DNA from: an uncultured Verrucomicrobia subdivision 3 bacterium
Lineage (GTDB): Bacteria; Verrucomicrobiota; Verrucomicrobiia; Limisphaerales; UBA11358
Assembly (NCBI GenBank): GCA_903911825.1
Contig: CAIWFB010000194.1
Span: 2,070 to 66,069 of the forward strand
DNA: 64,000 bases
Reading direction: 5' to 3'
Shown here: piece by piece, positions 1 through 64,000 of the stretch
How the letters are laid out: the number at the start of each line of letters is the position of its first letter
How positions within the stretch are numbered: the first letter of the stretch is position 1
Translations under genes and position numbers: made by a program
Notes under the pieces: generated by a model
What the model was told of the DNA's origin: nothing
The model's database searches: none
Seen by the model: the letters and a program-made list of their open reading frames with translations, nothing else

Positions 1-584
1 CCCAACCACGGCATGATCCAGTGACCGTGTTCGCCCAAACCATTCGCCCCGCGCAGGTGATCGAAGATGAGATCACCAATCGCATAACCAAGATTCATAA
101 GCGCGTAGTAGAGCGCGAACGCCACGGAGCGTTGCGCCGCGTTGGAATATTTTTTGCACGCCGCCGTCATCACCGGAATCATCATCGCGATACCCGCCGC
201 TTGTAGATACAGCCCGCACGGCAACACGATCCAACGCTCCACTGAAAACGTCATCACCGTGCGCGACACGAGGCAGAGAATGAAGCCGATGAGAAAGGTG
301 CGACGAATCCCGAGCGCATCCGTCAGCGAACCGATCATCACCGTGATGAGCGTCATGATGGCTGACCACAACGCGATGGTGGCGCCGGCGGATTTGTCGC
401 CGAAACCGAGATCATGCGAAAGCCACAGCGTCAGCACGCCCGCCGCGCCGAGTTTGTAGGCGAGATTTTCGAGAATATAAGCGCCGTAAACCACCCACAG
501 CTCGCGCGGCGTGTGGCGCATGACGGCAAACTTGTTCAGGAAATTTTGGAAACGTGACCGTGACGGCGTGGTTTCTGAATTCAT
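1..584 (-). CDS. MFS-type transporter, N-terminal part (gene runs off the left edge of the window)
   Basis: My own minus-strand translation from the ATG at 584..582 stays open to position 1 (MNSETTPSRSRFQNFLNKFAVMRHTPRELWVVYGAYILENLAYKLGAAGVLTLWL...). It shows successive hydrophobic helices with short charged loops. It is missing from the ORF track because no stop lies inside the window. Confidence 0.55.
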   Translation of the reverse strand, partial: MNSETTPSRSRFQNFLNKFAVMRHTPRELWVVYGAYILENLAYKLGAAGVLTLWLSHDLGFGDKSAGATIALWSAIMTLITVMIGSLTDALGIRRTFLIGFILCLVSRTVMTFSVERWIVLPCGLYLQAAGIAMMIPVMTAACKKYSNAAQRSVAFALYYALMNLGYAIGDLIFDHLRGANGLGEHGHWIMPWL

Positions 585-597
585 CTGATTAATGGGT

Positions 598-3096
598 TCA
601 CTCTGCACCTTGTGCCGGTGAGAATAAATCCATCTGCGGGGCGGGCGCGAGGCTTTTTAATTTTTCGCGGTCTTGCGTGCGCCGCGGCTGGCGCACATTG
701 CCTTCGGGCGTGAGTTCGGATTCTTCCAAGTTGCGGAGAATTTCTTTCGCACGTTCCAGCACGGGCTTCGGAACGCCAGCAAGCCGCGCGACTTGAATGC
801 CGTAGCTCTTGTCCGTGCCGCCTTCCACGATCTTGCGAAGAAAGACAATCTGGTCATGCCATTCGCGCACGGCAACGTTGAAATTTTTGATGCGCGGCAG
901 ACGCGCGGCGAGTTCGGTCAATTCGTGATAATGCGTGGCGAACAACGTTTTCGCGCCGGCCTGATTGTGCAGGTATTCCACGATGCTCCACGCGAGCGAA
1001 AGGCCATCGAACGTGCTCGTGCCGCGGCCGATTTCGTCCAATACGATAAGGCTGCGCGGCGTGGCATTGTTCAGGATGTTCGCAGTCTCGGTCATCTCGA
1101 CCATGAACGTGGATTGGCCGCGCGACAGGTCGTCGCTCGCGCCGATGCGCGTGAAGATGCGGTCCACCAGATCAATCCGTGCCTCGGCAGCGGGAACAAA
1201 ACTGCCGGTATGCGCGAGCAGCGTGAGCAGCGCCACCTGCCGGATGTAAGTAGATTTACCCGCCATGTTCGGCCCAGTGATCAAGGCGATTTGAAGCTCC
1301 TTCGTAAACGTCACATCGTTCGGAACGAAGCGTTCTTCAACCAACTGTTGCTCCAACACCGGATGACGTCCGTCGCGGATTTGCAAAACACCTTCGTCGG
1401 CAACTTGCGGACAGACGTAATTGTGCAGCCGCGCGGTTTCCGCGAACGAACCCAACACATCCAACTGTGCCAGAGCGGAAGCGCTTTGCTGGATGCGGCT
1501 CATCTGCGCGAGCACTTCTTCGCGCACGCGCTGGAAGATTTCGTATTCCAACTTCACGCTACGCTCTTCTGCGCCGAGGATTTTGCCCTCCATGTCCTTC
1601 AACTCGGGCGTGATGAAGCGCTCGCCATTCGCGACGGTCTGCTTGCGATGATAATGCGGCGGCACCTTGTCGAGATTCGACTTGGTGACTTCGATGTAAT
1701 AACCGAAAACGGAATTGAACCGCACTTTCAGCGACGTGATGCCGGTGCGCTCGATTTCATCGGCCTGCAATTTGGCGATCCAATCTTTGCCGCCACGCTG
1801 GGCGTCGCGTAGTTCGTCGAGCGCCGGTTCAAAGCCGTCACGAATCATACCGCCTTCTTTGATGGGCAATGGCGGTTCATCTACGATGGCGCGGGAAATC
1901 AATTCAACCAAGTCAGGGGATTCGGCGACTTGGTCGTTTAAATCAGCAATCAACGCTGTGCCCGCTGAATTGACCGTGGCTAACGTCTGCTTCAAAGCTG
2001 GAATCTGTTCCAACGCGGTTCGCAGCGCGACGAGGTCGCGCGCGTTGCCACTGCCGGAACTCAACCGGCCGATCGTGCGTTCCAAATCGCGAACATTCGC
2101 GAGTTGTTGGCGAAAACTGTCGAGGCCAAACGTGTTTTCCAGAAACGTTTGCACCGCTTCCTGCCGACGGCGAATCGGTTCGACGCCCGCGAGCGGTTGC
2201 GAAAGCCATTGGCGCAACAAACGCGCGCCCATTGGCGTGGCGGTGCGGTTCAGCGCGCCGTAGAGCGACGAGTTGCGCGGGGCATCGTGATGCTGCGGTT
2301 CGAGAATCTCCAGATGTCGCAGCGTGGTGTAATCTAGCGTGAGAAAATCGCTGCGCCGATAAAACGTGATGCGCGTGAGATGCTTCACGTCGCGGCGCAA
2401 ACTTTGCGTGAGGTAATGCAACACACCGCCCGCTGCGCCGATGGCGGCGGTCTTGTCTTTGAGTCCAAAGCCATCGAGCGTGGCGACTTTGAATTGTTCT
2501 TTCACCGTGTAGAACGCGGTTTCCGGCGCGAACGTCCAATCGTCGTAGCCGCTCAAAATTCGAAACGCGCCGCGCAGCAACTCTCGCAACTGCGTGGCCT
2601 CGGTGGGGAAAATGATTTCCGCAGGACGCAAGCGCTCCAGTTCCGCGAGCAGCGTGGCTTCGTTTTCCAGTTCCGTCGTGAGAAAATCTCCCGTGGTCAA
2701 ATCCACGAGCGCGAGGCCGAAGATCTTTCCGCTGGGATAAACGGCCGCGAGAAAATTATTCCGCTCGGCGACCAACATGCGTTCATCAAAGTGCGTGCCG
2801 GGCGAGAGGATTTGCGTGACCTCGCGGTTCACGAGTTTACCGGGCTTGGCTTCCTCGGTCTGTTCGCAGATGGCAACTTTTCGTCCGGCTTTGAGCACGC
2901 GCGCGATGTAATTATTCGCCGCGTGAAACGGCAGTCCGCACATCGGAATCCCGTTGCGCGCGGTGAGCGAGAGATTCAGCAGTTGCGCGCCGTCTTTGGC
3001 GTCCTCGAAGAACATCTCGTAAAAATCGCCGAGACGGAACAGCAAGAGCGCATCCTTCGGCAGTTCGCCTTTGATACGGCGATACTGCGCCATCAT
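598..3096 (-). CDS. mutS: DNA mismatch repair protein MutS
   Basis: The ORF 598..3234 carries the N-terminal MutS signature TPMMAQY...GDFYEMFFEDA, Walker A GPNMAGKST and a C-terminal helix-turn-helix region. I set the start at the ATG-ATG of TPMMAQY (3096); a GTG at 3123 is an alternative. The first 46 codons of the track ORF look like read-through into the divergent amtB upstream region. Confidence 0.95.
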   Translation of the reverse strand: MMAQYRRIKGELPKDALLLFRLGDFYEMFFEDAKDGAQLLNLSLTARNGIPMCGLPFHAANNYIARVLKAGRKVAICEQTEEAKPGKLVNREVTQILSPGTHFDERMLVAERNNFLAAVYPSGKIFGLALVDLTTGDFLTTELENEATLLAELERLRPAEIIFPTEATQLRELLRGAFRILSGYDDWTFAPETAFYTVKEQFKVATLDGFGLKDKTAAIGAAGGVLHYLTQSLRRDVKHLTRITFYRRSDFLTLDYTTLRHLEILEPQHHDAPRNSSLYGALNRTATPMGARLLRQWLSQPLAGVEPIRRRQEAVQTFLENTFGLDSFRQQLANVRDLERTIGRLSSGSGNARDLVALRTALEQIPALKQTLATVNSAGTALIADLNDQVAESPDLVELISRAIVDEPPLPIKEGGMIRDGFEPALDELRDAQRGGKDWIAKLQADEIERTGITSLKVRFNSVFGYYIEVTKSNLDKVPPHYHRKQTVANGERFITPELKDMEGKILGAEERSVKLEYEIFQRVREEVLAQMSRIQQSASALAQLDVLGSFAETARLHNYVCPQVADEGVLQIRDGRHPVLEQQLVEERFVPNDVTFTKELQIALITGPNMAGKSTYIRQVALLTLLAHTGSFVPAAEARIDLVDRIFTRIGASDDLSRGQSTFMVEMTETANILNNATPRSLIVLDEIGRGTSTFDGLSLAWSIVEYLHNQAGAKTLFATHYHELTELAARLPRIKNFNVAVREWHDQIVFLRKIVEGGTDKSYGIQVARLAGVPKPVLERAKEILRNLEESELTPEGNVRQPRRTQDREKLKSLAPAPQMDLFSPAQGAE

Positions 3097-3219
3097 GGGA
3101 GTGAGTTGCGCTTCAGCGGACACGGCGAGCAGGCTAAACGTGAACGACGGCAAAATCGAACAACTTTTCAGCAACCGCGTCGTTGACACCAAAAGACAGA
3201 TTTGTTGAACTTCGCGCCC

Positions 3220-4602
3220 ATGAACCCGTTTCATTTCATCAGAAGCAGAACCTTGTTGTGCTCATGTCTCGGCGGACTGGCTTTTTTGGCCACCAGCACC
3301 CTTTCGGCAGCCGAAGCCGCCACTCCAGCCTTGACCGTCAACACCGGCGATAACGCCTGGCTCCTCGCCAGCACCGCCCTCGTGCTAATGATGACCGCCC
3401 CGGGCCTGATTCTGTTTTACGGCGGTTTAGTGCGAAACAAAAACGTGCTCTCCACGATGATGCACAGTTTGATTTTGATGGCGCTGATTTCGGCGCTGTG
3501 GATGGTGTTCGGCTACAGCATGGCGTTCGCGGAGGGCAATGCCTTCTTCGGCAACCCGCTGACGTATCTCTTTTTGAAGGGCGTTGGCGCTGCACCCAAC
3601 GGCGACTATGCGGCGACGATTCCACACCAGACGTTCATGTTGTTTCAATTGATGTTCGCCATCATCACGCCGGCGCTCATCAGCGGGGCCGTGGCTGAAC
3701 GCGTGCGCTTCAGCGCGTATGTGATGTTCATGCTGCTGTGGGTGACGCTGATCTATTTTCCCTTGTGTCACATGGTTTGGGGCAAAGGCGGATATTTTAA
3801 CTGGGCGCTCGGTGGCGCGATTCCCGTGCTGGATTTTGCCGGCGGAACGGTGGTGCATATCAGTTCCGGCGTTTCGGCGCTGGTCTTTGCCATCGTGCTG
3901 GGCAAACGCGACGGTTTTCCACGTGAACCGATGGTGCCGCACAACGTGGTGCTGTCGCTCGTCGGCACCGGCCTGCTGTGGGTCGGTTGGTTTGGCTTCA
4001 ATGCGGGTAGCGCCTTGAATGCCGGCGGTCTCGCCACGAGCGCTTTTGCGGCTACGCATTTTTCTGCCGCCGCTGGTGCCTTGAGCTGGACCGCAACGGA
4101 ATGGCTGTTGAAAGGTCGTCCGAGCGTTTTAGGTTCTGCCTCCGGGATGGTCGCAGGTTTGGCCACCATCACTCCGGCCTCGGGTTTTGTGACAATTCCC
4201 GCCGCTTTCACCATCGGTTTGGCGGGCGGCATAGTTTGTTACTTCGCGGTGACCAAATTGAAAGGCGCCTTCAATTACGACGATTCACTCGACGTTTTCG
4301 GCGTGCATTGCGTGGGCAGCGTGACGGGCATGTTGCTGCTGGGCTTCTTCGCCAGCGCAGAAGTGAATCCGCTCATCGCCACGACATTCATGAAAAATGG
4401 CGCGGTGGTTTCGCTCGTCGGCAGTTCGGCGCAATTTCTCAACCAGCTCATCGGCGTGGCGTTCACGGCGGCACTGGCGGGCATCGGCACCTTCATCCTC
4501 CTGAAAGTGGTAGATAAACTGATCGGTCTGCGGGTGGACCAAGAATCCGAAAGTATCGGACTAGACCTTTCCCAACACGGCGAGAGTGCGTATAATGAAT
4601 AA
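3220..4602 (+). CDS. amtB: Ammonium transporter (Amt/MEP family)
   Basis: It has a signal peptide followed by about 11 TM helices. Amt signatures are present (DFAGGTVVHISSG, GWFGFNAGS, VHCVGSVTG). I set the start at the ATG at 3220; the track ORF begins at a TTG at 3202. Confidence 0.93.
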   Translation: MNPFHFIRSRTLLCSCLGGLAFLATSTLSAAEAATPALTVNTGDNAWLLASTALVLMMTAPGLILFYGGLVRNKNVLSTMMHSLILMALISALWMVFGYSMAFAEGNAFFGNPLTYLFLKGVGAAPNGDYAATIPHQTFMLFQLMFAIITPALISGAVAERVRFSAYVMFMLLWVTLIYFPLCHMVWGKGGYFNWALGGAIPVLDFAGGTVVHISSGVSALVFAIVLGKRDGFPREPMVPHNVVLSLVGTGLLWVGWFGFNAGSALNAGGLATSAFAATHFSAAAGALSWTATEWLLKGRPSVLGSASGMVAGLATITPASGFVTIPAAFTIGLAGGIVCYFAVTKLKGAFNYDDSLDVFGVHCVGSVTGMLLLGFFASAEVNPLIATTFMKNGAVVSLVGSSAQFLNQLIGVAFTAALAGIGTFILLKVVDKLIGLRVDQESESIGLDLSQHGESAYNE

Positions 4603-4947
<345 letters not shown>

Positions 4948-4972
4948 CAATTTAACCGCTAATCAAAATTGC

Positions 4973-5011
4973 AAAAAGAGCGCGGGCTAGACTGCCCGTG
5001 CTCTTTTTTTC
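4973..5011. terminator. Bidirectional intrinsic terminator between convergent glnK and the M48 peptidase gene
   Basis: The hairpin is AGAGCGCGGGC (4977-4987) paired with GCCCGTGCTCT (4994-5004). An A-run lies upstream and a T-run (5004-5010) downstream. Confidence 0.6.
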
Positions 5012-5032
5012 TTGTCAGCGAAGATTTGCGAT

Positions 5033-5833
5033 TCAGTTCTGTTTAACCTGCGCCTTCGCCTCCGGCAGCCAGCTTTGCAATTGTTTGATACGCGTCTCAT
5101 CCGTCGGATGCGTGCGTAAAAATGCCGGCGTAGCGCCGCCGCCGTTCTGTTGGTTGTAAGCTGCGAAGCGCTGCCAAAATTGCACCGCCGCTTCCGGGTT
5201 GTAACCCGCTCGCGCCATGTAAATCAGTCCGATGTGATCGGCCTCGGATTCTTGCGCGCGGCTGTGCGGCAGTTCGCGACCCACTTGCGTGGTCAGACCA
5301 TAAGCCGCATTGGCCAGCACCTGCACGCGCGGATCGGAATTGGCCAGACCGGTGCCCAGCGCCTGCCCGCCCAACTGGATCAACATCCCTTCGCTCATCC
5401 GTTCGGCCCCGTGCCGCGCAATCGCGTGCGCCACTTCGTGACCGATGACTGTGGCGAGGCCAGCTTCATCTTTCGTGATCGGCAAAATGCCCGTGTAAAC
5501 CCCCACCTTGCCGCCGGGCAGACAGAAGGCATTCGCCTCCTTGCTCGCGAACACCACAAATTCCCATTGCGCGTTCGGCATATCCGGTCCGGCGATGGCC
5601 GCGATCCGTTTGCCCACTTTTTGCACCAACGCATTCGCCGCCGCATCGTTGCTGATGGGCGTGCCCTTCTTCATTTCGTTGAAACTGGATAAGCCCAGCG
5701 ACATCTCTTGGTCCGGCGAAACCAGCGCGGTGAATTGCGAACGTCCCGTGATGGGCACCGTGCTGCAACCGCTGGCCGCTAACATCAAGGCACCGAACAC
5801 GCTGGCGAAAAGAATGGGTTTTAAGCATTTCAT
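5033..5833 (-). CDS. M48-family zinc metallopeptidase lipoprotein
   Basis: It has a lipobox (LAASGCS), the HEXXH motif HEVAHAIARH and a downstream ESEAD motif. At 266 aa it fits YcaL/LoiP-like M48 enzymes. Confidence 0.85.
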   Translation of the reverse strand: MKCLKPILFASVFGALMLAASGCSTVPITGRSQFTALVSPDQEMSLGLSSFNEMKKGTPISNDAAANALVQKVGKRIAAIAGPDMPNAQWEFVVFASKEANAFCLPGGKVGVYTGILPITKDEAGLATVIGHEVAHAIARHGAERMSEGMLIQLGGQALGTGLANSDPRVQVLANAAYGLTTQVGRELPHSRAQESEADHIGLIYMARAGYNPEAAVQFWQRFAAYNQQNGGGATPAFLRTHPTDETRIKQLQSWLPEAKAQVKQN

Positions 5834-5875
5834 GACGGCAAAGAAGCAGAACGGGCGGCGTTTTCCAATCCGAAA

Positions 5876-6754
5876 TCATTCCGTCGCCAGCCGCGCGATT
5901 TCAGCAGCATACCCGGTGCGATAATCCGGGAACTGGAATTGATATTTTAGTTCGGCGCGCAGTTTGGCGTTGCTCACCTGTTTATTCGTCACGCCGCGAC
6001 GACGCCACGCCTCCACATCGGCCACCACGCTCAGCGGCAGTGGACGTTGAAGTTCGCCTGCGAGCCATTGATAAAACTCCAACTGACTCGGCGACTCGTT
6101 GTCCGCAGCGTTATAAATCTCTCCGGGCCGCGCGTTTTGGAGCGCAGCGATGATGACCCCGATCAAGTCATCCCGATGAATCATGTTCAACCAGCGTGCG
6201 CCGGTGCCCTCGATCCGCGCTTCACCGCGCAGAAACGCTTTGAAAGAATAGCCGCGCCCGGGTCCGTAGATTCCTGCCACGCGCAGAATCGCGGCGGGAA
6301 ATTGTTGCGCCGCCGCCGCAAGCAGCAGCTGTTCGGTTTCTACCAGCACTTGGGAAGTCGCTGCCGCCGGTTCCGTGGGGGAATTTTCGGTGACCACCGA
6401 GCCATCATTCTGCGCATAAACGCTGGTGCTGCTCGTGTAGATAAATTTTTTGATCGGCGAACCGGCCAGCCAAGCGATCAGGTGCCGATTACCTTCCAGA
6501 TAAATCTTCCGGTAATCCGCCGCATCGCCGCCGCCGGACGCGGTGCAGTTCACCACCCAATCAAAATCTCGCGGCAGTTGCGTGAGCGATTCCGGCTGCG
6601 TGACATCCGCGAGCAAGGGCTGGATGCCCGCCGACCTCATCTCATCCGCCGCCAACGCACTACGCCGCAGGCCAAAAACTGTATGACCCTGGCGAACCAA
6701 TTCTTTGCCCAGCGGAAAACCGACGTAGCCGCAGCCGACGATCAAGACGCGCAT
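5876..6754 (-). CDS. NAD(P)-dependent SDR-family epimerase/dehydratase-like oxidoreductase
   Basis: The N-terminus carries a Rossmann motif (MRVLIVGCGYVG). The length is 292 aa, and an extended-SDR-like YxxxK region is present. Confidence 0.8.
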   Translation of the reverse strand: MRVLIVGCGYVGFPLGKELVRQGHTVFGLRRSALAADEMRSAGIQPLLADVTQPESLTQLPRDFDWVVNCTASGGGDAADYRKIYLEGNRHLIAWLAGSPIKKFIYTSSTSVYAQNDGSVVTENSPTEPAAATSQVLVETEQLLLAAAAQQFPAAILRVAGIYGPGRGYSFKAFLRGEARIEGTGARWLNMIHRDDLIGVIIAALQNARPGEIYNAADNESPSQLEFYQWLAGELQRPLPLSVVADVEAWRRRGVTNKQVSNAKLRAELKYQFQFPDYRTGYAAEIARLATE

Positions 6755-6758
6755 AAAA

Positions 6759-7064
6759 TCAGGTGGCGAACAAGGCGTGGAGATTCATCGCCCCATGTTT
6801 GACCCGCAGCAAGACCAGTTCTTTTTCGCGGGCGGTATAAAAAATCAAGTAGCGGGGAAAATCTTTGACTGCATAGGTGCGGATGCCGTCGGGCTGCAAA
6901 TCGCGGCGCACTCGCCCGAGCTGCGGATTTTTCTGAAGCAGGGCGAGCGTTCGGTAAATGGAGTTTTCCCAGCGCGTGGCAATTTCCTTGTTGGCTTCGC
7001 GGGCCAGATATTCCACGCCCTCGGCAAAATCCGTCTCGAAGACGGAACTGAACAGGAGCTTCAT
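6759..7064 (-). CDS. Type II toxin, ParE/RelE family
   Basis: The 101-aa product has the typical ParE-like C-terminus (IFYTAREKELVLLRVKHGAMN). It overlaps the upstream small gene by 4 nt. Confidence 0.72.
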   Translation of the reverse strand: MKLLFSSVFETDFAEGVEYLAREANKEIATRWENSIYRTLALLQKNPQLGRVRRDLQPDGIRTYAVKDFPRYLIFYTAREKELVLLRVKHGAMNLHALFAT

Positions 7065-7318
7065 CCGCGCACCTTGGCCTTGGCTTTCGCGGCTAGGTCG
7101 CGCAGGCGATCCAGACTGCCCGGGCGAAATTCACTCGCCAGCGCCTCATCAATCCACTTCTGCTGGGTCTTGGAAACTAGCGCATCTTCCAGATCAAAAC
7201 TCATTTCGATACGCGCCATCGCTTCCTGATTCACACTCCGGAAATTGCGTCCAGCCGAAGCTGCCAGCCGCATTTTAAGTTCTTTGGGGATGCCTTTGAC
7301 CTGTAAGTCTGCGCTCAT
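7061..7318 (-). CDS. Ribbon-helix-helix antitoxin (Arc/FitA-like) partner of the ParE toxin
   Basis: The 85-aa product has an N-terminal RHH pattern (LQVKGIPKELKMRLAASAGRNFRSVNQEAMARI). The ATGA overlap with the toxin gene supports the pairing. Confidence 0.6.
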   Translation of the reverse strand: MSADLQVKGIPKELKMRLAASAGRNFRSVNQEAMARIEMSFDLEDALVSKTQQKWIDEALASEFRPGSLDRLRDLAAKAKAKVRG

Positions 7319-7348
7319 AAAAAAACCATAACACCACCATTTTGGGTG

Positions 7349-8281
7349 TCAATCCATCACCGCCGCGAAGCGCAGGCCGCGCGTGCTGACGCGCAATTCT
7401 TTGAAGCTGAATTCCTGCATCACCGCTTCAAAAATCAGCACGCCCGTGAGGATGACATCCGCCCGTTGCTTGGGCAGACCGGGGATTTCTTTGCGTGCCG
7501 CGAGCGGCAGGCTCCAAAGCCGTTCGCGGTGGGCGGAGACTTGTTCCAGCGTCAGCACGGCGCGTTCGATTTTATCGCGGTCGAAGCGATCTAGCTTTTT
7601 TTCCACGCGCGCGAGAATACTCGTCGTGCCGCCAGTGCCGATGAGTTGGATCTCGCCGCGCTCGTTATTCAAAGCCGGCTCCAGTTGTGGGTGCACTTCG
7701 TGATTCAGAAAAGCGCGTAACCAATCGCGGCATTTGGTGAATTCCGCTTTGGTCGGCGGGTCGCTGTGCGGAAATTTTTCCATCAAACGCACCGTGCCGA
7801 GCGGAAAGCTGTGGGCAAAGTGTTTCTTGGTGCCCTGGCCCACGATGAATTCCGTGCTCCCGCCGCCGACATCCAGCAGCAGCAGCGGATGCGTGGCAAG
7901 TTCGGTGTCCGTGGCGACGCCTTGGAAAGCCCATTCAGCTTCGCGGGCGCCAGAAATAATTTCCGTTTTCAGGCCGCAAGCGCGTTCGATAGCGTCGGTC
8001 AAGTCGCGGGGATTTTTGGCATCGCGCGCGGCGCTGGTGGCGATGACGCGGATGGATTCAGCTGACCGCTCTCGGGCGATTTCAGAAAACTCCCAGACGG
8101 CCGCCGCTGTGTGCGCGATACTTTCAGGCTGTAGCTGATGCGTTTCGTAGAAACCTTTGCCAAGACGAGTCTGCTTGGATTCTTCGTGGATGGGCGTCAC
8201 CTCGCGACCGCGCACATCCGCCACCAACAATTTGATTGAGTTGGTGCCGACATCAATCACGGCGCGACGAACAAGTTCCAT
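7349..8281 (-). CDS. Ppx/GppA-family phosphatase (exopolyphosphatase / pppGpp phosphohydrolase)
   Basis: ASKHA-fold motifs are present (AVIDVGTNSIKLLVA, LLDVGGGSTEF, GTGGT). The length is 310 aa. Confidence 0.85.
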   Translation of the reverse strand: MELVRRAVIDVGTNSIKLLVADVRGREVTPIHEESKQTRLGKGFYETHQLQPESIAHTAAAVWEFSEIARERSAESIRVIATSAARDAKNPRDLTDAIERACGLKTEIISGAREAEWAFQGVATDTELATHPLLLLDVGGGSTEFIVGQGTKKHFAHSFPLGTVRLMEKFPHSDPPTKAEFTKCRDWLRAFLNHEVHPQLEPALNNERGEIQLIGTGGTTSILARVEKKLDRFDRDKIERAVLTLEQVSAHRERLWSLPLAARKEIPGLPKQRADVILTGVLIFEAVMQEFSFKELRVSTRGLRFAAVMD

Positions 8282-8321
8282 GCGCGCTCACTTTAAATTT
8301 TTTCCGGCCCGAAACCAAAGG

Positions 8322-10463
8322 CTAATTTGTGACATTTACCGGCGCGACCTCAACGTGCGCGGCGCTGCTGGCGGTGCGGGTCAAATTGCGCGCTTCGAGA
8401 TGCACGAGGGCATTGATATCGAGAATCAAACCCACGCGACCATCTCCGAGAATCGCGGCCCCGGCGAGCAGATGGTTTTTGTAAACCATCATGTCGTTCA
8501 AATTTTTGATGACGACTTCCTGTTTATGCAGCAGGCCGTCCACGAGCAGGCAGCGCAAATCGTTACCCGCTTGCACGACCACCACGATTCCTTCCGACGC
8601 ATCCGTTTTGGTACGCGTGCCGGCGCTGAACAGTTCGTTCAGGCGCAGCAAGGGAATGATGCGGCCACGGACATTCACGACTTCCGCGCGGTTTTGCACG
8701 CGGGAAACCATGCCCGGCTGCGGGCGGAACGATTCGCGCACCGAGAGCGTCGGGAGGATGTAGCGTTCTTCGCCCACCTTGACGATGAAGCCGTCAATGA
8801 TGGCTAGCGTGAGCGGCAAACTGATTTTGAATAGCGTGCCCTTGCCAGTCTGCGACGAGATTTCCACGCGCCCACGGAGCCGTTCAATGTTTCGGCGCAC
8901 CACGTCGAGACCGACGCCGCGTCCGGAAAGATCGGTAATTTTTTCCGCTGTGGAAAAACCAGCGGCGAAGATGAAGTGAAAGATTTCTTCGTCCGAAAGT
9001 TTCGCGTCCGCTGCGACCAAGCCGCGCTCCACAGCTTTCTGAAAAATTTTATCTTTGTTCAATCCCGCGCCATCGTCTTCGATTTCCACCACAATGGTTC
9101 CGCCTTGATGATAGGCGCGCAAAGCCAGTGTGCCAGTGGGCGACTTGCCGGCGGCGACCCGCTTTTCGCTCGTCTCGATACCGTGATCCATGGAGTTACG
9201 GATCATGTGGAGCAAGGGATCGTTCAATTCTTCCACGACGCCGCGATCGAGTTCCGTGTCTTCGCCGGTCGTGATGAATTGCACTTTTTTGGAATGCTTC
9301 GCCCCGATGTCGCGCACGACGCGGGACATCTTTTGGAACACGCCGCGAATGGGCACCATGCGCAGCGACATGCTGACGCGCTGCAATTCTTTCGTGATAC
9401 GCCCGAGCTGCGCGATGTTGCGCACGACCTGCGGGTTCACATTGGAAAGTTCGTTCAGATTCTGGCCGACGAGCGATTGGGCGATGACCATTTCGCCGAC
9501 GAGATCGAGCAGGCCATCGAGCTTGCCGGTATCCACTTTGACGACGGAAGCGTGTTGTTTATCTGCGGCCGGGGCGTGTTCACCAGCCTCGACGGCAGCG
9601 GGCGTTGGGCCGGAAGTTTTGGCGGCGGCGACGGGTGCGGCATGCGCTTTGCCATCAATGATGTCCTGCGCCTCCATCTTCAAGTCGGCGGTCGAAATGA
9701 CAATCGCCTTCACGGGCCGCTTGCCGGTCAATTGACCTTCAATCTCATCAATGAACTGCTTGAGCACATCGCGGCCGCGCAAAATGGTTTCGATGACCGG
9801 CGCATCAATCACGATTTTGCCCTGCCGCGCCTGATCCAACAACGATTCGAGCACGTGCGCGAGGCGGTTGATGGGCAGCAAATTCAAAAATCCGGCGCCG
9901 CCTTTGAAGGTATGGAACGCGCGGAAAATCGTGTTCAACATCTCGGAATCGTCCGGCTGATTTTCCAAGACGAGGACGCCTTGTTCGATGTTGTCGAGGT
10001 GCTCGCGAGATTCGGTGATGAATTCCTGCAGCAACTCCGCGTCATCCGCCAAATTCAAGTTTAGTGGTGGATCATCCGTGTGGACAGTCGGGCTGTTCGG
10101 TTCGACGGGGGCCGCAGGCACGGGGGCCGTCGCCACAACCACGATGGGCTCATTCGCTACGGGCGGGGCAAGCTCGGGCATGGGCGGCGCTGCGCTGGCC
10201 AGCGCGCGGACTTGCACCAGCAAAACCTGCAACCAAGCGATGTCATCAAGGGAGAAATTCGCTCCGGATTCAACGATTTTCACCATGCGCTCCCAGGCAT
10301 CCGCACAGAAAGCCGTCAGCTTGGGAATATCTTTGGCCTCATCGCGGAGGTTGCCGATCAAATCCAGAATAGGAAATTGACCTTGGGTGTCTCCGGCCTT
10401 GGCGGTGGAGACTTCCACTGCCAATTGACCGGCCAATTTGATTATCCGACTCGCATCGCTCAT
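8322..10463 (-). CDS. cheA: Chemotaxis-type histidine kinase CheA
   Basis: Present are an Hpt motif (FRAFHTFKGGAGF), a dimerisation region, a HATPase domain (EDDGAGL, GRGVGLDVV) and a C-terminal CheW-like domain. An extra roughly 150-aa N-terminal region precedes Hpt. I set the start at the ATG at 10463; the track ORF starts at a TTG at 10493. Confidence 0.9.
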   Translation of the reverse strand: MSDASRIIKLAGQLAVEVSTAKAGDTQGQFPILDLIGNLRDEAKDIPKLTAFCADAWERMVKIVESGANFSLDDIAWLQVLLVQVRALASAAPPMPELAPPVANEPIVVVATAPVPAAPVEPNSPTVHTDDPPLNLNLADDAELLQEFITESREHLDNIEQGVLVLENQPDDSEMLNTIFRAFHTFKGGAGFLNLLPINRLAHVLESLLDQARQGKIVIDAPVIETILRGRDVLKQFIDEIEGQLTGKRPVKAIVISTADLKMEAQDIIDGKAHAAPVAAAKTSGPTPAAVEAGEHAPAADKQHASVVKVDTGKLDGLLDLVGEMVIAQSLVGQNLNELSNVNPQVVRNIAQLGRITKELQRVSMSLRMVPIRGVFQKMSRVVRDIGAKHSKKVQFITTGEDTELDRGVVEELNDPLLHMIRNSMDHGIETSEKRVAAGKSPTGTLALRAYHQGGTIVVEIEDDGAGLNKDKIFQKAVERGLVAADAKLSDEEIFHFIFAAGFSTAEKITDLSGRGVGLDVVRRNIERLRGRVEISSQTGKGTLFKISLPLTLAIIDGFIVKVGEERYILPTLSVRESFRPQPGMVSRVQNRAEVVNVRGRIIPLLRLNELFSAGTRTKTDASEGIVVVVQAGNDLRCLLVDGLLHKQEVVIKNLNDMMVYKNHLLAGAAILGDGRVGLILDINALVHLEARNLTRTASSAAHVEVAPVNVTN

Positions 10464-10539
10464 GTTCAGGGTTGTCGGACTCGGGTCCAACAAGGTTTCA
10501 TCGGCTAACCCTGAAAACGACTGAAGGAAAAACTCTGCC

Positions 10540-11934
10540 TCACGCCGCGCCCAGCAGATAATCTTCCAGCCGCGTGTGGCGAATGACGTTGCGCACGGCC
10601 GCCGTGGGATTCTTGAACTGCAGATTCAGGTCGCGGCGCTTGAGATTCTTTTTGAAGCGCAACATCAGGCCGATGCCTGTGCTGTCCACGAACGTCACGC
10701 GCGATAGCTCGATCACTACCGTCATGCCCGCCGTGGCCTGCGTCAGCTCGGATTCCGTGTAGGCGCCGAGTTCCACCGCGTTGAGCGCCGTGACTTCGCC
10801 GGACCAGCGGATGGATAATTCCTTCTCCTGCACCCCGCTCGTCACCACCGGCGCGCGGGCGGCGCTTTCCATGAGAATACGCGCCCCTTGCACGCTGGCT
10901 TGCACCGTGAAAAATTCCTCCAGCTTCATCAGCTTCAAGGCGGCCTCCACGGCGGGCTTGGGCGAAACGAGGAAAAATTGATAGCCCAACTCCCGCGCGC
11001 GGCGACGTAGCTTGATGAGAATGCCCACGCCCGTGCTATCCACGAACGTCGTCGCCGATAGATCAAACATCACGTGGCCGCTCTCCACCGCGCGCAACCA
11101 TTCCGCCTGATACGTGCTCGCTTCCGCTGCGCCTAATTGCTCCGGCGCGCGAATGACCAGATTGCCGAATGGATCGGGAATCACTTCTGCTTTCGCCGCC
11201 GCCGCCGCTTTTAATTTCTTTTTGCCGCGCAATTGCCAGCGTTGGCGCACCACGGCGGCGTTGAATTTCCACGAATCGCTCCACGAAACTTCCTTGGCCT
11301 TGCCCACCGTGCCCGTGAGAAAATCAAACGTCATGCCCGCGCCCAGCGTGAAGGGCACGCCCGACTCGCGGTAATTCATGTTGATCCACTTCTCCTGTTT
11401 GGGACAACCGAAGGCCACGAGCAAAATATCCGGCTTGGCCTCGCGCAACCGGCGCAGGATGTCGCCGTGATCCATCTCCAGCAACGGCGCTTCCGGTGGC
11501 GAATAGACGCCTACGAGATTCAATTGGGGATGCCGCGAACGGATCTTTTCTCCGACGGCCGCGTCCGTGTCCGCGCCGCCGAGCAGAAAGACGCGCCAGC
11601 CGTTCTTCTCCGCCAGCGCGAGCAATTGCGGGATCAGGTTCGCCGCCGTCACGCAGCCGGGCAGCGGATTGCCGAGCATCCGCGAGGCGCGGACGACGGG
11701 CGTTTCTTCGGCCAGAATCAGATGCGCATCGAACAGGATGCGGCGGAGCTCCACGTCTTCCAGCGCGGCGGAGAGGAAATTCACGCCCACCGTGGTGGCG
11801 TAATGCGGCTGGCGCGAGCCGATCATCTCGGCGGCCAACGCGAGGACATCCGCCAGCGTGACGTTATCAAACGGCACGCCGAGAATGGCGATCGGGCTGC
11901 GATCCAATTTATTTACGATGTTATTCGCCTGCAT
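10540..11934 (-). CDS. WecB/TagA/CpsF-family glycosyltransferase fused to two C-terminal STAS domains
   Basis: The N-terminal ~230 aa match the WecB/TagA/CpsF pattern (ILGVPFDNVTL..., FLLGG, VAFGCPKQEKWI). Two STAS domains follow, each with the phosphorylatable DSTG motif (TFVDSTGVGILIKL and TFVDSTGIGLMLRF). I set the start at the ATG at 11934; the track ORF starts at a TTG at 11973. Confidence 0.8.
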   Translation of the reverse strand: MQANNIVNKLDRSPIAILGVPFDNVTLADVLALAAEMIGSRQPHYATTVGVNFLSAALEDVELRRILFDAHLILAEETPVVRASRMLGNPLPGCVTAANLIPQLLALAEKNGWRVFLLGGADTDAAVGEKIRSRHPQLNLVGVYSPPEAPLLEMDHGDILRRLREAKPDILLVAFGCPKQEKWINMNYRESGVPFTLGAGMTFDFLTGTVGKAKEVSWSDSWKFNAAVVRQRWQLRGKKKLKAAAAAKAEVIPDPFGNLVIRAPEQLGAAEASTYQAEWLRAVESGHVMFDLSATTFVDSTGVGILIKLRRRARELGYQFFLVSPKPAVEAALKLMKLEEFFTVQASVQGARILMESAARAPVVTSGVQEKELSIRWSGEVTALNAVELGAYTESELTQATAGMTVVIELSRVTFVDSTGIGLMLRFKKNLKRRDLNLQFKNPTAAVRNVIRHTRLEDYLLGAA

Positions 11935-12000
11935 CACTGAATGAAAAGTAGCAGCGCCCGCCGTGAAGTCCAAGCTTGGAAACTAAGCCGATTTTGCCCA

Positions 12001-12080
12001 GTAGCAGCCGACGTGAGTCGGCTCGGAAATTTCTTGGTGCGCGACGAGGGATGAATGAGCGGACGCACGTCCGCTGCTAC
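12001..12080. repeat. Inverted pair of 24-nt REP-like hairpin units
   Basis: Unit 1 is GTAGCAGCCGACGTGAGTCGGCTC (12001-12024, + strand). The reverse complement of 12057-12080 reads GTAGCAGCGGACGTGCGTCCGCTC. Each unit is itself a hairpin. The pair sits just after the stop of the PEP-CTERM gene. Confidence 0.5.
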
Positions 12081-12084
12081 AGCC

Positions 12085-12741
12085 TTAGGCGGCTCCGCGA
12101 TTTTTCCAGCGCCAACCGCCGACCAGCAAGGCGCTCAAGCCCAGCAAACTCCAAACGCCCGGTTCGGGAACGGCGACGGTGGAGAATTGGATATTGTCGA
12201 GGATGCCACCGGTTTGAGCGGGAGTTCTAAAAAGTATTTCTCCCGTTTGGCCAGCGTAAGACGAAATATCGGCCCCATAAATCGTGTAGCTTCCAGTCGT
12301 GCCGATTACAGCAAACGACAGTGCCTGATTGTTGAATGTAATTTGCATTCCACCAATGCTTCCCAAAAAAATCAGGGACTGAGCCGAAAAGGGAATCAGA
12401 CCGGTCTGACCAATGGCGGCGCTATGTGCTCCGCCCACTGAGCCACCTTGTAGGAACATGAAATATTTTCCCTGAACTGGCGGGTAACTTACTGGGTTAT
12501 TCGTGCCATAAATATTAATAACGGGTCCGCCAAGACTATAACCATTGGAAACAATGTAGGTATCAGCAAATCCATCGTAGTAAGGAATCCAACCAGGAAT
12601 TGCATTCGTGGCGGATACGGTGCCGCCAAGCCGCCCAGCAGTAAATGTAGCACTCTCAAAATTCAGATTCACAAACCCCTGCGCCTGCACCATCACCACA
12701 CTCACTTGCAGCCAGATCAAAATGAATAGTTTAGTTTTCAT
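12085..12741 (-). CDS. PEP-CTERM sorting-domain secreted protein
   Basis: It has a signal peptide (MKTKLFILIWLQVSVVMVQAQG) and the C-terminal motif VPEPGVWSLLGLSALLVGGWRWKNR (PEP, then TM, then a basic tail). By eye it is more A+T-rich than its neighbours. Confidence 0.8.
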   Translation of the reverse strand: MKTKLFILIWLQVSVVMVQAQGFVNLNFESATFTAGRLGGTVSATNAIPGWIPYYDGFADTYIVSNGYSLGGPVINIYGTNNPVSYPPVQGKYFMFLQGGSVGGAHSAAIGQTGLIPFSAQSLIFLGSIGGMQITFNNQALSFAVIGTTGSYTIYGADISSYAGQTGEILFRTPAQTGGILDNIQFSTVAVPEPGVWSLLGLSALLVGGWRWKNRGAA

Positions 12742-12784
12742 ACGTCAGTTCATTTTCCCCGCAGTTCACGGGATAGCTTAACCT

Positions 12785-13174
12785 TTAACTTTGCTCCGAG
12801 CCCAGCAATTTCTGCACTTCGCCCAGCAGTTGATTCGGACTGAATGGCTTGGCCAGAAAGAGCGCGGCGCCGGAAGCTTCGGCTTCCACTTTGGTCAGCG
12901 CGTGGCCTTTGGCGGTGAGCACCACCACGGGAATGGCGCGCGTGGCGGGATTTTCCTTCAACTGCCGCAGTGCGCCCAAGCCGTCCAGCCCCGGCATCAT
13001 CACATCCAGCACGATGAGCTGCGGCAATTGCGCGCTGGCGGCGGCGAGCGCTTCGCGGCCATCGCGGCAACTGATGACTTGGTAGCCGCCTTTTTTGAAG
13101 GTCATCTCCAGCAGCCGCAACATGTAGATCTCGTCGTCGGCCAACAGCACTTTTTTCGGTTCGGTCGGGTTCAT
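12785..13174 (-). CDS. Single-domain response regulator (CheY-like receiver)
   Basis: The 129-aa product has the receiver residues: LLADDE, the phospho-acceptor Asp in LIVLDVMMPGLDG, VVVLTAKG and LAKPF. It overlaps the upstream gene by ATGA. Confidence 0.9.
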   Translation of the reverse strand: MNPTEPKKVLLADDEIYMLRLLEMTFKKGGYQVISCRDGREALAAASAQLPQLIVLDVMMPGLDGLGALRQLKENPATRAIPVVVLTAKGHALTKVEAEASGAALFLAKPFSPNQLLGEVQKLLGSEQS

Positions 13175-14949
13175 GTCAGGTTTCGGATGAAAAGGAACGT
13201 CTGGTCATCGGCCAACGGCGCCTCGCCGCGAAACGCCGCCAGTCGGGCGAGCAACGCTTGCTTGCCGGTGATGGCGTCGCGCGTTTGCGCGGCGGCTTCG
13301 GCGAACAGGCGGGTCAATTTATTTTCCGCGAGCATTTCACCGGTGGCATTGCGGAGTTCGCTCAAGCCATCGGTGTAAAGCAACGCCGCCGCGCCCGCCG
13401 CGAGCGCGGTGACCGTCTGCGGATACGTCGTGTCGGGTTCGATGCCGAGCGGAAAACCCGCGCTGCCGGGCGCGACGGCATCGGCTTCGCCCGCGCGCCA
13501 CACGAGCAATGGACAATGCCCGGCGCTGGCGGAGATGAGTTCGGCGCGGGCGGGATTCACATAAACCACTTTGGCGGTGATGAACATGTCCACGCGCGAC
13601 AGGTCGGGGAAGAGAATGCGATTGGCAGCGGCGAGCAATTCGCCCGGCGCGGAAAATAATTGGGGCATCGAACGAACGGTGCTGCGCAGCACGGCGGCGA
13701 AGAGCGCGGCGGGCACGCCTTTGCCCATGACATCGGCGATGACCAACAACACCGCGCCGTCGCTCGCAGGAATGGCATCGTAAAAATCACCCCCGACCTG
13801 ACGGGCACTTTCGCACGACGCGGCCAGCGCGAACGGCGGGCACGCGGGCAAATGCGCGGGGAGCAGCGAGCGTTGGATGTCGGCCGCAATCTGCAATTCC
13901 CGCTGCGTGACCTGCGTGCGCGTGCGGTCGTCGAGCAGGCGGGCATTGACGATCTGGATCGCGAAGAAATCGATGAACGAGTGGAGCAAGTTCACTTGCG
14001 CCGCCGTGAAAGGACGTTCCGCCGCGCGTCGCCCGAGTGTGGCGGTGCCGACGAGCTGATCCGCCACAAAAAACGCGTGGCAAACGCCATGGCCCAAGGG
14101 CATCAACGCACGGAGCGGGTCGCCTTCCGGCAGCGGTTCTTCGGGCCCGAACCAGATATCCTGGTGATTCCGCGCGGCACCAACTTCAGCAGCAGCGGAA
14201 TTTTTCCCCAACGCCACGGGCGGCAACTTGGCTCCGGTTTCCGGCGCGGAAAAAACCGTTTCCAATTGCGAGCCATCAGCGGAAACCAGGCGCAACACAG
14301 CGGCATCGGCTTCGGCGATCTGCATGAGATCGCGCAAGAGGCGCGGGGCGAATTCGCCCAAATCCGTCTGCACACCGAGCTCGGCACTGTAACGGAACAT
14401 GGCCACGAGACTTTCGTAGCTGGACGCCAGCTCGGCAGTCATCTCGGTCAGCGCGGTTTCGGCGTCGGCGAGTTTCTGCTGCAACTGGCTGACGTCGGGA
14501 AATAATTCATGGCCGCCCGCAGGCCGAGCGCGGCGCAGCACCAAAACATTTTCGGCCAAGCCGCGCAGATAGAAAATTTTATCCGTCAACGATTCCATCA
14601 AGTAGAGGCCGCGACCGTGCTCGGCGTCTTCTTCCGGCAACTTGATTTCCGTGGGCCACTCGAAGCCGGCAGTGTGATCGGTCACGCGCACTTCGATGTC
14701 GCGGGCACCACAGGAAACTTCGATGGCTACAGGAGATTTCCGCGCCTCGGGGCTGGCGTATTTGACGGCGTTGTTGGCCGCCTCGACGAGCGCGAGTTCC
14801 CACGCGCCCAGCTCGGCTTCGTTCAAACCGCGTTCCGCCAGCCAGCGGCCGACCTGCTGCGTGGCCCCGCGCACGGCGATAAATTCGCACGGAATTTCCA
14901 GGCGCAACACGATCCGATGGTCGGCATTGGGGCTGTTGGCGGCACTCAT
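13171..14949 (-). CDS. Fusion protein: RsbW-like HATPase (anti-sigma serine kinase type) + GAF + PP2C/SpoIIE phosphatase
   Basis: The N-terminus reads ELALVEAANNAVKYA...VTDHTAGF...GRGLYLM (HATPase_c_2 type). The centre is GAF-like. The C-terminus has PP2C motifs (GGDFYD, VIADVMGKGVPAA, TDGLSE, DDQTFL). I set the start at the ATG at 14949, which makes an ATGA overlap with the upstream kinase stop; the longer track ORF has an Arg-rich, implausible leader. Confidence 0.85.
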   Translation of the reverse strand: MSAANSPNADHRIVLRLEIPCEFIAVRGATQQVGRWLAERGLNEAELGAWELALVEAANNAVKYASPEARKSPVAIEVSCGARDIEVRVTDHTAGFEWPTEIKLPEEDAEHGRGLYLMESLTDKIFYLRGLAENVLVLRRARPAGGHELFPDVSQLQQKLADAETALTEMTAELASSYESLVAMFRYSAELGVQTDLGEFAPRLLRDLMQIAEADAAVLRLVSADGSQLETVFSAPETGAKLPPVALGKNSAAAEVGAARNHQDIWFGPEEPLPEGDPLRALMPLGHGVCHAFFVADQLVGTATLGRRAAERPFTAAQVNLLHSFIDFFAIQIVNARLLDDRTRTQVTQRELQIAADIQRSLLPAHLPACPPFALAASCESARQVGGDFYDAIPASDGAVLLVIADVMGKGVPAALFAAVLRSTVRSMPQLFSAPGELLAAANRILFPDLSRVDMFITAKVVYVNPARAELISASAGHCPLLVWRAGEADAVAPGSAGFPLGIEPDTTYPQTVTALAAGAAALLYTDGLSELRNATGEMLAENKLTRLFAEAAAQTRDAITGKQALLARLAAFRGEAPLADDQTFLFIRNLT

Positions 14950-17900
14950 AAGCGCGTTTGTTGACGAAGCCAGTGCTGAAGTTTTTCCGCCGCGCCCGGG
15001 GTTTGCGCGGAAATTTTTTCCAGTTCTCGAATCACTCGTTGGGCGTCGCGGCCTTCGGACGCATCTTCGACGGCGAGGAATAATTCGCCTAGCGCATTCA
15101 GGCCGAACAAGCGCGCCAAGCCTTTGAGCGAATGCGCGGCGCGCTGCAATTCGGGCCATTGTTCATCAACATGCAAGCGGTTGAGTTCGGACAGTCGCTC
15201 GGGTAATTCCGCCAGAAAATCACTGGCCATTTCCACAACGGATTGGCGATCCAGTTCGGTGCACAGTTGTTCGAGTCGCGTGGGATTGAAGTCCTCGTGC
15301 GAACCATCATCGGCGGGCACGGCGGCGAGGAGCGCCTGGTAAAGTTGCTGCGCGGTGAACGGCTTGGCGAGGTAATCGTCCATGCCCGCCGCGAGGCAAC
15401 GCTCGCGTTCGCCGACAAGCGCGTTGGCGGTGAGGGCGATGATGCGGACGTGGCGCTGGGGATTTTTCTCGGCTTCGATTTTGCGAATGGCGGCGGTGGC
15501 TTCGAGGCCGTCGAGCTCGGGCATGTTGCAATCCATGAGCACGGCATCAAATTCGCCGAGAATGAAACGATCCACGACTTCGCGACCGTTCACGGTCCAA
15601 TCCGCTTTGGCGCCGAAGGACGCGAGCATCAATTGGCCGAGCTTGCGGTTGAAAGGATGATCTTCCGCCGCGAGAATTTTTAGTCCGGAAATGGGCGTTT
15701 GCACCGCGCCGCTGGGGTCGCGGCGGCGGAGCTCGGTTTCCGTGACGGGCGTCGCGGGGCGGATGGCTTCAACTTTCTCGCGGAGCACGAGGCTGACGAG
15801 CGCGTTGAAAAACGGTTCTTCTTTGGCTGGCTTGAGCAAGACGCTGGCAAAACTGGCGATCTCTTTTTCATCCGCTCCGACACTGGCGGTGGGGCTGGAG
15901 AGCAAAATGAATTGCACCTGTTCGCGGCTCGCCACGATCAGATCGCGCAACTCGGCGCCGCCGGTGATGAGCATTTCATCGTCCAGCAACACCACGGGAA
16001 TCGGCGCGGTGCGCGAGCCGTGTTGGAGTTCGCGAAACAGTTCCGGCACGGTGGTGGTGGCCCGATTTTCCACGCCCCAACCGCGCAGTTGTTCGCCGAG
16101 GGATTCACGCAGATTCGCACTGGTGGCAGCGATCAAAACGCGCAAAAAAACCAGGCCGGGAAAATTGTGAGGTAACGGCGCGGTCGCAGCGGGGGCCAAC
16201 GGTAATTCAAACCAGAAGGTGGAACCCGCGCCGCTGGTGCTGGTCACGCCGATCTTGCCGCCCATCAATTCCACGATTTTACGGGAAATGGCGAGGCCGA
16301 GGCCGGTGCCGCCAAATTTCCGCGACGACGAGGTGTCGGCCTGCGTGAACGGCTGAAATAATTTTTTGATCTGTTCGGCCGTCAAGCCGATGCCGGTGTC
16401 GGTGACTTCAAAGCGCAAATTAATCTTGCCCGGCAAGGCGAGCAGTGATTCCACGCGCACGGTGACTTCGCCGTGCTCGGTGAATTTCACGCCGTTGCCG
16501 ACGAGGTTGAGCAGCACTTGTCGCAAGCGCGCGGCGTCGCCGACCACGCGAGCGGGCACGGTGCGTTGGACGATAGCGGTGAGGCCAAGCGATTTTCCAG
16601 GCTCGCGCGAAACGGAATTTTCCAGCACGCTATCAATGACGGCGCGCAGGGAAAACTCCTCCTGCGCGATATTCATTTTCCCCGCTTCAATTTTGGAAAA
16701 ATCGAGGACGTCGTTGATGACAAGGAGCAGAGAATTGGCGCTCTCGGCGGCGGCGCTGGCGAATTCGCGCTGGCGCGGGTCGAGACGCGTCTGGGTGAGC
16801 AGCTCAATCATGCCGAGAATGCCGGTGAGCGGCGTGCGAATCTCGTGGCTCATGTTCGCGAGAAATTCGCTCTTGGCGGCGTTCGCCCGATTAGCCTGCT
16901 CGGCGGCGGCGCTGGATTCATTCGCGGCGAACTGCAACTGGCGATTCACCTGTTCGAGCGCGGCCTTGGCTTCCTGCAAAGCGAGTTCCGCTTTTTTGCG
17001 CGGCGTGATGTTCTGGATGACGGCTTGAAATTCAGCGACTTTATCCGCGCTGGAATCGAGGCGACGCAAATTATATTGCTGCCATTCAATGTGGCCATCG
17101 GCAGCTTCGGCACGCCGATCGAAATTCAGCACCGGCTTTTCCTCGGGCAACTGGATGATGTGTTCCTGAAGCGTCCGCGCTTCGTTTTTGACGAGGTCGT
17201 GGTAGAAATTGGTGCCGAGTAATTCCGCCTCCAACTTGCCGTGGAACCGACAGAATGCCGGATTTACAAAGGTGATTTGGCCGTCGGGCCGAAAGCGGCA
17301 GATCAAATCTTCCTGGTCCGCGACGACCGCGCGCAGCCGTTTTTCGTTTTGCACCAGGTCCCGCTGAGCGCGGCGGCGCTCCGCAGCGGCGGCGGCGAGG
17401 AGGAGATTGGAAATCGCCAAAATGCCGATGTAGCTACCGACGAGCCGCAGGCTGTTGGCTTCATTGCCCGTCACGAACGGCCCGCTGCCCTGTTTCAGTG
17501 AATAGATCGCCAGCGTGGCGACGACTACCGTGCTCGTCGCCGCACCGCGCGGGCCAAAACGCAGCGCGCTCCACACTAGAAAGGGATAAGGCAGATAAGC
17601 CAGCGGATATTGTTGCGGCCCATAAACAAACCAGGTGTCGAACGCCAACAAGGTGCCGCCCACCAAGCCCGCCGCGCAGACCAAGGCTTCGAGACTACGA
17701 ACTAAATTCAAGCGCACCGAGGACGGCGCAGCCCACGTAATGAGGACCGGCGTGATCACCAGCGATGCCAAAGCGTTCGGCACCCACCAGGCTAACGTCA
17801 CCGGAAAAATGGCATCCCACGGAATTTTGCCGGCATACGCCAAGCCCACCGCCGTGAAACAGGCATTGACCGTGGTGCCGAGCACGCTCGCCAGCAGGAT

Positions 17901-18269
17901 GTAGCCCACCGCATCGCGCGTTTGCTCCATCGCATTATCGAAATTCACGAAGCGCTTCAGCAGATACGCACAGATGATCGCGCCAAAGGTGTTACCCAGC
18001 ACCAGGCCCAGCGTGGACAGACCCAGCGGGGCGCCACTCATGAAAGAAACTAAAACCACGCCCAGCGCGATCCCCGGCCAGTAGCCGTAGCCAAAAATGA
18101 GAATCGCTGCGAGCGCCACACCGGCGGCGGGCATCACTAATTGAGTGCTCCCAGCCAGAAAGGCGGCCTCCCGACCGAGCAACCCGCCCATAAAATAAAG
18201 CGCCATCAGCATCACCACGCGCGTAGCGGTGGTCAGGTGCGATTTTTGGGGGCGGTTCACGACGCCCAT
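14946..18269 (-). CDS. Hybrid sensor histidine kinase (MASE1 membrane domain-PAS-HisKA-HATPase-degenerate REC-REC-Hpt)
   Basis: The 1107-aa product has a multi-TM MASE1-like N-terminus, a PAS domain (FVNPAFCRFHG), an H-box (FLANMSHEIRTPL), G-boxes (DTGIGL, GGTGLGLAIS), a receiver (AVLMDCNMPELDG...LAKPF) and an Hpt (AAHSLKGLARLFG). Confidence 0.9.
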   Translation of the reverse strand: MGVVNRPQKSHLTTATRVVMLMALYFMGGLLGREAAFLAGSTQLVMPAAGVALAAILIFGYGYWPGIALGVVLVSFMSGAPLGLSTLGLVLGNTFGAIICAYLLKRFVNFDNAMEQTRDAVGYILLASVLGTTVNACFTAVGLAYAGKIPWDAIFPVTLAWWVPNALASLVITPVLITWAAPSSVRLNLVRSLEALVCAAGLVGGTLLAFDTWFVYGPQQYPLAYLPYPFLVWSALRFGPRGAATSTVVVATLAIYSLKQGSGPFVTGNEANSLRLVGSYIGILAISNLLLAAAAAERRRAQRDLVQNEKRLRAVVADQEDLICRFRPDGQITFVNPAFCRFHGKLEAELLGTNFYHDLVKNEARTLQEHIIQLPEEKPVLNFDRRAEAADGHIEWQQYNLRRLDSSADKVAEFQAVIQNITPRKKAELALQEAKAALEQVNRQLQFAANESSAAAEQANRANAAKSEFLANMSHEIRTPLTGILGMIELLTQTRLDPRQREFASAAAESANSLLLVINDVLDFSKIEAGKMNIAQEEFSLRAVIDSVLENSVSREPGKSLGLTAIVQRTVPARVVGDAARLRQVLLNLVGNGVKFTEHGEVTVRVESLLALPGKINLRFEVTDTGIGLTAEQIKKLFQPFTQADTSSSRKFGGTGLGLAISRKIVELMGGKIGVTSTSGAGSTFWFELPLAPAATAPLPHNFPGLVFLRVLIAATSANLRESLGEQLRGWGVENRATTTVPELFRELQHGSRTAPIPVVLLDDEMLITGGAELRDLIVASREQVQFILLSSPTASVGADEKEIASFASVLLKPAKEEPFFNALVSLVLREKVEAIRPATPVTETELRRRDPSGAVQTPISGLKILAAEDHPFNRKLGQLMLASFGAKADWTVNGREVVDRFILGEFDAVLMDCNMPELDGLEATAAIRKIEAEKNPQRHVRIIALTANALVGERERCLAAGMDDYLAKPFTAQQLYQALLAAVPADDGSHEDFNPTRLEQLCTELDRQSVVEMASDFLAELPERLSELNRLHVDEQWPELQRAAHSLKGLARLFGLNALGELFLAVEDASEGRDAQRVIRELEKISAQTPGAAEKLQHWLRQQTRL

Positions 18270-18425
18270 TTTTTAGCACGCTTCATTCAGCGAGCCTAGC
18301 GGGAAGTTGTCATTCATCTACCGCGGAAAATTTACTGAAGACGGAAAAATTATTTACCTGCGCGGCGGCAACTGGCATTGTCTCCGCGAGGATTCGGATC
18401 GCGGACTGCCAAAATTATTTTTGCC

Positions 18426-21400
18426 ATGCACACTCAATTGCCAGCTCACTTGATCGCCCACATCAACGTCAAACTCGCTCTCATCGGCTGTTCGCCGGTG
18501 CCGCTTGAAGGCGATAAAGAATTCGTCGAAATCGCCGCCGCCATGGCCGCGCAATCGCGGGAAAAAGATCGTTTGCTCGGAAATTACCTCTGCCCGGCCG
18601 ACCAGCGCATCCAGACGTTTCTTCACGATTATCTCGATGATATCCCTACGCCGAAGTTGCCCACGCGCACCTTCACGCTCGATCGCCCCGGCCTCGCCCG
18701 CGTGCTGTCGCTGCCGGTGGATCGCAATGATTTTGCGTCCGACATCATCAATTCTTACCGTGTCAAACAAGGCGTTTTGCACAATCCGAAAAGCGATCGT
18801 CGCACAACGGCGGGAATTTTTCACGTCTGCGAAGGCGGCCTACCCATTCCCGACGACAAACTCGGCGTGCCAAAAGCGACGTTCGCCAAAATCCTGCAAC
18901 TCGCGCTGACGCCCCCGGCGGAATTATTAAAATTACCGTTCACCTCCACGCAGCCGAAACCGGCGGAATGTTTCGTCTCGCTGCTGCTGCGCCCGCTCGT
19001 ATGCCCGGAAGTTCCCGGTTTCACGTCTAAAAAATCCATGGAGGTGCGCTTTTTCGTGCCGGGCAACTTGGTCAGCAACCTGGATTTCGTCGAAGCTATT
19101 TTCGAAAACGGCGGCGATCCGATTTTGCCGGAGAACGATTCCGCGTTGGACACGGAACATTGGAGCGGCCACACCGGCTGCGTGATTCTTGCGCCGCACC
19201 TCATCCGCGCCACCAAGAAATCCGTCGGCCTGCCACACTTCGATCAAGCTACGGAACGTCAGCGCCGTGATGGCATGTGCTGGAAGACCGAAGACGAACT
19301 TTACAACAAGGGAAATGCTTTCAAGCTCACTTGCCGCGACGAAGCGGGCGTCATCCTCACCATCATCGCGGACAACTATTTTGGTTACTGCAAAAAAGAA
19401 GTGAAGACGCAGTTGAGCTACGCGGCGAATCTGTTTGGCATTGCCGAGGAAGAACACGCGGGCGGCGCGCTCGTTTATCGCAGTTACGATTTGGGCGAAG
19501 AATTCAGCGGTGAAGATCACGTCCGCAACACCGGCCACACGTTTGATGAGATGGCGAAATTATTCGCAGGTGTCATGGAAGTGAAACCCGAAGGCTACGC
19601 GATTGATAAAAAATTTCCCGAGATCATCTACGTGCCGCACGACGCGCACTTCGACTTACACACGCAGAAAGTTTCGTGGACGAACACCACCGGCGATCAC
19701 AGCATCAAGCTTTCGCCCGGGAAAAATTACGTGCGCCCCTCTGGCTACCAAGTGCGCATGGAAAAACCGCCCGGCTACGGTCGCCAGTGGCGTTTGGTCG
19801 CGACGGTTGCGGAAGGCACCTTCTGCCACAAGCCCTGCACAGTTTCCGGCGGCGGCAAATCGGAAATTTCCAAACCCATCACCGACGCAATTTTGACCGG
19901 GTCCATTTACGTCGCCGACGTGAAGAATGATTTCGACCGCGTGGAAGAACTCATCAATCGCGATTACTCCAACCGTTTCGCCGAAGCGTCGCGCAAAGAT
20001 CATCGCAGCGTGCTCTCGCCGGAACGTTCGCTGGGTTCCGTCATCAAACTACTCACGCCGGACGAGCATGATTACACGCCCGCCTACAACACCTGGATCG
20101 CCGGCGTGCCGCAACACGTCAAAGAACTTGTCTTCGTCGTGAAACGTTATTTTAAACCGGAATGGGGCGCGAACTGGCGCGATCATTTCAGCGTGGACAT
20201 AATCAACGGCACGCCCGGCAACGAACTCAAATGCGACAATCGCAAGCTGGTCACGACCTATTTGCGCGTAGGTTTCGCGGCGGATGGCGCGTGGCGCACG
20301 TTCGGTTTGCGTAAAGATTTTCACCCCGCCGTGAAGGTGCAGATGGAAGACGACATCACGGCCTCGACCGTCGTGCCCGCTAGCCGTTTGGAAAATTTAC
20401 CTGAGGGCACGGACAAAAATCTCTCGCTCAAATTCGTTCAGAATACGGAACAACGTTTGTTCCAACGGCCCGACGACGCGATTCATCGCGGCTACGACAA
20501 GCAGGCGGAATTGGATTTCGTGCAGCCTGAAAATTTCTTTTCCAACTATCAACCGCTCACGCCCAAAGACGCTCAGGAATTGGTCGAAGACGCGCTGGGT
20601 TTTCATCAATTCACTGCGCCCATGCAGAAGTTCATTCAGGAAGTCGCCACGACGGGCGAGCCGGATTATTTTGTCTGCACCGCCAATCCGCGTATCGTGG
20701 ACGGTAAGCCCACAAAAAATCCGCGCTACCTCCAGAAACGTCCTGACCTCGTGCGCGCGGGCGAAACGTATCTCGCCGAAATCTCCACCCGCCTGCGCCG
20801 TCGCGTGCCGCCGGGTCTGCCGCTGCATACGCCGGTGACGGCCGTATTGCCGGGACGCCGCAATAATCCGCCCGAAGCTGGCATCCGCGCGCTCGCGTGC
20901 TACAACCCGGTTCACTACATGGAATTGCCGGAGCTGTTCATGGAAGTCATTTGCAGCATGACGGGCAAATCGCCTTCCACCACCGGCGCCGGTTCCGAAG
21001 GCGCGCTGACGAAAGGACCGTTCAATGCGCTGCCCCCGATCATTGACCTGAACAACGCCCTCGTGTCGTTCATCCTCACGGGTCACAACGCGTTCGTCAC
21101 CGCCGCCGGATACGTCGGGCCCAACTTGCGCGTGGATCACGATGTCAGTTTGATTGTGCCGGAAATCTGGTGCCGCCTGACCACCGAGGAGCGCGATCCC
21201 AAATTTCTCATCGCCAATCGGTTTCTGGAAAAATGCCAGGACTTCGAGCACGGCGGGAAGAAAGTGCTCGCGAGCCGCCTCGGCTGGCGCATCAATGCGC
21301 GCTTCGTGCACGCGTTCTTTGGTCGCGTCTTCAATCATCCGCACGCCGTGTTCACCGAAGCGATGCTCAAGCCGGAGTTGCAGGGCAAAGACATCTTCGT

Positions 21401-21839
21401 GGACGGCATGGACAACATTCTCGCCACTCAAAAACGCGTGGCCAAAATGTATTTCGACGATGGTAGCATTGCGCAAGCGAGTCCGCCGCTGAAGGCGCTC
21501 CTGCACATCATGCTGCACGATGAATTTGAGGGTAAAGGTTTGGAACACGCCGATGTGCGAAAACTCTTCACGCGCGAAAACCTGCTGGCCAGCGATTGGT
21601 ATGCAGCGCGTTTGGTCGCGAAACAAAAGGTGGATCGTAAGCTCTGGAAGCGGCACGTCGAATATCTGGCGAACTTCTTGAAGCGCCCGAATTACGCCGA
21701 CATGGCAGAGCGCTTGAACATTGGCGAACGCCTGACGAACGCCCGCAAAACACTCGCCGCCGTGGAAGCGCCGGAATATCTCCAGCAACTCATCGGCACG
21801 ATTGGAGCGGAGCCGGTGGAGAATTATTTGGTGAAGTAA
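18426..21839 (+). CDS. Large (1137 aa) conserved soluble protein of uncertain function; tentative candidate PPi-dependent PEP carboxykinase-like enzyme
   Basis: It is a single uninterrupted ORF with ordinary, non-repetitive composition and no TM segments or signal peptide. I set the start at the ATG at 18426. The function guess rests only on the unusual ~130 kDa size class and the overall enzyme-like character, not on motifs I can verify. Confidence 0.6.
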   Translation: MHTQLPAHLIAHINVKLALIGCSPVPLEGDKEFVEIAAAMAAQSREKDRLLGNYLCPADQRIQTFLHDYLDDIPTPKLPTRTFTLDRPGLARVLSLPVDRNDFASDIINSYRVKQGVLHNPKSDRRTTAGIFHVCEGGLPIPDDKLGVPKATFAKILQLALTPPAELLKLPFTSTQPKPAECFVSLLLRPLVCPEVPGFTSKKSMEVRFFVPGNLVSNLDFVEAIFENGGDPILPENDSALDTEHWSGHTGCVILAPHLIRATKKSVGLPHFDQATERQRRDGMCWKTEDELYNKGNAFKLTCRDEAGVILTIIADNYFGYCKKEVKTQLSYAANLFGIAEEEHAGGALVYRSYDLGEEFSGEDHVRNTGHTFDEMAKLFAGVMEVKPEGYAIDKKFPEIIYVPHDAHFDLHTQKVSWTNTTGDHSIKLSPGKNYVRPSGYQVRMEKPPGYGRQWRLVATVAEGTFCHKPCTVSGGGKSEISKPITDAILTGSIYVADVKNDFDRVEELINRDYSNRFAEASRKDHRSVLSPERSLGSVIKLLTPDEHDYTPAYNTWIAGVPQHVKELVFVVKRYFKPEWGANWRDHFSVDIINGTPGNELKCDNRKLVTTYLRVGFAADGAWRTFGLRKDFHPAVKVQMEDDITASTVVPASRLENLPEGTDKNLSLKFVQNTEQRLFQRPDDAIHRGYDKQAELDFVQPENFFSNYQPLTPKDAQELVEDALGFHQFTAPMQKFIQEVATTGEPDYFVCTANPRIVDGKPTKNPRYLQKRPDLVRAGETYLAEISTRLRRRVPPGLPLHTPVTAVLPGRRNNPPEAGIRALACYNPVHYMELPELFMEVICSMTGKSPSTTGAGSEGALTKGPFNALPPIIDLNNALVSFILTGHNAFVTAAGYVGPNLRVDHDVSLIVPEIWCRLTTEERDPKFLIANRFLEKCQDFEHGGKKVLASRLGWRINARFVHAFFGRVFNHPHAVFTEAMLKPELQGKDIFVDGMDNILATQKRVAKMYFDDGSIAQASPPLKALLHIMLHDEFEGKGLEHADVRKLFTRENLLASDWYAARLVAKQKVDRKLWKRHVEYLANFLKRPNYADMAERLNIGERLTNARKTLAAVEAPEYLQQLIGTIGAEPVENYLVK

Positions 21840-21910
21840 AATTTGCGGCTGGCTCCTGACTGATGGTGGGTTAGTTCGGCTGGCGAACTAACCCGTCGCC
21901 GAGCGCAGCG

Positions 21911-22177
21911 TCAAGCGACGGAAACTTGCGGGCGCGGAAACCGTCCGCACACCGCATCATCCACCCAAATATCTTCGTCCAATTCTTCCCAGCGTAAGGC
22001 CAAGCCGTTCAGCCGAAGTTTGGCTTTTTGCAGAAGATTTTCCGGAGCTTTTGCCAGCAGCGGAAATTTGGCAGCGGGAAAACTGACGAACCGTCCGTCG
22101 GCCAGTTCAAGACAGACGCGCCGAGCTTCCACCCAGCAACGCAAGGCAATCGTTTCAGTTTTTGGCTCAATGACCAT
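21911..22177 (-). CDS. DUF2442-family small protein
   Basis: The sequence ...ALRCWVEARRVCLELADGRFVSFPAAKFPLLAKAPENLLQKAKLRLNGLALRWEELDEDIWVDD matches the DUF2442 pattern. I set the start at the ATG at 22177. It overlaps the upstream DUF4160 gene by 11 nt. Confidence 0.7.
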   Translation of the reverse strand: MVIEPKTETIALRCWVEARRVCLELADGRFVSFPAAKFPLLAKAPENLLQKAKLRLNGLALRWEELDEDIWVDDAVCGRFPRPQVSVA

Positions 22178-22403
22178 GCGTTTGAATATAGGCTGCCAGA
22201 AGTTTTTGGCAATTGTCTTCAACTAACTCCGCAACACGATTTAATTCGGCCGGGGCAAAACCGTGATTGGACGCGAGCGAAACTGGCTGCAACCAAAATT
22301 TGGCTTCGCAATCGTCACGTTCAACGTGGATGTGCGGAGGCTCGTTCCCTTCACGACTGTAAAAGTGAAAGCGATACGGCCCGATACGCATCACAGTTGG
22401 CAT
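22167..22403 (-). CDS. DUF4160-family small protein
   Basis: The 78-aa product reads MPTVMRIGPYRFHFYSREGNEPPHIHVERDDCEAKFWL, the characteristic DUF4160 N-terminus. It pairs with DUF2442, as is common for these families. Confidence 0.8.
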   Translation of the reverse strand: MPTVMRIGPYRFHFYSREGNEPPHIHVERDDCEAKFWLQPVSLASNHGFAPAELNRVAELVEDNCQKLLAAYIQTHGH

Positions 22404-22412
22404 AAAGGAATC

Positions 22413-23546
22413 TCAATTCACCAACCGATACCAATTATCCCTCTGGTGCGGCTCGTAGCCGAGGTCTTTGATGAGCCGGTGCATGTCCGGCACCGTCATG
22501 CGGAACGTCGTGCCCGCCTGCGAAACGACGTTTTCCTCGATCATGATGCTGCCCAGATCATTCGCGCCGAACTTGAGCGCAACTTGACCGATCTCTAAGC
22601 CCTGCGTGACCCACGAACTTTGGATATTCTCGAAGTTGTCGAGATAGATACGGGCCAAAGCCTGCGTGCGCAGATATTCATGCGCTCCCACCGTAGGCGC
22701 GCGGAGCTTGGTGTGTTCCGCTTGGAAAGTCCAACCGATGAACGCCGTGAAATGTGCGGGCTGCACGCCTTGGCCGTTGTATTCCGCCACGCGCTTCAAC
22801 GACTGGTCTTGCTGCACGCGTAAGCGATTGAGATGTTCGATACGGTCAGCGAGCGTTTCCACGTGGCCGAACATCATCGTGGCGCTGGAATAAAGTCCCT
22901 GCGCATGGGCGATGTCCATGACGGACAACCAGTCATCGCTCATCGCTTTCAACGGTGCCACGCGTTTGCGCACGGCATCCACGAGAATTTCTCCGCCGCC
23001 ACCGGGAATCGAGCCTAGTCCGGCATTCTTGAAATCAGCGATGATTTTCTCCAACGGCTCATTGAACACGTCGCGGAAATGAATGAATTCGCTCGGGCTG
23101 AAGCCATGGATGTTGATCTGCGGCCACTTATTTTTGATGTGCGACAGCAGGTCCAGATACCACTCCTTGGTGAGCTTGGGATGATGACCACCCTGCATGA
23201 GGATCTGCGTGCCGCCGAGCGCGAGCGTTTCGGCAATCTTCTGATCCATCTCGTCTTTGGTGATAACGTAGGAATCCAGATCCTTTTCCGTGCGATAAAA
23301 CGCGCAGAACTTGCAATAGACATTGCAGACGTTGGTGTAATTGACGTTGCGATCCACGTTGAACGAAACGATTTCGTTGCCGCGACCGCCGTAAGCCTTG
23401 GCCTTGGCAAGTTGGCGGCGACGGTCCGCCAACGCGCCGAGTTCTTCCAGCGGCAGCGTGAACAGCCGTTTGGCATCGGCGGCGTCAATGCGCTTGCCGT
23501 CCCAAACTTTTTGCAACAATTCGTCGAGTGATGCGTCGTAAATCAC
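22413..23546 (-). CDS. Radical-SAM enzyme of the futalosine menaquinone pathway (MqnE/MqnC family)
   Basis: It has the CxxxCxxC cluster in NYTNVCNVYCKFCAFYR, then GGTQILMQGGHHP, HGFSPSE and ENVVSQAG. The 377-aa length fits the family. I cannot separate MqnE from MqnC by eye. Confidence 0.85.
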   Translation of the reverse strand: MIYDASLDELLQKVWDGKRIDAADAKRLFTLPLEELGALADRRRQLAKAKAYGGRGNEIVSFNVDRNVNYTNVCNVYCKFCAFYRTEKDLDSYVITKDEMDQKIAETLALGGTQILMQGGHHPKLTKEWYLDLLSHIKNKWPQINIHGFSPSEFIHFRDVFNEPLEKIIADFKNAGLGSIPGGGGEILVDAVRKRVAPLKAMSDDWLSVMDIAHAQGLYSSATMMFGHVETLADRIEHLNRLRVQQDQSLKRVAEYNGQGVQPAHFTAFIGWTFQAEHTKLRAPTVGAHEYLRTQALARIYLDNFENIQSSWVTQGLEIGQVALKFGANDLGSIMIEENVVSQAGTTFRMTVPDMHRLIKDLGYEPHQRDNWYRLVN

Positions 23547-23605
23547 GGACGCAAGCTAGCAGAGGTGGCGCTGTGAATCAAACTACAGATGGAGCGGCGG
23601 CTTGG

Positions 23606-24187
23606 TCAAAATGTCCAAGCATCGCTTCTGTATGTGTTTGAGCTTCCGTGTAACAACGCCTGATTCTGGTGAAGATAGTCCCAAGCATCATCACTAATAT
23701 TATGGGCAAAAGCCATGTGGCCACCTCTTACGTTTGCGGACCGATAAATGATACCATCTGCTGCAAGCCCATTGACGACACCATCGTCAATGCGCAACAC
23801 ATTAGAGCGTGACTGCTTTGCAATATAGAACCTCAAAATTTGCTTTTCGTTTTCGGTAAGACGGTGCAATCGCTCCATTCTGCGTTGCGCAATCTTGCTC
23901 ACGATAGACTTGTGTCGTATCCAGCCAACAACCGAAATGCTTCGATCCACTGCGAAAAGGACGCTCGTAAATACGAAGATGAAAAATAAGTATGGGCGAT
24001 AGTGCTGGGCAAGCTCACTACATCCGAAATTCTTTAGCCAACTTTCAGGGCTGAAAATAAAAAAGGCAGCGACAATGCCAAGCGCTACAAGATAACGCGG
24101 CGCAAGTTTCAAAATATCCAGCAGCATTTTTACGAACTCTGTGCCCATAGTGCAAAACCGCCTAAAATTTAGGTAGGCCAAAAGCAT
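23606..24187 (-). CDS. SieB-like (superinfection exclusion B family) membrane protein, tentative
   Basis: The size is about 175-193 aa. The N-terminus (MLLDILKLAPRYLVALGIVAAFFIFSPESWLKNFG) plus a second TM, and the C-terminal LTENEKQILRFYI...DDGVVNGLAADGIIYR, resemble the SieB family layout. By eye the region is clearly more A+T-rich than its flanks. Alternative starts are at 24148 and 24127. Confidence 0.5.
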   Translation of the reverse strand: MLLAYLNFRRFCTMGTEFVKMLLDILKLAPRYLVALGIVAAFFIFSPESWLKNFGCSELAQHYRPYLFFIFVFTSVLFAVDRSISVVGWIRHKSIVSKIAQRRMERLHRLTENEKQILRFYIAKQSRSNVLRIDDGVVNGLAADGIIYRSANVRGGHMAFAHNISDDAWDYLHQNQALLHGSSNTYRSDAWTF

Positions 24188-24255
24188 GCGGCCTGCTTTG
24201 TTTCACCCAGCGACTCTAGGTTGGACGAAAATTTCTGTCCACCTTCTTTTCATTT

Positions 24256-24807
24256 TCACCGCGTGCGCTGAAATTGCTCCGGTGGCAATTGCGCCAGCGC
24301 TTCACTCGCGGCGCGGACGATTTCCAATTTACCCAACGCCTGCGCGGCGCGGGCGCGATGCAGTTGAGCTTCTACCATCTGCGGATTCAGCGACAAGGCG
24401 CGTTCCGCACAGTCGAGCGCTTGCGCGTGGCGACCGAGTTGACCGTTCATGCTCGCCAGATTGGCCCAGCCCAGTTGATTCTGCGGCTCCAATTGCAGCG
24501 CCTGCGCCAGACACTTCGCGGCCTCGGCGGGTTGTTGCAATGCGTCGAACAAAAGACCAGCGAGATTATTCCACGTCTTGAAATCTTTGGCGTCCAACTT
24601 CAGCGCCCGGCGATAACTCGTCTCCGCTTCCACGAACCGACCCATCGCCGCCAGCGCCACGCCAGCGTAGAACCACGCCTTCGCGTCGGCGGCATTTTCC
24701 GTCTGCCACTGTTGCGCGAATATCAGCACTTCGGGCCAAAGACCTTGTTCGCACAGCGCGCGGGCGTGGGCGATGCGGTCATTGGCCACGTTTGAAGAAC
24801 GACTCAT
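24256..24807 (-). CDS. Tetratricopeptide-repeat protein
   Basis: The 183-aa product has four to five TPR-like 34-aa repeats (WFYAGVALAAMGRFVEAETSYRRALKLD...). Confidence 0.8.
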   Translation of the reverse strand: MSRSSNVANDRIAHARALCEQGLWPEVLIFAQQWQTENAADAKAWFYAGVALAAMGRFVEAETSYRRALKLDAKDFKTWNNLAGLLFDALQQPAEAAKCLAQALQLEPQNQLGWANLASMNGQLGRHAQALDCAERALSLNPQMVEAQLHRARAAQALGKLEIVRAASEALAQLPPEQFQRTR

Positions 24808-24849
24808 GTGGGCGAAAATTTAGCAAGGTTGGGCGCGGAACGAAAAGTT

Positions 24850-26079
24850 TTAGTCCTTCGCTTTCGGCATCATGAACGACGCGGCAGCGGCAGGCAGAAA
24901 GAGAAAACCCGCGTAGAATAGCGCGGCGCGGTGGTCGCCCACTTTCGAGAAAAGCCCAAAGAACACCGTGCCAAAAGCCGCCGCGATGCGGCCGATGTTG
25001 TAGCAAAACCCCGCGCCCGTTGTGCGCAGCAGCGTGGGAAACAGCGGTGGCAGATACATCGTGAACAATCCAAACACGCCCTGACAGAAACCGATCAACG
25101 GAAACCAGCAGAGCAACGCTGCGTGATCGCGCGCCGAGAAATACGCGCCAAACATCATCAGGAAATACGCGAGAAACGTCCACGCAATCGTGGCACGATA
25201 GCCGAAGTAACGCGCGAGACAGCCGGAGAAAAAGTTGCCGAGAATGGACGAGCCGATGACCAGATACATCGCGGTGCTCGCGAGTTTATTTTTCTGCTCC
25301 GGCGTCATCAACAACACGTCCGGCAAGTTCCGGAGATGTTGCTGATGCCAGAACATGAAGGCCCAGTGCGCCGTCAGCGACACGCCGCAAACCAGCATCA
25401 CCCACAGCGTGATGCGCCGTGTTTCACCACGAAACAATTCGCCGATGCCCGGCTGTTTGAAATCAGCCGAGGCGCGTGCCGCGTGCCATTCCTCCGGTTC
25501 CGGCACGGCGCGGCGAATCCAGAACACCAACAGCGCCGGAATCACGCCCACGAGAAAAAGATACTTCGGCGGCGCGCTGGCAAGGAGGAGATTCGCCAAG
25601 ACGGCGAGGAGGATGCCCACGTTCACCCCGCATTGCAGCACGGCGGCAATCCACGGCCGCCACGTCTTCGGCCACGTTTCGGAGAGCAACGAGGCGCCCA
25701 CCGCCCATTCGCCGCCGATGCCGAGCGCCGCGAGAAATCGGAAGATCATCAATTGCCACCACGTTTCCGCGAAGAACGATAAACCGGTGAACATCGCATA
25801 GGTCAGCACCGTGAAACTCAACGTGCGCGAACGCCCGAAGCGATCGCCGATGAAACCAAAGAAGCCGCCGCCCAACGCCCAGCCCAGCAGGAACGCAGCT
25901 TGAATGATGGAAGCGTATTGCCCGACCGCCGGGTCGCTCGTGCTGCTCGCCGCGATGAGTTGCATCACGAACGGCGCCGCGACGAGCGTGTAGAGGTGCA
26001 TGTCCAGCCCGTCAAACATCCAGCCGAGCCAGGCGGCGATGCCGGATTTCCATTGGCGCGGAGTGAGCTGGGATTTCAT
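24850..26079 (-). CDS. MFS transporter
   Basis: The 409-aa product has about 12 TM helices and the MFS loop motif GDRFGRSRTL. Confidence 0.85.
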   Translation of the reverse strand: MKSQLTPRQWKSGIAAWLGWMFDGLDMHLYTLVAAPFVMQLIAASSTSDPAVGQYASIIQAAFLLGWALGGGFFGFIGDRFGRSRTLSFTVLTYAMFTGLSFFAETWWQLMIFRFLAALGIGGEWAVGASLLSETWPKTWRPWIAAVLQCGVNVGILLAVLANLLLASAPPKYLFLVGVIPALLVFWIRRAVPEPEEWHAARASADFKQPGIGELFRGETRRITLWVMLVCGVSLTAHWAFMFWHQQHLRNLPDVLLMTPEQKNKLASTAMYLVIGSSILGNFFSGCLARYFGYRATIAWTFLAYFLMMFGAYFSARDHAALLCWFPLIGFCQGVFGLFTMYLPPLFPTLLRTTGAGFCYNIGRIAAAFGTVFFGLFSKVGDHRAALFYAGFLFLPAAAASFMMPKAKD

Positions 26080-26119
26080 CGCCGCGTTTTATAGCGGGCG
26101 GCGGAAAGAATGAACAGAA

Positions 26120-26332
26120 TTATTGGTAATGCGGCGGCTTGGTGTTGTTCGCCTTGATGCGTTCCATCTCGATCGTTTCCATGGCGGTGGACTGGCGCAT
26201 AACTTCTTTTTTCAGGCGCTCCAGCAATTTTCCTTGTTCGATGATGACGCCGTTCAATTGCTCGACGTGATGTTCCAGATGCGCCGCGTTGGATTCGACG
26301 GCGGCGAGCCGGGCGGAAATTTCTTCGTTCAT
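26120..26332 (-). CDS. slyX: SlyX-family coiled-coil protein
   Basis: The 70-aa product reads ...RLAAVESNAAHLEHHVEQLNGVIIEQGKLLERLKKEV..., matching SlyX. Confidence 0.72.
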   Translation of the reverse strand: MNEEISARLAAVESNAAHLEHHVEQLNGVIIEQGKLLERLKKEVMRQSTAMETIEMERIKANNTKPPHYQ

Positions 26333-26335
26333 AAC

Positions 26336-28561
26336 TTATTTTTCAGGTGCGGGCAGAGGAGCTCCGGAGAGTTTATCCAATTGTTTACGAATGGATTCGG
26401 CCTGCGGTTGCAAGCGCAATGCCGCTTCGAGATACGCCACCGCCTGTGTGTGGGCCAGATTTTTTTCGAGAGACGAATCTTGGAGCACGCAATTCGCGAG
26501 CCCGACGAGGGCAGCGGGATTATTCGGCTGCAGACAAAGCGCAAGTCGGAGATGGCGCGCCACGCCAGCGGCATCGCCATTTTTGGCGTAATTCTTCGCC
26601 CAATTTTGCTGCAAATCACTGGTCACTTCGGCAGCGGATAATTTCCGCGCCGACCACACGCCCACGAAAGCACTCAGGCTAACAATCACGGCCAATAGTA
26701 AAAACACCTGATCAGCCGCCGGTGAATATTTTCGCCAGAGCCAGCCGCTCAGCGCTAGACCGACGAACAAATCGAGGCCGACAATCAATAAGTTGACGCC
26801 CTGATTGATCAAGCCGCGCGCCCACGCGCCCAGCCGTCCGAGTTCCTTGATTTCACCAACCGCGAGCCACGCGGTCGGACTATGGTCCGAAACTGCGACG
26901 TGAAAGGATTCCGCAGGCGCATCGAGAACGAGGGTTTGCCAGCGACCAAATTCTGAAGGGCGCACGGCGGTAGTATGTCCGGACGCGGTGACGAGTTGAA
27001 TTTTTAAATCGGGCGTTTCGTCGCTGAATAAAACCGGCAGCATGATTTTGGGAAAGGTTGGCGCGATGTTTTGACTGGAAAATTCTCCCGTGGCGGCGGC
27101 ACGGTTGGTCGCAAAGCTACCCCACGTTTGGGTGAATTCGGGCAGAGGTTTTTCCAGCGCAAATCCGTCGGCAATAAAGACAGAATCGGCGCGGACATTT
27201 TCCAACTTAACCGGCGCGTGCGCAGCAGGCGGCATGGCGGACTGTAATTTAGGCTGACGCAAAATTTCAACCAACCAACCGGGGTTCCAGTAGGGCACGG
27301 CCAAGGCAGCTTTGCCGAGCAGGTGGGCGGCGTCATCGGTGGCCAGAAAGGCGCGGACGTTTTCTTCTTCCAACAAGCTCCACATCCGGTTGGCTTGGAG
27401 ATAATTTTCGTCGGTCTTGACGCCGATGGTGCCCCACGAAATTTGCCACAGGCCGCCCATCAAAATAGCGACCCAACCAATAATAAAACATTTCAGCAAC
27501 GGTTGCGACAGACGGCGAAAATCCATTTTCTCAGGCAAAATAAAGAGGCTGGCGATACTCGCCAATAGCACCACACTCAACGTATCGCCATAGCGACTGC
27601 TAACGCCAAGGTGCGTGCGCGCATAGGCGAGCCCGGCGGATTGCAATAATCCCCAGAAAGCGAAAGTTAAAATAAATTCGGCCGCACGCGGGTCTTGAAA
27701 ATCGTCACGAAAATATTTGATCAGCGTGAGTAGAAGCGGCAAACAAACCAACACTAGCATCGCGGGATATTCCTGAAACGGCCACGCGAGGTTACCGGCC
27801 AGAGCCGTCACAAAATCAGCAATGGAATGAGCGCGAAAAGGTTTGTCCTGCTCGGCAGTGACATTCAGCAAAAGGCCAACGCCAAAAATAATCAGGCAAC
27901 AAACCAACGTGACAATTTCGGAGCGGGCCAACTTCCGGTGCTTGAGCAGTCGCAGAATCAGCAGGCCGATGACCGCCAAGGCGGCCAGCATTCCCGAACC
28001 CATCGCAAACAACGAAAAAATAGCCGCAATCAAACCGACAATCCACCGCCGACTCCCGGAAACGGCGAAACTTAACCCCACGATCGCGACCAAGGCAAAA
28101 GCGTTCAGGAAATACATCTGTGATTGAAAACCGTGCAGCGTATTTTCAGCCGCGAAGGGAAAGGCGAAAAAGGGCGCGAGGAGGAGACAGATGAGTGGCG
28201 CGTTTTTTCGGCCCAGAAAAATCCAGAGCGCGTAAGCCAGCCCGCAAGCGTAGCTGGCGTGGAGCGCGGCATTAACGACCATCTGAAGGAGCGGATCCCA
28301 TTGGCCATTCAGCCACAGTTCGGCTAAGTCCAAAATGCGCGTGAAGAAAATCCGGTGTTCGTTGTGCGGCTCAAACAACGCCCCCCAAGTCAATTTACCT
28401 TCGAGCCATGGCTGAATGAGGCGGCGGGCTTCGTCCCATTGATCCCAATATGGCAATCCGCTGGCGTAAATCTGGATCAGCCACAGCTTCGCGCCGAAGA
28501 CGGTGAGGAAGAGCGCGCTTAACCAAGCCATCAGCCGCCAGCGTGAAGAGTTCCAATTCAT
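26336..28561 (-). CDS. Large polytopic membrane protein with C-terminal TPR region (function unknown; possibly glycosyltransferase-like)
   Basis: It has more than 12 predicted TM helices and a conserved-looking N-terminal loop (YWDQWDEARRL...PHNEHRIFFTR). A periplasmic segment follows, then one more TM and a TPR-like C-terminus. I set the start at the ATG at 28561; the track ORF extends to 28654. Confidence 0.65.
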   Translation of the reverse strand: MNWNSSRWRLMAWLSALFLTVFGAKLWLIQIYASGLPYWDQWDEARRLIQPWLEGKLTWGALFEPHNEHRIFFTRILDLAELWLNGQWDPLLQMVVNAALHASYACGLAYALWIFLGRKNAPLICLLLAPFFAFPFAAENTLHGFQSQMYFLNAFALVAIVGLSFAVSGSRRWIVGLIAAIFSLFAMGSGMLAALAVIGLLILRLLKHRKLARSEIVTLVCCLIIFGVGLLLNVTAEQDKPFRAHSIADFVTALAGNLAWPFQEYPAMLVLVCLPLLLTLIKYFRDDFQDPRAAEFILTFAFWGLLQSAGLAYARTHLGVSSRYGDTLSVVLLASIASLFILPEKMDFRRLSQPLLKCFIIGWVAILMGGLWQISWGTIGVKTDENYLQANRMWSLLEEENVRAFLATDDAAHLLGKAALAVPYWNPGWLVEILRQPKLQSAMPPAAHAPVKLENVRADSVFIADGFALEKPLPEFTQTWGSFATNRAAATGEFSSQNIAPTFPKIMLPVLFSDETPDLKIQLVTASGHTTAVRPSEFGRWQTLVLDAPAESFHVAVSDHSPTAWLAVGEIKELGRLGAWARGLINQGVNLLIVGLDLFVGLALSGWLWRKYSPAADQVFLLLAVIVSLSAFVGVWSARKLSAAEVTSDLQQNWAKNYAKNGDAAGVARHLRLALCLQPNNPAALVGLANCVLQDSSLEKNLAHTQAVAYLEAALRLQPQAESIRKQLDKLSGAPLPAPEK

Positions 28562-28676
28562 TTTTCCAAGCGGTGAGGCTATGGCGAATTTGCCCACGCG
28601 CAAGCTGGAATTAGCGCGGGCGATTTTGTCCACGGCACGGCGAGCACTTCTCACCGGCCGTCAGACGGTCCCAAAA

Positions 28677-29003
28677 TTATTTTTTCAACGTGCGCAGGTA
28701 AGCAACGGTAGCCTTGATGTCCTCATCGCTCATCTTTTCGCCAAAGGGACGCATCTTGGTTTTGCCATCTTCCGATAGACCTTCTTTCACGGATTTAAAC
28801 GCCTTGGCATCGTCACAGGCGTCCTGAACCTTGGCGTCGCTATAATCTTTGACGCCGACTTTTTGCCCCATCTTGGTTTCGCCCCTGCCATCTTTACCAT
28901 GGCAATTAGCACAGTGTTCACTCCAGAGCGCATTACCGTCAGCGGCTCCGGCGAATGTGATGCCGCAACCGAGTGCCAGAATCATTAGTATATTTTTTTT
29001 CAT
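28677..29003 (-). CDS. Small class-I c-type cytochrome
   Basis: It has a signal peptide, the heme motif CANCHG and a distal Met region (KMRPFGEKM). The length is 108 aa. Confidence 0.85.
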   Translation of the reverse strand: MKKNILMILALGCGITFAGAADGNALWSEHCANCHGKDGRGETKMGQKVGVKDYSDAKVQDACDDAKAFKSVKEGLSEDGKTKMRPFGEKMSDEDIKATVAYLRTLKK

Positions 29004-29154
29004 GCGCTTAATTTATTAGCAATCGGATTTTTGTGCCTCGATTTTTTTGGTGTTTGTTGGGCGTTTTTGGTTGCGGAAAACAGAAATAATTTGCGCAGCG
29101 AATGGCAATTTTTGCTTAAGCACCGGGTAGTTTTGGTCGTTAGTCACGGCGGAG

Positions 29155-30114
29155 GTGTCATCCGTTTTGGTCGCCACGCTTCCCATCATGGTTGGACGTA
29201 AAATTGTTGCCGAATCATTTCTCGCCGCGCACCCCGCTAAACGCTGGGTGCATGACCGCACTGTCGAATTATTGACCTCGGAAACGGTGGTGCCCGCATT
29301 TTCTGCCGTGGTGACCAAGCTCACGACGATGACACGCGATGAATCCATAGACTTGGACGACTTCGCCGATTTAGTGGCACTGGATCAAGGACTTTCGACA
29401 CGTTGTCTGCGGGCGGCCAATGCGCCCAGCCGCGGCGGTCAAGCCATCAGCAATATCCAAGAAGCGCTCTTCCTCATCGGCCTGAAAGAAATGCGGCGCA
29501 TCGCCTTGACGGTCGGCGTCATGGATAATTTCAATCATCTCCGCATCAAAATTAATTGGCGGAAATTCTGGCTACACAGCGTTTTGGTCGCACGCTTGAC
29601 GGATAAATTAGCGGGCGCCTTCCGCGAGGTGAATGGGATGGAATATCTGGCCGGGCTGATGCACGACATCGGCAAATTGATTTTGGAACACTACTTTCCC
29701 CGTGAGTTTGAGGCCATCGTTCTGCGCTCGATGGAACGGCGCTGTGGTCACGCCACCGCTGAATTTGATTTGTTGGGCCTCGATCACGCCTGTATCGGGG
29801 CGGCGCTGTGTCAGACGCTGCATGTCCACCCGCACATTGTGCATGCCGTGCAATTTCACCACCAACCCATTCACCCCGCGCACACCGGCAATCCCGAAGG
29901 CGATGGCGGCTTTCTTTCCGCCTGCATCAGCGTCGCTGACTTTTTGGCGAACCTGCGCGAAATCAACATCGGCGGCCAAAAAGAACTCGCCTATAAACTG
30001 GAGGACTTACCGGAATGGAATTACCTCACTGAATTTTTTGATTGTCGCGGCCTCGCTCTAGACTTGGACGAAGAAATTGAACTCGCCGAGCAAGAAATCA
30101 GCTCCATTACCTAA
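29155..30114 (+). CDS. HDOD-domain signalling protein
   Basis: The HDOD pattern is present (LDDFADLVALDQGLSTRCLRAANAP..., LAGLMHDIGKLIL, H..GLDHACIGAAL). The track start is a GTG at 29155; an ATG at 29188 is an alternative. Confidence 0.8.
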   Translation: MSSVLVATLPIMVGRKIVAESFLAAHPAKRWVHDRTVELLTSETVVPAFSAVVTKLTTMTRDESIDLDDFADLVALDQGLSTRCLRAANAPSRGGQAISNIQEALFLIGLKEMRRIALTVGVMDNFNHLRIKINWRKFWLHSVLVARLTDKLAGAFREVNGMEYLAGLMHDIGKLILEHYFPREFEAIVLRSMERRCGHATAEFDLLGLDHACIGAALCQTLHVHPHIVHAVQFHHQPIHPAHTGNPEGDGGFLSACISVADFLANLREINIGGQKELAYKLEDLPEWNYLTEFFDCRGLALDLDEEIELAEQEISSIT

Positions 30115-30178
30115 AACATCGCGTTGAACGGATTGACAACGTGCGTCGGTCATGGCTTACTGTGCGGCCTTAACGGTT

Positions 30179-30264
30179 GGTAGGTTATCCAAGTGGCTAA
30201 AGGGTGCAGACTGTAAATCTGTCGGCTAACGCCTTCAATGGTTCGAATCCATTACCTACCACCA
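30179..30264 (+). tRNA. tRNA-Tyr (anticodon GTA), long variable arm, CCA encoded
   Basis: It folds by hand as acceptor GGTAGGT/ACCTACC, anticodon stem CAGAC/GTCTG-like (CAGAC TGTAAAT CTGTC), a 13-nt variable arm and T-arm AATGG TTCGAAT CCATT. It is nearly colinear with E. coli tRNA-Tyr. Confidence 0.9.
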
Positions 30265-30286
30265 CCTTTATTTCTGCGGAGCTAGT

Positions 30287-32233
30287 TTATTCCTCTTCGC
30301 GACCCGCACCACAGCTCGTAGCCGAAGTTTCAGTCTGGGTTTTTGCCAAACCACCGCGCTTCAGCCACACGATCAAAATACTGATGTCCGCCGGCGACAC
30401 TCCCGAAATGCGCGCCGCCTGCCCCACCGTTGCCGGGCGAATTTTAATCAATTTCTGCCGCGCCTCGTGCCGCAAACTCGGCACGGTCGAAAAATCAAAG
30501 CTTTCAGGAATGCCTTTATCCTCCAGCCCCTTGAACTTTTCTACTTCCATCTCCTGACGATCAATATAGCCAGCGTATTTAATCGCAATCTCCACCTGTT
30601 GAACCACTTCTTCCGAAAGCGCCGCGTTTTTATCGCCTAAATTGTGGTAGGCAATTTCTGGTCGCGCGAGCATTTTTGCCAACGAGCCATCTTTGGTATA
30701 CGTTGACCTTAAACGGCTTATCTCGTTTTCAATCGCCAACTCTTTAGTCTTGAACTTTAGATAGTTATGCTTCGGCAACAGGCCGATTTCATGTCCAATC
30801 TCCGACAGACGTAGGTCGGCATTATCCTGACGCAGTAAAAGACGATATTCCGCCCGCGATGTGAACATCCGATAAGGCTCGTTTGTGCCTTTCGTGATGA
30901 GATCATCAATTAAAACTCCGATATAAGCTTGATTGCGACCCAACACAATCGCGTCCCGCTTTTGCACGCGGCGAGCGGCATTGATACCCGCCATCAAACC
31001 TTGTGCCCCCGCCTCTTCGTAACCTGAAGTGCCGTTAATCTGCCCGGCGAGAAACAGATTTTGACAAACCTTGGTTTCAAGCGACGGATGCAATTGGCTC
31101 GGGAAAGCAAAATCATATTCCACCGCGTAAGCTGGCCGCATAATTTCTGCCTGCTCGCAGCCGATGATGGAGCGCACCAGATCAATCTGCACCTCAAACG
31201 GCAAGCTCGTGGAAAAGCCGTTCACATAATACTCATCTGTTTCGATACCTTCCGGCTCTAGAAAAATTTGATGGCGGTCTTTCTCCGCAAATTTGACGAT
31301 TTTATCCTCAATTGAAGGGCAGTAACGCGGTCCGACCCCCTCAATCACGCCAGAATACATCGGCGATTTATGCAGATTCGCTCGAATAATCTCAGCCGTC
31401 TTCTCGGTTGTATAAGTAACATGACACGCCATCTGTCCGTTAATCCGGTCTAAAACAGAGTTCGGCGGATACTTTCCGCCTGAATAGCCCTGCTTTGGTG
31501 TTTTGACGTCCAAATGTTCCATGTGGAACAAATCATCCTTCCAAAAAGTGAAATACGGAACCGGATCGTCACCATACTGGGCTTCGAGGCTAGAAAAATT
31601 AATAGTCTTTCGTAGGAGGCGGGGCGGGGTTCCGGTCTTAAGCCGTCCCAATTCGAGCCCAAGCTCTTTGAGTGAGCCAGAAAGGTTCATTGCCGCCGCA
31701 TCACCTGCGCGTCCGCCAGTTTGCTGATTGGAGCCGATGTGCATTAACCCCCGAAGAAATGTTCCGGTGGTGATAACAATGGTTGTGGCGAGATATTGAA
31801 CTTCCAGCGTGGTCTCAATCCCGAATGCGATGCCGTCCTTGTGCAAAATTTTACTCGACTGCCCCTGCTTGATGTCCAGATTGGCGTGCGATTCGCAAAC
31901 CCATTTCATCCGAAATTGATAGGCCTTTTTATCGCACTGTGCGCGCGGCGCCCAAACTGCCGGACCTTTTTTGGTGTTCAGCATCCGAAATTGAATCCCG
32001 GACATATCGGTGCATTTACCCATTTCACCACCTAAAGCATCGATTTCGCGTGCTAAATGACCTTTTGCCAAGCCGCCAATTGCCGGATTGCATGACATTT
32101 GGCCGATGGAATCCGCATTAATCGTCAGCAGCAAGGTCTGGCAACCCATTCGCGCCGCCGCCAAAGCCGCCTCGACGCCTGCGTGGCCGGCGCCAACCAC
32201 GATGACGTCATATTGTTTGGGATAAACGAACAT
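30287..32233 (-). CDS. mnmG: tRNA uridine 5-carboxymethylaminomethyl modification enzyme MnmG (GidA)
   Basis: The N-terminal FAD motif is YDVIVVGAGHAGVEAA. MnmG blocks are conserved throughout (MSCNPAIGG, GPRYCPSIEDK, GQINGTSGYEEA). Confidence 0.95.
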   Translation of the reverse strand: MFVYPKQYDVIVVGAGHAGVEAALAAARMGCQTLLLTINADSIGQMSCNPAIGGLAKGHLAREIDALGGEMGKCTDMSGIQFRMLNTKKGPAVWAPRAQCDKKAYQFRMKWVCESHANLDIKQGQSSKILHKDGIAFGIETTLEVQYLATTIVITTGTFLRGLMHIGSNQQTGGRAGDAAAMNLSGSLKELGLELGRLKTGTPPRLLRKTINFSSLEAQYGDDPVPYFTFWKDDLFHMEHLDVKTPKQGYSGGKYPPNSVLDRINGQMACHVTYTTEKTAEIIRANLHKSPMYSGVIEGVGPRYCPSIEDKIVKFAEKDRHQIFLEPEGIETDEYYVNGFSTSLPFEVQIDLVRSIIGCEQAEIMRPAYAVEYDFAFPSQLHPSLETKVCQNLFLAGQINGTSGYEEAGAQGLMAGINAARRVQKRDAIVLGRNQAYIGVLIDDLITKGTNEPYRMFTSRAEYRLLLRQDNADLRLSEIGHEIGLLPKHNYLKFKTKELAIENEISRLRSTYTKDGSLAKMLARPEIAYHNLGDKNAALSEEVVQQVEIAIKYAGYIDRQEMEVEKFKGLEDKGIPESFDFSTVPSLRHEARQKLIKIRPATVGQAARISGVSPADISILIVWLKRGGLAKTQTETSATSCGAGREEE

Positions 32234-32237
32234 GAAA

Positions 32238-33833
32238 TTAAGCCCCGCCGTAAGTCGCCAGCAAGGGTGATACGCCCGCCACTTTTTTAACCTGATGCTG
32301 CGAATTGGCAGCCAGATGTTCGGAAATTTTGAAGATTAGCTCTAAATCCTGCTGGGCTTTCATTTCGCGGGCAATTTCTGCCAAGGAAAACTGTTTCTTC
32401 GGCTGGCTACTGAACAAAGAAAGAATAGCCAATTGCGTAGCGATCACATTGCCCGCCGCCTTTTTGCCGGCCTCCACGCCGGGTTGATGATAGGCGTTGA
32501 TGTTAATCAGATTCGCATACAATCCAACCGCACGCTCGAAAAGCGCAATCAGCAAGCCAACGCTGAAAGCGGAAACTTCATTGACCGTGATGGTGATCGA
32601 TTCGCGGCCACTTTCGGCCAGTGCTTGACGGGTGCCAAGATAGAACCCGTGTAAAAAATCACCCGAAGTGACTTTAGGCTCCACAAACAGACTGGTCAAC
32701 TTTTCGTCTTTCAAGACTTCCACGAAGGTCGCAAAGTAATCATTCAAACCGTCTCTAAGTTGTTGAATATATGAATGTTGGTCTGTTGCGCCCTTGTTTC
32801 CAAGAACGGTAATTCCTTGGTGAACGACATTTTTATTCAGATCCAATTCTTTACCCAGCGACTCCATGATGAGTTGTTGTAGATATTTTGAGAACAGTTC
32901 CAAGCGGTCTTTATAGGGCAAAACCACCATGTTTTTAAGACCCTTACCGTTACCGGCTGCAAACCAAGCTAGTGCAAGCTGCGCTGCGGGGTTGGTTTTG
33001 ACAGATTTAGTGCGAGTTGCCTGATCGCAAGCAGCGGCTCCAGCGAGTAGGCCGTCCAAATCAAAACCTTGCAGTGCGGCAGGCAACAAGCCGACGGCAG
33101 ATAGTTCGCTGGTGCGGCCGCCGACCCAATCCCACATCGGAAAATGTTCAATCCATTTTCCGGCGCTGGCATATTTAGAGAGATCGCTGCCCGCCATGGT
33201 CACCGCCACGGCGTGTGCGCCAAAAGATAAGCCCGCTTTATCGTAGGCGGTTTGCGCGACCAACATGCCGTTCCGCGTTTCTTTGGTTCCGCCTGATTTT
33301 GAAATCACAATCGTTAACGTGCGGCCCAAATCAGCTCCAATCATCTCTAAAACGCGATTCATGCCGTCCGGATCGGTGTTATCAAAGAAAAAGGGCTTTA
33401 ATTTATCCGTGGACGGCGAACTCAACGCATTAGCGACAAATTGCGGGCCGAGGGCGGATCCGCCAATGCCGATGAGTAAGAAGTTTTTGTAAACGCCACC
33501 TGAACCACGTAAATCACCGCTATGAATTTTGGCGGCGAAGGCTTTAATTTTGGCGAGCGCATCTTGAATTTCGCGGGCAATTTCAGCCGTCGGAGCCAGC
33601 GCCGCCTGGCGCAGCCAATAATGCCCCACCATCCGATTTTCATCCGGATTTGCAATGGCGCCTTTTTCGAGCGCGTCCATATCGGCGAACGCCTTTTGGA
33701 TTTTGGACTCCATGCCAGCGAAAAAGGCCTCGTCCACATTCATCCGGCTCAAGTCCACGGCGATTCCGAGCTCAGGAAATTCCGTGTAAAATTTTTGAAA
33801 GCGCTCCCAGCTCTGCGATTTGGTGAAGTTCAT
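32238..33833 (-). CDS. pgi: Glucose-6-phosphate isomerase
   Basis: The 531-aa product has PGI signatures ([46 protein letters not shown]). Confidence 0.93.
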
Positions 33834-33929
33834 AAATGTCAGGGTGCGATTGAATGATTTTGCCGGAAGCGCGGCAAGAAAAATTCCCGACGGAAGAACT
33901 GTGGGCGAACGGAAGCGAACGAGGAAAAT

Positions 33930-35651
33930 TTATTTGACCGGCAACAAGATCCGCATCGTCGTGCCCCGGCCCATGCGCGAAAGAATTTTGATCTGGCCGT
34001 GATGCGTTTCGATAATCCGCCCGACAATCGCAAGTCCGAGACCGGAACCTTTCGCCTTGGTCGTTGCGAGCACGGCTTTGAACGCGCGCTTCTGTTGTTC
34101 TGGCGTCATGCCGCCGCCGGTGTCTTTGAACTCCACCGCCACATGCGTCGGTTTTTCACCAACACAAATCACGCGGGAACGAACCGTCAGCGTGCCGCCG
34201 CCCGCCATCGCTTCAGTCGCGTTGAGAATGAGATTGAGAAAGGCCTGTTCCAATTGCGGCGCATCACCCAGCACCAACGGTAAATCCTCCGCCAGATCGC
34301 GGACAAGTTTGATGCTTTGATTTGACAGCTTATGTCGCACCAGTAAACCAAGTTCGTCGACCAACTCATTCAAACTCACCGGCGCAAGATTCGGTTCCGT
34401 CGTGCGCGCAAAATCCAAAATCTGCTCCACGATTTTATTCAGGTGCTCAATTTTGGATTCGATGATCTGCGAATCTTTCGCGCGCGGATCGTTGGCGGCA
34501 AATTTCAAATCCAGCGAGTGATATAACAGTTTCATCACCGTGAGCGGATTGCGAATTTCGTGGGCCACTTCTGCCGCGAGCAAACCGAGCGCGGAAAGTT
34601 TTTCGTTTTGCCGCAATTGTTCTTCCACGTCCACAATCCGTTCGTAGAGCCGGGCCTTCTCAATGGCAATCGCGGAAAGCTCGGCGAGCGCGGATAGAAT
34701 TTTTATTTCCTCGTTAGAAAAATTGTAAGGCCGCGCCGTATAAACATTCAACGTGCCGATCGCTTGCCCGCAAAAAATCAGCGGCACACTCAGAAGCGAT
34801 ACTAAGTTTTCGCTGCGCGCAAGTTCTACATTCTGATAACGCGAGTCCGATTGAACGTTGGCGACTTGTAGCGCTTTCTTGCGCCGCAGCACCACGCCGA
34901 GCAAGCTTTCGCCCAATGATAGACGCGGTTTTTTGATGTAGGCATCGCCCGCGCCAAAACTTGCACGCAAGTCCAGCCACTCGCGTGAATCGTCCAGCAG
35001 CATCAACGAACACATCCGCGCGCGCATCAGTTCGCACGCCTCTTTAGTGATGGCGCGCAACGCTTCATCCAAATTCAAAGTGGAATTGATCGTGCGACTC
35101 ACGCTCGACAACGACTCGAACAACATCACTTTCAACCGCAGTTGTTCGTAGAGCCAGGTATTATGAATCACCTTCGCCGCGAGCAGCGCCAGTTCTTCCA
35201 GCAATTCTAAATCATCCTTGGAAAAGGCATTCGTGCGCTCGGAATCGACGTTGATGACGCCACGCACTTCGCCTTGCACTTCGAGCGGCACGGCGAGCTC
35301 GGAGCGCACCACATGGCGCACGCTGACGTAGCGTTTGTCGAGCAACACATCGCCGACGAGCGCCGGCTTGCCGGTTTGCGCCACCCAACCCGTGATGCCT
35401 TCGCCCACGCGCAATTTCAATTTTCGCGCCGTGGAGGAGAGATTGTGCGCCGCGTGGATCTCCAAAAAGTTGGTCGTGGGATTGATGAGCACCAGCGAGC
35501 CGGACGACGCGCGCATCACGCGCACCGCTTCGCTCACGATGAGGTGCAGCGCCTCCTGCGAATCCAAAGTGGAGTGAATGACTTTGCTGACTTGATACAG
35601 CAAACTCAAACGCTCCGGCGTCAGATTGGATTTGGAAATTTCCTCGCTCAC
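33930..35651 (-). CDS. Cytoplasmic sensor histidine kinase with two GAF domains
   Basis: Two GAF-like blocks are followed by an H-box (LAAEVAHEIRNPLT) and a HATPase domain (DTGGGM, GSGLGLAIV). Confidence 0.88.
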   Translation of the reverse strand: MSEEISKSNLTPERLSLLYQVSKVIHSTLDSQEALHLIVSEAVRVMRASSGSLVLINPTTNFLEIHAAHNLSSTARKLKLRVGEGITGWVAQTGKPALVGDVLLDKRYVSVRHVVRSELAVPLEVQGEVRGVINVDSERTNAFSKDDLELLEELALLAAKVIHNTWLYEQLRLKVMLFESLSSVSRTINSTLNLDEALRAITKEACELMRARMCSLMLLDDSREWLDLRASFGAGDAYIKKPRLSLGESLLGVVLRRKKALQVANVQSDSRYQNVELARSENLVSLLSVPLIFCGQAIGTLNVYTARPYNFSNEEIKILSALAELSAIAIEKARLYERIVDVEEQLRQNEKLSALGLLAAEVAHEIRNPLTVMKLLYHSLDLKFAANDPRAKDSQIIESKIEHLNKIVEQILDFARTTEPNLAPVSLNELVDELGLLVRHKLSNQSIKLVRDLAEDLPLVLGDAPQLEQAFLNLILNATEAMAGGGTLTVRSRVICVGEKPTHVAVEFKDTGGGMTPEQQKRAFKAVLATTKAKGSGLGLAIVGRIIETHHGQIKILSRMGRGTTMRILLPVK

Positions 35652-35671
35652 TTGGTTCTGAAACTAACGAC

Positions 35672-36802
35672 TCACCTCACTCGTGCCGTCAAGACTACTC
35701 CAGCCACCGCAAAAATCAAATTCGGCAACCACGCCGCCAGCCAGCCCGGCAGATGTCCGCCCATACCGAACGCCAGACTCACCGATTGCAAAACGAAAAA
35801 GCCGAAGCAGATGAAAATGCTGCCCGCCACGCCGAAAAATAAATTCCGCCGCCCCGATTGCGCGCCGAATGGAATCGCCATGAGCACCACGATAAAGCAC
35901 GTCCACGGCGCGGCGAGCCGGGCGTGAAATTTCGTGAGCAGGCGCGCGCCTTTCTGGCCCTTCAGATCTGGATTCTCTTTGAGATACGGCCACAGTTCAG
36001 ACAACGGAATATCCGCGTTGCGCGAGGCGAGCAAACCGTCCGTCTCGCTAAATTTTATTTCCAACAAAATCTGCGACGGCGTTTCGACGAACTCCGGCAT
36101 CGCGATTTCGTTCGTGGAAAATTGCGGCGTCAGCCGACCGCTTTTGCCGGTCTGCGCGAAGAATTGCACCTTGGAAAAGGTCCACGCGCCATTCGTCCAC
36201 ACCCCGCGCTCCGCCAGCAGCCCGCGCCAGGAACCGTCCGGCAACGTCCACGTGGCATTCGGGTTGATCATCGTGGTCGTTTTTGCATCGTATTGATTCA
36301 TCACCCACAGCCGGTTCACGCGCGCGAGCAAAAAGCGCACATCGGTGAACACGGTTTTATTTTTGCTGTGCTTGGCAGGCTCGGGATTTTGAACGTAACG
36401 ATTCAAAATCTCCGCCGCCGACCGCGTGCCCCACGGCACCGCGAATTCGTTCAACACGAAATAAACTCCCGTCGCCAACAGCCCCACCACGAAATACGGC
36501 GCGCACAACCGCCACAAGCTGATGCCCGCCGCGCGCAGCGCCGTGAGCTCGTTACTTTTGGCGTGTTGCGTCAGCGCGTAGAGCAGGGCCAGCAGCAGCG
36601 CGATGGGCAACACCATCACAAAAAATTCCGGCGCTTTGGCGGAGGCATATTCCACCGTGTCGCCAAAATGCAATTTAGCATCGCGCAGATGTTCCAGCTC
36701 GGTGAAAAAGAAGAAGGACAACCAGAACACGAAAAAAGCGCCGAGGCAGAAAGCCAGCGGCGTGATTAATTCGCGGAACAAGTATCGGTCGTGCAACCGC
36801 AT
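35672..36802 (-). CDS. LptF/LptG-family LPS export permease
   Basis: The N-terminus MRLHDRYLFRELITPLAFCL is typical of YjgP/YjgQ. It has 6 TM helices with a large periplasmic loop. The length is 376 aa. Confidence 0.85.
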   Translation of the reverse strand: MRLHDRYLFRELITPLAFCLGAFFVFWLSFFFFTELEHLRDAKLHFGDTVEYASAKAPEFFVMVLPIALLLALLYALTQHAKSNELTALRAAGISLWRLCAPYFVVGLLATGVYFVLNEFAVPWGTRSAAEILNRYVQNPEPAKHSKNKTVFTDVRFLLARVNRLWVMNQYDAKTTTMINPNATWTLPDGSWRGLLAERGVWTNGAWTFSKVQFFAQTGKSGRLTPQFSTNEIAMPEFVETPSQILLEIKFSETDGLLASRNADIPLSELWPYLKENPDLKGQKGARLLTKFHARLAAPWTCFIVVLMAIPFGAQSGRRNLFFGVAGSIFICFGFFVLQSVSLAFGMGGHLPGWLAAWLPNLIFAVAGVVLTARVR

Positions 36803-36970
36803 TCGCGCAGGTTAAACGGCGCACGGGCGTTCTGCCAATGGAATTGATGCGCCGAACCAAAGCCGGATGACGCCGCCGAGCTGCGCCCGCAGATCGCATT
36901 AACTCATTTGGCTGCCACGGGAACAACCAGCACTGGCGCACGACGCCCACGCAACATCCAACGACAACTG

Positions 36971-37180
36971 CGAAACATCTAACGGTAGATGCGAATTATC
37001 GCTCTACCGATACGAAACATATCGCGGCGCATTCGAACAATCATAATAACCATGCAAAACATATCGCGATGCCAGCGAAAGATACTGTTCTGACTGCGAA
37101 GCATAAGACTTCCGATTTGTAAGATTAAGTTACAGACGCGAAACATTAGCCGAACGATTCGAAACATCCGCCGACATACG
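36971..37180. repeat. Tandem array of ten 21-bp units with a conserved 8-nt head CGAAACAT
   Basis: Unit starts are 36971, 36992, 37013, 37034, 37055, 37076, 37097, 37118, 37139 and 37160, an exact 21-nt register. The heads read cgaaacat, cgaattat, cgaaacat, cgaacaat, caaaacat, cgaaagat, cgaagcat, tgtaagat, cgaaacat, cgaaacat. The tails are variable. Confidence 0.85.
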
Positions 37181-37219
37181 CAGTTGACACCTTTTTCGCC
37201 TCTGCCTACGCTTTTGGGC

Positions 37220-37537
37220 ATGGAAACAGTCGAAAAACCCGCAGAACCCGCCAATTTAACCCCCCGACCAGACTTGGAAGCTCTGCTGGCGGCCATTGGC
37301 CACCCGGTGCGGTGGCGGATGTTGCAGGCGCTGGCCAGTGGCGAAGTGCGGACGATTGCCGAACTGGCGACCGCCGGCGGCTGCGCTTACCAAAGCGGCG
37401 TGAAACACATGGTCACCCTGCGCGAGGCGGGCTTGGTGGTGCAGGGCCGCGGCTGGCTTTACCAGATTCCCGCACACTACCTGCCCAACCCCAGCCAGCC
37501 GGTGGTGGATTATGGGCATTGCCTGCTGAGATTTTGA
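37220..37537 (+). CDS. ArsR/SmtB-family winged-helix transcriptional regulator
   Basis: The sequence LLAAIGHPVRWRMLQALASGEVRTIAELATAGGCAYQSGVKHMVTLREAGLVV matches the ArsR HTH core. I set the start at the ATG at 37220; the track ORF starts at 37184, inside the promoter-like region. Confidence 0.8.
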   Translation: METVEKPAEPANLTPRPDLEALLAAIGHPVRWRMLQALASGEVRTIAELATAGGCAYQSGVKHMVTLREAGLVVQGRGWLYQIPAHYLPNPSQPVVDYGHCLLRF

Positions 37538-37560
37538 TGCGGCGGAGTGAAGATTTTTTG

Positions 37561-37812
37561 GCCACAGATGTTCACGGATGAAACACAGATCCAAAACCGC
37601 GAACCACGCCAAATACGCGAACGGGTTTTAACGCCAAGGCACCAAGTTCGGACACGAATTTCACGAATTGGCACCCATTCAAATACGCTGAAGGCGTAAA
37701 GGCAATTAGCCCAGGGTTGGGGCATCAGGATTCTGTTGGTGGCGCGGATGGCAAAAATTTCACCTTGTCGGAGCGGTTTTCCCTTCGCGGCCTTCGCGCG
37801 AAACCCCGTTCG
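37561..37812. repeat. Dispersed intergenic repeat, copy A (GCCACAGATG module, AACCGCGAA..AAATACGCGAAC module, CCTTCGCGGCCTTCGCGCGAAA module)
   Basis: Segments 37561-37590, 37593-37630 and 37782-37803 recur elsewhere in the window with about 75-100 percent identity (41941-41978; 42986-43007; the reverse complement of 43026-43054). Confidence 0.55.
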
Positions 37813-37864
37813 TCCCGTTTGCACAGTTGAACTTACCCCGCACATCCGCTACTTTCTCGGCTCT

Positions 37865-39238
37865 ATGACGTTGACTGAAAAACTTCTCGCCCGCGCGTCT
37901 GGCAAGGCCAGCGTGCAGGCCGGCGATAATATCTGGGTAAGCGCGGACGTGCTCATGACGCACGATGTCTGCGGGCCGGGCACCATCGGCGTGTTCAAAC
38001 GCGAATTCGGCAAGACCGCGAAGGTCTGGGACAAAAAGAAAATCGTCATCATCCCCGACCATTACATTTTCACCGCTGACTCGAAGTCGAATCGCAATGT
38101 GGACATTCTCCGCGAGTTCGCTGGCGAGCAGGATTTGCCCTATTTCTACGACGTGATTGATGACCCGAAAGGTCATTGGGTCTATGACGCCGTGAAGGGC
38201 AACATGAAGCGCCAATACGGTGCGCGTTACGCGGGCGTTTGCCACGCGGCGCTCCCGGCCAAAGGCCACACGCGCCCCGGCGAAGTTCTTTTCGGCACGG
38301 ATTCGCATACTTGTATGGCGGGTGCGTTCAATCAATTCGCCACCGGCATCGGCAACACGGACGCCGGTTTCGTCATGGGCACGGGCAAATTGCTCATCAA
38401 GGTTCCCGAGACGATGCATTTCCGCCTCGAAGGCAAATTGCAGCCCGGCGTGATGGCGAAAGACATCATCCTCCATTGCATCGGCGAAATCGGTTTCGAC
38501 GGCGCAACGTATCGCGCGATGCAGTTCGACGGCCCCGGCGTTGCGACCTTGAGCATGGACGACCGCATGACGATCGCCAACATGGCCATCGAAGCGGGCG
38601 GCAAGAACGCGATTTTCGAATTCGATTCCCGCACGGCGGAATATGTGGATGCGCGTGTGAAATTGAACGGCACCAAGTCCGCCTACACGCCCGTCGAGCG
38701 TGATGCGGATGAGAAATTCGTTTACGAACACGTCGTGGATTTGAGCAAGCTCGAGCCCACCGTCGCCTGCCATCCTGATCCGGGCCAACGCAAGAAAGCC
38801 AAGGACATGGACCAGAAACTCGACCGCGCTTACGTCGGTTCCTGCACCGGCGGCAAGACGAGCGACTTCGTGGAATTCGCCCACATCTTGCGCGGCAAAA
38901 AAGTGGTCATTGATACCTTCGGCGTGCCCGCGACGCCCGACATCGTCCGCGATTTGCAGACGACGTATTGGGGCAACGAAACGATCTGGGACGTGATGGT
39001 GAACGCTGGCGTGCAGATGACGGAAAACGCCGGTTGCGCCGCGTGCCTCGGTGGTCCGGTGGACACCTTCGGCCGTATCAACAAGTCTGGCATCAACTGC
39101 ATCAGCGCGACGAACCGCAATTTCCCCGGTCGCATGGGCGACAAGGAATCGAAAGTATTCCTCGCGTCTCCGGCGACGGTGGCGGCGAGTGCCTTGACCG
39201 GTAAAGTCACCGACCCGCGCGAATATTTGGGGAACTAA
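37865..39238 (+). CDS. Aconitase-family dehydratase large subunit (LeuC / homoaconitase-like)
   Basis: Family blocks are present: VLMTHDV, GTDSHTCMAGAFNQFATGIG, and the Fe-S cysteine region GSCTGGK...CAACLGG...NRNFPGRMG. I set the start at the ATG at 37865 (MTLTEKLL...). No small-subunit gene is adjacent. Confidence 0.85.
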   Translation: MTLTEKLLARASGKASVQAGDNIWVSADVLMTHDVCGPGTIGVFKREFGKTAKVWDKKKIVIIPDHYIFTADSKSNRNVDILREFAGEQDLPYFYDVIDDPKGHWVYDAVKGNMKRQYGARYAGVCHAALPAKGHTRPGEVLFGTDSHTCMAGAFNQFATGIGNTDAGFVMGTGKLLIKVPETMHFRLEGKLQPGVMAKDIILHCIGEIGFDGATYRAMQFDGPGVATLSMDDRMTIANMAIEAGGKNAIFEFDSRTAEYVDARVKLNGTKSAYTPVERDADEKFVYEHVVDLSKLEPTVACHPDPGQRKKAKDMDQKLDRAYVGSCTGGKTSDFVEFAHILRGKKVVIDTFGVPATPDIVRDLQTTYWGNETIWDVMVNAGVQMTENAGCAACLGGPVDTFGRINKSGINCISATNRNFPGRMGDKESKVFLASPATVAASALTGKVTDPREYLGN

Positions 39239-39261
39239 AACTCCCATCACGTTCTAAAACA

Positions 39262-39306
39262 ATTTCACCGCTTGAGCGTTCGTCGCCCAAGCGGTGAATT
39301 CTTTTG
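39262..39306. terminator. Bidirectional intrinsic terminator between convergent genes
   Basis: The hairpin is TTCACCGCTTG (39264-39274) paired with CAAGCGGTGAA (39288-39298), followed by TTCTTTTG. An A-rich stretch lies upstream. Confidence 0.6.
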
Positions 39307-39322
39307 AGAGATTGCCGAAAGT

Positions 39323-40627
39323 TTATTTCGTCGCGTTCGCTGCCGGCAGATAAACCGTAAAAGTCGTGCCTTCGCCTGCCTTGGTGTGCACGTGCAGCGC
39401 GCCATGACCTTCTTTGATGAGTCGTTGAACGATATTCAACCCCAAGCCGGTGCCTTGACGCGGGCCTTTGGTGGTGAAATAAGGATCAAAAATTTTCGGC
39501 AACACTTCGGCGGGAATGCCGGGGCCGGTATCGCGCACCCAGAGTTTCACGAGCGGCGCAGTGTTGTTCATGCTTTCGACATTGAGCAGCCGATCGTTCG
39601 GGCCGTCTTTGAATTCCGCCAGATTCAGCGGCGTTTGCAACACTTCGCCGCCGACTTCCACGCGATGTGGCTGCGGTGCACATTGAAACCCATTCACGCA
39701 CAGATTCAGTAAAATCTGAATGAGGTCGGTGCCGTTGACCTTCACGCTCATTTCGCCATCGGCTTCAGCGAGCGGATAAAGGCGAAATTCATTTTCCTGC
39801 AAGCTCGGGTGCACGCGCACGAGCTGTTCCAAATCGTGGAGCAATTGCTTGAGATTCGCCCGCACAGAATCATCGCTTTGTTGGCGCAAGAAACCAAGGT
39901 AACGCCGGGAAATCTCGATGCAATTTCCGACTTGCCGCTCAATGATGCGCAGCCGTTCCTTGATGAATTCCAGATCTTCCGTCTCCAACTGCGCGTTCCG
40001 ACCTAGCCGCTTGTTCAACAGTTGCACGAAACCGGAGATCACCGTGAGCGGGCCGTTGATGTCGTGAATGATGCTGGCGTAAATATCGCCGCGTGTTTTG
40101 GCGATCTGTTCCTCGACTTTTTGATTTTGCAGTTCGCTCAACAGCTCGCGGACTTTTTCGGCACTGGTATGGATTTCGCCTTCCAACATCCGGCGCTGCA
40201 TCGCCTGATTCACCGCACCGCGAATGGTCGCGAGGTCGAAAGGCTTATTGATGTAATCGCACGCACGCAGTTTCAGCGCCTGCCGAATCGTGTCCGTGGT
40301 CTCAAACGCCGTGATCATGATGGCCTCGATATCTGGCCGCACGAACCGCAAGCGTTCCAACACTTCAATGCCCGACATGCCGGCCATGCGGATATCGAGA
40401 ATGGCCACATCAATCTCGTGCTTCTGCGCTAACTCAACGGCGGTAGGGCCGTCCTCGGCCATCAGCAAATCGTAAGTATCTTTGAAAATCACGCGCAACG
40501 ACATGCGCGGGCCCTCTTCGTCGTCCACCACCAGCAACGTGCCGCGCCGCTTGGGCGTTGGCGTCGCCGCAATCAATTCAGAGATAGCGGTGTTGACTTG
40601 GGCGATCGGATCAACAGATTCGGACAT
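39323..40627 (-). CDS. Response-regulator receiver fused to a histidine kinase (REC-HisKA-HATPase)
   Basis: The N-terminal receiver reads LLVVDDEE...VAILDIRMAGMSG...INKPF. An H-box-like motif (SIIHDINGPLT) and a C-terminal HATPase (DTGPGI, GTGLGLNIV) follow. Confidence 0.88.
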   Translation of the reverse strand: MSESVDPIAQVNTAISELIAATPTPKRRGTLLVVDDEEGPRMSLRVIFKDTYDLLMAEDGPTAVELAQKHEIDVAILDIRMAGMSGIEVLERLRFVRPDIEAIMITAFETTDTIRQALKLRACDYINKPFDLATIRGAVNQAMQRRMLEGEIHTSAEKVRELLSELQNQKVEEQIAKTRGDIYASIIHDINGPLTVISGFVQLLNKRLGRNAQLETEDLEFIKERLRIIERQVGNCIEISRRYLGFLRQQSDDSVRANLKQLLHDLEQLVRVHPSLQENEFRLYPLAEADGEMSVKVNGTDLIQILLNLCVNGFQCAPQPHRVEVGGEVLQTPLNLAEFKDGPNDRLLNVESMNNTAPLVKLWVRDTGPGIPAEVLPKIFDPYFTTKGPRQGTGLGLNIVQRLIKEGHGALHVHTKAGEGTTFTVYLPAANATK

Positions 40628-40660
40628 GGCGAATTGACACTAGCGCAAAAAGCAACTGCC

Positions 40661-41920
40661 TCAAGCAGAAACCGCCAAGCGCAGCCAATCCAGCGCTTGC
40701 TGCGCCGTCACTTGTTTAAAAGTCTCGCGATCCCACGTATTTTGCATCCGCCGCACTTCCACACCCAACGCCGAAGCAAGCGCGATAAATACCGTGCCCA
40801 CCGGTTTATCCGGTGTGCCACCACTTGGTCCCGCGATGCCCGTCACCGCAATGGCGAAATCAGAACCAAACTTGGCGCGTGCGCCCAATGCCATTTCCCG
40901 CGCCACCGGTTCACTCACCGCCCCGTGCGCAGCCAGGGTTTCTGGTTTCACACCGAGAAATTTTTTTTTCGCTGAATCTGCATAAGTGACCACGCTGCCG
41001 AGAAAAATTCCCGACGCGCCCGGCACATTCGTCAAACGATGTGCAATGTTTCCACCCGTGCAAGATTCCGCCAACGCGATCGTCTTTTTCTTCTCAACGA
41101 ACAACCGCACAACAATCTGCTCAATCTCGTCGTCGTCATAACCAAAGACATTTGCGCCAAAAACTTTTTGCGTGATCGCCTCGCCCGCTTGAACCACTGA
41201 CACGGCTTCCGCGCCGCTGGCGGTAAGGCGCACATCCACTGCACCGGGACGCGCGCAGTAACCAATCTCCATGCCTCGCTGCACGAGCGGCTGCAATTCA
41301 TCCGCTACCATCTCTTGCACCCGCGATTCACCGATGCCCGTCGTGCGCAACGTGCGGCACACGAAAATCTCATCCGCAAACTCACGCTTCACCAACGGCG
41401 CGATGGACACATCAAACATCGGACGCAACTCGCGCGGCGGCCCCGGCAACATCACCAACCAAGATGGCGTTTTGTCGGCCCGAAACAAATTCGGTTCAAC
41501 GCGGATCGCCAATCCCGGAGCGGTTCCGGTGGGATTTAGAAAAACCAACGCGCCTTCGGGAACCATCGTTTCCACATCAGTTTTTTGCGGGCGTGGACGC
41601 CCGCGCTTGGCAAAGAAGTTTTCAATATGCGCCAGCACGTCCAGATTTTTGATGAGTTTTTTGCCCAGCATTTCCGCGATCAACTCGCGCGTTATGTCGT
41701 CCGACGTCGGCCCCAGACCGCCAGTGGTGATGACCAAATCCGCGCGGCTCAATGCCTCGCGCACAGCGGTTTGGATCTCACTGCCCGTATCCGCGATGGC
41801 GACCTGCCGCGTCACCACGTGCCCCAGATCCGCGAGCCGCCGGCATAGCCATTGTTGGTGGGTGTTCAGCACCCGCCCCAACATCAGCTCACTGCCCGTA
41901 TTGACGATTTCGACATTCAT
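40661..41920 (-). CDS. cinA: CinA-family protein (MoCF-binding domain + nicotinamide-nucleotide amidase PncC domain)
   Basis: The N-terminus reads MNVEIVNTGSELMLGRVLNTHQ...TTGGLGPTSDD. The C-terminal CinA domain reads ALAESCTGG...GVTGIAGP. Confidence 0.9.
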   Translation of the reverse strand: MNVEIVNTGSELMLGRVLNTHQQWLCRRLADLGHVVTRQVAIADTGSEIQTAVREALSRADLVITTGGLGPTSDDITRELIAEMLGKKLIKNLDVLAHIENFFAKRGRPRPQKTDVETMVPEGALVFLNPTGTAPGLAIRVEPNLFRADKTPSWLVMLPGPPRELRPMFDVSIAPLVKREFADEIFVCRTLRTTGIGESRVQEMVADELQPLVQRGMEIGYCARPGAVDVRLTASGAEAVSVVQAGEAITQKVFGANVFGYDDDEIEQIVVRLFVEKKKTIALAESCTGGNIAHRLTNVPGASGIFLGSVVTYADSAKKKFLGVKPETLAAHGAVSEPVAREMALGARAKFGSDFAIAVTGIAGPSGGTPDKPVGTVFIALASALGVEVRRMQNTWDRETFKQVTAQQALDWLRLAVSA

Positions 41921-41940
41921 AAAATTGAGAACCAGAAAAG

Positions 41941-42020
41941 TTAACCGCGAAACACACGAAATACGCGAACAAGTTTTCTCAGCCTTTTCGTTCGGGTATT
42001 TTGCGTAGTTCGCGGTTCAA
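41941..42020. repeat. Dispersed intergenic repeat, copy B, arranged as an imperfect inverted repeat
   Basis: The left arm TTAACCGCGAAACACACGAAATACGCGAACAAG (41941-) matches copy A 37593-37630 at about 31 of 36 positions. The right arm TTCGGGTATTTTGCGTAGTTCGCGGTT is its imperfect reverse complement. Confidence 0.55.
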
Positions 42021-42023
42021 AAA

Positions 42024-42884
42024 TTATTTTTTCGGTGCTTTTGGCTTTGGCTTGCGCGCGTCGGCGATAAAGCTTCCCAGCAGATAACTCCGCTCTGTAT
42101 CCGGTGTGCAGAGATAAATTTTCCCCGGCAAATGATTGTTTGCCAGCGCGCCGAATTCCAAACGCAGCGCATAACCGGCTTCGTAATTTTCTTTTTGCAC
42201 CACGCCATCCGCATCTTTCCAGCGCAACGAAACTTTTGCGGCCTTCTCCGCGTTGGTGCTGACGTTGATGGTCTGGCCCGCCAACGCTTCCGGTTGTGCG
42301 CCGCTGAAATTAACGAACACCGCAAACTCCACCGGCCCGCGCGTGCCGGCCCGCAACATCAGCGAACCATTCTGCAACGTGCAACGTTCCGCGATAAAAT
42401 CCTGACCATGAATGCGCCCCGCCACCGGTGTTTCCGGCAAAGCATTCGTGCCCAGCGTGAGTGACCAATTCGCGTCGTTCGCAGCGGGGGCGACCACCAC
42501 CGGCTTGGCAGCAACGGTGAAATTCGTTTTGGCCATCGCGGCATTATTAGTGGAAACCAAAGCCGCCTTGCGCGCCGGATGAATGATTGTCACCCAATAA
42601 ATCGCACCAGCCGCCAGCACCATGCCGCCGATGATCAACCCTACGACGAGTGCGCCGGAAACTTTTTTCACCGGCGCGGCATCGGGCTGATCGTAGCCGC
42701 GCACATTGATCTTCTTTTCCGAAACTTTGGTGCCGGTGAGAATGAATTTGGAATCGGCCGAGGGCGCTTGCGGCGCGGTGATTTTCTGAAAGCAAGTGGG
42801 GCAATCCATGACCGTGCCCGCCTGCGAAACGTCGCATTTCATGTGCTGACCGCACACCGGACAGGCAAATTTGAACTCGCTCAT
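42024..42884 (-). CDS. Zinc-ribbon-anchored single-pass membrane protein of unknown function
   Basis: The N-terminus has CPVCGQH...(16 aa)...CPTC. One TM follows (LVVGLIIGGMVLAAGAIYWV), then a roughly 180-aa extracytoplasmic domain and a Lys-rich tail. Confidence 0.65.
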   Translation of the reverse strand: MSEFKFACPVCGQHMKCDVSQAGTVMDCPTCFQKITAPQAPSADSKFILTGTKVSEKKINVRGYDQPDAAPVKKVSGALVVGLIIGGMVLAAGAIYWVTIIHPARKAALVSTNNAAMAKTNFTVAAKPVVVAPAANDANWSLTLGTNALPETPVAGRIHGQDFIAERCTLQNGSLMLRAGTRGPVEFAVFVNFSGAQPEALAGQTINVSTNAEKAAKVSLRWKDADGVVQKENYEAGYALRLEFGALANNHLPGKIYLCTPDTERSYLLGSFIADARKPKPKAPKK

Positions 42885-42950
42885 GGCGGCGGAAACATTT
42901 CACACAACCAGCTTTTCGGCAATCCGCTTTTTACTGGGTCGCACGAAGAA

Positions 42951-43055
42951 CGCGAAGGTGGCGAAGAATAACTTTTCCTTCGCAGCCTTCGCGGCCTTCG
43001 CGCGAAATCGTTTTCAACCGAAAATTCTGTGTGCATCGGCGGCCATCTGTGGCTT
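42951..43055. repeat. Dispersed intergenic repeat, copy C
   Basis: It contains GCGAAG/CCTTCGC iterations. The exact 22-mer CCTTCGCGGCCTTCGCGCGAAA (42986-43007) is shared with 37782-37803. An inverted GCCACAGATG module lies at 43026-43054. Confidence 0.55.
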
Positions 43056-43071
43056 TAATGATGCAAATTTT

Positions 43072-44472
43072 ATGAGTAAAAAATCTCCCGTTTCCCGCAG
43101 TGGCCGTTTCGCTGGTGGCCCCGCTGCCGATGTCGCCGCGTTTTCTGAATCCATCTCTTTCGACTGGCGCTTGTGGAAACACGATATCCAAGGCTCCATC
43201 GCTCACGCGACGATGCTCGCGAAGATCGGCGTGCTCACGCGTGCGGAATTGAGCGCCATCACCAAAGGCCTCAACCAGATCGCCAAAGAAATTGCCGCCG
43301 GAAAATTTGTCTGGAAAGCGGAACTCGAAGACGTCCACATGAACATCGAGTCCGAACTGACCAAGCGCGTTCCGGCGGGTGCAAAGCTGCACACCGCCCG
43401 TTCGCGCAACGATCAAGTCGCGCTCGATGTTCGCCTCTGGTTACGCGATGAGATCACCGCGTTGCTCAAAGAAATCGCCGATCTCCAACGCGCGCTCGTT
43501 TCGTTCGGTGAACAGAATGCCGATGTCATCATTCCCGGCTACACGCACATGCAACGCGCGCAGCCCGTTTATTTCGCGCATCACTTGCTCGCTTACGTCG
43601 AGATGCTGGAACGCGATTGCGAACGGCTCTGGGATTGCCATTCACGCGTGAACGTCTGCCCGCTCGGCAGCGGCGCGATCGCGGGCAGCACCTTGCCGCT
43701 CAAGCGTGAACTCGTTGCCAAGCTGCTCGGTTTTGTGAACGCCAGCGGTCAGGTGCAAGTCACGCAGAATTCCATGGATGGCGTGAGCGACCGCGATTTC
43801 ATGATCGAATTCGCCGCGGCCGCTGCGTTGCTGGCGGTGCATTTCTCACGGCTCTCGGAAGACATCATTCTCTGGGCGGGTGCGGAATTTAATTTCATCA
43901 AGATCGCCGACTCCTACACCACCGGCTCGTCGCTCATGCCGCAGAAGAAAAATCCCGACATCGCCGAACTCGCGCGCGGCAAGACCGGCCGCGTGGTGGG
44001 CAACCTCATGGCGCTGCTCACGCTACTGAAAGGGTTGCCGATGACTTACAACCGTGATCTGCAGGAAGACAAGGAGCGTCTATTCGACACCGTGGACACT
44101 GTGCGCGCCACCACGCGTTTGCTCGAGGCGATGCTGCGCCACACCAAGGTGAACAAGGCCGCGTGCGCCGCCGCCGCCGGTGATCCCGCGTTGCTGGCGA
44201 CCGACCTCGCAGATTATCTCGTGCGCAAAGGCATGGCCTTCCGCCCCGCGCATCACGTCGTGGGCGCCGTAGTAGCGCTGGCGGAAAAAGCGGGCAAACC
44301 GCTGAACCAGCTCTCGCTCGCGGAACTGCAAAGCGTGGATAAAACCTTTGGCCGCGACGCGCTGGGCGTGTTCGATCTGAAAAAAGCGATGGCCAGCCGC
44401 AACATCACCGGCGCCCCGGGAACGAAGGAAGTCGCGAAGCAACTGGCGCGCTGGCGGGAACAGCTTTCGTAA
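43072..44472 (+). CDS. argH: Argininosuccinate lyase
   Basis: Family blocks are present: RLWKHDIQGSIAHATML, SRNDQVALD, GYTHMQRAQP and the fumarate-lyase signature GSSLMPQKKNPD. I set the start at the ATG at 43072; the longer track ORF reads through the upstream repeat. Confidence 0.95.
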   Translation: MSKKSPVSRSGRFAGGPAADVAAFSESISFDWRLWKHDIQGSIAHATMLAKIGVLTRAELSAITKGLNQIAKEIAAGKFVWKAELEDVHMNIESELTKRVPAGAKLHTARSRNDQVALDVRLWLRDEITALLKEIADLQRALVSFGEQNADVIIPGYTHMQRAQPVYFAHHLLAYVEMLERDCERLWDCHSRVNVCPLGSGAIAGSTLPLKRELVAKLLGFVNASGQVQVTQNSMDGVSDRDFMIEFAAAAALLAVHFSRLSEDIILWAGAEFNFIKIADSYTTGSSLMPQKKNPDIAELARGKTGRVVGNLMALLTLLKGLPMTYNRDLQEDKERLFDTVDTVRATTRLLEAMLRHTKVNKAACAAAAGDPALLATDLADYLVRKGMAFRPAHHVVGAVVALAEKAGKPLNQLSLAELQSVDKTFGRDALGVFDLKKAMASRNITGAPGTKEVAKQLARWREQLS

Positions 44473-44488
44473 GAATGTCTTGATAAAT

Positions 44489-45085
44489 ATGAATAAGATC
44501 GAAACAAATCAAATCATCGAATCAGATCAACCTCTGATTGGTTTAATGGGGCAATTTGGCAGTGGCCTTGAGGCTTTAAAATTTTACGCGGGGAAAATGA
44601 CGCATCGATTTCGTCCAGATGCAGTCGGCACACAATGTTGCTGTTGTGAAAGAAAATCCGTGTCGCGGGTGCAGATGTTTTGTTGGCGTGCTTTAGTTAA
44701 TCCCCGATTTGCATTTACTCGCACAGATGCACTGATGCTGTTGGCTGGACGCGTTGGGATGACTCTTCAGCATACGGTTGTGGATTTTGCAACTATCCAT
44801 GGTTTTTGTGAATCGTGTGCGTCAAATGTAAAACGCAATCGCCTTATTTCCGTTGTTGTAAAATCCATTTCCTTTTTTTTGCTATTGGTCTGTATGCTCT
44901 TCTTCGTTATCGCTGGTGGCGCCGCTATCATGTTTTGGTCTGATCCAAAAGGTAGACATGAATGTCTTATTGGTTTTTCTATAGGCGCAATTGGTTTGAT
45001 TGCTTCCGTATTTGGACATATTTGGGAGCGCAATCTTCGCATTCCGATATTTGCCAGAGCAATCGGTCGCAAACCGTTTTTTTAG
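44489..45085 (+). CDS. Hypothetical Cys-rich membrane protein
   Basis: The ORF is A+T-rich by eye. It has Cys clusters (GTQCCCCERKS and HGFCESCASNVKRN) followed by two TM helices. I recognise no family. I set the start at the ATG at 44489; the track start is a TTG at 44480. Confidence 0.45.
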   Translation: MNKIETNQIIESDQPLIGLMGQFGSGLEALKFYAGKMTHRFRPDAVGTQCCCCERKSVSRVQMFCWRALVNPRFAFTRTDALMLLAGRVGMTLQHTVVDFATIHGFCESCASNVKRNRLISVVVKSISFFLLLVCMLFFVIAGGAAIMFWSDPKGRHECLIGFSIGAIGLIASVFGHIWERNLRIPIFARAIGRKPFF

Positions 45086-45173
45086 CAAAGGTCACGGAAT
45101 GCAGTGCTGGAGACGCAAATTGAATTCTGAAAATTCTGTTAATTCTGTCTAAAAACGCCCGTTTTAATTTGCA

Positions 45174-46226
45174 ATGAAAGCCGCCGCCAAAACCAGAAAG
45201 CCCCAGCCCGTCCGGCGCGCAGCGGCGCCAGCCAAGGGCAAGGCGGTGGCGTTTGCGGAAATCGTCGGTTTGATCCAATCCGCCCGGACGCGCGCGTTTC
45301 AGGCGGTCAACACGGAGTTGATCGGCCTCTACTGGCGCGTGGGCGAATATATCAGCCGCAAGATCGGTTCGGATGGCTGGGGCAAGGCCACGATTATTTC
45401 GCTGGCTGAATACATTCAACAGAACCACCCCGAAATGCGGGGATTCTCCTCGCAAAACCTTTGGCGGATGCGCCAATTTTACGACGCTTACCGCCTAGAC
45501 CCAAAACTCTCACCACTGGTGAGAGTTTTACCTTGGTCGCACAATCTGCTGATTTTATCGCAATGCAAGCGGGCGGAAGAACGGGAGTTTTACCTGCGCC
45601 TGGCGGCTGACAAAAGCTGGAGTAAACGCGAGCTGGAACGGCAGTTGGATGGCGCTTTGTTTGAGCGCACACTTCTTTCCAAGCCAAAAGTGTCAGCACT
45701 GCTGACACAATTACACCCCGAAGCGGAAACCATCTTCAAAGACACCTATCTGCTGGATTTTCTGGAGTTGCCCATCGATCACTCGGAACGTGATTTGCAG
45801 CGGGCGTTGGTGAAAAATTTGAAACAGTTTCTCATCGAGCTGGGGCCGGATTTTTGTTTCGCGGGCGAGGAGCTGCGGTTGCAGGTGGGTGGACAGGATT
45901 TTTATCTCGATCTGTTGTTTTATCATCGCAGTCTGCAATGTCTGGTGGCGTTTGAGTTGAAGATCACGAAGTTCGAGCCGGAGCATCTGGGCAAGCTGAC
46001 GTTCTATCTGGAAGCGCTCGATCGCGATGTGAAGAAGCCGCACGAGCGTCCGTCCATCGGCGTGTTGCTGTGCGCGAGCAAGGACAAGGAAGTGGTGGAA
46101 TACGCTTTGAGCCGGGCACTATCGCCGGCGTTGATCGCGGAATATCAGACGCGGTTGCCCGATCGGAAATTACTGCAACGCAAGCTCCACGAATTTTATC
46201 AATTGGCCATGCCAAAAACAAAATGA
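45174..46226 (+). CDS. YhcG/DUF1016-family PDDEXK nuclease-domain protein
   Basis: The N-terminal helical domain is characteristic (VNTELIGLYWRVGEYI..., FSSQNLWRMRQFY, LPWSHNLLIL, EREFYLRLA...WSKRELERQ). The C-terminal PD-(D/E)xK core reads DLLFYHRSLQCLVAFELK. Confidence 0.85.
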   Translation: MKAAAKTRKPQPVRRAAAPAKGKAVAFAEIVGLIQSARTRAFQAVNTELIGLYWRVGEYISRKIGSDGWGKATIISLAEYIQQNHPEMRGFSSQNLWRMRQFYDAYRLDPKLSPLVRVLPWSHNLLILSQCKRAEEREFYLRLAADKSWSKRELERQLDGALFERTLLSKPKVSALLTQLHPEAETIFKDTYLLDFLELPIDHSERDLQRALVKNLKQFLIELGPDFCFAGEELRLQVGGQDFYLDLLFYHRSLQCLVAFELKITKFEPEHLGKLTFYLEALDRDVKKPHERPSIGVLLCASKDKEVVEYALSRALSPALIAEYQTRLPDRKLLQRKLHEFYQLAMPKTK

Positions 46227-47275
46227 CTGCCGCCCTCCAGGAATTGCTAAAGCAAACGTCGCGTTCGTTTTACCTGACGCTGCGGGTGCTGCCGGGAGCG
46301 GTGCGTCCGCAGATCGGGCTGGCGTATCTGCTGGCGCGCACGACGGACACAATCGCCGATACAGAGTTGCTGCCCGTGGCGCAACGGCTGGAGGCTTTGC
46401 AGAAATTGCGGGAACGGATTCTGGGACTGAATTCCACACCGCTGGCATTTCGCGAACTGGCGTTGCAGCAAGGTTCGCCCGCGGAACGGGTGTTGTTGGA
46501 AAAAGTAGAGGACAGCTTGGCGCTGTTGAAAACCCTTTCGGCGGCGGATTTGAAATGGGTGCGCGAGGTGTTGAACACCATCACGGGCGGACAGGAATTG
46601 GATCTGCGGCGGTTCGGCAGCTTGGGCACGCCGGAAAATCGGCCGACAAGTCATGCGCAAAAGATCATCGCGCTGCAAACGGCGGCGGAACTGGATGATT
46701 ACACTTACCGCGTGGCGGGTTGCGTGGGTGAGTTTTGGACGAAAATCTGCCGGGCTCACCTGTTTCCCAACGCGCGGCTGGATGAGCATCAGTTCATCAT
46801 GGACGGCATCCGTTTCGGCAAAGGGCTGCAATTGGTTAATATTCTGCGCGATTTGCCGACGGATCTGAAAAATGGGCGCTGTTACCTGCCAACGCAACGG
46901 CTGGAGGAGGCGAAATTGCTTCCGGAAACCCTACTTTCGCCCGCGAATGAAGGGCGATTCCTGCCGTTTTACCACGATTACTTGGATCAGGCAGAATCGC
47001 ACCTGCGCGCAGGCTGGGCTTACACGAATACGCTGCCGTTCGGGCAATTTCGCGTGCGGCTGGCGTGCGCGTGGCCGGTGCTCATCGGGGCACGAACAGT
47101 CGCCAAGTTGCGCGCGGCCAACGTGGCGGACCTGCAGGCGCGGGTGAAGGTTTCTAGAAGCGAAGTGAAGGGGATTTTGCTGTGGTCGTTGCTGGTGTGC
47201 GCGGTGCCGTTCCTGTGGCGGCGGCAATTCCCTGAAGCCGCAAAAGCTATTGCTTCCGATCGGGAATTGGCGTAG
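46223..47275 (+). CDS. Squalene/phytoene synthase family protein (squalene-synthase-like)
   Basis: Present are SRSFYLTLRVLP, a first Asp-rich box (ARTTDTIAD), YRVAGCVGEFW, a second box (NILRDLPTDLKNGRCYLP) and a C-terminal hydrophobic helix. I set the start at the ATG at 46223, which overlaps the upstream stop (ATGA). Confidence 0.85.
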   Translation: MTAALQELLKQTSRSFYLTLRVLPGAVRPQIGLAYLLARTTDTIADTELLPVAQRLEALQKLRERILGLNSTPLAFRELALQQGSPAERVLLEKVEDSLALLKTLSAADLKWVREVLNTITGGQELDLRRFGSLGTPENRPTSHAQKIIALQTAAELDDYTYRVAGCVGEFWTKICRAHLFPNARLDEHQFIMDGIRFGKGLQLVNILRDLPTDLKNGRCYLPTQRLEEAKLLPETLLSPANEGRFLPFYHDYLDQAESHLRAGWAYTNTLPFGQFRVRLACAWPVLIGARTVAKLRAANVADLQARVKVSRSEVKGILLWSLLVCAVPFLWRRQFPEAAKAIASDRELA

Positions 47276-47284
47276 AAAAGCGCC

Positions 47285-48145
47285 ATGCAGACTCCCAAAC
47301 TTTCCCTTGTGATTTGCGCACTGGCGTTGGTTTCCACGCTGGCCGTTCACGCCGCCGACAATGCCGCTCAAGCCGCCGCGCGCGCTGCGTTGGCCGCTAA
47401 ATTATTTGAAATCGGCTCGCAAACGCCGACGAATCCGCCCGCCGCCGAGGCCAAAACGGTCGCCCCGAAAGTGGTTGCACCCGTCGTCGTCGCTCCTGCT
47501 GTGGCGGCTGAACCTGTTTTAATGCCGGTGAGCGGGGAAGCCAAGGCCAAAGCTAAAGCGAAGGCGAAAGCGGATAAAATTGCCGCCGAAACCAAAGCCA
47601 AGGCGGACGCCGAACAAGCTGCCGCCGATAAGAAGGCCAAAAAAGAAGCCGCTAAACTCGCTGCGGCCCAGAAAACCGCCGAGGAAGCCGCTGCAAAAGC
47701 TAGCGCTAAAACCGTGGCTCCAGTTTCAGTTAAAATTGAGCCGAGCCCGGTGGTCAAAGCCCAGCCTGCGCCGAAATTAATGACGGCAGCAAATGGCGAC
47801 AATCCCGCCCAAGCCGCCGCTCGCGCTGCGTTGGCGCAGAAATTATTTGAGACGTCGCAGACTAAATCCGGCTGGGAAGCACCGAGCCAAAAGCCCGCCG
47901 TTAAAGAAACCAAGCCGATGGTTAAAGCGGAAAAACCAAAAACCGTCGCGCCCGTCAAAACGGAAAAACCGAAATCAAATTTTGCCACTCCGGAGCCGAG
48001 CTTAAAGCCGGTCGAAGCTCCCGCCTCGCCCTTGCCCGCTTCCAAACAGCAGAAGTTGCAAGAGCTGCTCGCGAAATACAAAGCCGACCAAATCACGCCG
48101 GCGGAATATTTCAGCCAGCGCACCGCGATTCTCAACGAACCGTAA
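47285..48145 (+). CDS. Secreted Ala/Lys/Pro-rich low-complexity protein with SHOCT-like C-terminus
   Basis: It has a signal peptide and a duplicated motif (N(A/P)AQAAARAALA.KLFE). An AKAKAKAKAD stretch is present. The C-terminus reads LLAKYKADQITPAEYFSQRTAIL. Confidence 0.6.
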   Translation: MQTPKLSLVICALALVSTLAVHAADNAAQAAARAALAAKLFEIGSQTPTNPPAAEAKTVAPKVVAPVVVAPAVAAEPVLMPVSGEAKAKAKAKAKADKIAAETKAKADAEQAAADKKAKKEAAKLAAAQKTAEEAAAKASAKTVAPVSVKIEPSPVVKAQPAPKLMTAANGDNPAQAAARAALAQKLFETSQTKSGWEAPSQKPAVKETKPMVKAEKPKTVAPVKTEKPKSNFATPEPSLKPVEAPASPLPASKQQKLQELLAKYKADQITPAEYFSQRTAILNEP

Positions 48146-48171
48146 ACTGCGAGGTTCAAGATTTTTTCTCC

Positions 48172-48203
48172 ACCCGCTGGATTTTTCCAGCGGGTTTTTC
48201 TTT
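48172..48203 (+). terminator. Intrinsic terminator
   Basis: The hairpin is ACCCGCTGG (48172-48180) paired with CCAGCGGGT (48187-48195), followed by TTTTCTTT. Confidence 0.6.
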
Positions 48204-48239
48204 GCGCCCGATTGGCAGAACCCTAAACTGCTACCCGAT

Positions 48240-49538
48240 ATGCACGATTTTCGTTACGTCGGTAATCAATTATTTTGTGAAGGTGTGTCCGTGGATTCGC
48301 TCGCGCGGAAGTTCGGCACACCGCTTTACGTCTATTCCCAACACACGCTGGAGGATCATTTCAAGAAGCTCGATACGGCGCTCGCCTCGCTGGATCACCA
48401 TATCTGCTTTGCGATGAAGGCGAACTCAAATCTCTCCGTGATGCGCGTGCTGGCGAACTGCGGCAGCGGCTTCGACGTGGTGAGCGCGGGCGAATTGCAA
48501 CGCGTCATCGCCGCCGGGGGCGATCCGAAGAAATGTGTGTTCGCGGGCGTGGCGAAGTCGGAAGCGGAAATTGAATTCGCGCTGCGCAAAGGGATTTATT
48601 CCTTCAACTGCGAAAGTGAACCAGAAATCGTCCGCATCAATAAAGTCGCTGCCCGCTTGAAGAAAATCGCGCCCATCGCGGTGCGCGTGAACCCGAATGT
48701 CGCGGCCAAGACGCACGCGAAAATCACCACGGGCACTTACGAAAATAAATTCGGCATCGCGTTCGAGGAGGTCGAAGCGATCTATGCCCGCGCTAACAAA
48801 TTGAAGAATATCCAACTGCGCGGCGTGCAGATGCACATCGGCTCGCAAATCACGGAAACCACGCCGTTCGAGCTATCAGTCAAGAAGGTGTTACCGCTCG
48901 TGCAGCAGTTGAAGGCGAAATACGCGCTGGAATTTTTCAGCATCGGCGGCGGCTTGGGCATCGTTTACGAACCTGCGCTGGCGAGCGGCGCGACGAGCTG
49001 GTGGAATTCGCCCGCCGCCAAAGGCATCATGACGCCCGCGACGTATGCAGCGAAATTATTACCCCTGCTGCAGCCGCTGGGCTTGAAGATTCTCATGGAG
49101 CCGGGCCGCTTCATCGTGGGCAATGCGGGTGCTCTGGTGACAAAAGTGGAATACGTCAAACGCACTGGCAAAAAGAACTTCGTTATCGTGGACGCGGCGA
49201 TGAATGACTTAATCCGCCCGGCGTTTTACGACGCGTATCATGAAATTGTTCCGCTCAAGAAAAAAGGTGGCGCGCCGATTTCATCTGACGTCGTCGGCGG
49301 CGTTTGTGAGTCCGGCGATTACTTTTGCAAAGACCGGCCGCTCGCAAAATTGGGTGAAGGCGACACCCTTGCGCTCTTAAGCGCGGGCGCTTACGGTTTC
49401 GTCATGGCCTCGACCTACAATACGCGCCCCTTGGCGGCCGAAGTGTTGGTAAGCGGTAAAAATGCAGGCGTCGTGCGCGAACGCCAGAAAGTTGTGGAAA
49501 TCTGGAAGGGCGAAAAAGTGGCGGCTTGGTTGAAATAA
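48240..49538 (+). CDS. lysA: Diaminopimelate decarboxylase
   Basis: PLP-enzyme blocks are present: the Lys in FAMKANSN, GGGLGI, CESGD and the overall LysA pattern. The length is 432 aa. Confidence 0.95.
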   Translation: MHDFRYVGNQLFCEGVSVDSLARKFGTPLYVYSQHTLEDHFKKLDTALASLDHHICFAMKANSNLSVMRVLANCGSGFDVVSAGELQRVIAAGGDPKKCVFAGVAKSEAEIEFALRKGIYSFNCESEPEIVRINKVAARLKKIAPIAVRVNPNVAAKTHAKITTGTYENKFGIAFEEVEAIYARANKLKNIQLRGVQMHIGSQITETTPFELSVKKVLPLVQQLKAKYALEFFSIGGGLGIVYEPALASGATSWWNSPAAKGIMTPATYAAKLLPLLQPLGLKILMEPGRFIVGNAGALVTKVEYVKRTGKKNFVIVDAAMNDLIRPAFYDAYHEIVPLKKKGGAPISSDVVGGVCESGDYFCKDRPLAKLGEGDTLALLSAGAYGFVMASTYNTRPLAAEVLVSGKNAGVVRERQKVVEIWKGEKVAAWLK

Positions 49539-49542
49539 ATTT

Positions 49543-50730
49543 GTGAGCAAAGAATACTCCATTGCGGCCTATTGGTCGGACGGCATGGACGAAGACGGCC
49601 TCGCCGATTGGGCGCGACGTTTGCGTGCCCGCCTGCCCGCACCGGAAGTGTCGCTGGGGCTGGTGTTCCTGTCGCCGAATTTTTTCCCGCACGCGGAGCA
49701 GGTGCTGGAAATTTTACGCGTGCATGCGAAAATTCCGTTGCTCGCCGGTTGCTCCGGCAATGGCCTCGTGGCGAACTCGGAAGAAATTGAAAGCGCCGGC
49801 GGGTTGGTGCTGGCGCTCTACGCCTTGCCGGGCGCAAAATTGAAAGGCGTGCGTTTCTCGCAAGACGATGTTGCCGCTGCGGAAGGCAAAGAATATTGGG
49901 CCAGCGTCACTGGCTTGGCTGCGGAAAAAACCAACGGTTGGCTAGCGTTTGTGGATCCATTTCATATCGACGCGGAAAATTGGCTGCGTTCGTGGAACGA
50001 AACGTATCCGGCCCAGCCGCTGTTCGGCGGACTGGCCAGCGGTAATTATCCTGAACCGTTCACGCAAGTGTATCTCGATGGTCAGGTTTTTGAAGACGGC
50101 GGCGTGGCTATCGCCATCGGCGGTGACGTGGCGCTCGCGGGCGTGGTTTCGCAAGGCTGCACGCCCATAGGCGAGGCGTGGACGCTGACGCGAGTGGAAA
50201 ATAATCTGATCCGCAACATCGGTAATCGCCCGGCTTACACAGTCTTGTCGGAAACGGTGCAAAAACTTTCTCCCGAAGATCAGCGCAAGGCGCAGGGGAA
50301 TTTACACATCGGTCTCGTAGTGAACGAATATCTCGAAGATTTTCATCGCGGCGATTTTCTGGTGCGCAACCTGCTCGGCGGCGATCCAAATTCGGGCGTG
50401 CTGGCAGTCGGCGCTTTGCCGCGCATGGGTCAGACAGTGCAATTCCAACGGCGCGACGCCGCGACGGCTTCGGAAGATTTCAATGAACTCCTCGCGCTGG
50501 AGAAAAAAAATCTCGGGGATGCCGAAATTTTCGGTGGCTGCCTGTTCTGCTGTAATGGCCGTGGCAAAAATCTGTTCGGCCGCCCCAGTCATGATTCGGA
50601 AATGATCCAAACCCATTTTGGCCCCACGGGCGTCGCTGGTTTCTTTTGCAACGGCGAAATCGGCCCCGTCGGCGACAAAAATTTCCTCCACGGTTTCACC
50701 GCTTCGGTTGCCTTGTTTGTTAAAAAGTAA
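49543..50730 (+). CDS. FIST-domain signal-transduction protein
   Basis: It shows the FIST_N/FIST_C layout and the C-terminal GFFCNGEIGP motif. It starts at a GTG. Confidence 0.82.
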   Translation: MSKEYSIAAYWSDGMDEDGLADWARRLRARLPAPEVSLGLVFLSPNFFPHAEQVLEILRVHAKIPLLAGCSGNGLVANSEEIESAGGLVLALYALPGAKLKGVRFSQDDVAAAEGKEYWASVTGLAAEKTNGWLAFVDPFHIDAENWLRSWNETYPAQPLFGGLASGNYPEPFTQVYLDGQVFEDGGVAIAIGGDVALAGVVSQGCTPIGEAWTLTRVENNLIRNIGNRPAYTVLSETVQKLSPEDQRKAQGNLHIGLVVNEYLEDFHRGDFLVRNLLGGDPNSGVLAVGALPRMGQTVQFQRRDAATASEDFNELLALEKKNLGDAEIFGGCLFCCNGRGKNLFGRPSHDSEMIQTHFGPTGVAGFFCNGEIGPVGDKNFLHGFTASVALFVKK

Positions 50731-50781
50731 GCAATTCGCGGTTGCTTTTACCCGCCAAGCCGCCATCCTCACTGAAAATTT

Positions 50782-51702
50782 GTGCCAGAAGAAAAATCTA
50801 ATTTAAGCCAGTCGGCCGCACCGTTGCGCCCCGCTAATCGCCGTCGTGGTCGTCGTGGTGGTCGTGGTCGCGGACGTGGTCCGCGTCCCGCTGCGGATAA
50901 AAACGCCGCGCCCGAAACCGAAGAAAATTCCAGCGCTCCTGAACCTACGGAAGAAAACCATACTCCCGAGGAAAACGGCGAAGCCGAAACCGACACCTCG
51001 GGGGGGTTTCGCGAACCGCACGCGGAAGAACCCGCTGATTTTGCGTCGCACGACACTGATGGACACGCGCCCGAAGGTGAACCCCACGCGGAAGCCTTGC
51101 CAGAGCGAGAAGCGCCGATTCGCCCGGAACAACGCGAACGTCGCCAGCCTGACCGGCAGCAAGAGCGCCGTCAGGATCGCCCCGACCAGCGCCAAGAACG
51201 CCAAGAGCGTCCCCCCCAGCCGGAGCGCCAAGCGCCGAAGCCGTGGGTGAAGCCCGCTGATTTTCGCCCTGCGGAAACTTCCGCCATCGCGCAGGCTGTG
51301 GAGCACGCTACGGAAATCGCCATTTCGCTGAAGAACATGATTGATCAACTCGACGAAGTGCTCGAACTCGTCGAAGTGGCCGAGCGTCAAAAAGTGGTGG
51401 ACGAACGCGAACTGGAAGAGTTGCGCCGCGCTTTGCGTCGCATCCAACCGGCACGCCGTGACCAACCACCGCAACGCGATCAGCAACAACCGCCGCCGCG
51501 CGAACAACGGGATCAGCGTGATAATCGCGAGCCACGCGAACCGCGCCGTGACCGCGAAGATTTCCGCCAGAATCGCGAGCAGCAGCAACGGCAGAATCCG
51601 CCTCCTGCTCCAGTCGCTGAAGCCGCTCCCGCGCCTGCGGTGACGGAAGCTCCGGCACCCGAAGCGCCCGCGCCGGAAACTCCGCCCGCACCGCAAGGCT
51701 GA
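50782..51702 (+). CDS. Highly charged, predicted disordered protein with an N-terminal RGG box and a central helical segment
   Basis: It begins at a GTG with RRRGRRGGRGRGRGPR, then Glu/Pro-rich and (E/Q)R-repeat tracts flanking AIAQAVEHATEIAISLKNMIDQLDEVLELVEVAERQ. I chose the + strand because the flanking genes run the same way. A full-length antisense ORF also exists. Confidence 0.5.
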   Translation: MPEEKSNLSQSAAPLRPANRRRGRRGGRGRGRGPRPAADKNAAPETEENSSAPEPTEENHTPEENGEAETDTSGGFREPHAEEPADFASHDTDGHAPEGEPHAEALPEREAPIRPEQRERRQPDRQQERRQDRPDQRQERQERPPQPERQAPKPWVKPADFRPAETSAIAQAVEHATEIAISLKNMIDQLDEVLELVEVAERQKVVDERELEELRRALRRIQPARRDQPPQRDQQQPPPREQRDQRDNREPREPRRDREDFRQNREQQQRQNPPPAPVAEAAPAPAVTEAPAPEAPAPETPPAPQG

Positions 51703-51713
51703 CTCGCTGCGCC

Positions 51714-52127
51714 ATGACGCTCGCGCAGAAACAGAGCGATCTCACCCAGCAACTGGCCGCGTTAAAAAACAGCCAAGACCGCTTGGCTCATCTGGTCGAA
51801 CAGGCCAAAAAAAATTCCGCATTTCCGTCAACGCAACGCGTTGACGGAAATTTGCTGCCCGGCTGCCTCGCCAAATTGTGGTTTGTGCCCGAATTCTGCA
51901 ACGGAAAGTGTTTCTTCCACTGTGACTCCGATTCTTTGGTGGTGAAAGCCATCGCCGCTTTGCTCTGCGATTTTTATAGTGGCCAGGCCCCGGCAGAAAT
52001 CCTCACGCACAATCCCGAATTCCTAGCCCCGCTAGGCATCACGCAACACCTCACGCCGAATCGCCGGAATGCCTTGGGCAAAATTTGGGAACGTATCCGC
52101 GCGTTCGCCGAAGCCAACGCGAAATGA
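51714..52127 (+). CDS. sufE: SufE-family sulfur acceptor protein
   Basis: The active-site region LPGCLAKLWF and the C-terminal GITQHLTPNRRNAL motif are present. The length is 137 aa. Confidence 0.85.
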   Translation: MTLAQKQSDLTQQLAALKNSQDRLAHLVEQAKKNSAFPSTQRVDGNLLPGCLAKLWFVPEFCNGKCFFHCDSDSLVVKAIAALLCDFYSGQAPAEILTHNPEFLAPLGITQHLTPNRRNALGKIWERIRAFAEANAK

Positions 52128-52921
52128 AATTCTTTGACGCGCACAACCATTTACAGGCCGACCGTTTTTCCGGTCGGCAAAGTGAATTGCTCGCCGTGTG
52201 TCAAAAATCCGGCGTGACTCGCATGATCGTGAATGGCACGCGCGAAAGTGATTGGCCGCAAGTGCTCGCTCTGGCAAAGACTCATCCGCTGGTGCTACCC
52301 AGCTTTGGCTATCACCCGTGGTATTTGGAAGAGCGCTCGCCAGATTGGCAGCGCAACTTGGAAACCTTTCTGGACGCCGTGCCGAGTGCGATTGGCGAAA
52401 TCGGGCTGGATCGCTGGAAGCCTGAGTTGCCTTACGCCGGTCAGGAGGAAGCTTTTCTCGCGCAACTACGCATCGCGACGGAGCGCAATCTGCCGGTTAG
52501 CCTCCACTGTCTGAAAACGTGGGGACGGCTACTGGAACTGCTGCAAACCAACGCCCGTCCAGTGCGTGGTTTTCTGCTGCACAGTTATGGCGGGCCGACG
52601 GAAATGATTCCGGCACTGGCGAAGCTCGGCGCGTATTTCAGTTTTCCCGGTTACTTTTTGCAGGAGCGAAAACTGGCGCAGCGCGAAACTTTTCGACGCA
52701 TTCCGGCGGAACGATTATTGATTGAAACCGACGCGCCCGATCAACTGCTCCCCGACGAGAGAAATCTCTTTCCACTCGCCGCTGCCGACGGCAAATCATT
52801 GAATCATCCGGGGAACATCGGCGCGGTTTATCTGGGCTTGGCGGAATTTCTCGGTGAATCGCCGGAAGCATTGGTGGCACGGGTGGAAGCAAATTTTATG
52901 CGCCTCTTCGCCGGTTTGTGA
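52124..52921 (+). CDS. TatD-family metal-dependent hydrolase
   Basis: It has MKFFDAHNHL (the metal-binding HxH), HCLK, LHSYGG and ETDAPD. I set the start at the ATG at 52124, overlapping the sufE stop (ATGA). Confidence 0.88.
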   Translation: MKFFDAHNHLQADRFSGRQSELLAVCQKSGVTRMIVNGTRESDWPQVLALAKTHPLVLPSFGYHPWYLEERSPDWQRNLETFLDAVPSAIGEIGLDRWKPELPYAGQEEAFLAQLRIATERNLPVSLHCLKTWGRLLELLQTNARPVRGFLLHSYGGPTEMIPALAKLGAYFSFPGYFLQERKLAQRETFRRIPAERLLIETDAPDQLLPDERNLFPLAAADGKSLNHPGNIGAVYLGLAEFLGESPEALVARVEANFMRLFAGL

Positions 52922-52930
52922 AGCGAAGCG

Positions 52931-53722
52931 TTACCGCATCAGCGCCAAAATCAGCACGGCCAACGCGATGCGATAGAAACCAAACACATTGAACGTGTGT
53001 GTCTGGACGTAGCGCAACAGCCATTTCACGGCCACGAAGGAAACCGCCGCCGCCACTACCGTGGTCAGCATGAGCATGCCCCAATCTTCTTTCGGCGCGA
53101 GTGGAATGGGATGGTGTAAGGTCTTAAATATTTTCCAACCGCCGGCGGCAAGCATGGTGGGAATGCCGACGAGAAAGGAAAATTCTGTCGCCGCTGGACG
53201 ACTCAAGCCAAGCAGCAGCGCGAAAACAATCGTTGCGCCGGAGCGCGAGGTGCCAGGGCAGGTGCCGGCGAGCAATTGGCCGAAGGCGACGGCGAATACA
53301 ACCGCCCAAGTGATTTCATTACTCAACTTTTTACCGCGCAGGAAAAATTCCACGGCGAGAAACGCCAACCCGCCAACCAAGAGGGCGATAGCGATGGGCA
53401 CCGAACTGTCGGGTAGTTTAAAGCCTTTTTTATCGAGCACAAAACCCACGGCCCCGGTGATAAAAAAAGCGACAAAGATTTTTAACAGATACGACTGCGT
53501 TTCTTTGTCGCGCCATTCGAAGACAAATTTGTAAAGGCGTTCGGGAAAGAGCGGCAGCACGGCGATGACCGCGCCGCATTGGATGACGATGTTGAACAGA
53601 TCGCTCTTCTCGACCTTTAGCAGGTGTTCCGCCAGCAGCAGGTGTCCGGTGGAAGAGACGGGGATGAATTCAGTGATGCCCTCGACCACGCCGAGGATGA
53701 GATTAATGAGCCAGTCAGCCAT
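52931..53722 (-). CDS. uppP: Undecaprenyl-diphosphate phosphatase
   Basis: BacA/UppP motifs are present (GVVEGITEFIPVSSTGHL and PGTSRSGATI). It has 8 TM helices and is 263 aa long. Confidence 0.93.
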   Translation of the reverse strand: MADWLINLILGVVEGITEFIPVSSTGHLLLAEHLLKVEKSDLFNIVIQCGAVIAVLPLFPERLYKFVFEWRDKETQSYLLKIFVAFFITGAVGFVLDKKGFKLPDSSVPIAIALLVGGLAFLAVEFFLRGKKLSNEITWAVVFAVAFGQLLAGTCPGTSRSGATIVFALLLGLSRPAATEFSFLVGIPTMLAAGGWKIFKTLHHPIPLAPKEDWGMLMLTTVVAAAVSFVAVKWLLRYVQTHTFNVFGFYRIALAVLILALMR

Positions 53723-53763
53723 GAACTATTTGGACGTGAAATTCCGTGTGCGAGCAAGCCGAA

Positions 53764-54153
53764 TTATTTTTTGCCCCAGAACGTTTTTGATTCTTCCCCG
53801 CGCTGCTTCACTTTGAGCTGGCCGAGAATGGCGTGCCACCCGATGTAAATCTTGTGCCATTGGGCTTCGAGGCCGCGCAGGGCGCCTTCACTCATCTCGC
53901 TGAGGTAGCGCAACGAGGGCGAATTGCCGATGAGCGTATGGATTTCGTCGCGCGTGGGCGATTGCACTTCGACGCTGGCAAAAATTAATTCCAGCTCCTG
54001 CACGATGATGCTTTTGATCTCGAGAAAATGGTTGTCATCCGCAGGGCCAAATTTTTTGGCGCGGGCGATGGTGATAAAGTGGTTGAACTGTTTCCAGCAT
54101 TCGATATGGGTCTCGATCTGGGTGACCAGTTGGTTGATTTCCTTGGAGGTCAT
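53764..54153 (-). CDS. Hypothetical helical protein (129 aa), last gene of the REC-PATAN operon
   Basis: Only the C-terminal 129 codons of track ORF 53764..55002 look protein-like (MTSKEINQLVTQIETHIECWKQFNHF...). The ATG at 54153 overlaps the upstream stop (ATGA). Confidence 0.55.
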   Translation of the reverse strand: MTSKEINQLVTQIETHIECWKQFNHFITIARAKKFGPADDNHFLEIKSIIVQELELIFASVEVQSPTRDEIHTLIGNSPSLRYLSEMSEGALRGLEAQWHKIYIGWHAILGQLKVKQRGEESKTFWGKK

Positions 54154-54470
54154 GAGCGTGAGGGGGTTGGCGTTGGCATCAACGCGGTTTGCGGAAAAAC
54201 GAAAATGATGGCACCACCGCGCAACTCGCGGGCGGTGAGGTGAACGCTGCCATAATGCAGGCTGACTTCGGCGAGCGGCATCTGCGCGGCGCGGGCTTCG
54301 CGGAAAATTTCCAGCACATCGCGGCCGACGTCGCGCAGCAATTTCTTTGGGTAGGCGGACGACACGGTCGAGGTGACGACCTGGCCATCGCGATCCACCG
54401 TGATGGTGCCGGTGGGCAATTGCTGCACGGCGGCATTGCCGCCCCCGAATAATTTTTTTAAGAATCCCAT
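54150..54470 (-). CDS. Hypothetical small protein (106 aa)
   Basis: It reads MGFLKKLFGGG...TGTITVDRDGQVVTSTV...LTARELRGGAIIFVFP. It overlaps the upstream gene by 13 nt and the downstream gene by 4 nt. Confidence 0.55.
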   Translation of the reverse strand: MGFLKKLFGGGNAAVQQLPTGTITVDRDGQVVTSTVSSAYPKKLLRDVGRDVLEIFREARAAQMPLAEVSLHYGSVHLTARELRGGAIIFVFPQTALMPTPTPSRS

Positions 54471-55531
54471 GACGCAACAAGTTTACGGCTTTTTTCTGCA
54501 AGCTGTTCGGTGGCCTCGGGGGGCCAGCCCACGAGGAATACGCGGTCGCCGCGCTGCAACATGATGACCTGGCGTTCCATATTTTGTCCGGCAACGTGGG
54601 CGAGCGGTCCGGCCCCGATCCGCTCACCGAGACGACGAGCGATTTTGGCGGTGGAACGCGCCCATTTGGCCATGGCGGCGGCGTTTTGCGTGCCGAGCAC
54701 CTCGGGTTCGCCATGACCTTCCGGCGGAATGGCGATGACAAACTCGGCGCCTTCGCGCGTGAGTTGCGAAAGTTTCCACATCGTTTTACGATGACTATTG
54801 GTCTCGGCCGTCTCGGGCGTTTCGAGCGCGGGATTTTCCGCTTCATCCATCGTCTGCGCCGATTCGAGCAAGAGCGCATTGACCGGTTTATGAATGGTGC
54901 GTTCGCGCTGCGGTTCCGGTGGCAGATTTTCAAACGTGCCGGTCTTCCAAGCGAGCAGCCGTTGAAAAGCCATTTCACCGCGTGCGCCGTCGAGTTCGGC
55001 ATCGATCAATTCCCCATCCTGCAACCATAGTTTCGCCACGAGCGGCCCACGCGTGATGCGCAGCACTGTGGACGTGCGCGAGAGACATTCCATCTGGATG
55101 ATGTCCATCAGGCTCTTGCTTTGGATGCCGCGAAAGCCGACTTCATTTTCGCGCCCGAGCAACGATTCCAAGCATTCGTTGAACTGCTTGGCGCTCCGCT
55201 GCATTTCAGTTTTGAGCCAGAATAAATCCACGCCTAACGCGTAGGCACGCGAACGAAAATCTTCATCTTCCAACCCGCTCAACACCACGGTGCGGACATC
55301 GGGAAATTGGCGGCGCACGATGGCGAGCATCTGTAAGCCGTCAATGCGCGGCATTTTCAGATCACAGATGAGCAGGCGCACGGGTTCGGTTTCCAGCAAA
55401 GCCAGCGCCCGTTTAGCGGTATTAGCGGTGAGGATTTCCGGGTGACTTGGTAAATCCGCAAATAGGTCGCGACACAGCGCGAGCCAATCGGCGTCATCAT
55501 CCAGCAACAAGATTTTATGGCGTTTATCCAT
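54458..55531 (-). CDS. Response regulator with PATAN/DUF4388 domain and a Roadblock/LC7-like C-terminal domain
   Basis: The REC domain reads ILLLDDD...LLICDLKMPRIDG...VVLSG. The DUF4388 pattern reads GFRGIQSKSLMDIIQMECLSRTSTVLRITRGPLVAKLWLQDGELIDAEL.GARGEMAFQRLLAWKTGTFE. The C-terminus (FVIAIPPEGHGEPEVLG...QVIMLQRGDRVFLVGW) is Roadblock-like, which is a tentative call. Confidence 0.78.
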   Translation of the reverse strand: MDKRHKILLLDDDADWLALCRDLFADLPSHPEILTANTAKRALALLETEPVRLLICDLKMPRIDGLQMLAIVRRQFPDVRTVVLSGLEDEDFRSRAYALGVDLFWLKTEMQRSAKQFNECLESLLGRENEVGFRGIQSKSLMDIIQMECLSRTSTVLRITRGPLVAKLWLQDGELIDAELDGARGEMAFQRLLAWKTGTFENLPPEPQRERTIHKPVNALLLESAQTMDEAENPALETPETAETNSHRKTMWKLSQLTREGAEFVIAIPPEGHGEPEVLGTQNAAAMAKWARSTAKIARRLGERIGAGPLAHVAGQNMERQVIMLQRGDRVFLVGWPPEATEQLAEKSRKLVASWDS

Positions 55532-55790
55532 TTCTGATTTTTCTAACCGCTAACCGCGGCGGTTGGCAAACACAAGCGCGAAAACTACGAACTTCACATA
55601 GCAATCCGCGTTCCCTGCTGGAATCAGCGATTTTACGCGTAAATGGGACATTTCCCAAAGCCACGAGTCCTACCGTGGGACAAGCCCTTAACCTTTTGTG
55701 CGGCGAACCGAAGTCTAAGGTCGTGGCGCGGATTCTGCTGAATAACGCCAGAACGGTCAGGCGGACGGTTCAAACCAAACAAAAAATGTC

Positions 55791-57530
55791 ATGGCTATCT
55801 CGGTGAAATCTAAATTTGCAGGTCTGCTGCGCGGCTTGTTGCGGCAGATGGACAGCCCGGAAACTCCCCGGCCAGTTACTGCCGCCGTGCCGCCAGCCCA
55901 CTCGGCTGCCAGCCCCGTTGCGCCCACTGTTTCCACCGCCAAAACTACTCCCGCGACCACCGCTGCCACCGCGCTGGCGGAAAACGAAATTGATATTCCG
56001 CTCGCTTCCGTCGTCAACGGTTTGCCGATGGAACTGCGCGCCAAGTTAATGTCTGCCCCCAGTCCGAACGCCACGATTCGCCTGACCGCTGATACCGTCA
56101 TCAGCCAACTCGGTTTCGGGGCCGTGAAAATTTCGTTTGGCGAATTGCGCCAACTGGCTCCTGGATTATTTGCCAATTCCGGAGGTGAACACGATAACCG
56201 CCCGGTTAGCCTGCCGTTGCAAGAAATTCTTTCTCGCGTGAATCCGGCCTTGCTCAACCGCCGCCAAGTCAAAAAAGTGGAAGTGGCCGACGAGATTGCC
56301 GGACCGTTCGGGGAACGTGGTCGCGGCGTCGCTTTTACCACCAACCCGTTGAAGGCGCCAATTGCCCCAGCCAACTTGACCCCACATCTGCCGCCGCCAG
56401 TAACCGCACCCGAACCCTCGGTCCCCATCACTTTTAAGTCTCGCGAAATCACGCCTGCACCAGCAACGCCAGCGCGCGCCCTCACCCCAACCCCCAATGG
56501 CAATGGGCATACCGACCTTTTCCCCCTGCCGCCCGGCTTGAAATTAACGCCGCCCACCAATGGTCAGGGCAGTCATCACGGAAGCAACTCGGTTCCCAAT
56601 TCGCCACTCACTCCCTACGGCCTGAAAATCACGGCGACCCCCGCGTTCGCGGCCACCCCGATCGTCCCGGAAGCGCCAGCAGCACCGACCATCTTTACGA
56701 CGCTCGCCGATCTTTCCGAAAATTGGCCCGCCGAATTACGGAACGAAATCATGCGTTCCCCGCTCGCTAATGTCAGCGTGCCCTTGCCCGGCGACATCAT
56801 CGAACCCGGCTTAAAGCGCGGCCGCGTGGCGATGTCCTGGAAACAATTACGCACGCTGGCGCAGCCGAGTTCGGCGCCCTCGCCCAACGATCATCTGGAA
56901 TTGGAACTGCCGTTGAAAATCATCGCGCCGATGTTCCTCGCCGCGAAGAAAAACGTTTCGCGTCCCCAAGCGAAAGTCGCCGTGACGTCAGACATTCCAG
57001 ATTTATTTTTCGGTTTCCCGCAACCCACGGCACCCGCACCAGCGGCCGTTGTGCCGCCGCTGCCGAAATCGCAGGACACCAATTTTTATGTCTGGGGCGA
57101 AAAAGGCGAAGCCCCGCAATTGGATGAAGCCGGTTTGCGCCGAGGCGAAAATCCGCAGACGGATTTCTTGAGTCGTCAAGCGCACCCCAAAGAAGTCGTC
57201 GCCCGCGCCGCCGCTTTGCCAGGCGTGGCCGGAGCCGTGGTAGCGCTGCCGGATGGCTTGCGCGTGGCCAGCCAGGTGCCGACCGAATTGAATGCCGACA
57301 CACTCGCGGCTTTTCTCCCGCAGATTTTTGAACGCGTGAACCAAAGCACCCGCGAGTTGCGCATGGGCACTTTGAACAATGTCTGCTTCACCGTCGGCAA
57401 CGTCCCATGGAAAATTTTCCGCGTGAACTCCGTTTACTTTGCCGCGTTTGGCCGAGCCGGAGAAGGTTTACCGACCGCCCAACTCGCGCAACTCGCTATC
57501 GAACTCGATCGTAAAAAATCTCAACTCTAA
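55791..57530 (+). CDS. Proline-rich protein with a duplicated N-terminal module and a C-terminal Roadblock/LC7 domain
   Basis: The 579-aa product has internal repeats at aa 67-155 and 301-386 separated by Pro-rich linkers. The C-terminus (aa ~466-572: VVARAAALPGVAGAVVALPDGLRVAS...VCFTVGNVPWKIFRVNSVYFAAFG) fits Roadblock/LC7. Confidence 0.7.
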   Translation: MAISVKSKFAGLLRGLLRQMDSPETPRPVTAAVPPAHSAASPVAPTVSTAKTTPATTAATALAENEIDIPLASVVNGLPMELRAKLMSAPSPNATIRLTADTVISQLGFGAVKISFGELRQLAPGLFANSGGEHDNRPVSLPLQEILSRVNPALLNRRQVKKVEVADEIAGPFGERGRGVAFTTNPLKAPIAPANLTPHLPPPVTAPEPSVPITFKSREITPAPATPARALTPTPNGNGHTDLFPLPPGLKLTPPTNGQGSHHGSNSVPNSPLTPYGLKITATPAFAATPIVPEAPAAPTIFTTLADLSENWPAELRNEIMRSPLANVSVPLPGDIIEPGLKRGRVAMSWKQLRTLAQPSSAPSPNDHLELELPLKIIAPMFLAAKKNVSRPQAKVAVTSDIPDLFFGFPQPTAPAPAAVVPPLPKSQDTNFYVWGEKGEAPQLDEAGLRRGENPQTDFLSRQAHPKEVVARAAALPGVAGAVVALPDGLRVASQVPTELNADTLAAFLPQIFERVNQSTRELRMGTLNNVCFTVGNVPWKIFRVNSVYFAAFGRAGEGLPTAQLAQLAIELDRKKSQL

Positions 57531-57536
57531 AAAATT

Positions 57537-58151
57537 ATGGCCATCATCAATCAAGCCACCAAAGAACTGCAGGTCAAAATCGTTTATTACGGCCCGGCGA
57601 TGGGCGGTAAGACCACCAACCTGGTGCAGGTGCACGACCACGTGCAAACCGCCGCCGGCAACAAAGGCAAGCTCGTGTCGCTCGCCACGAGTTCCGACCG
57701 CACGTTGTTCTTCGATTTTCTGCCCATCGAAGCGATGACGATCAAAGGTTTCAAAACCAAGTTCCAACTTTACACCGTGCCCGGTCAGGTGATCTATAAC
57801 ACCACGCGCCAATTGGTTTTGCGCGGCGTCGACGGCATCGTGTTCGTAGCCGATTCGCAATACGAAAAAATGCCGGAGAACGTGGAAAGTTTTCAGAACC
57901 TCGTGGACAACTTGAACACGTTGAAGTTGAACCTCGCGGAAATTCCTTACGTTCTCCAATACAACAAGCGCGATTTGCCGAATGCCGCGCCGACGGAATA
58001 CATGGATTTTCTCCTGAACAACCGCGACGTGCAGGTGCCGTCGTTCGGTGGCACAGCGCACAAATGCGAAGGCGTGTTCGAAAGTTTGAACATGATCACG
58101 CGGATGTTGCTCCAGAAATTTATCAACCAAAGCGTTCCACAATACGCTTGA
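57537..58151 (+). CDS. mglA: Ras-like small GTPase MglA
   Basis: It is colinear with Myxococcus and Thermus MglA: KIVYYGPAMGGKTTNL, SDRTLFFDFLP, KFQLYTVPGQVIYN, GVDGIVFVADSQ, YVLQYNKRDLPNA and GVFESL. Confidence 0.92.
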   Translation: MAIINQATKELQVKIVYYGPAMGGKTTNLVQVHDHVQTAAGNKGKLVSLATSSDRTLFFDFLPIEAMTIKGFKTKFQLYTVPGQVIYNTTRQLVLRGVDGIVFVADSQYEKMPENVESFQNLVDNLNTLKLNLAEIPYVLQYNKRDLPNAAPTEYMDFLLNNRDVQVPSFGGTAHKCEGVFESLNMITRMLLQKFINQSVPQYA

Positions 58152-58154
58152 GCC

Positions 58155-58634
58155 ATGCCCACACTGCCCCAATTGATCGAAGACGACATGCTGCGCTTGG
58201 ACGCCGCGCTGGCGGAGTTCGTCGCGCTGGCCGACGCTACGGCGGCGTTGGTGATTGATAAAGGCGGATTCCTTCTCGCGCAGCGCGGCGATGACAGTTT
58301 GCTCGACTTCACCACCATCGGCGCGCTGGCTTCCGGTGCGTTCATGGCCAATCAAACCATCGCGGGTCTGGTGCATGAAAAGAATTTCAACAGCATTTAT
58401 CAGCAAGGCGAAAAGGTCAGCATGCTCGTCTGTGATGTGGATGAACATTGCCTGCTGGTCGCGATTTTCCCGTCGCAATTCGGCGTAGGCGTGGTGCGTT
58501 ATTTTGCTAACCAAGCCATCAGCCGCGTCGCCGCCCAAATGGTAGTGGCGGGCGAACGGGCGCCCGGACGTGGCTTGGATTTGTCCGTCTTGAACATGGC
58601 GAATCCGCAAGAGCTTTTTCGGAAGAAAATTTAA
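58155..58634 (+). CDS. mglB: MglB (Roadblock/LC7-family GAP of MglA)
   Basis: The 159-aa product lies 3 nt after mglA. The pattern ALVIDKGGFLLAQRG...TTIGALASGAFMANQTIAGLV...SMLVCDVDEHCLLVAIF...GVGVVRY is colinear with M. xanthus MglB. Confidence 0.85.
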   Translation: MPTLPQLIEDDMLRLDAALAEFVALADATAALVIDKGGFLLAQRGDDSLLDFTTIGALASGAFMANQTIAGLVHEKNFNSIYQQGEKVSMLVCDVDEHCLLVAIFPSQFGVGVVRYFANQAISRVAAQMVVAGERAPGRGLDLSVLNMANPQELFRKKI

Positions 58635-58643
58635 CGGAGGTTT

Positions 58644-59912
58644 ATGGATACCGCACAACAAACCAATGACCTGAACCGCGTCTTGACTGCGCTACTGCAA
58701 AGCGCTGGGGGCATTTCTGATTTGCTTTTTGTGCCGGGCAAACCGCCCCAAACCGAAGTCTATGGAGCACTGGAAACGCCGGATATCGGTGAACCGGTGC
58801 TGACGGGACTGCGCATCGAAGGTTTCGCCAGGGTCATCATGAAAGGCAACGTCAAGTTGCAACAAGATTTGACAGAGCGCGGATCATGCGATTGCAGCTA
58901 TACGTTGGGTGAGGCGAACCGTTTTCGCGTGAACATCTATCGTCAAAACGGAAGTTTCGCGATGGTCCTACGCCGGTTATCCACTTCGGTGCCCTCGCTC
59001 CAATCGCTCGGTCTGGCACCGATTTTTGCGGATCTCATCAAAGAGAAAAACGGCCTCGTGTTCGTGACCGGCGGTTCGGGCAATGGCAAAACCACCACGT
59101 TGGCGGCGCTGTTGAACGAAATCAATCAGACGAGTAAAGTTCATGTAGTGACGTTGGAAGACCCGATTGAATTTCTGCACCCGCAATTGAACTCCACGTT
59201 CAGCCAACGCGAACTGGGGCGGGATTTTTTTAATTTCCCCGACGGTTTGCGCGCCGCTTTACGGCAAGCGCCGAAAGTGATTTTTGTTGGTGAAATCCGC
59301 GATCGTGAGACGTTGGAGATTGCGCTCACAGCGGGCGAAACGGGGCATCTGGTTTTTAGCACACTGCACACGATCAGCGCGGGCCAGACGATCAACCGCA
59401 TTCTCGGGATGTTCAATAAGGACGAGGAGCAACTGGTGCGCGAGCGCTTGGCGGCTTCGCTACGCTACATCATCGGCCAGCGTTTGGTGCCGAAGCTGGA
59501 TGGCGGCCGACAATTGATCACAGAATTGATGGGCAGCAGCCTGCGCACGCGCGAAGCGATTGAGTTGGGGGAAAACGAAAATCGCCGCTTGCATGATATT
59601 ATTGAAGCCGGATCAAATGCCGGATGGCACAGCTTTGAGCAATCTTTGCTGAAAGCTTACGAAGAAAAATTGATTTCGGAGGAAACCGCCCAACTCTACT
59701 GCATCAATAAACCCAAGATGCGCCAACGTTTGGATTCGGCCAATAGCCGCCAACAACGTCCAGCCAAATCTACTCAAACAGCGCAAATGATCGTGGTGCC
59801 TGCCGCCGCAAAGCCGGTCCTACCACCCATTCTGCCGCAACCAGAGCCGGCCGAGATTACGAAACCTTCCGGGCCCATGTCCATGGTCTCTTCGATGATG
59901 GGCTTGCTGTAG
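58644..59912 (+). CDS. PilT/PilU-family type IV pilus retraction-type ATPase with a Pro-rich C-terminal extension
   Basis: It has Walker A (VTGGSGNGKTTT), an Asp box (TLEDPIEF), Walker B (VIFVGEIRD) and a His box (TGHLVFSTLHT). A tail of about 60 aa follows (PAAAKPVLPPILPQPEPAEI). Confidence 0.88.
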   Translation: MDTAQQTNDLNRVLTALLQSAGGISDLLFVPGKPPQTEVYGALETPDIGEPVLTGLRIEGFARVIMKGNVKLQQDLTERGSCDCSYTLGEANRFRVNIYRQNGSFAMVLRRLSTSVPSLQSLGLAPIFADLIKEKNGLVFVTGGSGNGKTTTLAALLNEINQTSKVHVVTLEDPIEFLHPQLNSTFSQRELGRDFFNFPDGLRAALRQAPKVIFVGEIRDRETLEIALTAGETGHLVFSTLHTISAGQTINRILGMFNKDEEQLVRERLAASLRYIIGQRLVPKLDGGRQLITELMGSSLRTREAIELGENENRRLHDIIEAGSNAGWHSFEQSLLKAYEEKLISEETAQLYCINKPKMRQRLDSANSRQQRPAKSTQTAQMIVVPAAAKPVLPPILPQPEPAEITKPSGPMSMVSSMMGLL

Positions 59913-59991
59913 TGATCCTGAATTAAACTACTTTTTTCTGGTTTGCGCTACGCGCGGGATTTAGGCTGGCGCAAATTTAACTCTTTCAATT

Positions 59992-60501
59992 ATGGACATC
60001 ATTTTCAACTGTCCGAACTGTGATCAGGAACTGGCCGTGGATCAAGCTGGTGCTGGCTCACAAATCGAGTGCCCCAATTGCAGCGAAAACCTCACCATTC
60101 CCGCCAGCTCCACAGGTAAGGTGACGACAGGCTCGTTGCCACCGGTGCCACCACCGCCGGTCGCCACCAGCCCGATTGCGACCCCGGCGGCGGCCAAGGT
60201 GGAGCTGCATCTCAAAGTTCCCGTGCGCGATAAACCGAGTGCGCCACTGATTGATAAACCTAGGCCGCCGCTCGAAGTCGTGCAAAAGGGTGCCGGGAAA
60301 AAACTGCGGAGCCATACTATCCGGCACGCCAGTTGCGTTGAATCTGGCCATGATAAGTTCGACGAAAAAGTCTCTGAATTTTTACAACAGGTGGGCGAGG
60401 GTAGCATCATCAGCATCCACACCATCAACTACGAACACTTCGATGTGGGGATTCAAAAAATTGTGACTGACTACGGTTTGATCATTATTTTTCGGGGTTG
60501 A
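59992..60501 (+). CDS. Zinc-ribbon protein with Pro-rich linker and small C-terminal domain (unknown function)
   Basis: The N-terminus has CPNCDQE...(14 aa)...CPNC, then a PPVPPPP linker. The C-terminus reads DKFDEKVSEFLQQVGEGSIISIHTINYEHFDVG...GLIIIFRG. Confidence 0.6.
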   Translation: MDIIFNCPNCDQELAVDQAGAGSQIECPNCSENLTIPASSTGKVTTGSLPPVPPPPVATSPIATPAAAKVELHLKVPVRDKPSAPLIDKPRPPLEVVQKGAGKKLRSHTIRHASCVESGHDKFDEKVSEFLQQVGEGSIISIHTINYEHFDVGIQKIVTDYGLIIIFRG

Positions 60502-60542
60502 ATGGCTTTGACTTGGCCAAAACTGGCAGCTAACGTGCGCGC

Positions 60543-61544
60543 ATGAAGCTTCGGTTGGAATTCTGGTTTTTGTTGGCCATTGTTTTGGTCATGTTGCCCG
60601 CCCGTTCACCCGCGCCCTTGGTCTTTGTGCCGGGCGAGGGCTGGTATTACGAATCTTACGGAGAAAATGCCAACTGGGTTCGTCCGCGCGCTAAGGATCA
60701 GTTGGCGGTGGCAGACGAGGCCTTTACCAACAAGAACTACCGGGTCACGATCCATGCGGCGCATCGCGTTTTACGCGTTTGGCCGTTGTCCGATTATGCC
60801 CCGCGCGCCTCTTATCTGATCGGTCGCTGCTTGGAAGTGAAACACAAGGACGAAGCGGCTTTTAGTGCCTATCAAAAAATCATCGCGAAGTATCCCAAAA
60901 GCGGTGAATACAACGAAGTTCTGTGGCGGCAATATGAAATCGCCAACCGCTTCCTTGGAGGCGAGTGGTTCCGACTTTGGAACACCATTCCGATCTACCC
61001 ATCTATGGATGAAACGGCGAAACTCTACGACAAAATCGTCGCCAGTGGACCCTACAGCGAAGTGGCTCCCCACGCTCAGATGAATATCGGGGTCGCCCGC
61101 GAAAAACAGAAAAATTTTGCGGCGGCGGTTAAAGCCTACGAAACGGCAGCGGATCGCTACCATAATGATTCCGCTATTGCCTCCGAAGCCATGTTCCGCG
61201 CCGGACTCGCTTGGGAAAAACAAGCCGACTCGGCCGAATATGACCAAGGTGCCGCGGCTCAAGCTATTGCCGCCTACACGGATTTCAGCACTGTTTTTCC
61301 CGATGACCAACGCGTCGCGCAAGCCCAGAAATCCATCGTCAAACTCAAAGCCGAACAGGTGCGCGGCAGCTTTCAAATCGCCCAATATTATGAAAAGCGC
61401 CAAAAATGGGCCGGCGCGGTCGTCTACTACAACGATGTTTTGCAGCTAGATGCCAACTCGCCTTTAGCAGCTCAGGCCCGTCAACGCTTGGATATCTTGA
61501 AGCCACGCCTGACGGCGGCGAGCCCCACCACCGCCGGTAAATAA
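60543..61544 (+). CDS. BamD/YfiO-like TPR outer-membrane assembly protein (tentative)
   Basis: It has a signal sequence and TPR-like repeats with BamD-like spacing (YRVTIHAAHRVLRVWPLSDYAPRASYLIGRC..., AYQKIIAKYPKSGEY..., IAQYYEKRQKWAGAVVYYNDVL). No lipobox Cys is evident. Confidence 0.5.
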   Translation: MKLRLEFWFLLAIVLVMLPARSPAPLVFVPGEGWYYESYGENANWVRPRAKDQLAVADEAFTNKNYRVTIHAAHRVLRVWPLSDYAPRASYLIGRCLEVKHKDEAAFSAYQKIIAKYPKSGEYNEVLWRQYEIANRFLGGEWFRLWNTIPIYPSMDETAKLYDKIVASGPYSEVAPHAQMNIGVAREKQKNFAAAVKAYETAADRYHNDSAIASEAMFRAGLAWEKQADSAEYDQGAAAQAIAAYTDFSTVFPDDQRVAQAQKSIVKLKAEQVRGSFQIAQYYEKRQKWAGAVVYYNDVLQLDANSPLAAQARQRLDILKPRLTAASPTTAGK

Positions 61545-61549
61545 AAATC

Positions 61550-62059
61550 ATGCGCGCATTGAAACTATTTCTCTGCCTCGCCACCGCCGCCCTCACCGGT
61601 TGTGCTAGTTATCATCTCGGGTCAACCGGCGGAGTCGTCGCCGGAGATAAAAGCGTGGAGATTTTACCGTTTAATAATCAAACTCTTCAGCCGCGGCTCG
61701 GTGATGCCCTCACCCAAGCCATTCGCCAACGCGTGCAAGCGGATGGCACCATGCGTTTAGCAACGCGCGACCCCGGCGATGTGGTCGTCAGCGGCACGAT
61801 AAAATTTTATGGCCGCGAAGGCTTGAACTTTTTTAGCCGCGACGTCGCCACACCGGAAAATTTCCGCGTCGGCCTCACTAGCCACGTCGTCGTGCGGGAA
61901 CGCTCGTCCGGAAAATTGCTACTGGAAAAAGATGTGAAAGCCCACACGCTCGTTCATGTCAGCGATGATTTGGCCAGCGCCGAACGCCAAGCGCTCCCCT
62001 TATTAGCTGAAGATTTTGCCCGCGACCTTGTCGAACTGCTCACTGAAGGCGGCTGGTAA
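61550..62059 (+). CDS. LptE-like outer-membrane lipoprotein (tentative)
   Basis: It has a lipobox (LTGCAS). The size (169 aa) fits, as does the pattern SVEILPFNNQT..PRLGDALTQAIRQRV...VSGTI. It lies next to the BamD-like gene. Confidence 0.5.
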   Translation: MRALKLFLCLATAALTGCASYHLGSTGGVVAGDKSVEILPFNNQTLQPRLGDALTQAIRQRVQADGTMRLATRDPGDVVVSGTIKFYGREGLNFFSRDVATPENFRVGLTSHVVVRERSSGKLLLEKDVKAHTLVHVSDDLASAERQALPLLAEDFARDLVELLTEGGW

Positions 62060-62115
62060 AAAATTTGAATTTTTGGACGCTTGCGGCGTCCAAATAAAAA
62101 CCAACAACTAAAACT

Positions 62116-62529
62116 ATGAAAAAACAAATCGCATTATTCGCCCTCGTCGCTGCGGCTTTGATTGCCGCACCCGCCACCATCCGCGCCGAAGATAAACCGG
62201 TCAAGAAGGCTGAAACCACCGAAGCCGCCACGCCCAAGCCAAAAAATTCCCGCCTGCCTTTCACTGGCAAAATTACCGCCGTGGATACCACCGCTAGCAC
62301 CGTGAAGGTCGGCGAACGCGTATTCAACGTGACCTCCGAAACTAAGGTTTTGAAAGATGGTAAACCGGCTACTTTAGCGGAACTCACCGTGGGCGAACCC
62401 GTCCGTGGCTCTTACAAAAAAGATGAAGCTGGCAAACTGAATGCCTTGCTCGTTCACGCAGGCGCTAAGCCGGAAGCTGCCCCAAAAAAGAAGAAGGTAG
62501 AAAAAACCGAGACTCCCGCAGCCAAGTAA
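62116..62529 (+). CDS. Secreted small protein, Lys-rich, unknown function
   Basis: It has a signal peptide (AAPATIRAED), a beta-rich core (GKITAVDTTASTVKVGERVFNVTSETKVLKDGK) and a KKKK tail. Confidence 0.6.
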   Translation: MKKQIALFALVAAALIAAPATIRAEDKPVKKAETTEAATPKPKNSRLPFTGKITAVDTTASTVKVGERVFNVTSETKVLKDGKPATLAELTVGEPVRGSYKKDEAGKLNALLVHAGAKPEAAPKKKKVEKTETPAAK

Positions 62530-62547
62530 TCCATATTGATTTTCACG

Positions 62548-62578
62548 AACGGCGGACGGCAACGTCCGCCGTTTTTTA
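62548..62578. terminator. Intrinsic terminator shared by convergent genes
   Basis: The hairpin is ACGGCGGACG (62549-62558) paired with CGTCCGCCGT (62563-62572), then a T-run (62572-62577). It overlaps the stop codon of the convergent kinase gene. Confidence 0.65.
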
Positions 62579-63610
62579 TTTCTTCCGCCACCAACTCGTC
62601 ATGCGCTTGGGCTGGTTCGGCTCCTCGGCCGTTTGAGATTGTTGATACAGCAGCAGACTGCGGGCAGCTTCTAACGCCATGATGAATTCGTCATAGCTTA
62701 GAAAACGATCCGCCGGATTTTTTTCCAAGGCCCGGGCAATGGCATCACTGGTCGCCTGTGTAATTTCTGGATTCACCTGATTCGGCGGTGTAAGCGCCGT
62801 GTAAACATGCGCCTGCACGACTTCATCCGGCGTGGGCGCTTCAAACGGCACATGGCCTGTGATGGCGTGATACAACGTGGCTCCGAGGCTATACATGTCG
62901 GACAGAAAAGTTTCCGGCTCGCGCTTAATCTTTTCCGGCGCGACGTAATACGGCGTGCCACGCACGAATTCTCCTCCTTCTTGCTCCGCATCGGTTTTGC
63001 GAGCGATTCCGAAATCCACCAGCTTCGGTTCGTGATCGGAATTGAATAAAATATTGTCCGGCTTGATGTCGCAGTGCAGTAGATCGTGCTTGAGCGCCAT
63101 ATTCAAGGCCGAGGCGATTTTGATGCCCACATCCAGCACTTGGAGCTCCGGCAACAAGCGGAGCTTTTCAATCCGCGTGTCGAGGCTGCCTTGATCTGCC
63201 AATTCCATGACGAGGTAGCTTTCGCCTTCCCATTCATCGAACGTGTAGATGTGAATGATGTTGGTGTGATTCAGTTGGGCGCAGGAACGGGCTTCGCGCA
63301 GAAAATTTTCGCGGGCATTGGGTTCGGCGAGGATTTCCTTTTTAATCATCTTAACCGCCACGAAGCGACCCAGCATGGTGTCCCACGCGCGGTAAACCGT
63401 GGCCATGCCGCCGGAGCCGACTTTGGCGCGCAGCTCAAACTGCCGCAGCAGCATCGGCATCATGATGGCGTGGCCGCACTTTTTGCAGGGCTCGGACGCC
63501 AGCGGGGCGAGGTCGCCGGGAATAAAAGTCTTCGCGTCACAACCCGGACACGTCACCATTTTTAAGGGTCGGTTTACTTCGCTCATTGGTAACTTCAATT
63601 TACCACTCAC
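62576..63610 (-). CDS. Ser/Thr protein kinase (Hanks type) with an N-terminal zinc ribbon
   Basis: The N-terminus has CPGC...(17 aa)...CKKC. The kinase subdomains follow: GSGGMATVY, VAVKM, HCDIKPDNIL, DFGIA and YYVAPE. Confidence 0.9.
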   Translation of the reverse strand: MSGKLKLPMSEVNRPLKMVTCPGCDAKTFIPGDLAPLASEPCKKCGHAIMMPMLLRQFELRAKVGSGGMATVYRAWDTMLGRFVAVKMIKKEILAEPNARENFLREARSCAQLNHTNIIHIYTFDEWEGESYLVMELADQGSLDTRIEKLRLLPELQVLDVGIKIASALNMALKHDLLHCDIKPDNILFNSDHEPKLVDFGIARKTDAEQEGGEFVRGTPYYVAPEKIKREPETFLSDMYSLGATLYHAITGHVPFEAPTPDEVVQAHVYTALTPPNQVNPEITQATSDAIARALEKNPADRFLSYDEFIMALEAARSLLLYQQSQTAEEPNQPKRMTSWWRKK

Positions 63611-63672
63611 CCAGCGTTTTCAAGGAAAATCTTTACTTTCATTGGAAAATTGTGTTTCCTTCCCACGCAGAA

Positions 63673-63783
63673 ATGAAAAACACGTTCGCAAAATCAACAA
63701 TGACGCACGCGTCGGTTAATGGCTGGATGGCCATTTGCCAACGCTATTCCCGTCCATTGGGCGTCGTGGGAGTGAAATTCTAA
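63673..63783 (+). CDS. Possible 36-aa small ORF (or the body of a small RNA) followed by a terminator
   Basis: An ATG at 63673 opens MKNTFAKSTMTHASVNGWMAICQRYSRPLGVVGVKF. A strong hairpin terminator begins 20 nt after its stop. There is no homology evidence. Confidence 0.2.
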   Translation: MKNTFAKSTMTHASVNGWMAICQRYSRPLGVVGVKF

Positions 63784-63802
63784 AACTTAGATTTTTAACT
63801 TA

Positions 63803-63840
63803 AAACCCGCGATTGCCAAAGCAGTCGCGGGTTTTTTGTT
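63803..63840 (+). terminator. Intrinsic terminator
   Basis: The hairpin is AACCCGCGA (63804-63812) paired with TCGCGGGTT (63825-63833), with inner TGC/GCA pairing. It is followed by TTTTTGTTTT and preceded by AAAA. Confidence 0.6.
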
Positions 63841-63876
63841 TTAACCACCAACCAAGAAAGCAAATCAGTAAGTTAT

Positions 63877-64000
63877 ATGAAGAAGACCAACACACTCCGG
63901 ACGTTATTTAGTCCGGAAACGCGGTTTGAGCTGCGGCCCACGGCAGCAGTGCCGTTCCGCGCCAACCTAGAAACCGAGTTCGAGCAACTCAAGACACGCC
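63877..64000 (+). CDS. Hypothetical protein, N-terminal fragment (continues beyond the right edge)
   Basis: An ATG at 63877 is open to the end of the window (MKKTNTLRTLFSPETRFELRPTAAVPFRANLETEFEQLKTR). I recognise no family. Confidence 0.4.
   Translation, partial: MKKTNTLRTLFSPETRFELRPTAAVPFRANLETEFEQLKTR

Follow-up and report, generated by a model that had tools for sequence, protein, structure and literature searches.

Introduction

Among the closest described counterparts of the locus analyzed here is the polarity module of Myxococcus xanthus, which comprises MglA, MglB, MglC, RomR/RomX and RomY. To our knowledge, Myxococcus is the only case in which the route of signalling input to the MglA switch has been elucidated. 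The clustering of PATAN, Roadblock and MglA genes has been known since 2006, and we know of no account of how these elements connect. The occurrence of PATAN genes near mglA and mglB is mentioned in PMC4316618, which cites Makarova 2006. PATAN is also joined to a phosphorylatable receiver in the cyanobacterial proteins PatA, PixE and PixG of the Tax/Pix chemosensory operon setting. PixE has a membrane-proximal role in pilus polarity, with a PATAN domain that binds to PilB1 as well as to the membrane (bioRxiv 10.1101/2021.06.11.447907).

The present locus, from a soil or freshwater member of Verrucomicrobia subdivision 3, resembles the M. xanthus module in that it encodes a TVPGQ MglA-type GTPase together with MglB, additional partners of known or predicted Roadblock fold (compare MglC), a receiver protein accompanied by a small helical one (compare RomR/RomX) and, in the neighbourhood, PilT and pilus genes. 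It differs not only in its lineage: the receiver protein (A) is fused to a PATAN and a Roadblock-like domain, the small helical protein (C) belongs to an unrelated family, the second small protein (B) lacks helix α1 and carries what looks like a membrane-type peptide, and a fourth protein (D) is a Pro-rich Roadblock protein. The likeness to RomR/RomX is suggested by architecture only (REC, Pro-rich and Glu-rich segments in RomR; a small partner that binds MglA-GTP); no match to RomR, RomX or MglC families was found in Pfam or NCBIfam, libraries that may hold no RomR or RomX models. Compared with PatA, PixE and PixG, the order of receiver and PATAN is reversed, a Roadblock-like domain is added and the partner genes are mglA and mglB. 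Receiver, PATAN and Roadblock-like domains are joined in one polypeptide that is accompanied by two obligate small partners, an arrangement kept throughout an order of Verrucomicrobia whose members are mostly uncultured.

Organization of the locus

A preliminary description of the window (the whole 64,000-nucleotide stretch of DNA that was analyzed) had proposed a divergent three-gene operon opposite mglA. The three reading frames, on the minus strand, and their overlaps bear this out (Table 1). The ATG of B lies 13 nt inside the 3′ end of A, and the ATG of C overlaps the stop codon of B as ATGA; the former overlap is retained in 23 of 26 loci, the latter in about half. The frame of C is open for 412 aa in the list of open reading frames, and we place its true start at the ATG at 54153 because homologues begin at the same point. 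A–B–C faces the divergent genes D, mglA, mglB and pilT across a gap of 259 bp.

The operon probably does not end at C. No terminator-like site was found in the 41-bp gap between C and uppP, and the order A–B–C–uppP is kept in most loci across the order; the transcript therefore probably continues into uppP, which is probably co-transcribed with A–B–C.

All Pfam-detectable Roadblock domains of the genome sit in the mglA locus; the one in D scores 26.2 bits in the genome search, above the cut-off. MglA itself is 74–98% identical across the order. No kinase gene is linked to A–B–C, the genes for CheA (8322–10493) and for the MASE1 hybrid kinase (14946–18269) being 36–45 kb distant.

Table 1. Coordinates of genes, domains and regulatory elements (positions in the window).
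Feature	Position	Strand	Description
uppP/bacA	52931..53722	-	Pfam BacA, E 3e-66
Gene C	53764..54153	-	129 aa, helical, unnamed family
Gene B	54150..54470	-	106 aa; putative amphipathic N-terminal peptide and predicted Roadblock-fold core
Gene A	54458..55531	-	357-aa response regulator; REC, PATAN and Roadblock-like C-terminal domain (ORF list, Pfam)
Roadblock-like C-terminal domain of A	54467..54808	-	residues 242–355; near-invariant S-W-D-S at end
PATAN (DUF4388) of A	54839..55114	-	residues 140–231; Pfam PF14332, E 5.5e-15
REC of A	55205..55513	-	residues 7–109; phospho-acceptor D57; Pfam PF00072, E 1e-15
Shared A–B–C / D–mglA control region	55532..55790	.	259 bp
Sigma-54-like -24/-12 element GGGAACGCGGATTGCT	55600..55615	-	~70 nt upstream of A, towards A
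Palindrome TTGTCCCACGGTAGGACT	55666..55683	-	GTCC-N7-GGAC; half-sites conserved in 60–64 of 64 loci
Sigma-54-like element TGGCGCGGATTCTGCT	55724..55739	+	~52 nt upstream of D, towards D–mglA
Gene D	55791..57530	+	579 aa, Pro-rich, C-terminal Roadblock; Pfam Robl_LC7 at residues 468–530, E 7e-5
mglA	57537..58151	+	TVPGQ-type small GTPase
mglB	58155..58634	+	Roadblock; Pfam Robl_LC7, 30.8 bits (58206–58469)
PilT-like ATPase	58644..59912	+	T2SSE match at 58920–59564

Receiver and PATAN domains of A

The receiver of A scores 58.3 bits against a Pfam cut-off of 30.2 and is complete, as had been claimed: the acidic pocket, the phospho-acceptor Asp, the Ser/Thr and the Lys are all present, and D11, D12, D13, D57, S/T85, F/Y104 and K107 are kept in 84–90 of 90 aligned orthologues. 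The DUF4388/PATAN assignment was confirmed as well, with 55.9 bits against a cut-off of 25 over profile positions 8–121 of 122, in agreement with the genome search; the whole genome has four DUF4388 matches, this one included. The order of the two domains is REC followed by PATAN, the reverse of the PatA-type order (N-terminal PATAN, C-terminal REC). A weak Pfam match of A to GGDEF_2 (E 0.098) was dismissed as noise. Judged by its sequence, A is a phosphorylatable response regulator with PATAN and then a Roadblock-like domain as its predicted output.

The C-terminal domain of A

The AlphaFold2 model of A has a mean pLDDT of 80, which rises to 83–91 over the tail. The modelled tail consists of a helix (residues 242–260), two strands (264–268 and 277–279), a second helix (284–305), three strands (313–316, 321–327 and 330–336) and a final helix (344–355), and this helix-strand-strand-helix-strand-strand-strand-helix order equals that of Roadblock/LC7 proteins. 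Among solved structures, the best profile match of the tail is 7f8f_A, a Robl_LC7 protein, with E-values of 0.0027 and 0.014 over the full domain. In hhalign, the tail aligns in register with the Pfam-detectable Roadblock of D (E 0.004).

In contrast to typical Roadblock/LC7 proteins, both the tail of A and B stay below the Pfam Robl_LC7 threshold. No match to PF03259 was found in A, and when 29 orthologous tails were searched singly, one of them matched, with an E-value of 0.05. A Foldseek search with the full model of A returned receivers or receiver-domain response regulators (CheY, Spo0A, RssB, CheB, WspR) as all 50 listed matches; this search is uninformative on the tail, since the receiver domain swamped it. 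The Roadblock-like character claimed for the tail is in keeping with the modelled fold and with the 7f8f_A match. We regard this putative assignment as supported by predicted topology and marginal profile E-values (0.003–0.014).

Neither the tail of A nor B aligned with the profile of the local MglB in hhalign (probability <2%), a comparison that is uninformative because of its low power, as the control alignment of MglB with the Roadblock of D failed as well. As neither domain resembles the local MglB in profiles, a GAP-like activity should not be assumed for either of them. The tail of A and B did not match one another in hhalign, a negative result that is likewise uninformative.

B has a predicted Roadblock fold without helix α1

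B is composed of an N-terminal peptide, MGFLKKLFGG, and a core of residues 21–93 without helix α1. Its AlphaFold2 model has a pLDDT of 82.6 overall and of 89–96 over residues 21–90. The best 50 Foldseek matches of this model in the PDB are all Roadblock, LAMTOR, LC7 or MglB structures (E 1.9e-5 to 8e-4, TM 0.49–0.60), headed by 7yh1_A (E 1.9e-5, TM 0.60). Accordingly placed among MglB, LAMTOR MP1/p14, dynein LC7 and the Asgard Roadblock proteins, onto which it superposes at a TM of ~0.5–0.6, the model differs from them by its missing helix α1 and C-terminal helix. The sole solved-structure profile match of B is likewise a Roadblock/LC7 domain protein (7yh1_D, marginal E 0.0064); Pfam and NCBIfam gave no match. 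B is, as modelled, a stand-alone Roadblock-fold protein that lacks helix α1. With B included, the locus has four Roadblock-type domains instead of the three per MglA counted in the preliminary description, which had also considered both small proteins to be of no recognizable family; of these, C alone retains that status.

Met1, Gly2 and Leu4 of B are at least 90% conserved, a figure confounded by the 13 nt that the gene shares with the 3′ end of A. The hydrophobic moment of the start of B, GFLKKLFGG, is 0.41, compared with 0.48 for the peptide that targets E. coli MinD to the membrane. By this analogy, residues 2–10 of B may form an amphipathic membrane-targeting sequence of the MinD/FtsA type.

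C belongs to an unnamed helical family

The E-C-W-K-Q-F motif of C is invariant, and its tail (FWGKK) is aromatic and basic. No match was obtained in Pfam or NCBIfam, and the PDB profile search yielded nothing credible; its sole hits, to Aar2 (E 0.03 over 48 residues), were rejected. The family is small, with 286 clusters at E ≤ 0.001 among 1.84 billion representatives. Distant relatives have a C-terminal transmembrane helix, and tandem repeats of C also exist; Pfam searches with the distant relatives, fusions and repeats gave nothing. The genes adjoining these distant relatives are hup (HU), hisS, aspS and dnaE, and GTPase genes are not nearby. C itself is a small helical protein; its family is unnamed, and its distant relatives are membrane proteins anchored by their tails. 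No transmembrane-anchored paralogue was found in the source genome.

Stop-free B–C fusion proteins exist (P0250, P0255, P0264 and P0300). None was found in 200 genomes of the order, ~45 of which have B and C in one frame with a single stop between them. The fusions are unlikely to stem from a TGA read as Trp or Gly (tables 4/25), since their linkers have no W or G at the junction. Being rare and absent from the 200 genomes, the fusions serve as supporting evidence only.

Conservation and association with mglA

A, B and C are under purifying selection, with dN/dS values relative to the window of 0.16, 0.23 and 0.09, respectively (MglA, 0.04; MglB, 0.22). The tail of A, B and C occur in the identical 35 of 41 relatives; of 201 genomes of the order, 149 have all three. 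Their co-presence in relatives, the retained overlap and the low dN/dS demonstrate that the three genes are not chance reading frames; the two small ones, on whose conservation the preliminary description had made its proposal depend, are both conserved and selected.

Among the 201 genomes, 138 contain B/C and an orthologous MglA, 11 contain B/C only, 2 contain MglA only and 50 contain neither, a two-by-two table that overstates the association because related genomes are not independent. The co-occurrence with mglA that had been put forward for analysis is hence seen in 138 of the 149 genomes with B/C. The two genomes with MglA but without B/C are 57% and 82% complete; the 11 with B/C but without MglA include G022 (93% complete), G265 and G305 (96% complete). 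Neither the tail of A nor B was found in 200 genomes of the phylum outside the order, 11 of which encode a more distant MglA (50–68% identity).

In essentially all 80 genome loci with enough flank, mglB, mglA and D are transcribed divergently from A–B–C, and most of the order-level and metagenome loci show this layout too. The linkage is not obligatory, as A–B–C lies apart from mglA in 3 of 17 loci examined. Taken together, A, B and C are translationally coupled, jointly inherited and travel with an orthologous mglA.

Proposed function and alternatives

We hold, with moderate confidence, that A–B–C is a lineage-specific accessory module of the MglA/MglB polarity switch, in the form of a membrane-tethered, phosphorylation-controlled Roadblock complex that we infer to act on MglA and pilus polarity. 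Roadblock domains act as dimers that provide platforms for small GTPases; on these grounds, the tail of A would pair with B, or each with itself, to yield an MglB-like platform, which would be tethered to the cytoplasmic membrane through the start of B and the tail of C. The face of the sheet left open in B by the missing helix α1 may be covered by C. Once a CheA-type or hybrid kinase had phosphorylated D57, the PATAN and Roadblock domains would engage MglA, and probably also the type IV pilus motor, differently, with the outcome that the place or time of MglA activity is set. Pilus machinery is encoded in the genome, with PilM and 12 matches to T2SSE ATPases. Such a module would extend the known accessory proteins of small GTPases by two families, one of cryptic Roadblock proteins and one, as yet unnamed, of helical proteins with a membrane link. 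With five or six soluble or peripheral proteins, the set is compact and amenable to in vitro expression and tests.

Tentatively, the tail of A and B could form a membrane-anchored heterodimer that mimics the MglB dimer, with C replacing helix α1 of B, in which phosphorylated A would directly switch a GAP-, GEF- or anchor-type action on MglA. If true, a single protein would connect two-component signalling with a bacterial Ras-like GTPase, and PATAN would gain a defined role.

Rather unlikely, in our view, is that A–B–C represents an output or effector branch and does not regulate the GTPase cycle. In such a branch, PATAN would bind the pilus extension motor (PilB/PilC) at the membrane, as in cyanobacterial PatA-type regulators, C and the Roadblock parts would be mere dimerisation and anchoring scaffolds, and MglA and the phosphorelay would converge independently on the pilus motor. 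The PATAN domain of PixE provides a precedent, as it alone binds PilB1, is membrane-localised and reverses phototaxis (bioRxiv 10.1101/2021.06.11.447907). A PilT-like ATPase follows mglB, and the genome encodes four ATPases of PilB/GspE size and several PilT-like ones. An effector branch would also accommodate the genomes that retain A–B–C without MglA, as well as the dissimilarity of the tail of A and B to MglB in profile comparison. The phyletic tie, however, is to the orthologous MglA clade and not to pilus genes, and pilT is present in just 16 of 80 related loci, which places the pilus motor outside the conserved core. Moreover, Roadblock is the classical contact fold for MglA-type GTPases, and all four such domains cluster at mglA.

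It is improbable that the adjacency to mglA reflects inherited order without shared function and that A–B–C acts together with uppP while the envelope grows or the cell divides, perhaps as a PatA-like regulator at a division or growth site: the short, terminator-free and conserved junction of C with uppP, the housekeeping neighbours of distant C relatives, the loci in which A–B–C is unlinked from mglA and the interaction of Anabaena PatA with the divisome, which has reportedly been observed, all fit this, but the co-occurrence with orthologous MglA, which is present without B/C in just two incomplete genomes, and the divergent layout with its conserved shared control region across many families speak against it, and two extra Roadblock-fold domains would make little sense for undecaprenyl-phosphate recycling.

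The shared control region

Alignment of 64 orthologous A–D intergenic regions revealed conserved blocks, each kept in ≥80% of the regions. The element near A, GGGAACGCGGATTGCT, matches the sigma-54 pattern at 2 mismatches, and its core GG and TTGC are kept in 61–64 and 58–62 of the 64 loci, respectively. In the element near D, TGGCGCGGATTCTGCT, TGGC and TGCT are kept in 59–63 of 64. The bare pattern is not significant by itself in the window (13 matches, 16 expected), so that only the conservation, position and orientation of the two elements count. The genome contains rpoN, and both divergent operons appear, from these conserved elements, to be driven by sigma-54 promoters within one shared control region. 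The palindrome TTGTCCCACGGTAGGACT and a second copy of TGTCCCA at 55644–55650 are candidate activator sites.

Organization and conservation of the A-B-C operon

The three-gene minus-strand operon outlined in the preliminary description was recovered from the ORF listing and the sequence with each of its genes, A, B and C, in place; 259 bp (window 55532-55790) separate it from the divergent operon headed by gene D. The open frame containing C is 412 aa in the ORF list; the true start is the ATG at 54153, because all homologues start there.

Features of the locus and kinase genes discussed in the text
Feature	Position	Strand	Remarks
Gene A	54458-55531	minus	357-aa ORF
Gene B	54150-54470	minus	106-aa ORF; ATG 13 nt within the end of A
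Gene C	53764-54153	minus	129-aa ORF; ATG overlaps the B stop as ATGA
uppP/bacA	52931-53722	minus	41 bp after C; order kept across the order
Gene D	start 55791		579 aa; divergent from A
mglA	57537-58151		downstream of D
mglB	58155-58634		downstream of mglA
PilT-like ATPase	58644-59912		downstream of mglB
Sigma-54-like -24/-12 element	55600-55615	minus	points at A
Sigma-54-like -24/-12 element	55724-55739	plus	points at D-mglA
Conserved GTCC-N7-GGAC palindrome	55666-55683		between the two elements
Second TGTCCCA copy	55644-55650		between the two elements
CheA	8322-10493	minus	Hpt, dimerisation, ATPase and CheW domains (Pfam)
MASE1-PAS-HisKA-HATPase-REC-Hpt hybrid kinase	14946-18269	minus	Pfam

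Genes A, B and C are real. The window genome is a 3.9-Mb MAG (91.5% complete), and the sources named for homologues indicate Verrucomicrobia subdivision 3 / Limisphaerales. More than 1000 relatives were found each for B and C, all labelled hypothetical and devoid of any Pfam domain. The A tail, B and C are co-present in the same 35 of 41 relatives, and of the 201 genomes sampled from the order (Limisphaerales), 149 have B/C. Among the 26 loci compared, 23 retain the 13-nt A-B overlap; the B-C ATGA overlap is retained in about half of the loci. Relative to the window (61-79 pairs), dN/dS was 0.16 (A), 0.23 (B), 0.09 (C), 0.04 (MglA) and 0.22 (MglB), ratios that are rough because dS is ∼0.75-1.26, near saturation. 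A-B-C is thus a real, conserved feature; the two small ORFs, on whose conservation the preliminary description had staked its proposal, are conserved by relatives, co-occurrence, kept overlaps and dN/dS alike.

Domain structure of A

Pfam placed a REC domain at residues 7-109 (E 1e-15) and a DUF4388/PATAN domain at residues 140-231 (E 5.5e-15), both above cut-off. In the genome as a whole DUF4388/PATAN was matched four times, each time on a different contig. Because the key receiver residues D11, D12, D13, D57, S/T85, F/Y104 and K107 are kept in 84-90 of 90 orthologues, the receiver is a working phospho-acceptor. The domain order is reversed compared with that of the PatA-type regulator, and A is therefore not a member of that type.

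An AlphaFold2 model built on the 90 orthologues (mean pLDDT 80) gave for residues 242-355 the succession helix, strand, strand, helix, strand, strand, strand, helix (pLDDT 83-91), which is the Roadblock/LC7 order. The best solved-structure profile match of the tail, 7f8f_A ("Robl_LC7 domain-containing protein"), covers the whole domain (E 0.0027 with 29 sequences, E 0.014 with 90), and the tail can be aligned, in register (E 0.004), to D's Roadblock domain, which Pfam detects. Single A-tail sequences did not reach the Pfam Robl_LC7 model, and Foldseek with the whole A model returned solely receiver-domain proteins among the 50 matches listed. Predicted topology, the 7f8f_A match and the alignment with D argue for the Roadblock-like C-terminus proposed earlier, and this domain is probably a Roadblock.

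B has a cryptic Roadblock fold

The model of B (pLDDT 82.6 overall; 89-96 in the core, residues 21-90) shows a strand-strand-helix-strand-strand-strand arrangement over residues 21-93. All 50 best Foldseek PDB matches are Roadblock-family proteins, among them the Asgard Roadblock 7yh1_A (E 1.9e-5, TM 0.60), LAMTOR/MP1-p14, dynein LC7 and MglB (3t1r, 6hjm); the sole solved-structure profile match at E up to 10 is again a Roadblock protein, 7yh1_D (E 0.0064). B, previously set down as unrecognisable, is thus a cryptic Roadblock-fold protein without helix alpha1. Genome-wide, Pfam Robl_LC7 was matched just twice, by MglB and the D tail, both at the locus; the Roadblock-type domains there number four (A tail, B, D tail, MglB) rather than the three first counted.

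The N-terminus of B, MGFLKKLFGG (residues 1-10), is unstructured in the model and has a hydrophobic moment of 0.41; it resembles the membrane-targeting peptide of MinD, whose moment is 0.48. M1, G2 and L4 are each at least 90% conserved; the overlap with the end of A confounds this conservation, as S-W-D-S-stop pairs with M-G-F-L (in distant orthologues, W-A-S-stop of A with M-G-L-L of B).

Relatives of C

Nothing in Pfam, NCBIfam or the PDB matched C, and its profile found only 286 clusters at E <= 0.001 among 1.84 billion representatives. Four of these matches are B-C fusion proteins of ∼238 aa from metagenomes (P0250, P0255, P0264, P0300). Such fusions are rare: a stop-free one was present in 0 of 200 genomes of the order, and B and C share one frame split by a single stop (TAA, TGA or TAG) in ∼45 of 149 genomes (loci L215-L224 included). 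Other matches carry two or three C domains in tandem (P0241, P0243). Two families of the order show such repeats in their genomes too, as open frames of 393-409 aa (G253:C2, G382:C24, G420:C71, G331:C94); these polypeptides (251-409 aa) still end in a basic, aromatic tail.

Distant relatives of 160-220 aa carry a transmembrane helix C-terminal to the C domain. They occur in Omnitrophota and another class of Verrucomicrobiota (locus L202, 9844-10356 minus; L203-L206) within a conserved dnaE / C-like / hup (HU) / hisS / aspS neighbourhood that is free of GTPase genes, and constitute an unnamed tail-anchored protein family without a Pfam model. The operon-form C, the only copy in the window genome, has in place of the helix an aromatic, basic tail, FWGKK (SLFGKKK in relatives), and may accordingly be membrane-proximal.

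Association with one MglA clade

PATAN genes near mglA and mglB are known from earlier work (PMC4316618). In practically all of the 80 genome loci with enough flank, mglB, mglA and D are divergent from A-B-C, as in most order-level and longer metagenome loci; A-B-C is unlinked from mglA in 3 of 17 loci examined. Across the 201 genomes, which are related and not independent, B/C and orthologous MglA (74-98% identity) were both present in 138 and both absent in 50; B/C alone occurred in 11 and MglA alone in two (57% and 82% complete). Hand-tallied lists agree with the computed totals of 149 and 143. Among 200 genomes of the phylum outside the order, the A tail and B were found in none, distant C in one and MglA at 50-68% identity in eleven. 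A-B-C therefore belongs to a single MglA clade as its accessory.

Among the 50 genomes lacking both, three have a divergent MglA only; these, G033, G316 and G370 of family f10, combine an MglA of 57-59% identity with absence of A-B-C, which suggests a different clade with other partners. MglA is undetectable in some fairly complete genomes that retain A-B-C. The eleven include G022, G265 and G305, with G035 truncated at the edge of a contig; the A-B-C of G022 (93% complete; locus L027) has neither D nor mglA nor mglB in the 6.5 kb upstream of it.

Possible function

On balance, we lean towards A-B-C regulating MglA. Roadblock domains act in pairs, each dimer offering small GTPases a platform, as established for MglB, LAMTOR and Asgard proteins. 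Translation of A and B is tightly coupled, which suggests that the A tail would assemble with B; the B peptide and C tail could hold the complex at the membrane, and D57 phosphorylation would change how MglA and/or the pilus motor are engaged. We include the motor because the PATAN domain of PixE was reported to bind PilB1 (bioRxiv 10.1101/2021.06.11.447907). That report would also suit an effector or pilus-motor scaffold, and the genome encodes PilM and plenty of pilus-type ATPases; of the 80 genome loci, 16 include pilT, and we consider such a scaffold rather unlikely. Candidate phosphodonors for A are a full CheA and the MASE1 hybrid kinase, which lie 36-45 kb off and are unlinked to it.

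Among known systems, the Myxococcus polarity module comes closest. The parts encoded in the window resemble it in fold and come from other families, and here a single protein joins the receiver to PATAN and a Roadblock-like domain. Full-text searches returned no description of an A-B-C operon or a REC-PATAN-Roadblock protein.

Control region and uppP

Alignment of 64 orthologous intergenic regions revealed conserved blocks between A and D, two of them sigma-54-like. The pattern by itself shows no enrichment in the window (13 matches; 16 expected), so the call rests on position, orientation and the GG and TGC cores, which are conserved in ∼58-64 of the 64 loci; rpoN is present in the genome. 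Because a terminator-like site is absent between C and uppP, the operon probably comprises four genes. This arrangement might point to a role with uppP in the envelope or in division, unrelated to MglA, which we regard as very unlikely. At the uppP position, some loci of the same genus carry a BacA of just 27-29% identity that may be a different paralogue.

Follow-up and report, generated by a model that had tools for sequence, protein, structure and literature searches.

The 64,000-nt stretch of DNA analyzed here (the window) contains four genes on the + strand, encoding a scaffold protein (p579), an MglA-type small GTPase, MglB, and a PilT/PilU-family ATPase, and a divergent operon for a REC-PATAN response regulator and the small proteins p106 and p129 (Table 1). 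The four genes are separated by 6, 3, and 9 nt, as an earlier note made from the sequence alone had stated, and the junctions read, in gene order, TAAaaaattATG, TGAgccATG, and TAAcGGAGGtttATG. The ATPase ATG is preceded, at a distance of 4 nt, by a GGAGG Shine-Dalgarno sequence. No terminator-like sites were found on the + strand between these genes, in a scan that as a whole performed at chance level. Promoters for both operons are presumed to lie in the intergenic region, where the sole match of a promoter scan, also at chance level, was a weak consensus on the - strand, and where Rfam gave no matches. The families assigned earlier to the four products all hold in profile and PDB searches, and the nearest loci belong to Verrucomicrobia subdivision 3 (Limisphaerales), in agreement with the PVC-like host that had been suspected; the host is a verrucomicrobium of soil or freshwater.

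Table 1. Features of the Mgl locus, with positions in the window
Feature	Position	Strand	Size or protein range	Basis
p129, last gene of the divergent operon	53764..54153	-	129 aa	kept in 23 loci
p106	54150..54470	-	106 aa	kept in 23 loci
Response regulator REC-PATAN	54458..55531	-	357 aa	Pfam
Divergent intergenic region, between both operons	55532..55790	.	259 nt	
p579 scaffold ORF	55791..57530	+	579 aa	
p579 domain A	55983..56258	+	aa 65-156	alignments, AlphaFold model
p579 domain B	56685..56951	+	aa 299-387	alignments, AlphaFold model
p579 C-terminal Roadblock domain	57153..57515	+	aa ~455-575	Pfam, AlphaFold, Foldseek
MglA-type small GTPase ORF	57537..58151	+	204 aa	
MglB ORF	58155..58634	+	159 aa	
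PilT/PilU-family ATPase ORF	58644..59912	+	422 aa	
Pro-rich tail of the ATPase	59724..59909	+	aa ~361 to 422	
Zinc-ribbon protein (ZnR, Pro-rich linker, C-terminal domain)	59992..60501	+	169 aa	weak Pfam zinc-ribbon matches

In the MglA, both the intrinsic arginine (R55) and the catalytic glutamine (Q84) are present, the P-loop reads GPAMGGKT, and the G4 motif is NKRD. It matches the MglA proteins of Myxococcus xanthus (E 6e-61) and Thermus thermophilus (E 1e-56), far ahead of the runner-up Rab35 (2e-5), in line with the family membership proposed before; its identity is 92%–98% among the PilT-carrying Limisphaerales loci. All significant PDB matches of the 159-aa product were MglB chains (E <= 2.8e-8, best 1e-10), the one other match among those listed being an Asgard Roadblock protein (E 0.018), and Pfam gave a Robl_LC7 match at 5e-7. 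These matches identify it as an MglB, hence a predicted GTPase-activating protein of the Roadblock/LC7 type, here extended at its C-terminus.

In alignments, p579 has a conserved N-terminal KSKFAGLLRGLL motif and then a Pro-rich linker, and a low-complexity linker separates its domains A and B, which are homologous to each other (BLASTP 5e-9, hhalign 95%). Domain A had no match in Pfam and no fold match in the PDB. The Robl_LC7 match covers aa 468–530 (E 7e-5, Pfam), AlphaFold pLDDT exceeds 90 across approximately aa 460–570, and Foldseek aligned the C-terminus with structures of Roadblock proteins, MglB, and LAMTOR (TM 0.7–0.79). The scaffold therefore has one Roadblock domain besides an undescribed domain present twice. 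Its family comprises 669 clusters (E<=1e-30).

The regulator of the divergent operon matched Response_reg (1e-15) and DUF4388 (PATAN, 5.5e-15) in Pfam, contains D57, S85, and K107 in its REC domain, and is 43%–80% identical across 23 loci. Its C-terminal domain is probably Roadblock-like, a weak assignment based on the top PDB match of its profile, the Robl_LC7 protein 7f8f (E 0.018, nearly the whole chain aligned). The 5' end of the p106 gene overlaps the 3' end of the regulator gene by 13 nt. p106 carries an N-terminal MGFLKKLFGG motif, has no Pfam matches, and may be a truncated Roadblock-like domain, likewise a weak assignment, since the single PDB match of its profile was the Asgard Roadblock protein 7yh1 (E 0.064). 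The start codon of p129 and the stop codon of p106 overlap (ATGA); p129 contains an invariant ECWKQFN motif, is 52%–91% identical in the 23 loci, and had no Pfam and no PDB sequence matches.

The ATPase scored 339.7 bits against TIGR01420 (PilT/PilU family, cut-off 319.1), and its top PDB match was Thermus PilT (2e-71), with weaker matches to PilU (3e-55) and DotB (2e-38). The Asp box, Walker B, and His box are all intact. Comparison with solved PilTs, which have GPTGSGKS, verified that the Walker A, GGSGNGKT, is atypical, and the Pro-rich tail noticed earlier is about 60 aa long because PilT alignments stop near aa 360. The mglB-linked ATPases form essentially one clade, throughout which LRTREAIELGEN stands in place of AIRNLIRE. 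G..GNGK[ST] is present in each of the 120 nearest homologues, most of which finish in ..LKGILNGLI. Unlinked paralogues from the same MAGs carry GGTGSGKT instead and do not end in this way, so that the asparagine in Walker A and the C-terminal tail motif set the mglB-linked clade apart from them. The ATPase is a member of a verrucomicrobial PilT/PilU-family paralogue group without AIRNLIRE and therefore should be called PilT-like, not a proven retraction PilT, so that the previous designation as a "retraction-type motor" goes too far. Several such paralogues are present in Verrucomicrobia, with further copies elsewhere in module-bearing genomes; others adjoin a gene for a 177-aa receiver protein. 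In a Desulfovibrionales MAG, a relative lies directly 3' of a canonical 360-aa pilT, comparable to pilU after pilT. Of those ORFs of the window that were scanned against Pfam and NCBIfam, none is a pilus structural gene (pilB, pilC, pilM-Q, or a pilin gene).

A survey of relatives revealed the order scaffold-mglA-mglB-ATPase in 16 other loci; in 13 of these, mglB and the ATPase gene lie -4 to 35 nt apart. The conserved unit, as judged from gene neighborhoods, is larger and consists of the divergent operon pair, REC-PATAN(-Roadblock-like)/p106/p129 and scaffold/MglA/MglB, and this six-gene core is kept even where MglA is just 76% identical to that of the window. The genes of the divergent operon accompany scaffold-MglA-MglB more widely than the ATPase does, and the four genes are not the "self-contained" module that the earlier note had envisaged. 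Nor is the ATPase a hard-wired part of it: among 17 loci found via MglA or the scaffold and not via PilT, 3 have the gene after mglB and 14 have none, and locus L103 lacks the gene that L102 carries in otherwise identical synteny. This distribution indicates that the PilT-like gene is an optional, lineage-specific add-on to an older module, apparently with a single gain and later losses in nested relatives. Because of this absence from most related modules and the nested losses, the switch can work without the ATPase.

The module constantly adjoins genes for envelope biogenesis, uppP/bacA on one side and bamD-lptE on the other. The zinc-ribbon gene is located downstream in nine loci, directly after mglB in L025 and L103, where the ATPase gene is absent. 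Its membership in the Mgl module is uncertain, and it may belong to the bamD-lptE unit because bamD and lptE come next in every case.

Homologous scaffold-MglA-MglB operons are coupled to other ATPases of the T2SSE family as well. In Chthoniobacterales, a gene for a PilB-type ATPase precedes the operon, a coupling (PilB-type ATPase and MshEN protein) found in 7 metagenome loci and one 4.18 Mb contig, with a pilin-like gene nearby; in a third lineage, the operon is coupled to another MshEN-T2SSE ATPase. Linkage of Mgl operons to T2SSE-family ATPases has arisen three times. The pilus-motor link is not PilT-specific and is independently supported because the Chthoniobacterales operon has a PilB-type ATPase upstream.

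One of the closest known systems is the polarity module of M. xanthus (MglA, MglB, RomR/RomX, MglC, RomY), which acts on type IVa pili via SgmX, FrzS, and SopA; formation of these pili is under MglA control (PMC7519303, PMC11580455). The two MglA proteins are 54% identical over the full length and share the catalytic Arg and Gln, the MglB proteins are homologous Roadblock GAPs, and in both modules a receiver-domain protein and extra Roadblock-type proteins stand beside the switch. Type IV pilus motors are the output in M. xanthus and the proposed output here. However, the gene order is scaffold-mglA-mglB instead of mglB-mglA, the partners differ, REC-PATAN taking the place of RomR and the scaffold of 579 aa carrying two novel domains, and the ATPase gene lies inside the predicted operon, whereas Myxococcus pilus ATPases are encoded elsewhere and reached via adaptor proteins. 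[quoted passage not shown] In the window ATPase, Gly and Asn replace the Pro and Ser of solved PilTs in Walker A, the tail is shorter than that of PilU and has no sequence relationship to it, and the gene, unlike that of PilU, is mglB-linked.

The window proteins are also homologous to MglA and MglB (E 1.6e-9 for the latter) of T. thermophilus, although the window MglB scores 52.8 against the NCBIfam Thermus MglB equivalog, far under the cut-off of 200. Thermus MglA and MglB reportedly influence pilus functions (Salzer et al. 2015). That system is not known to include a scaffold, a PATAN regulator, or an operonic ATPase. Cyanobacterial PatA-type regulators (PixG, PixE, LsiR) likewise join PATAN/DUF4388 to a receiver domain, but in the order PATAN-REC, the reverse of that in the window regulator, which has an extra, probably Roadblock-like, C-terminal domain. 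PATAN binds PilB1 and PilC at their N-terminal domains, and MglA/MglB genes often occur near PATAN genes (bioRxiv 10.1101/2021.06.11.447907); the cyanobacterial partner is PilB, whereas the ATPase here is PilT-like. Streptomyces conservons (CvnA-D) also combine an MglA-family GTPase, a Roadblock protein, and two-component signaling in an operon (PMC4316618) but have a histidine kinase, a GTPase of another group (group 2), no PATAN, and no secretion-type ATPase. The eukaryotic Ragulator-Rag system, a membrane-tethered platform of several Roadblock-fold domains for small GTPases, resembles the putative bacterial assembly, and LAMTOR chains were among the best Foldseek matches to the p579 C-terminus; this likeness is an analogy of architecture only and does not imply orthology.

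With moderate confidence, we interpret the locus as a verrucomicrobial MglA/MglB polarity switch encoded in two divergent, tightly packed operons, to which a dedicated PilT-like motor ATPase has been appended as an output in this lineage. In favor of this reading are the family assignments, the conservation of the six-gene core, the recurrent four-gene order with its short mglB-ATPase gaps, the features peculiar to the linked ATPases and their origin in essentially one clade, the separate couplings to other T2SSE-family ATPases, and the cited work on PATAN, MglA, and PilU. Against it speak the missing AIRNLIRE, the lack of pilus structural genes among the scanned window ORFs, the absence of the ATPase gene from most related modules with its nested losses, and the weak Roadblock assignments of p106 and the regulator C-terminus. 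It is unlikely that the ATPase gene is a mere neighbor, a duplicated PilT-like gene that landed by chance between mglB and zinc-ribbon/bamD with no functional tie. Its presence in L102 and absence from L103 at the exact site, its lack in most unbiased loci, and the paralogues elsewhere in the genomes agree with chance insertion; since its gain, however, it has been retained, in most loci with an overlap or a very short gap, and has acquired the clade-specific Asn and tail motif. Furthermore, other paralogues too adjoin a signaling gene, that of the 177-aa receiver protein, and Mgl operons became coupled to T2SSE-family ATPases independently in two other lineages.

Somewhat doubtful is a coupling to the switch in which the ATPase serves no type IV pilus retraction but another envelope machine (T2SS-like or an uncharacterized PVC surface system), or has a PilU-like or regulatory role with no motor function of its own. 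This reading is favored by the clade-wide replacement of AIRNLIRE by LRTREAIELGEN, the pilU-like position of the Desulfovibrionales relative, the several verrucomicrobial paralogues, and the lack of pilus genes in the scanned parts of the window. It is opposed by the passed PilT/PilU threshold, the greater proximity to solved PilTs than to PilU or DotB, the intact catalytic boxes, and the pairing of the same operon with a PilB-type ATPase near a pilin-like gene in the sister order. We consider it very unlikely that the module governs a polarity process apart from surface appendages, such as cell division or growth-zone placement, with the ATPase as a secondary recruit. The constant envelope-biogenesis flanks and the absence of an ATPase gene from most modules would fit such a role, but these housekeeping neighbors fall outside the tightly spaced operons, experiments so far tie PATAN domains and MglA to pilus or gliding machinery (10.1101/2021.06.11.447907; PMC7519303), and the T2SSE-family linkage arose three times.

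The module is real and conserved, and it most likely controls type IV pilus motors. In the proposed mechanism, a kinase would phosphorylate the receiver domain of REC-PATAN, and the PATAN domain would dock onto the base of the pilus machine (PilB/PilC), as in cyanobacterial PatA-type regulators. The Roadblock-type domains (those of MglB and the scaffold C-terminus, and the probable ones of the regulator C-terminus and p106) could pair into a platform fixing where MglA is GTP-bound. From their sequence pattern, the short conserved motifs at the termini of the scaffold, p106, and the ATPase may form amphipathic helices for anchoring to the membrane or a shared partner, although a hydrophobic-moment calculation gave no discrimination. 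The PilT-like ATPase would be produced with MglB in fixed proportion, and the switch may recruit or gate it, so that retraction, or an accessory PilU-like activity, would be limited to one pole of the cell.

The scaffold, mglA, mglB and ATPase genes lie on the same strand with gaps of 6, 3 and 9 nt, and the tight four-gene arrangement described in the earlier note was confirmed by the ORF coordinates (see the table). The junction sequences, in gene order, are TAAaaaattATG, TGAgccATG, with mglB starting 3 nt past mglA, and TAAcGGAGGtttATG; the last of these provides the ATPase gene with a strong Shine-Dalgarno sequence. A promoter and terminator scan, whose counts were overall at chance level, placed no terminator-like site on the + strand between the four genes, and its sole + strand terminator match within the unit was inside the ATPase ORF. 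The G+C content of the window was 50-61% without a break in composition at the locus, the only Rfam match in the window was tRNA-Tyr, and the repeat search yielded only short matches at chance level. A divergent operon on the - strand, located 259 nt upstream of the scaffold operon and packed equally tightly, encodes a 357-aa regulator and two small proteins, p106 and p129. The uppP/bacA gene lies beyond this operon. Genes for a zinc-ribbon protein, bamD, lptE and a Ser/Thr kinase were identified 3' of the ATPase gene from Pfam matches and synteny with annotated loci. No pilus genes were found among the scanned ORFs of the 64-kb window.

Coordinates of the Mgl locus, other window features and comparison loci (window positions unless a locus is named)
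Feature	Position	Strand	Basis or remark
CheA-type kinase	8322-10493	-	
WecG/TagA glycosyltransferase-STAS fusion	10540-11973	-	
Hybrid sensor kinase, 1107 aa	14946-18269	-	
Zinc-ribbon protein, 286 aa	42024-42884		N-terminal CxxC...CxxC
Charged low-complexity protein, 306 aa	50782-51702	+	
p129	53764-54153	-	ATG overlaps p106 stop codon
p106	54150-54470	-	13-nt overlap with regulator gene
p106 N-terminal motif	54441-54470		
REC-PATAN response regulator	54458-55531	-	Pfam
Scaffold ORF, 579 aa	55791-57530	+	ORF call
Scaffold N-terminal motif	55791-55856		
mglA ORF, 204 aa	57537-58151	+	ORF call
mglB ORF, 159 aa	58155-58634	+	ORF call
ATPase ORF, 422 aa	58644-59912	+	ORF call
ATPase C-terminal motif	59880-59909		
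Zinc-ribbon protein, 169 aa	59992-60501		N-terminal CxxC...CxxC
Ser/Thr kinase	62576-63610		N-terminal CxxC...CxxC
P0100, 591-aa ORF	L001:8001-9776		Robl_LC7 + T2SSE
Unlinked ATPase paralogue	L011:7430-9212		overlaps upstream receiver gene
Unlinked ATPase paralogue	L019:7433-9215		overlaps upstream receiver gene
Chthoniobacterales cluster (example)	L105:7427-13138		also L053-L057, L063, L064, L068
Third-lineage cluster	L080:156-7416	co-directional	also L078; ATPase 691 aa

The identification of mglA as an MglA orthologue was upheld, since its product was far closer to the characterised MglA proteins of Myxococcus xanthus (E 6e-61) and Thermus (1e-56) than to the next family, Rab35 (2e-5). Aligned along its entire sequence, it is 54% identical to the M. 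xanthus protein. The P-loop GPAMGGKT (aa 19-26) fits GxxxxGK[ST], the NKRD motif (aa 143-146) fits NKxD, and the intrinsic Arg R55 (in SDRTLFFDF) and catalytic Gln Q84 (in VPGQ) align with R53 and Q82 of M. xanthus. Thus, the 204-aa protein is assigned by sequence to the MglA-family Ras-like GTPases. The MglB assignment likewise stood at the level of homology: the Pfam family Robl_LC7 scored 29.8 bits against a cut-off of 23, and all significant PDB matches (E ≤ 2.8e-8, the best 1e-10) were MglB proteins, followed by one further listed match to a Roadblock protein (E 0.018). The Thermus MglB equivalog model NF052242 was not reached (52.8 bits versus a cut-off of 200), and the 159-aa protein is therefore classified as an MglB homologue but, by the NCBI criterion, not as an equivalog of Thermus MglB.

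The scaffold is composed, according to alignment and AlphaFold modelling, of a conserved N-terminal motif (KSKFAGLLRGLL), disordered proline-rich linkers, two domains designated A and B, and a C-terminal Roadblock domain. The latter scored 22.9 bits in Pfam, just below the cut-off of 23, while its AlphaFold model had pLDDT >90 and in Foldseek matched Roadblock structures with an E-value of 2e-8 and TM scores of about 0.7-0.79 against Asgard Roadblock, LAMTOR and MglB structures. The scaffold C-terminus is thus modelled as a Roadblock fold, as anticipated from the sequence of the 579-aa protein. Domains A (aa 65-156) and B (aa 299-387) are small alpha/beta domains folded with confidence by AlphaFold, and they are homologous to each other (BLASTP 5e-9; hhalign 95%). 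This was the only relation found by local hhalign comparison of the small families, an insensitive comparison in which even the scaffold Roadblock domain and MglB were not connected. Domain A had no match in Pfam and, searched alone against PDB folds, no structural neighbour (best E 4.4). A Pfam search at E ≤ 10 gave no credible match to either of the two scaffold domains, to p106 or p129, or to the C-terminal domain of the regulator. The scaffold family comprises 669 clusters at E ≤ 1e-30.

The regulator encoded by the divergent operon has the domains of a PATAN (DUF4388) response regulator: DUF4388 (PF14332) scored 55.9 bits against a cut-off of 25 and Response_reg 58.3 bits, and the receiver residues D57 (the phospho-acceptor Asp), S85 and K107 are present. 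The top PDB match of its C-terminal profile was a Roadblock protein aligned over nearly the whole chain, with an E-value of only 0.018, and the sole PDB match of the p106 profile was also a Roadblock protein (E only 0.064), so that two of the four proposed Roadblock-type domains have weak E-values. For p129, neither Pfam nor a profile search against PDB detected relatives with known function. IMG annotates the window MglA as "signal recognition particle receptor subunit beta" and lists the regulator under "DNA-binding NarL/FixJ family response regulator", which is wrong and misleading in either case.

Short conserved motifs at the scaffold N-terminus, the p106 N-terminus (MGFLKKLFGG) and the ATPase C-terminus (consensus MLKGILNGLI) are patterned like amphipathic helices and may be membrane helices. 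That of p106 resembles the membrane-targeting sequence of MinD. A hydrophobic-moment calculation did not separate the terminal motifs from shuffles or control tails.

The ATPase belongs to the PilT/PilU family, with 339.7 bits on TIGR01420 against a curated cut-off of 319.1. Among solved structures it matches the PilTs of Thermus (2e-71) and Aquifex (5e-69) best, and PilU (3e-55) and DotB (2e-38) less well. Its Asp box LEDPIEF, Walker B VGEIRDRET and His box TGHLVFSTLHT are all intact. Comparison with solved PilT proteins bore out two peculiarities reported from the sequence: the Walker A motif is GGSGNGKT instead of GPTGSGKS, fitting GxxxxGK[ST] with unusual residues, and a proline-rich tail of about 60 residues extends beyond the point near residue 360 where PilT alignments stop. 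The family assignment made in the earlier note thus held, while the designation as a retraction-type motor was not supported. The AIRNLIRE motif, expected of PilT in the strict sense of a retraction ATPase, is replaced by LRTREAIELGEN, the aligned stretch in Aquifex PilT being tAIRNLIrenk. This motif of the C-terminal domain is needed for retraction, as Aukema et al. reportedly found in 2005. It is absent from the whole paralogue group, including a Desulfovibrionales relative whose gene stands directly 3' of a canonical pilT, in a tandem resembling pilT-pilU. The protein is interpreted as a specialised paralogue within the PilT/PilU family.

A second copy of the ATPase, with 64-72% identity, was found elsewhere in three MAGs that carry an mglB-linked copy. 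In a neighbour-joining tree without support values, the linked ATPases formed approximately one clade, with the unlinked copies as its sister. The Walker A Asn is common to the linked copies and is present in 120 of the 120 closest database homologues; the unlinked copies have GGTGSGKT. Most linked copies end in ...[ML]LKG[IM]LNG[LF][IM], an ending missing in the unlinked ones, and the window ATPase has a more degenerate version, SMVSSMMGLL. Two unlinked copies stand directly after the gene of a 177-aa receiver protein. In the comparison loci L011 and L019, the unlinked paralogue overlaps this upstream stand-alone receiver-domain gene of the same MAG, which suggests a separate signalling protein as partner for each PilT-like paralogue. 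In another comparison locus, L001, a long ORF (P0100) combining Robl_LC7 and T2SSE domains was considered as an MglB-PilT fusion, and thus as Rosetta-stone evidence, and rejected. According to tblastn, the C-terminal end of MglB lies in a different frame, mglB being frameshifted in its 3' part, so that this ORF is a pseudogene or an assembly error and not a domain fusion.

The closest genomic loci were MAGs named Verrucomicrobia subdivision 3 or Limisphaerales, in agreement with the PVC-like host proposed earlier, and the window's own proteins occur in public assemblies. The expectation that relatives conserve the four-gene order was also borne out: 16 other loci carry the ATPase gene after mglB, with an mglB-ATPase gap of -4 to 35 nt in 13 of them. 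The complete arrangement, p129-p106-REC-PATAN divergent from scaffold-MglA-MglB-ATPase, is kept in 12 Limisphaerales loci found via the ATPase, with identities of 92-97% for MglA, 68-78% for the ATPase, 61-70% for MglB and 52-62% for the scaffold.

Two further elements of the earlier interpretation, that the ATPase is a fixed part of one unit and that the module is self-contained in four genes, were not sustained. The metagenome sample that bears on the former was seeded with MglA rather than the ATPase and consisted of the best 80 of at least 593 MglA loci, a selection biased to relatives of the window MglA. Within these 80 loci, the six-gene core lacking the ATPase extended down to an MglA identity of 76%, while the ATPase gene occurred 3' of mglB only at about 94% or more. 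Among 17 loci found via MglA in this best-80 sample or via the scaffold, the ATPase was present in three (L022, L023 and L104) and absent in 14, absence being counted only where the sequence continued for 1.3 kb or more downstream. The divergent operon belongs to the conserved six-gene core. Loci L102 and L103 have alike synteny from bacA to the kinase and differ only by the ATPase gene in the interval between mglB and the zinc-ribbon gene. In a neighbour-joining tree of scaffold and MglB without support values, the ATPase-carrying loci fell into one clade, in which three loci without the ATPase (L028, L029 and L103) were nested; the outgroups also had none. This pattern fits one gain of the ATPase gene followed by at least two losses.

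Chthoniobacterales genomes encode a homologous scaffold 5' of MglA-MglB. It combines two A/B-like modules with a Roadblock domain at the C-terminus, and its gene is preceded by those of a PilB/GspE-type ATPase and an MshEN-domain protein. This arrangement was found in all seven metagenome loci with enough upstream sequence and in one 4.18-Mb contig (L105), and a pilin-like gene adjoins the cluster in L063 and in that contig. The PilB-linked arrangement of Chthoniobacterales mirrors the PilT-linked one of the window. In a third lineage with high G+C content, genes for a REC-Roadblock protein, a 1057-aa protein, MglA, MglB and an MshEN-T2SSE ATPase form a cluster. Since Mgl operons are joined to T2SSE-family ATPases in three lineages, operonic coupling, to motors of the extension or retraction type, has arisen at least three times.

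CxxC...CxxC zinc ribbons begin three window proteins, including the Ser/Thr kinase. GltJ of M. xanthus has a zinc-ribbon domain able to recruit MglB and a linker to which MglA-GTP can bind (PMC11135422), and by analogy the three proteins may be Mgl partners. The one encoded 3' of the ATPase is a candidate partner, or may instead simply be a member of the bamD-lptE unit. The window also encodes a CheA-type kinase with Hpt, dimerisation, HATPase and CheW domains, adjoined by an unusual WecG/TagA glycosyltransferase-STAS fusion; this CheA, although encoded 45 kb away, might be the kinase that provides input to the REC-PATAN regulator. A hybrid sensor kinase contains MASE1, PAS, HisKA, HATPase, REC and Hpt domains. 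An extremely charged, low-complexity protein of 306 aa has an RG-rich N-terminus, repeats rich in Pro, Glu, Arg and Gln, and one short helical segment.

We propose that a phosphorylation-controlled MglA switch would position or gate type IV pilus motors. The switch would probably be membrane-associated, on a multi-Roadblock platform, and its output would be extended in the window's clade by the co-expressed PilT-like paralogue. Published work makes control of pilus motors plausible. In Synechocystis, PATAN is the output domain that binds PilB1 and PilC, and the study reporting this also points to Mgl genes in the vicinity of PATAN genes (10.1101/2021.06.11.447907). [quoted passage not shown] For MglA groups 1, 4 and 5, the genomic context is highly variable and occasionally includes a PATAN gene (Wuichet & Sogaard-Andersen 2014; PMC4316618). 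An unlikely though specific extension is that MglA-GTP, or the Roadblock platform of MglB, scaffold, p106 and regulator, binds the conserved C-terminal tail peptide of the operon-encoded ATPase hexamer, so that recruitment or activity of the ATPase is switched at one pole and a small Ras-like GTPase gates a dedicated AAA+-type pilus motor directly. If true, the GTPase platform would be compact, tethered to the membrane and similar to Ragulator, and would act on a motor with no adaptor protein in between, and Chthoniobacterales would show the mirror image of this, with an extension motor of the PilB type.

The MglA, MglB, PATAN-REC and PilT/PilU families, the tie between MglA and pili, and the Mgl-PATAN neighbourhood are known already. 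Literature searches on PVC bacteria found no description of operonic Mgl-PilT or Mgl-PilB linkage, and neither the scaffold family nor the six-gene verrucomicrobial core was found described. MglA/MglB is the best-understood bacterial polarity switch, and the knowledge of it comes almost entirely from Myxococcus, in which lineage-specific adaptors link the GTPase to the pilus motors. The window locus and its Chthoniobacterales counterpart provide gene-neighbourhood evidence, from an unstudied phylum, of the switch being coupled to type IV pilus-family ATPases. The candidate direct partners are the new scaffold family, in which two domains are undescribed, the REC-PATAN regulator, the small proteins p106 and p129, and a tail-bearing PilT paralogue, and two common mis-annotations, of MglA and of the regulator, are corrected. 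Close relatives with and without the ATPase offer a natural comparative experiment. A shortcut from GTPase to motor would be unsurprising in principle, but it is concrete and testable in a phylum where the switch is unstudied.
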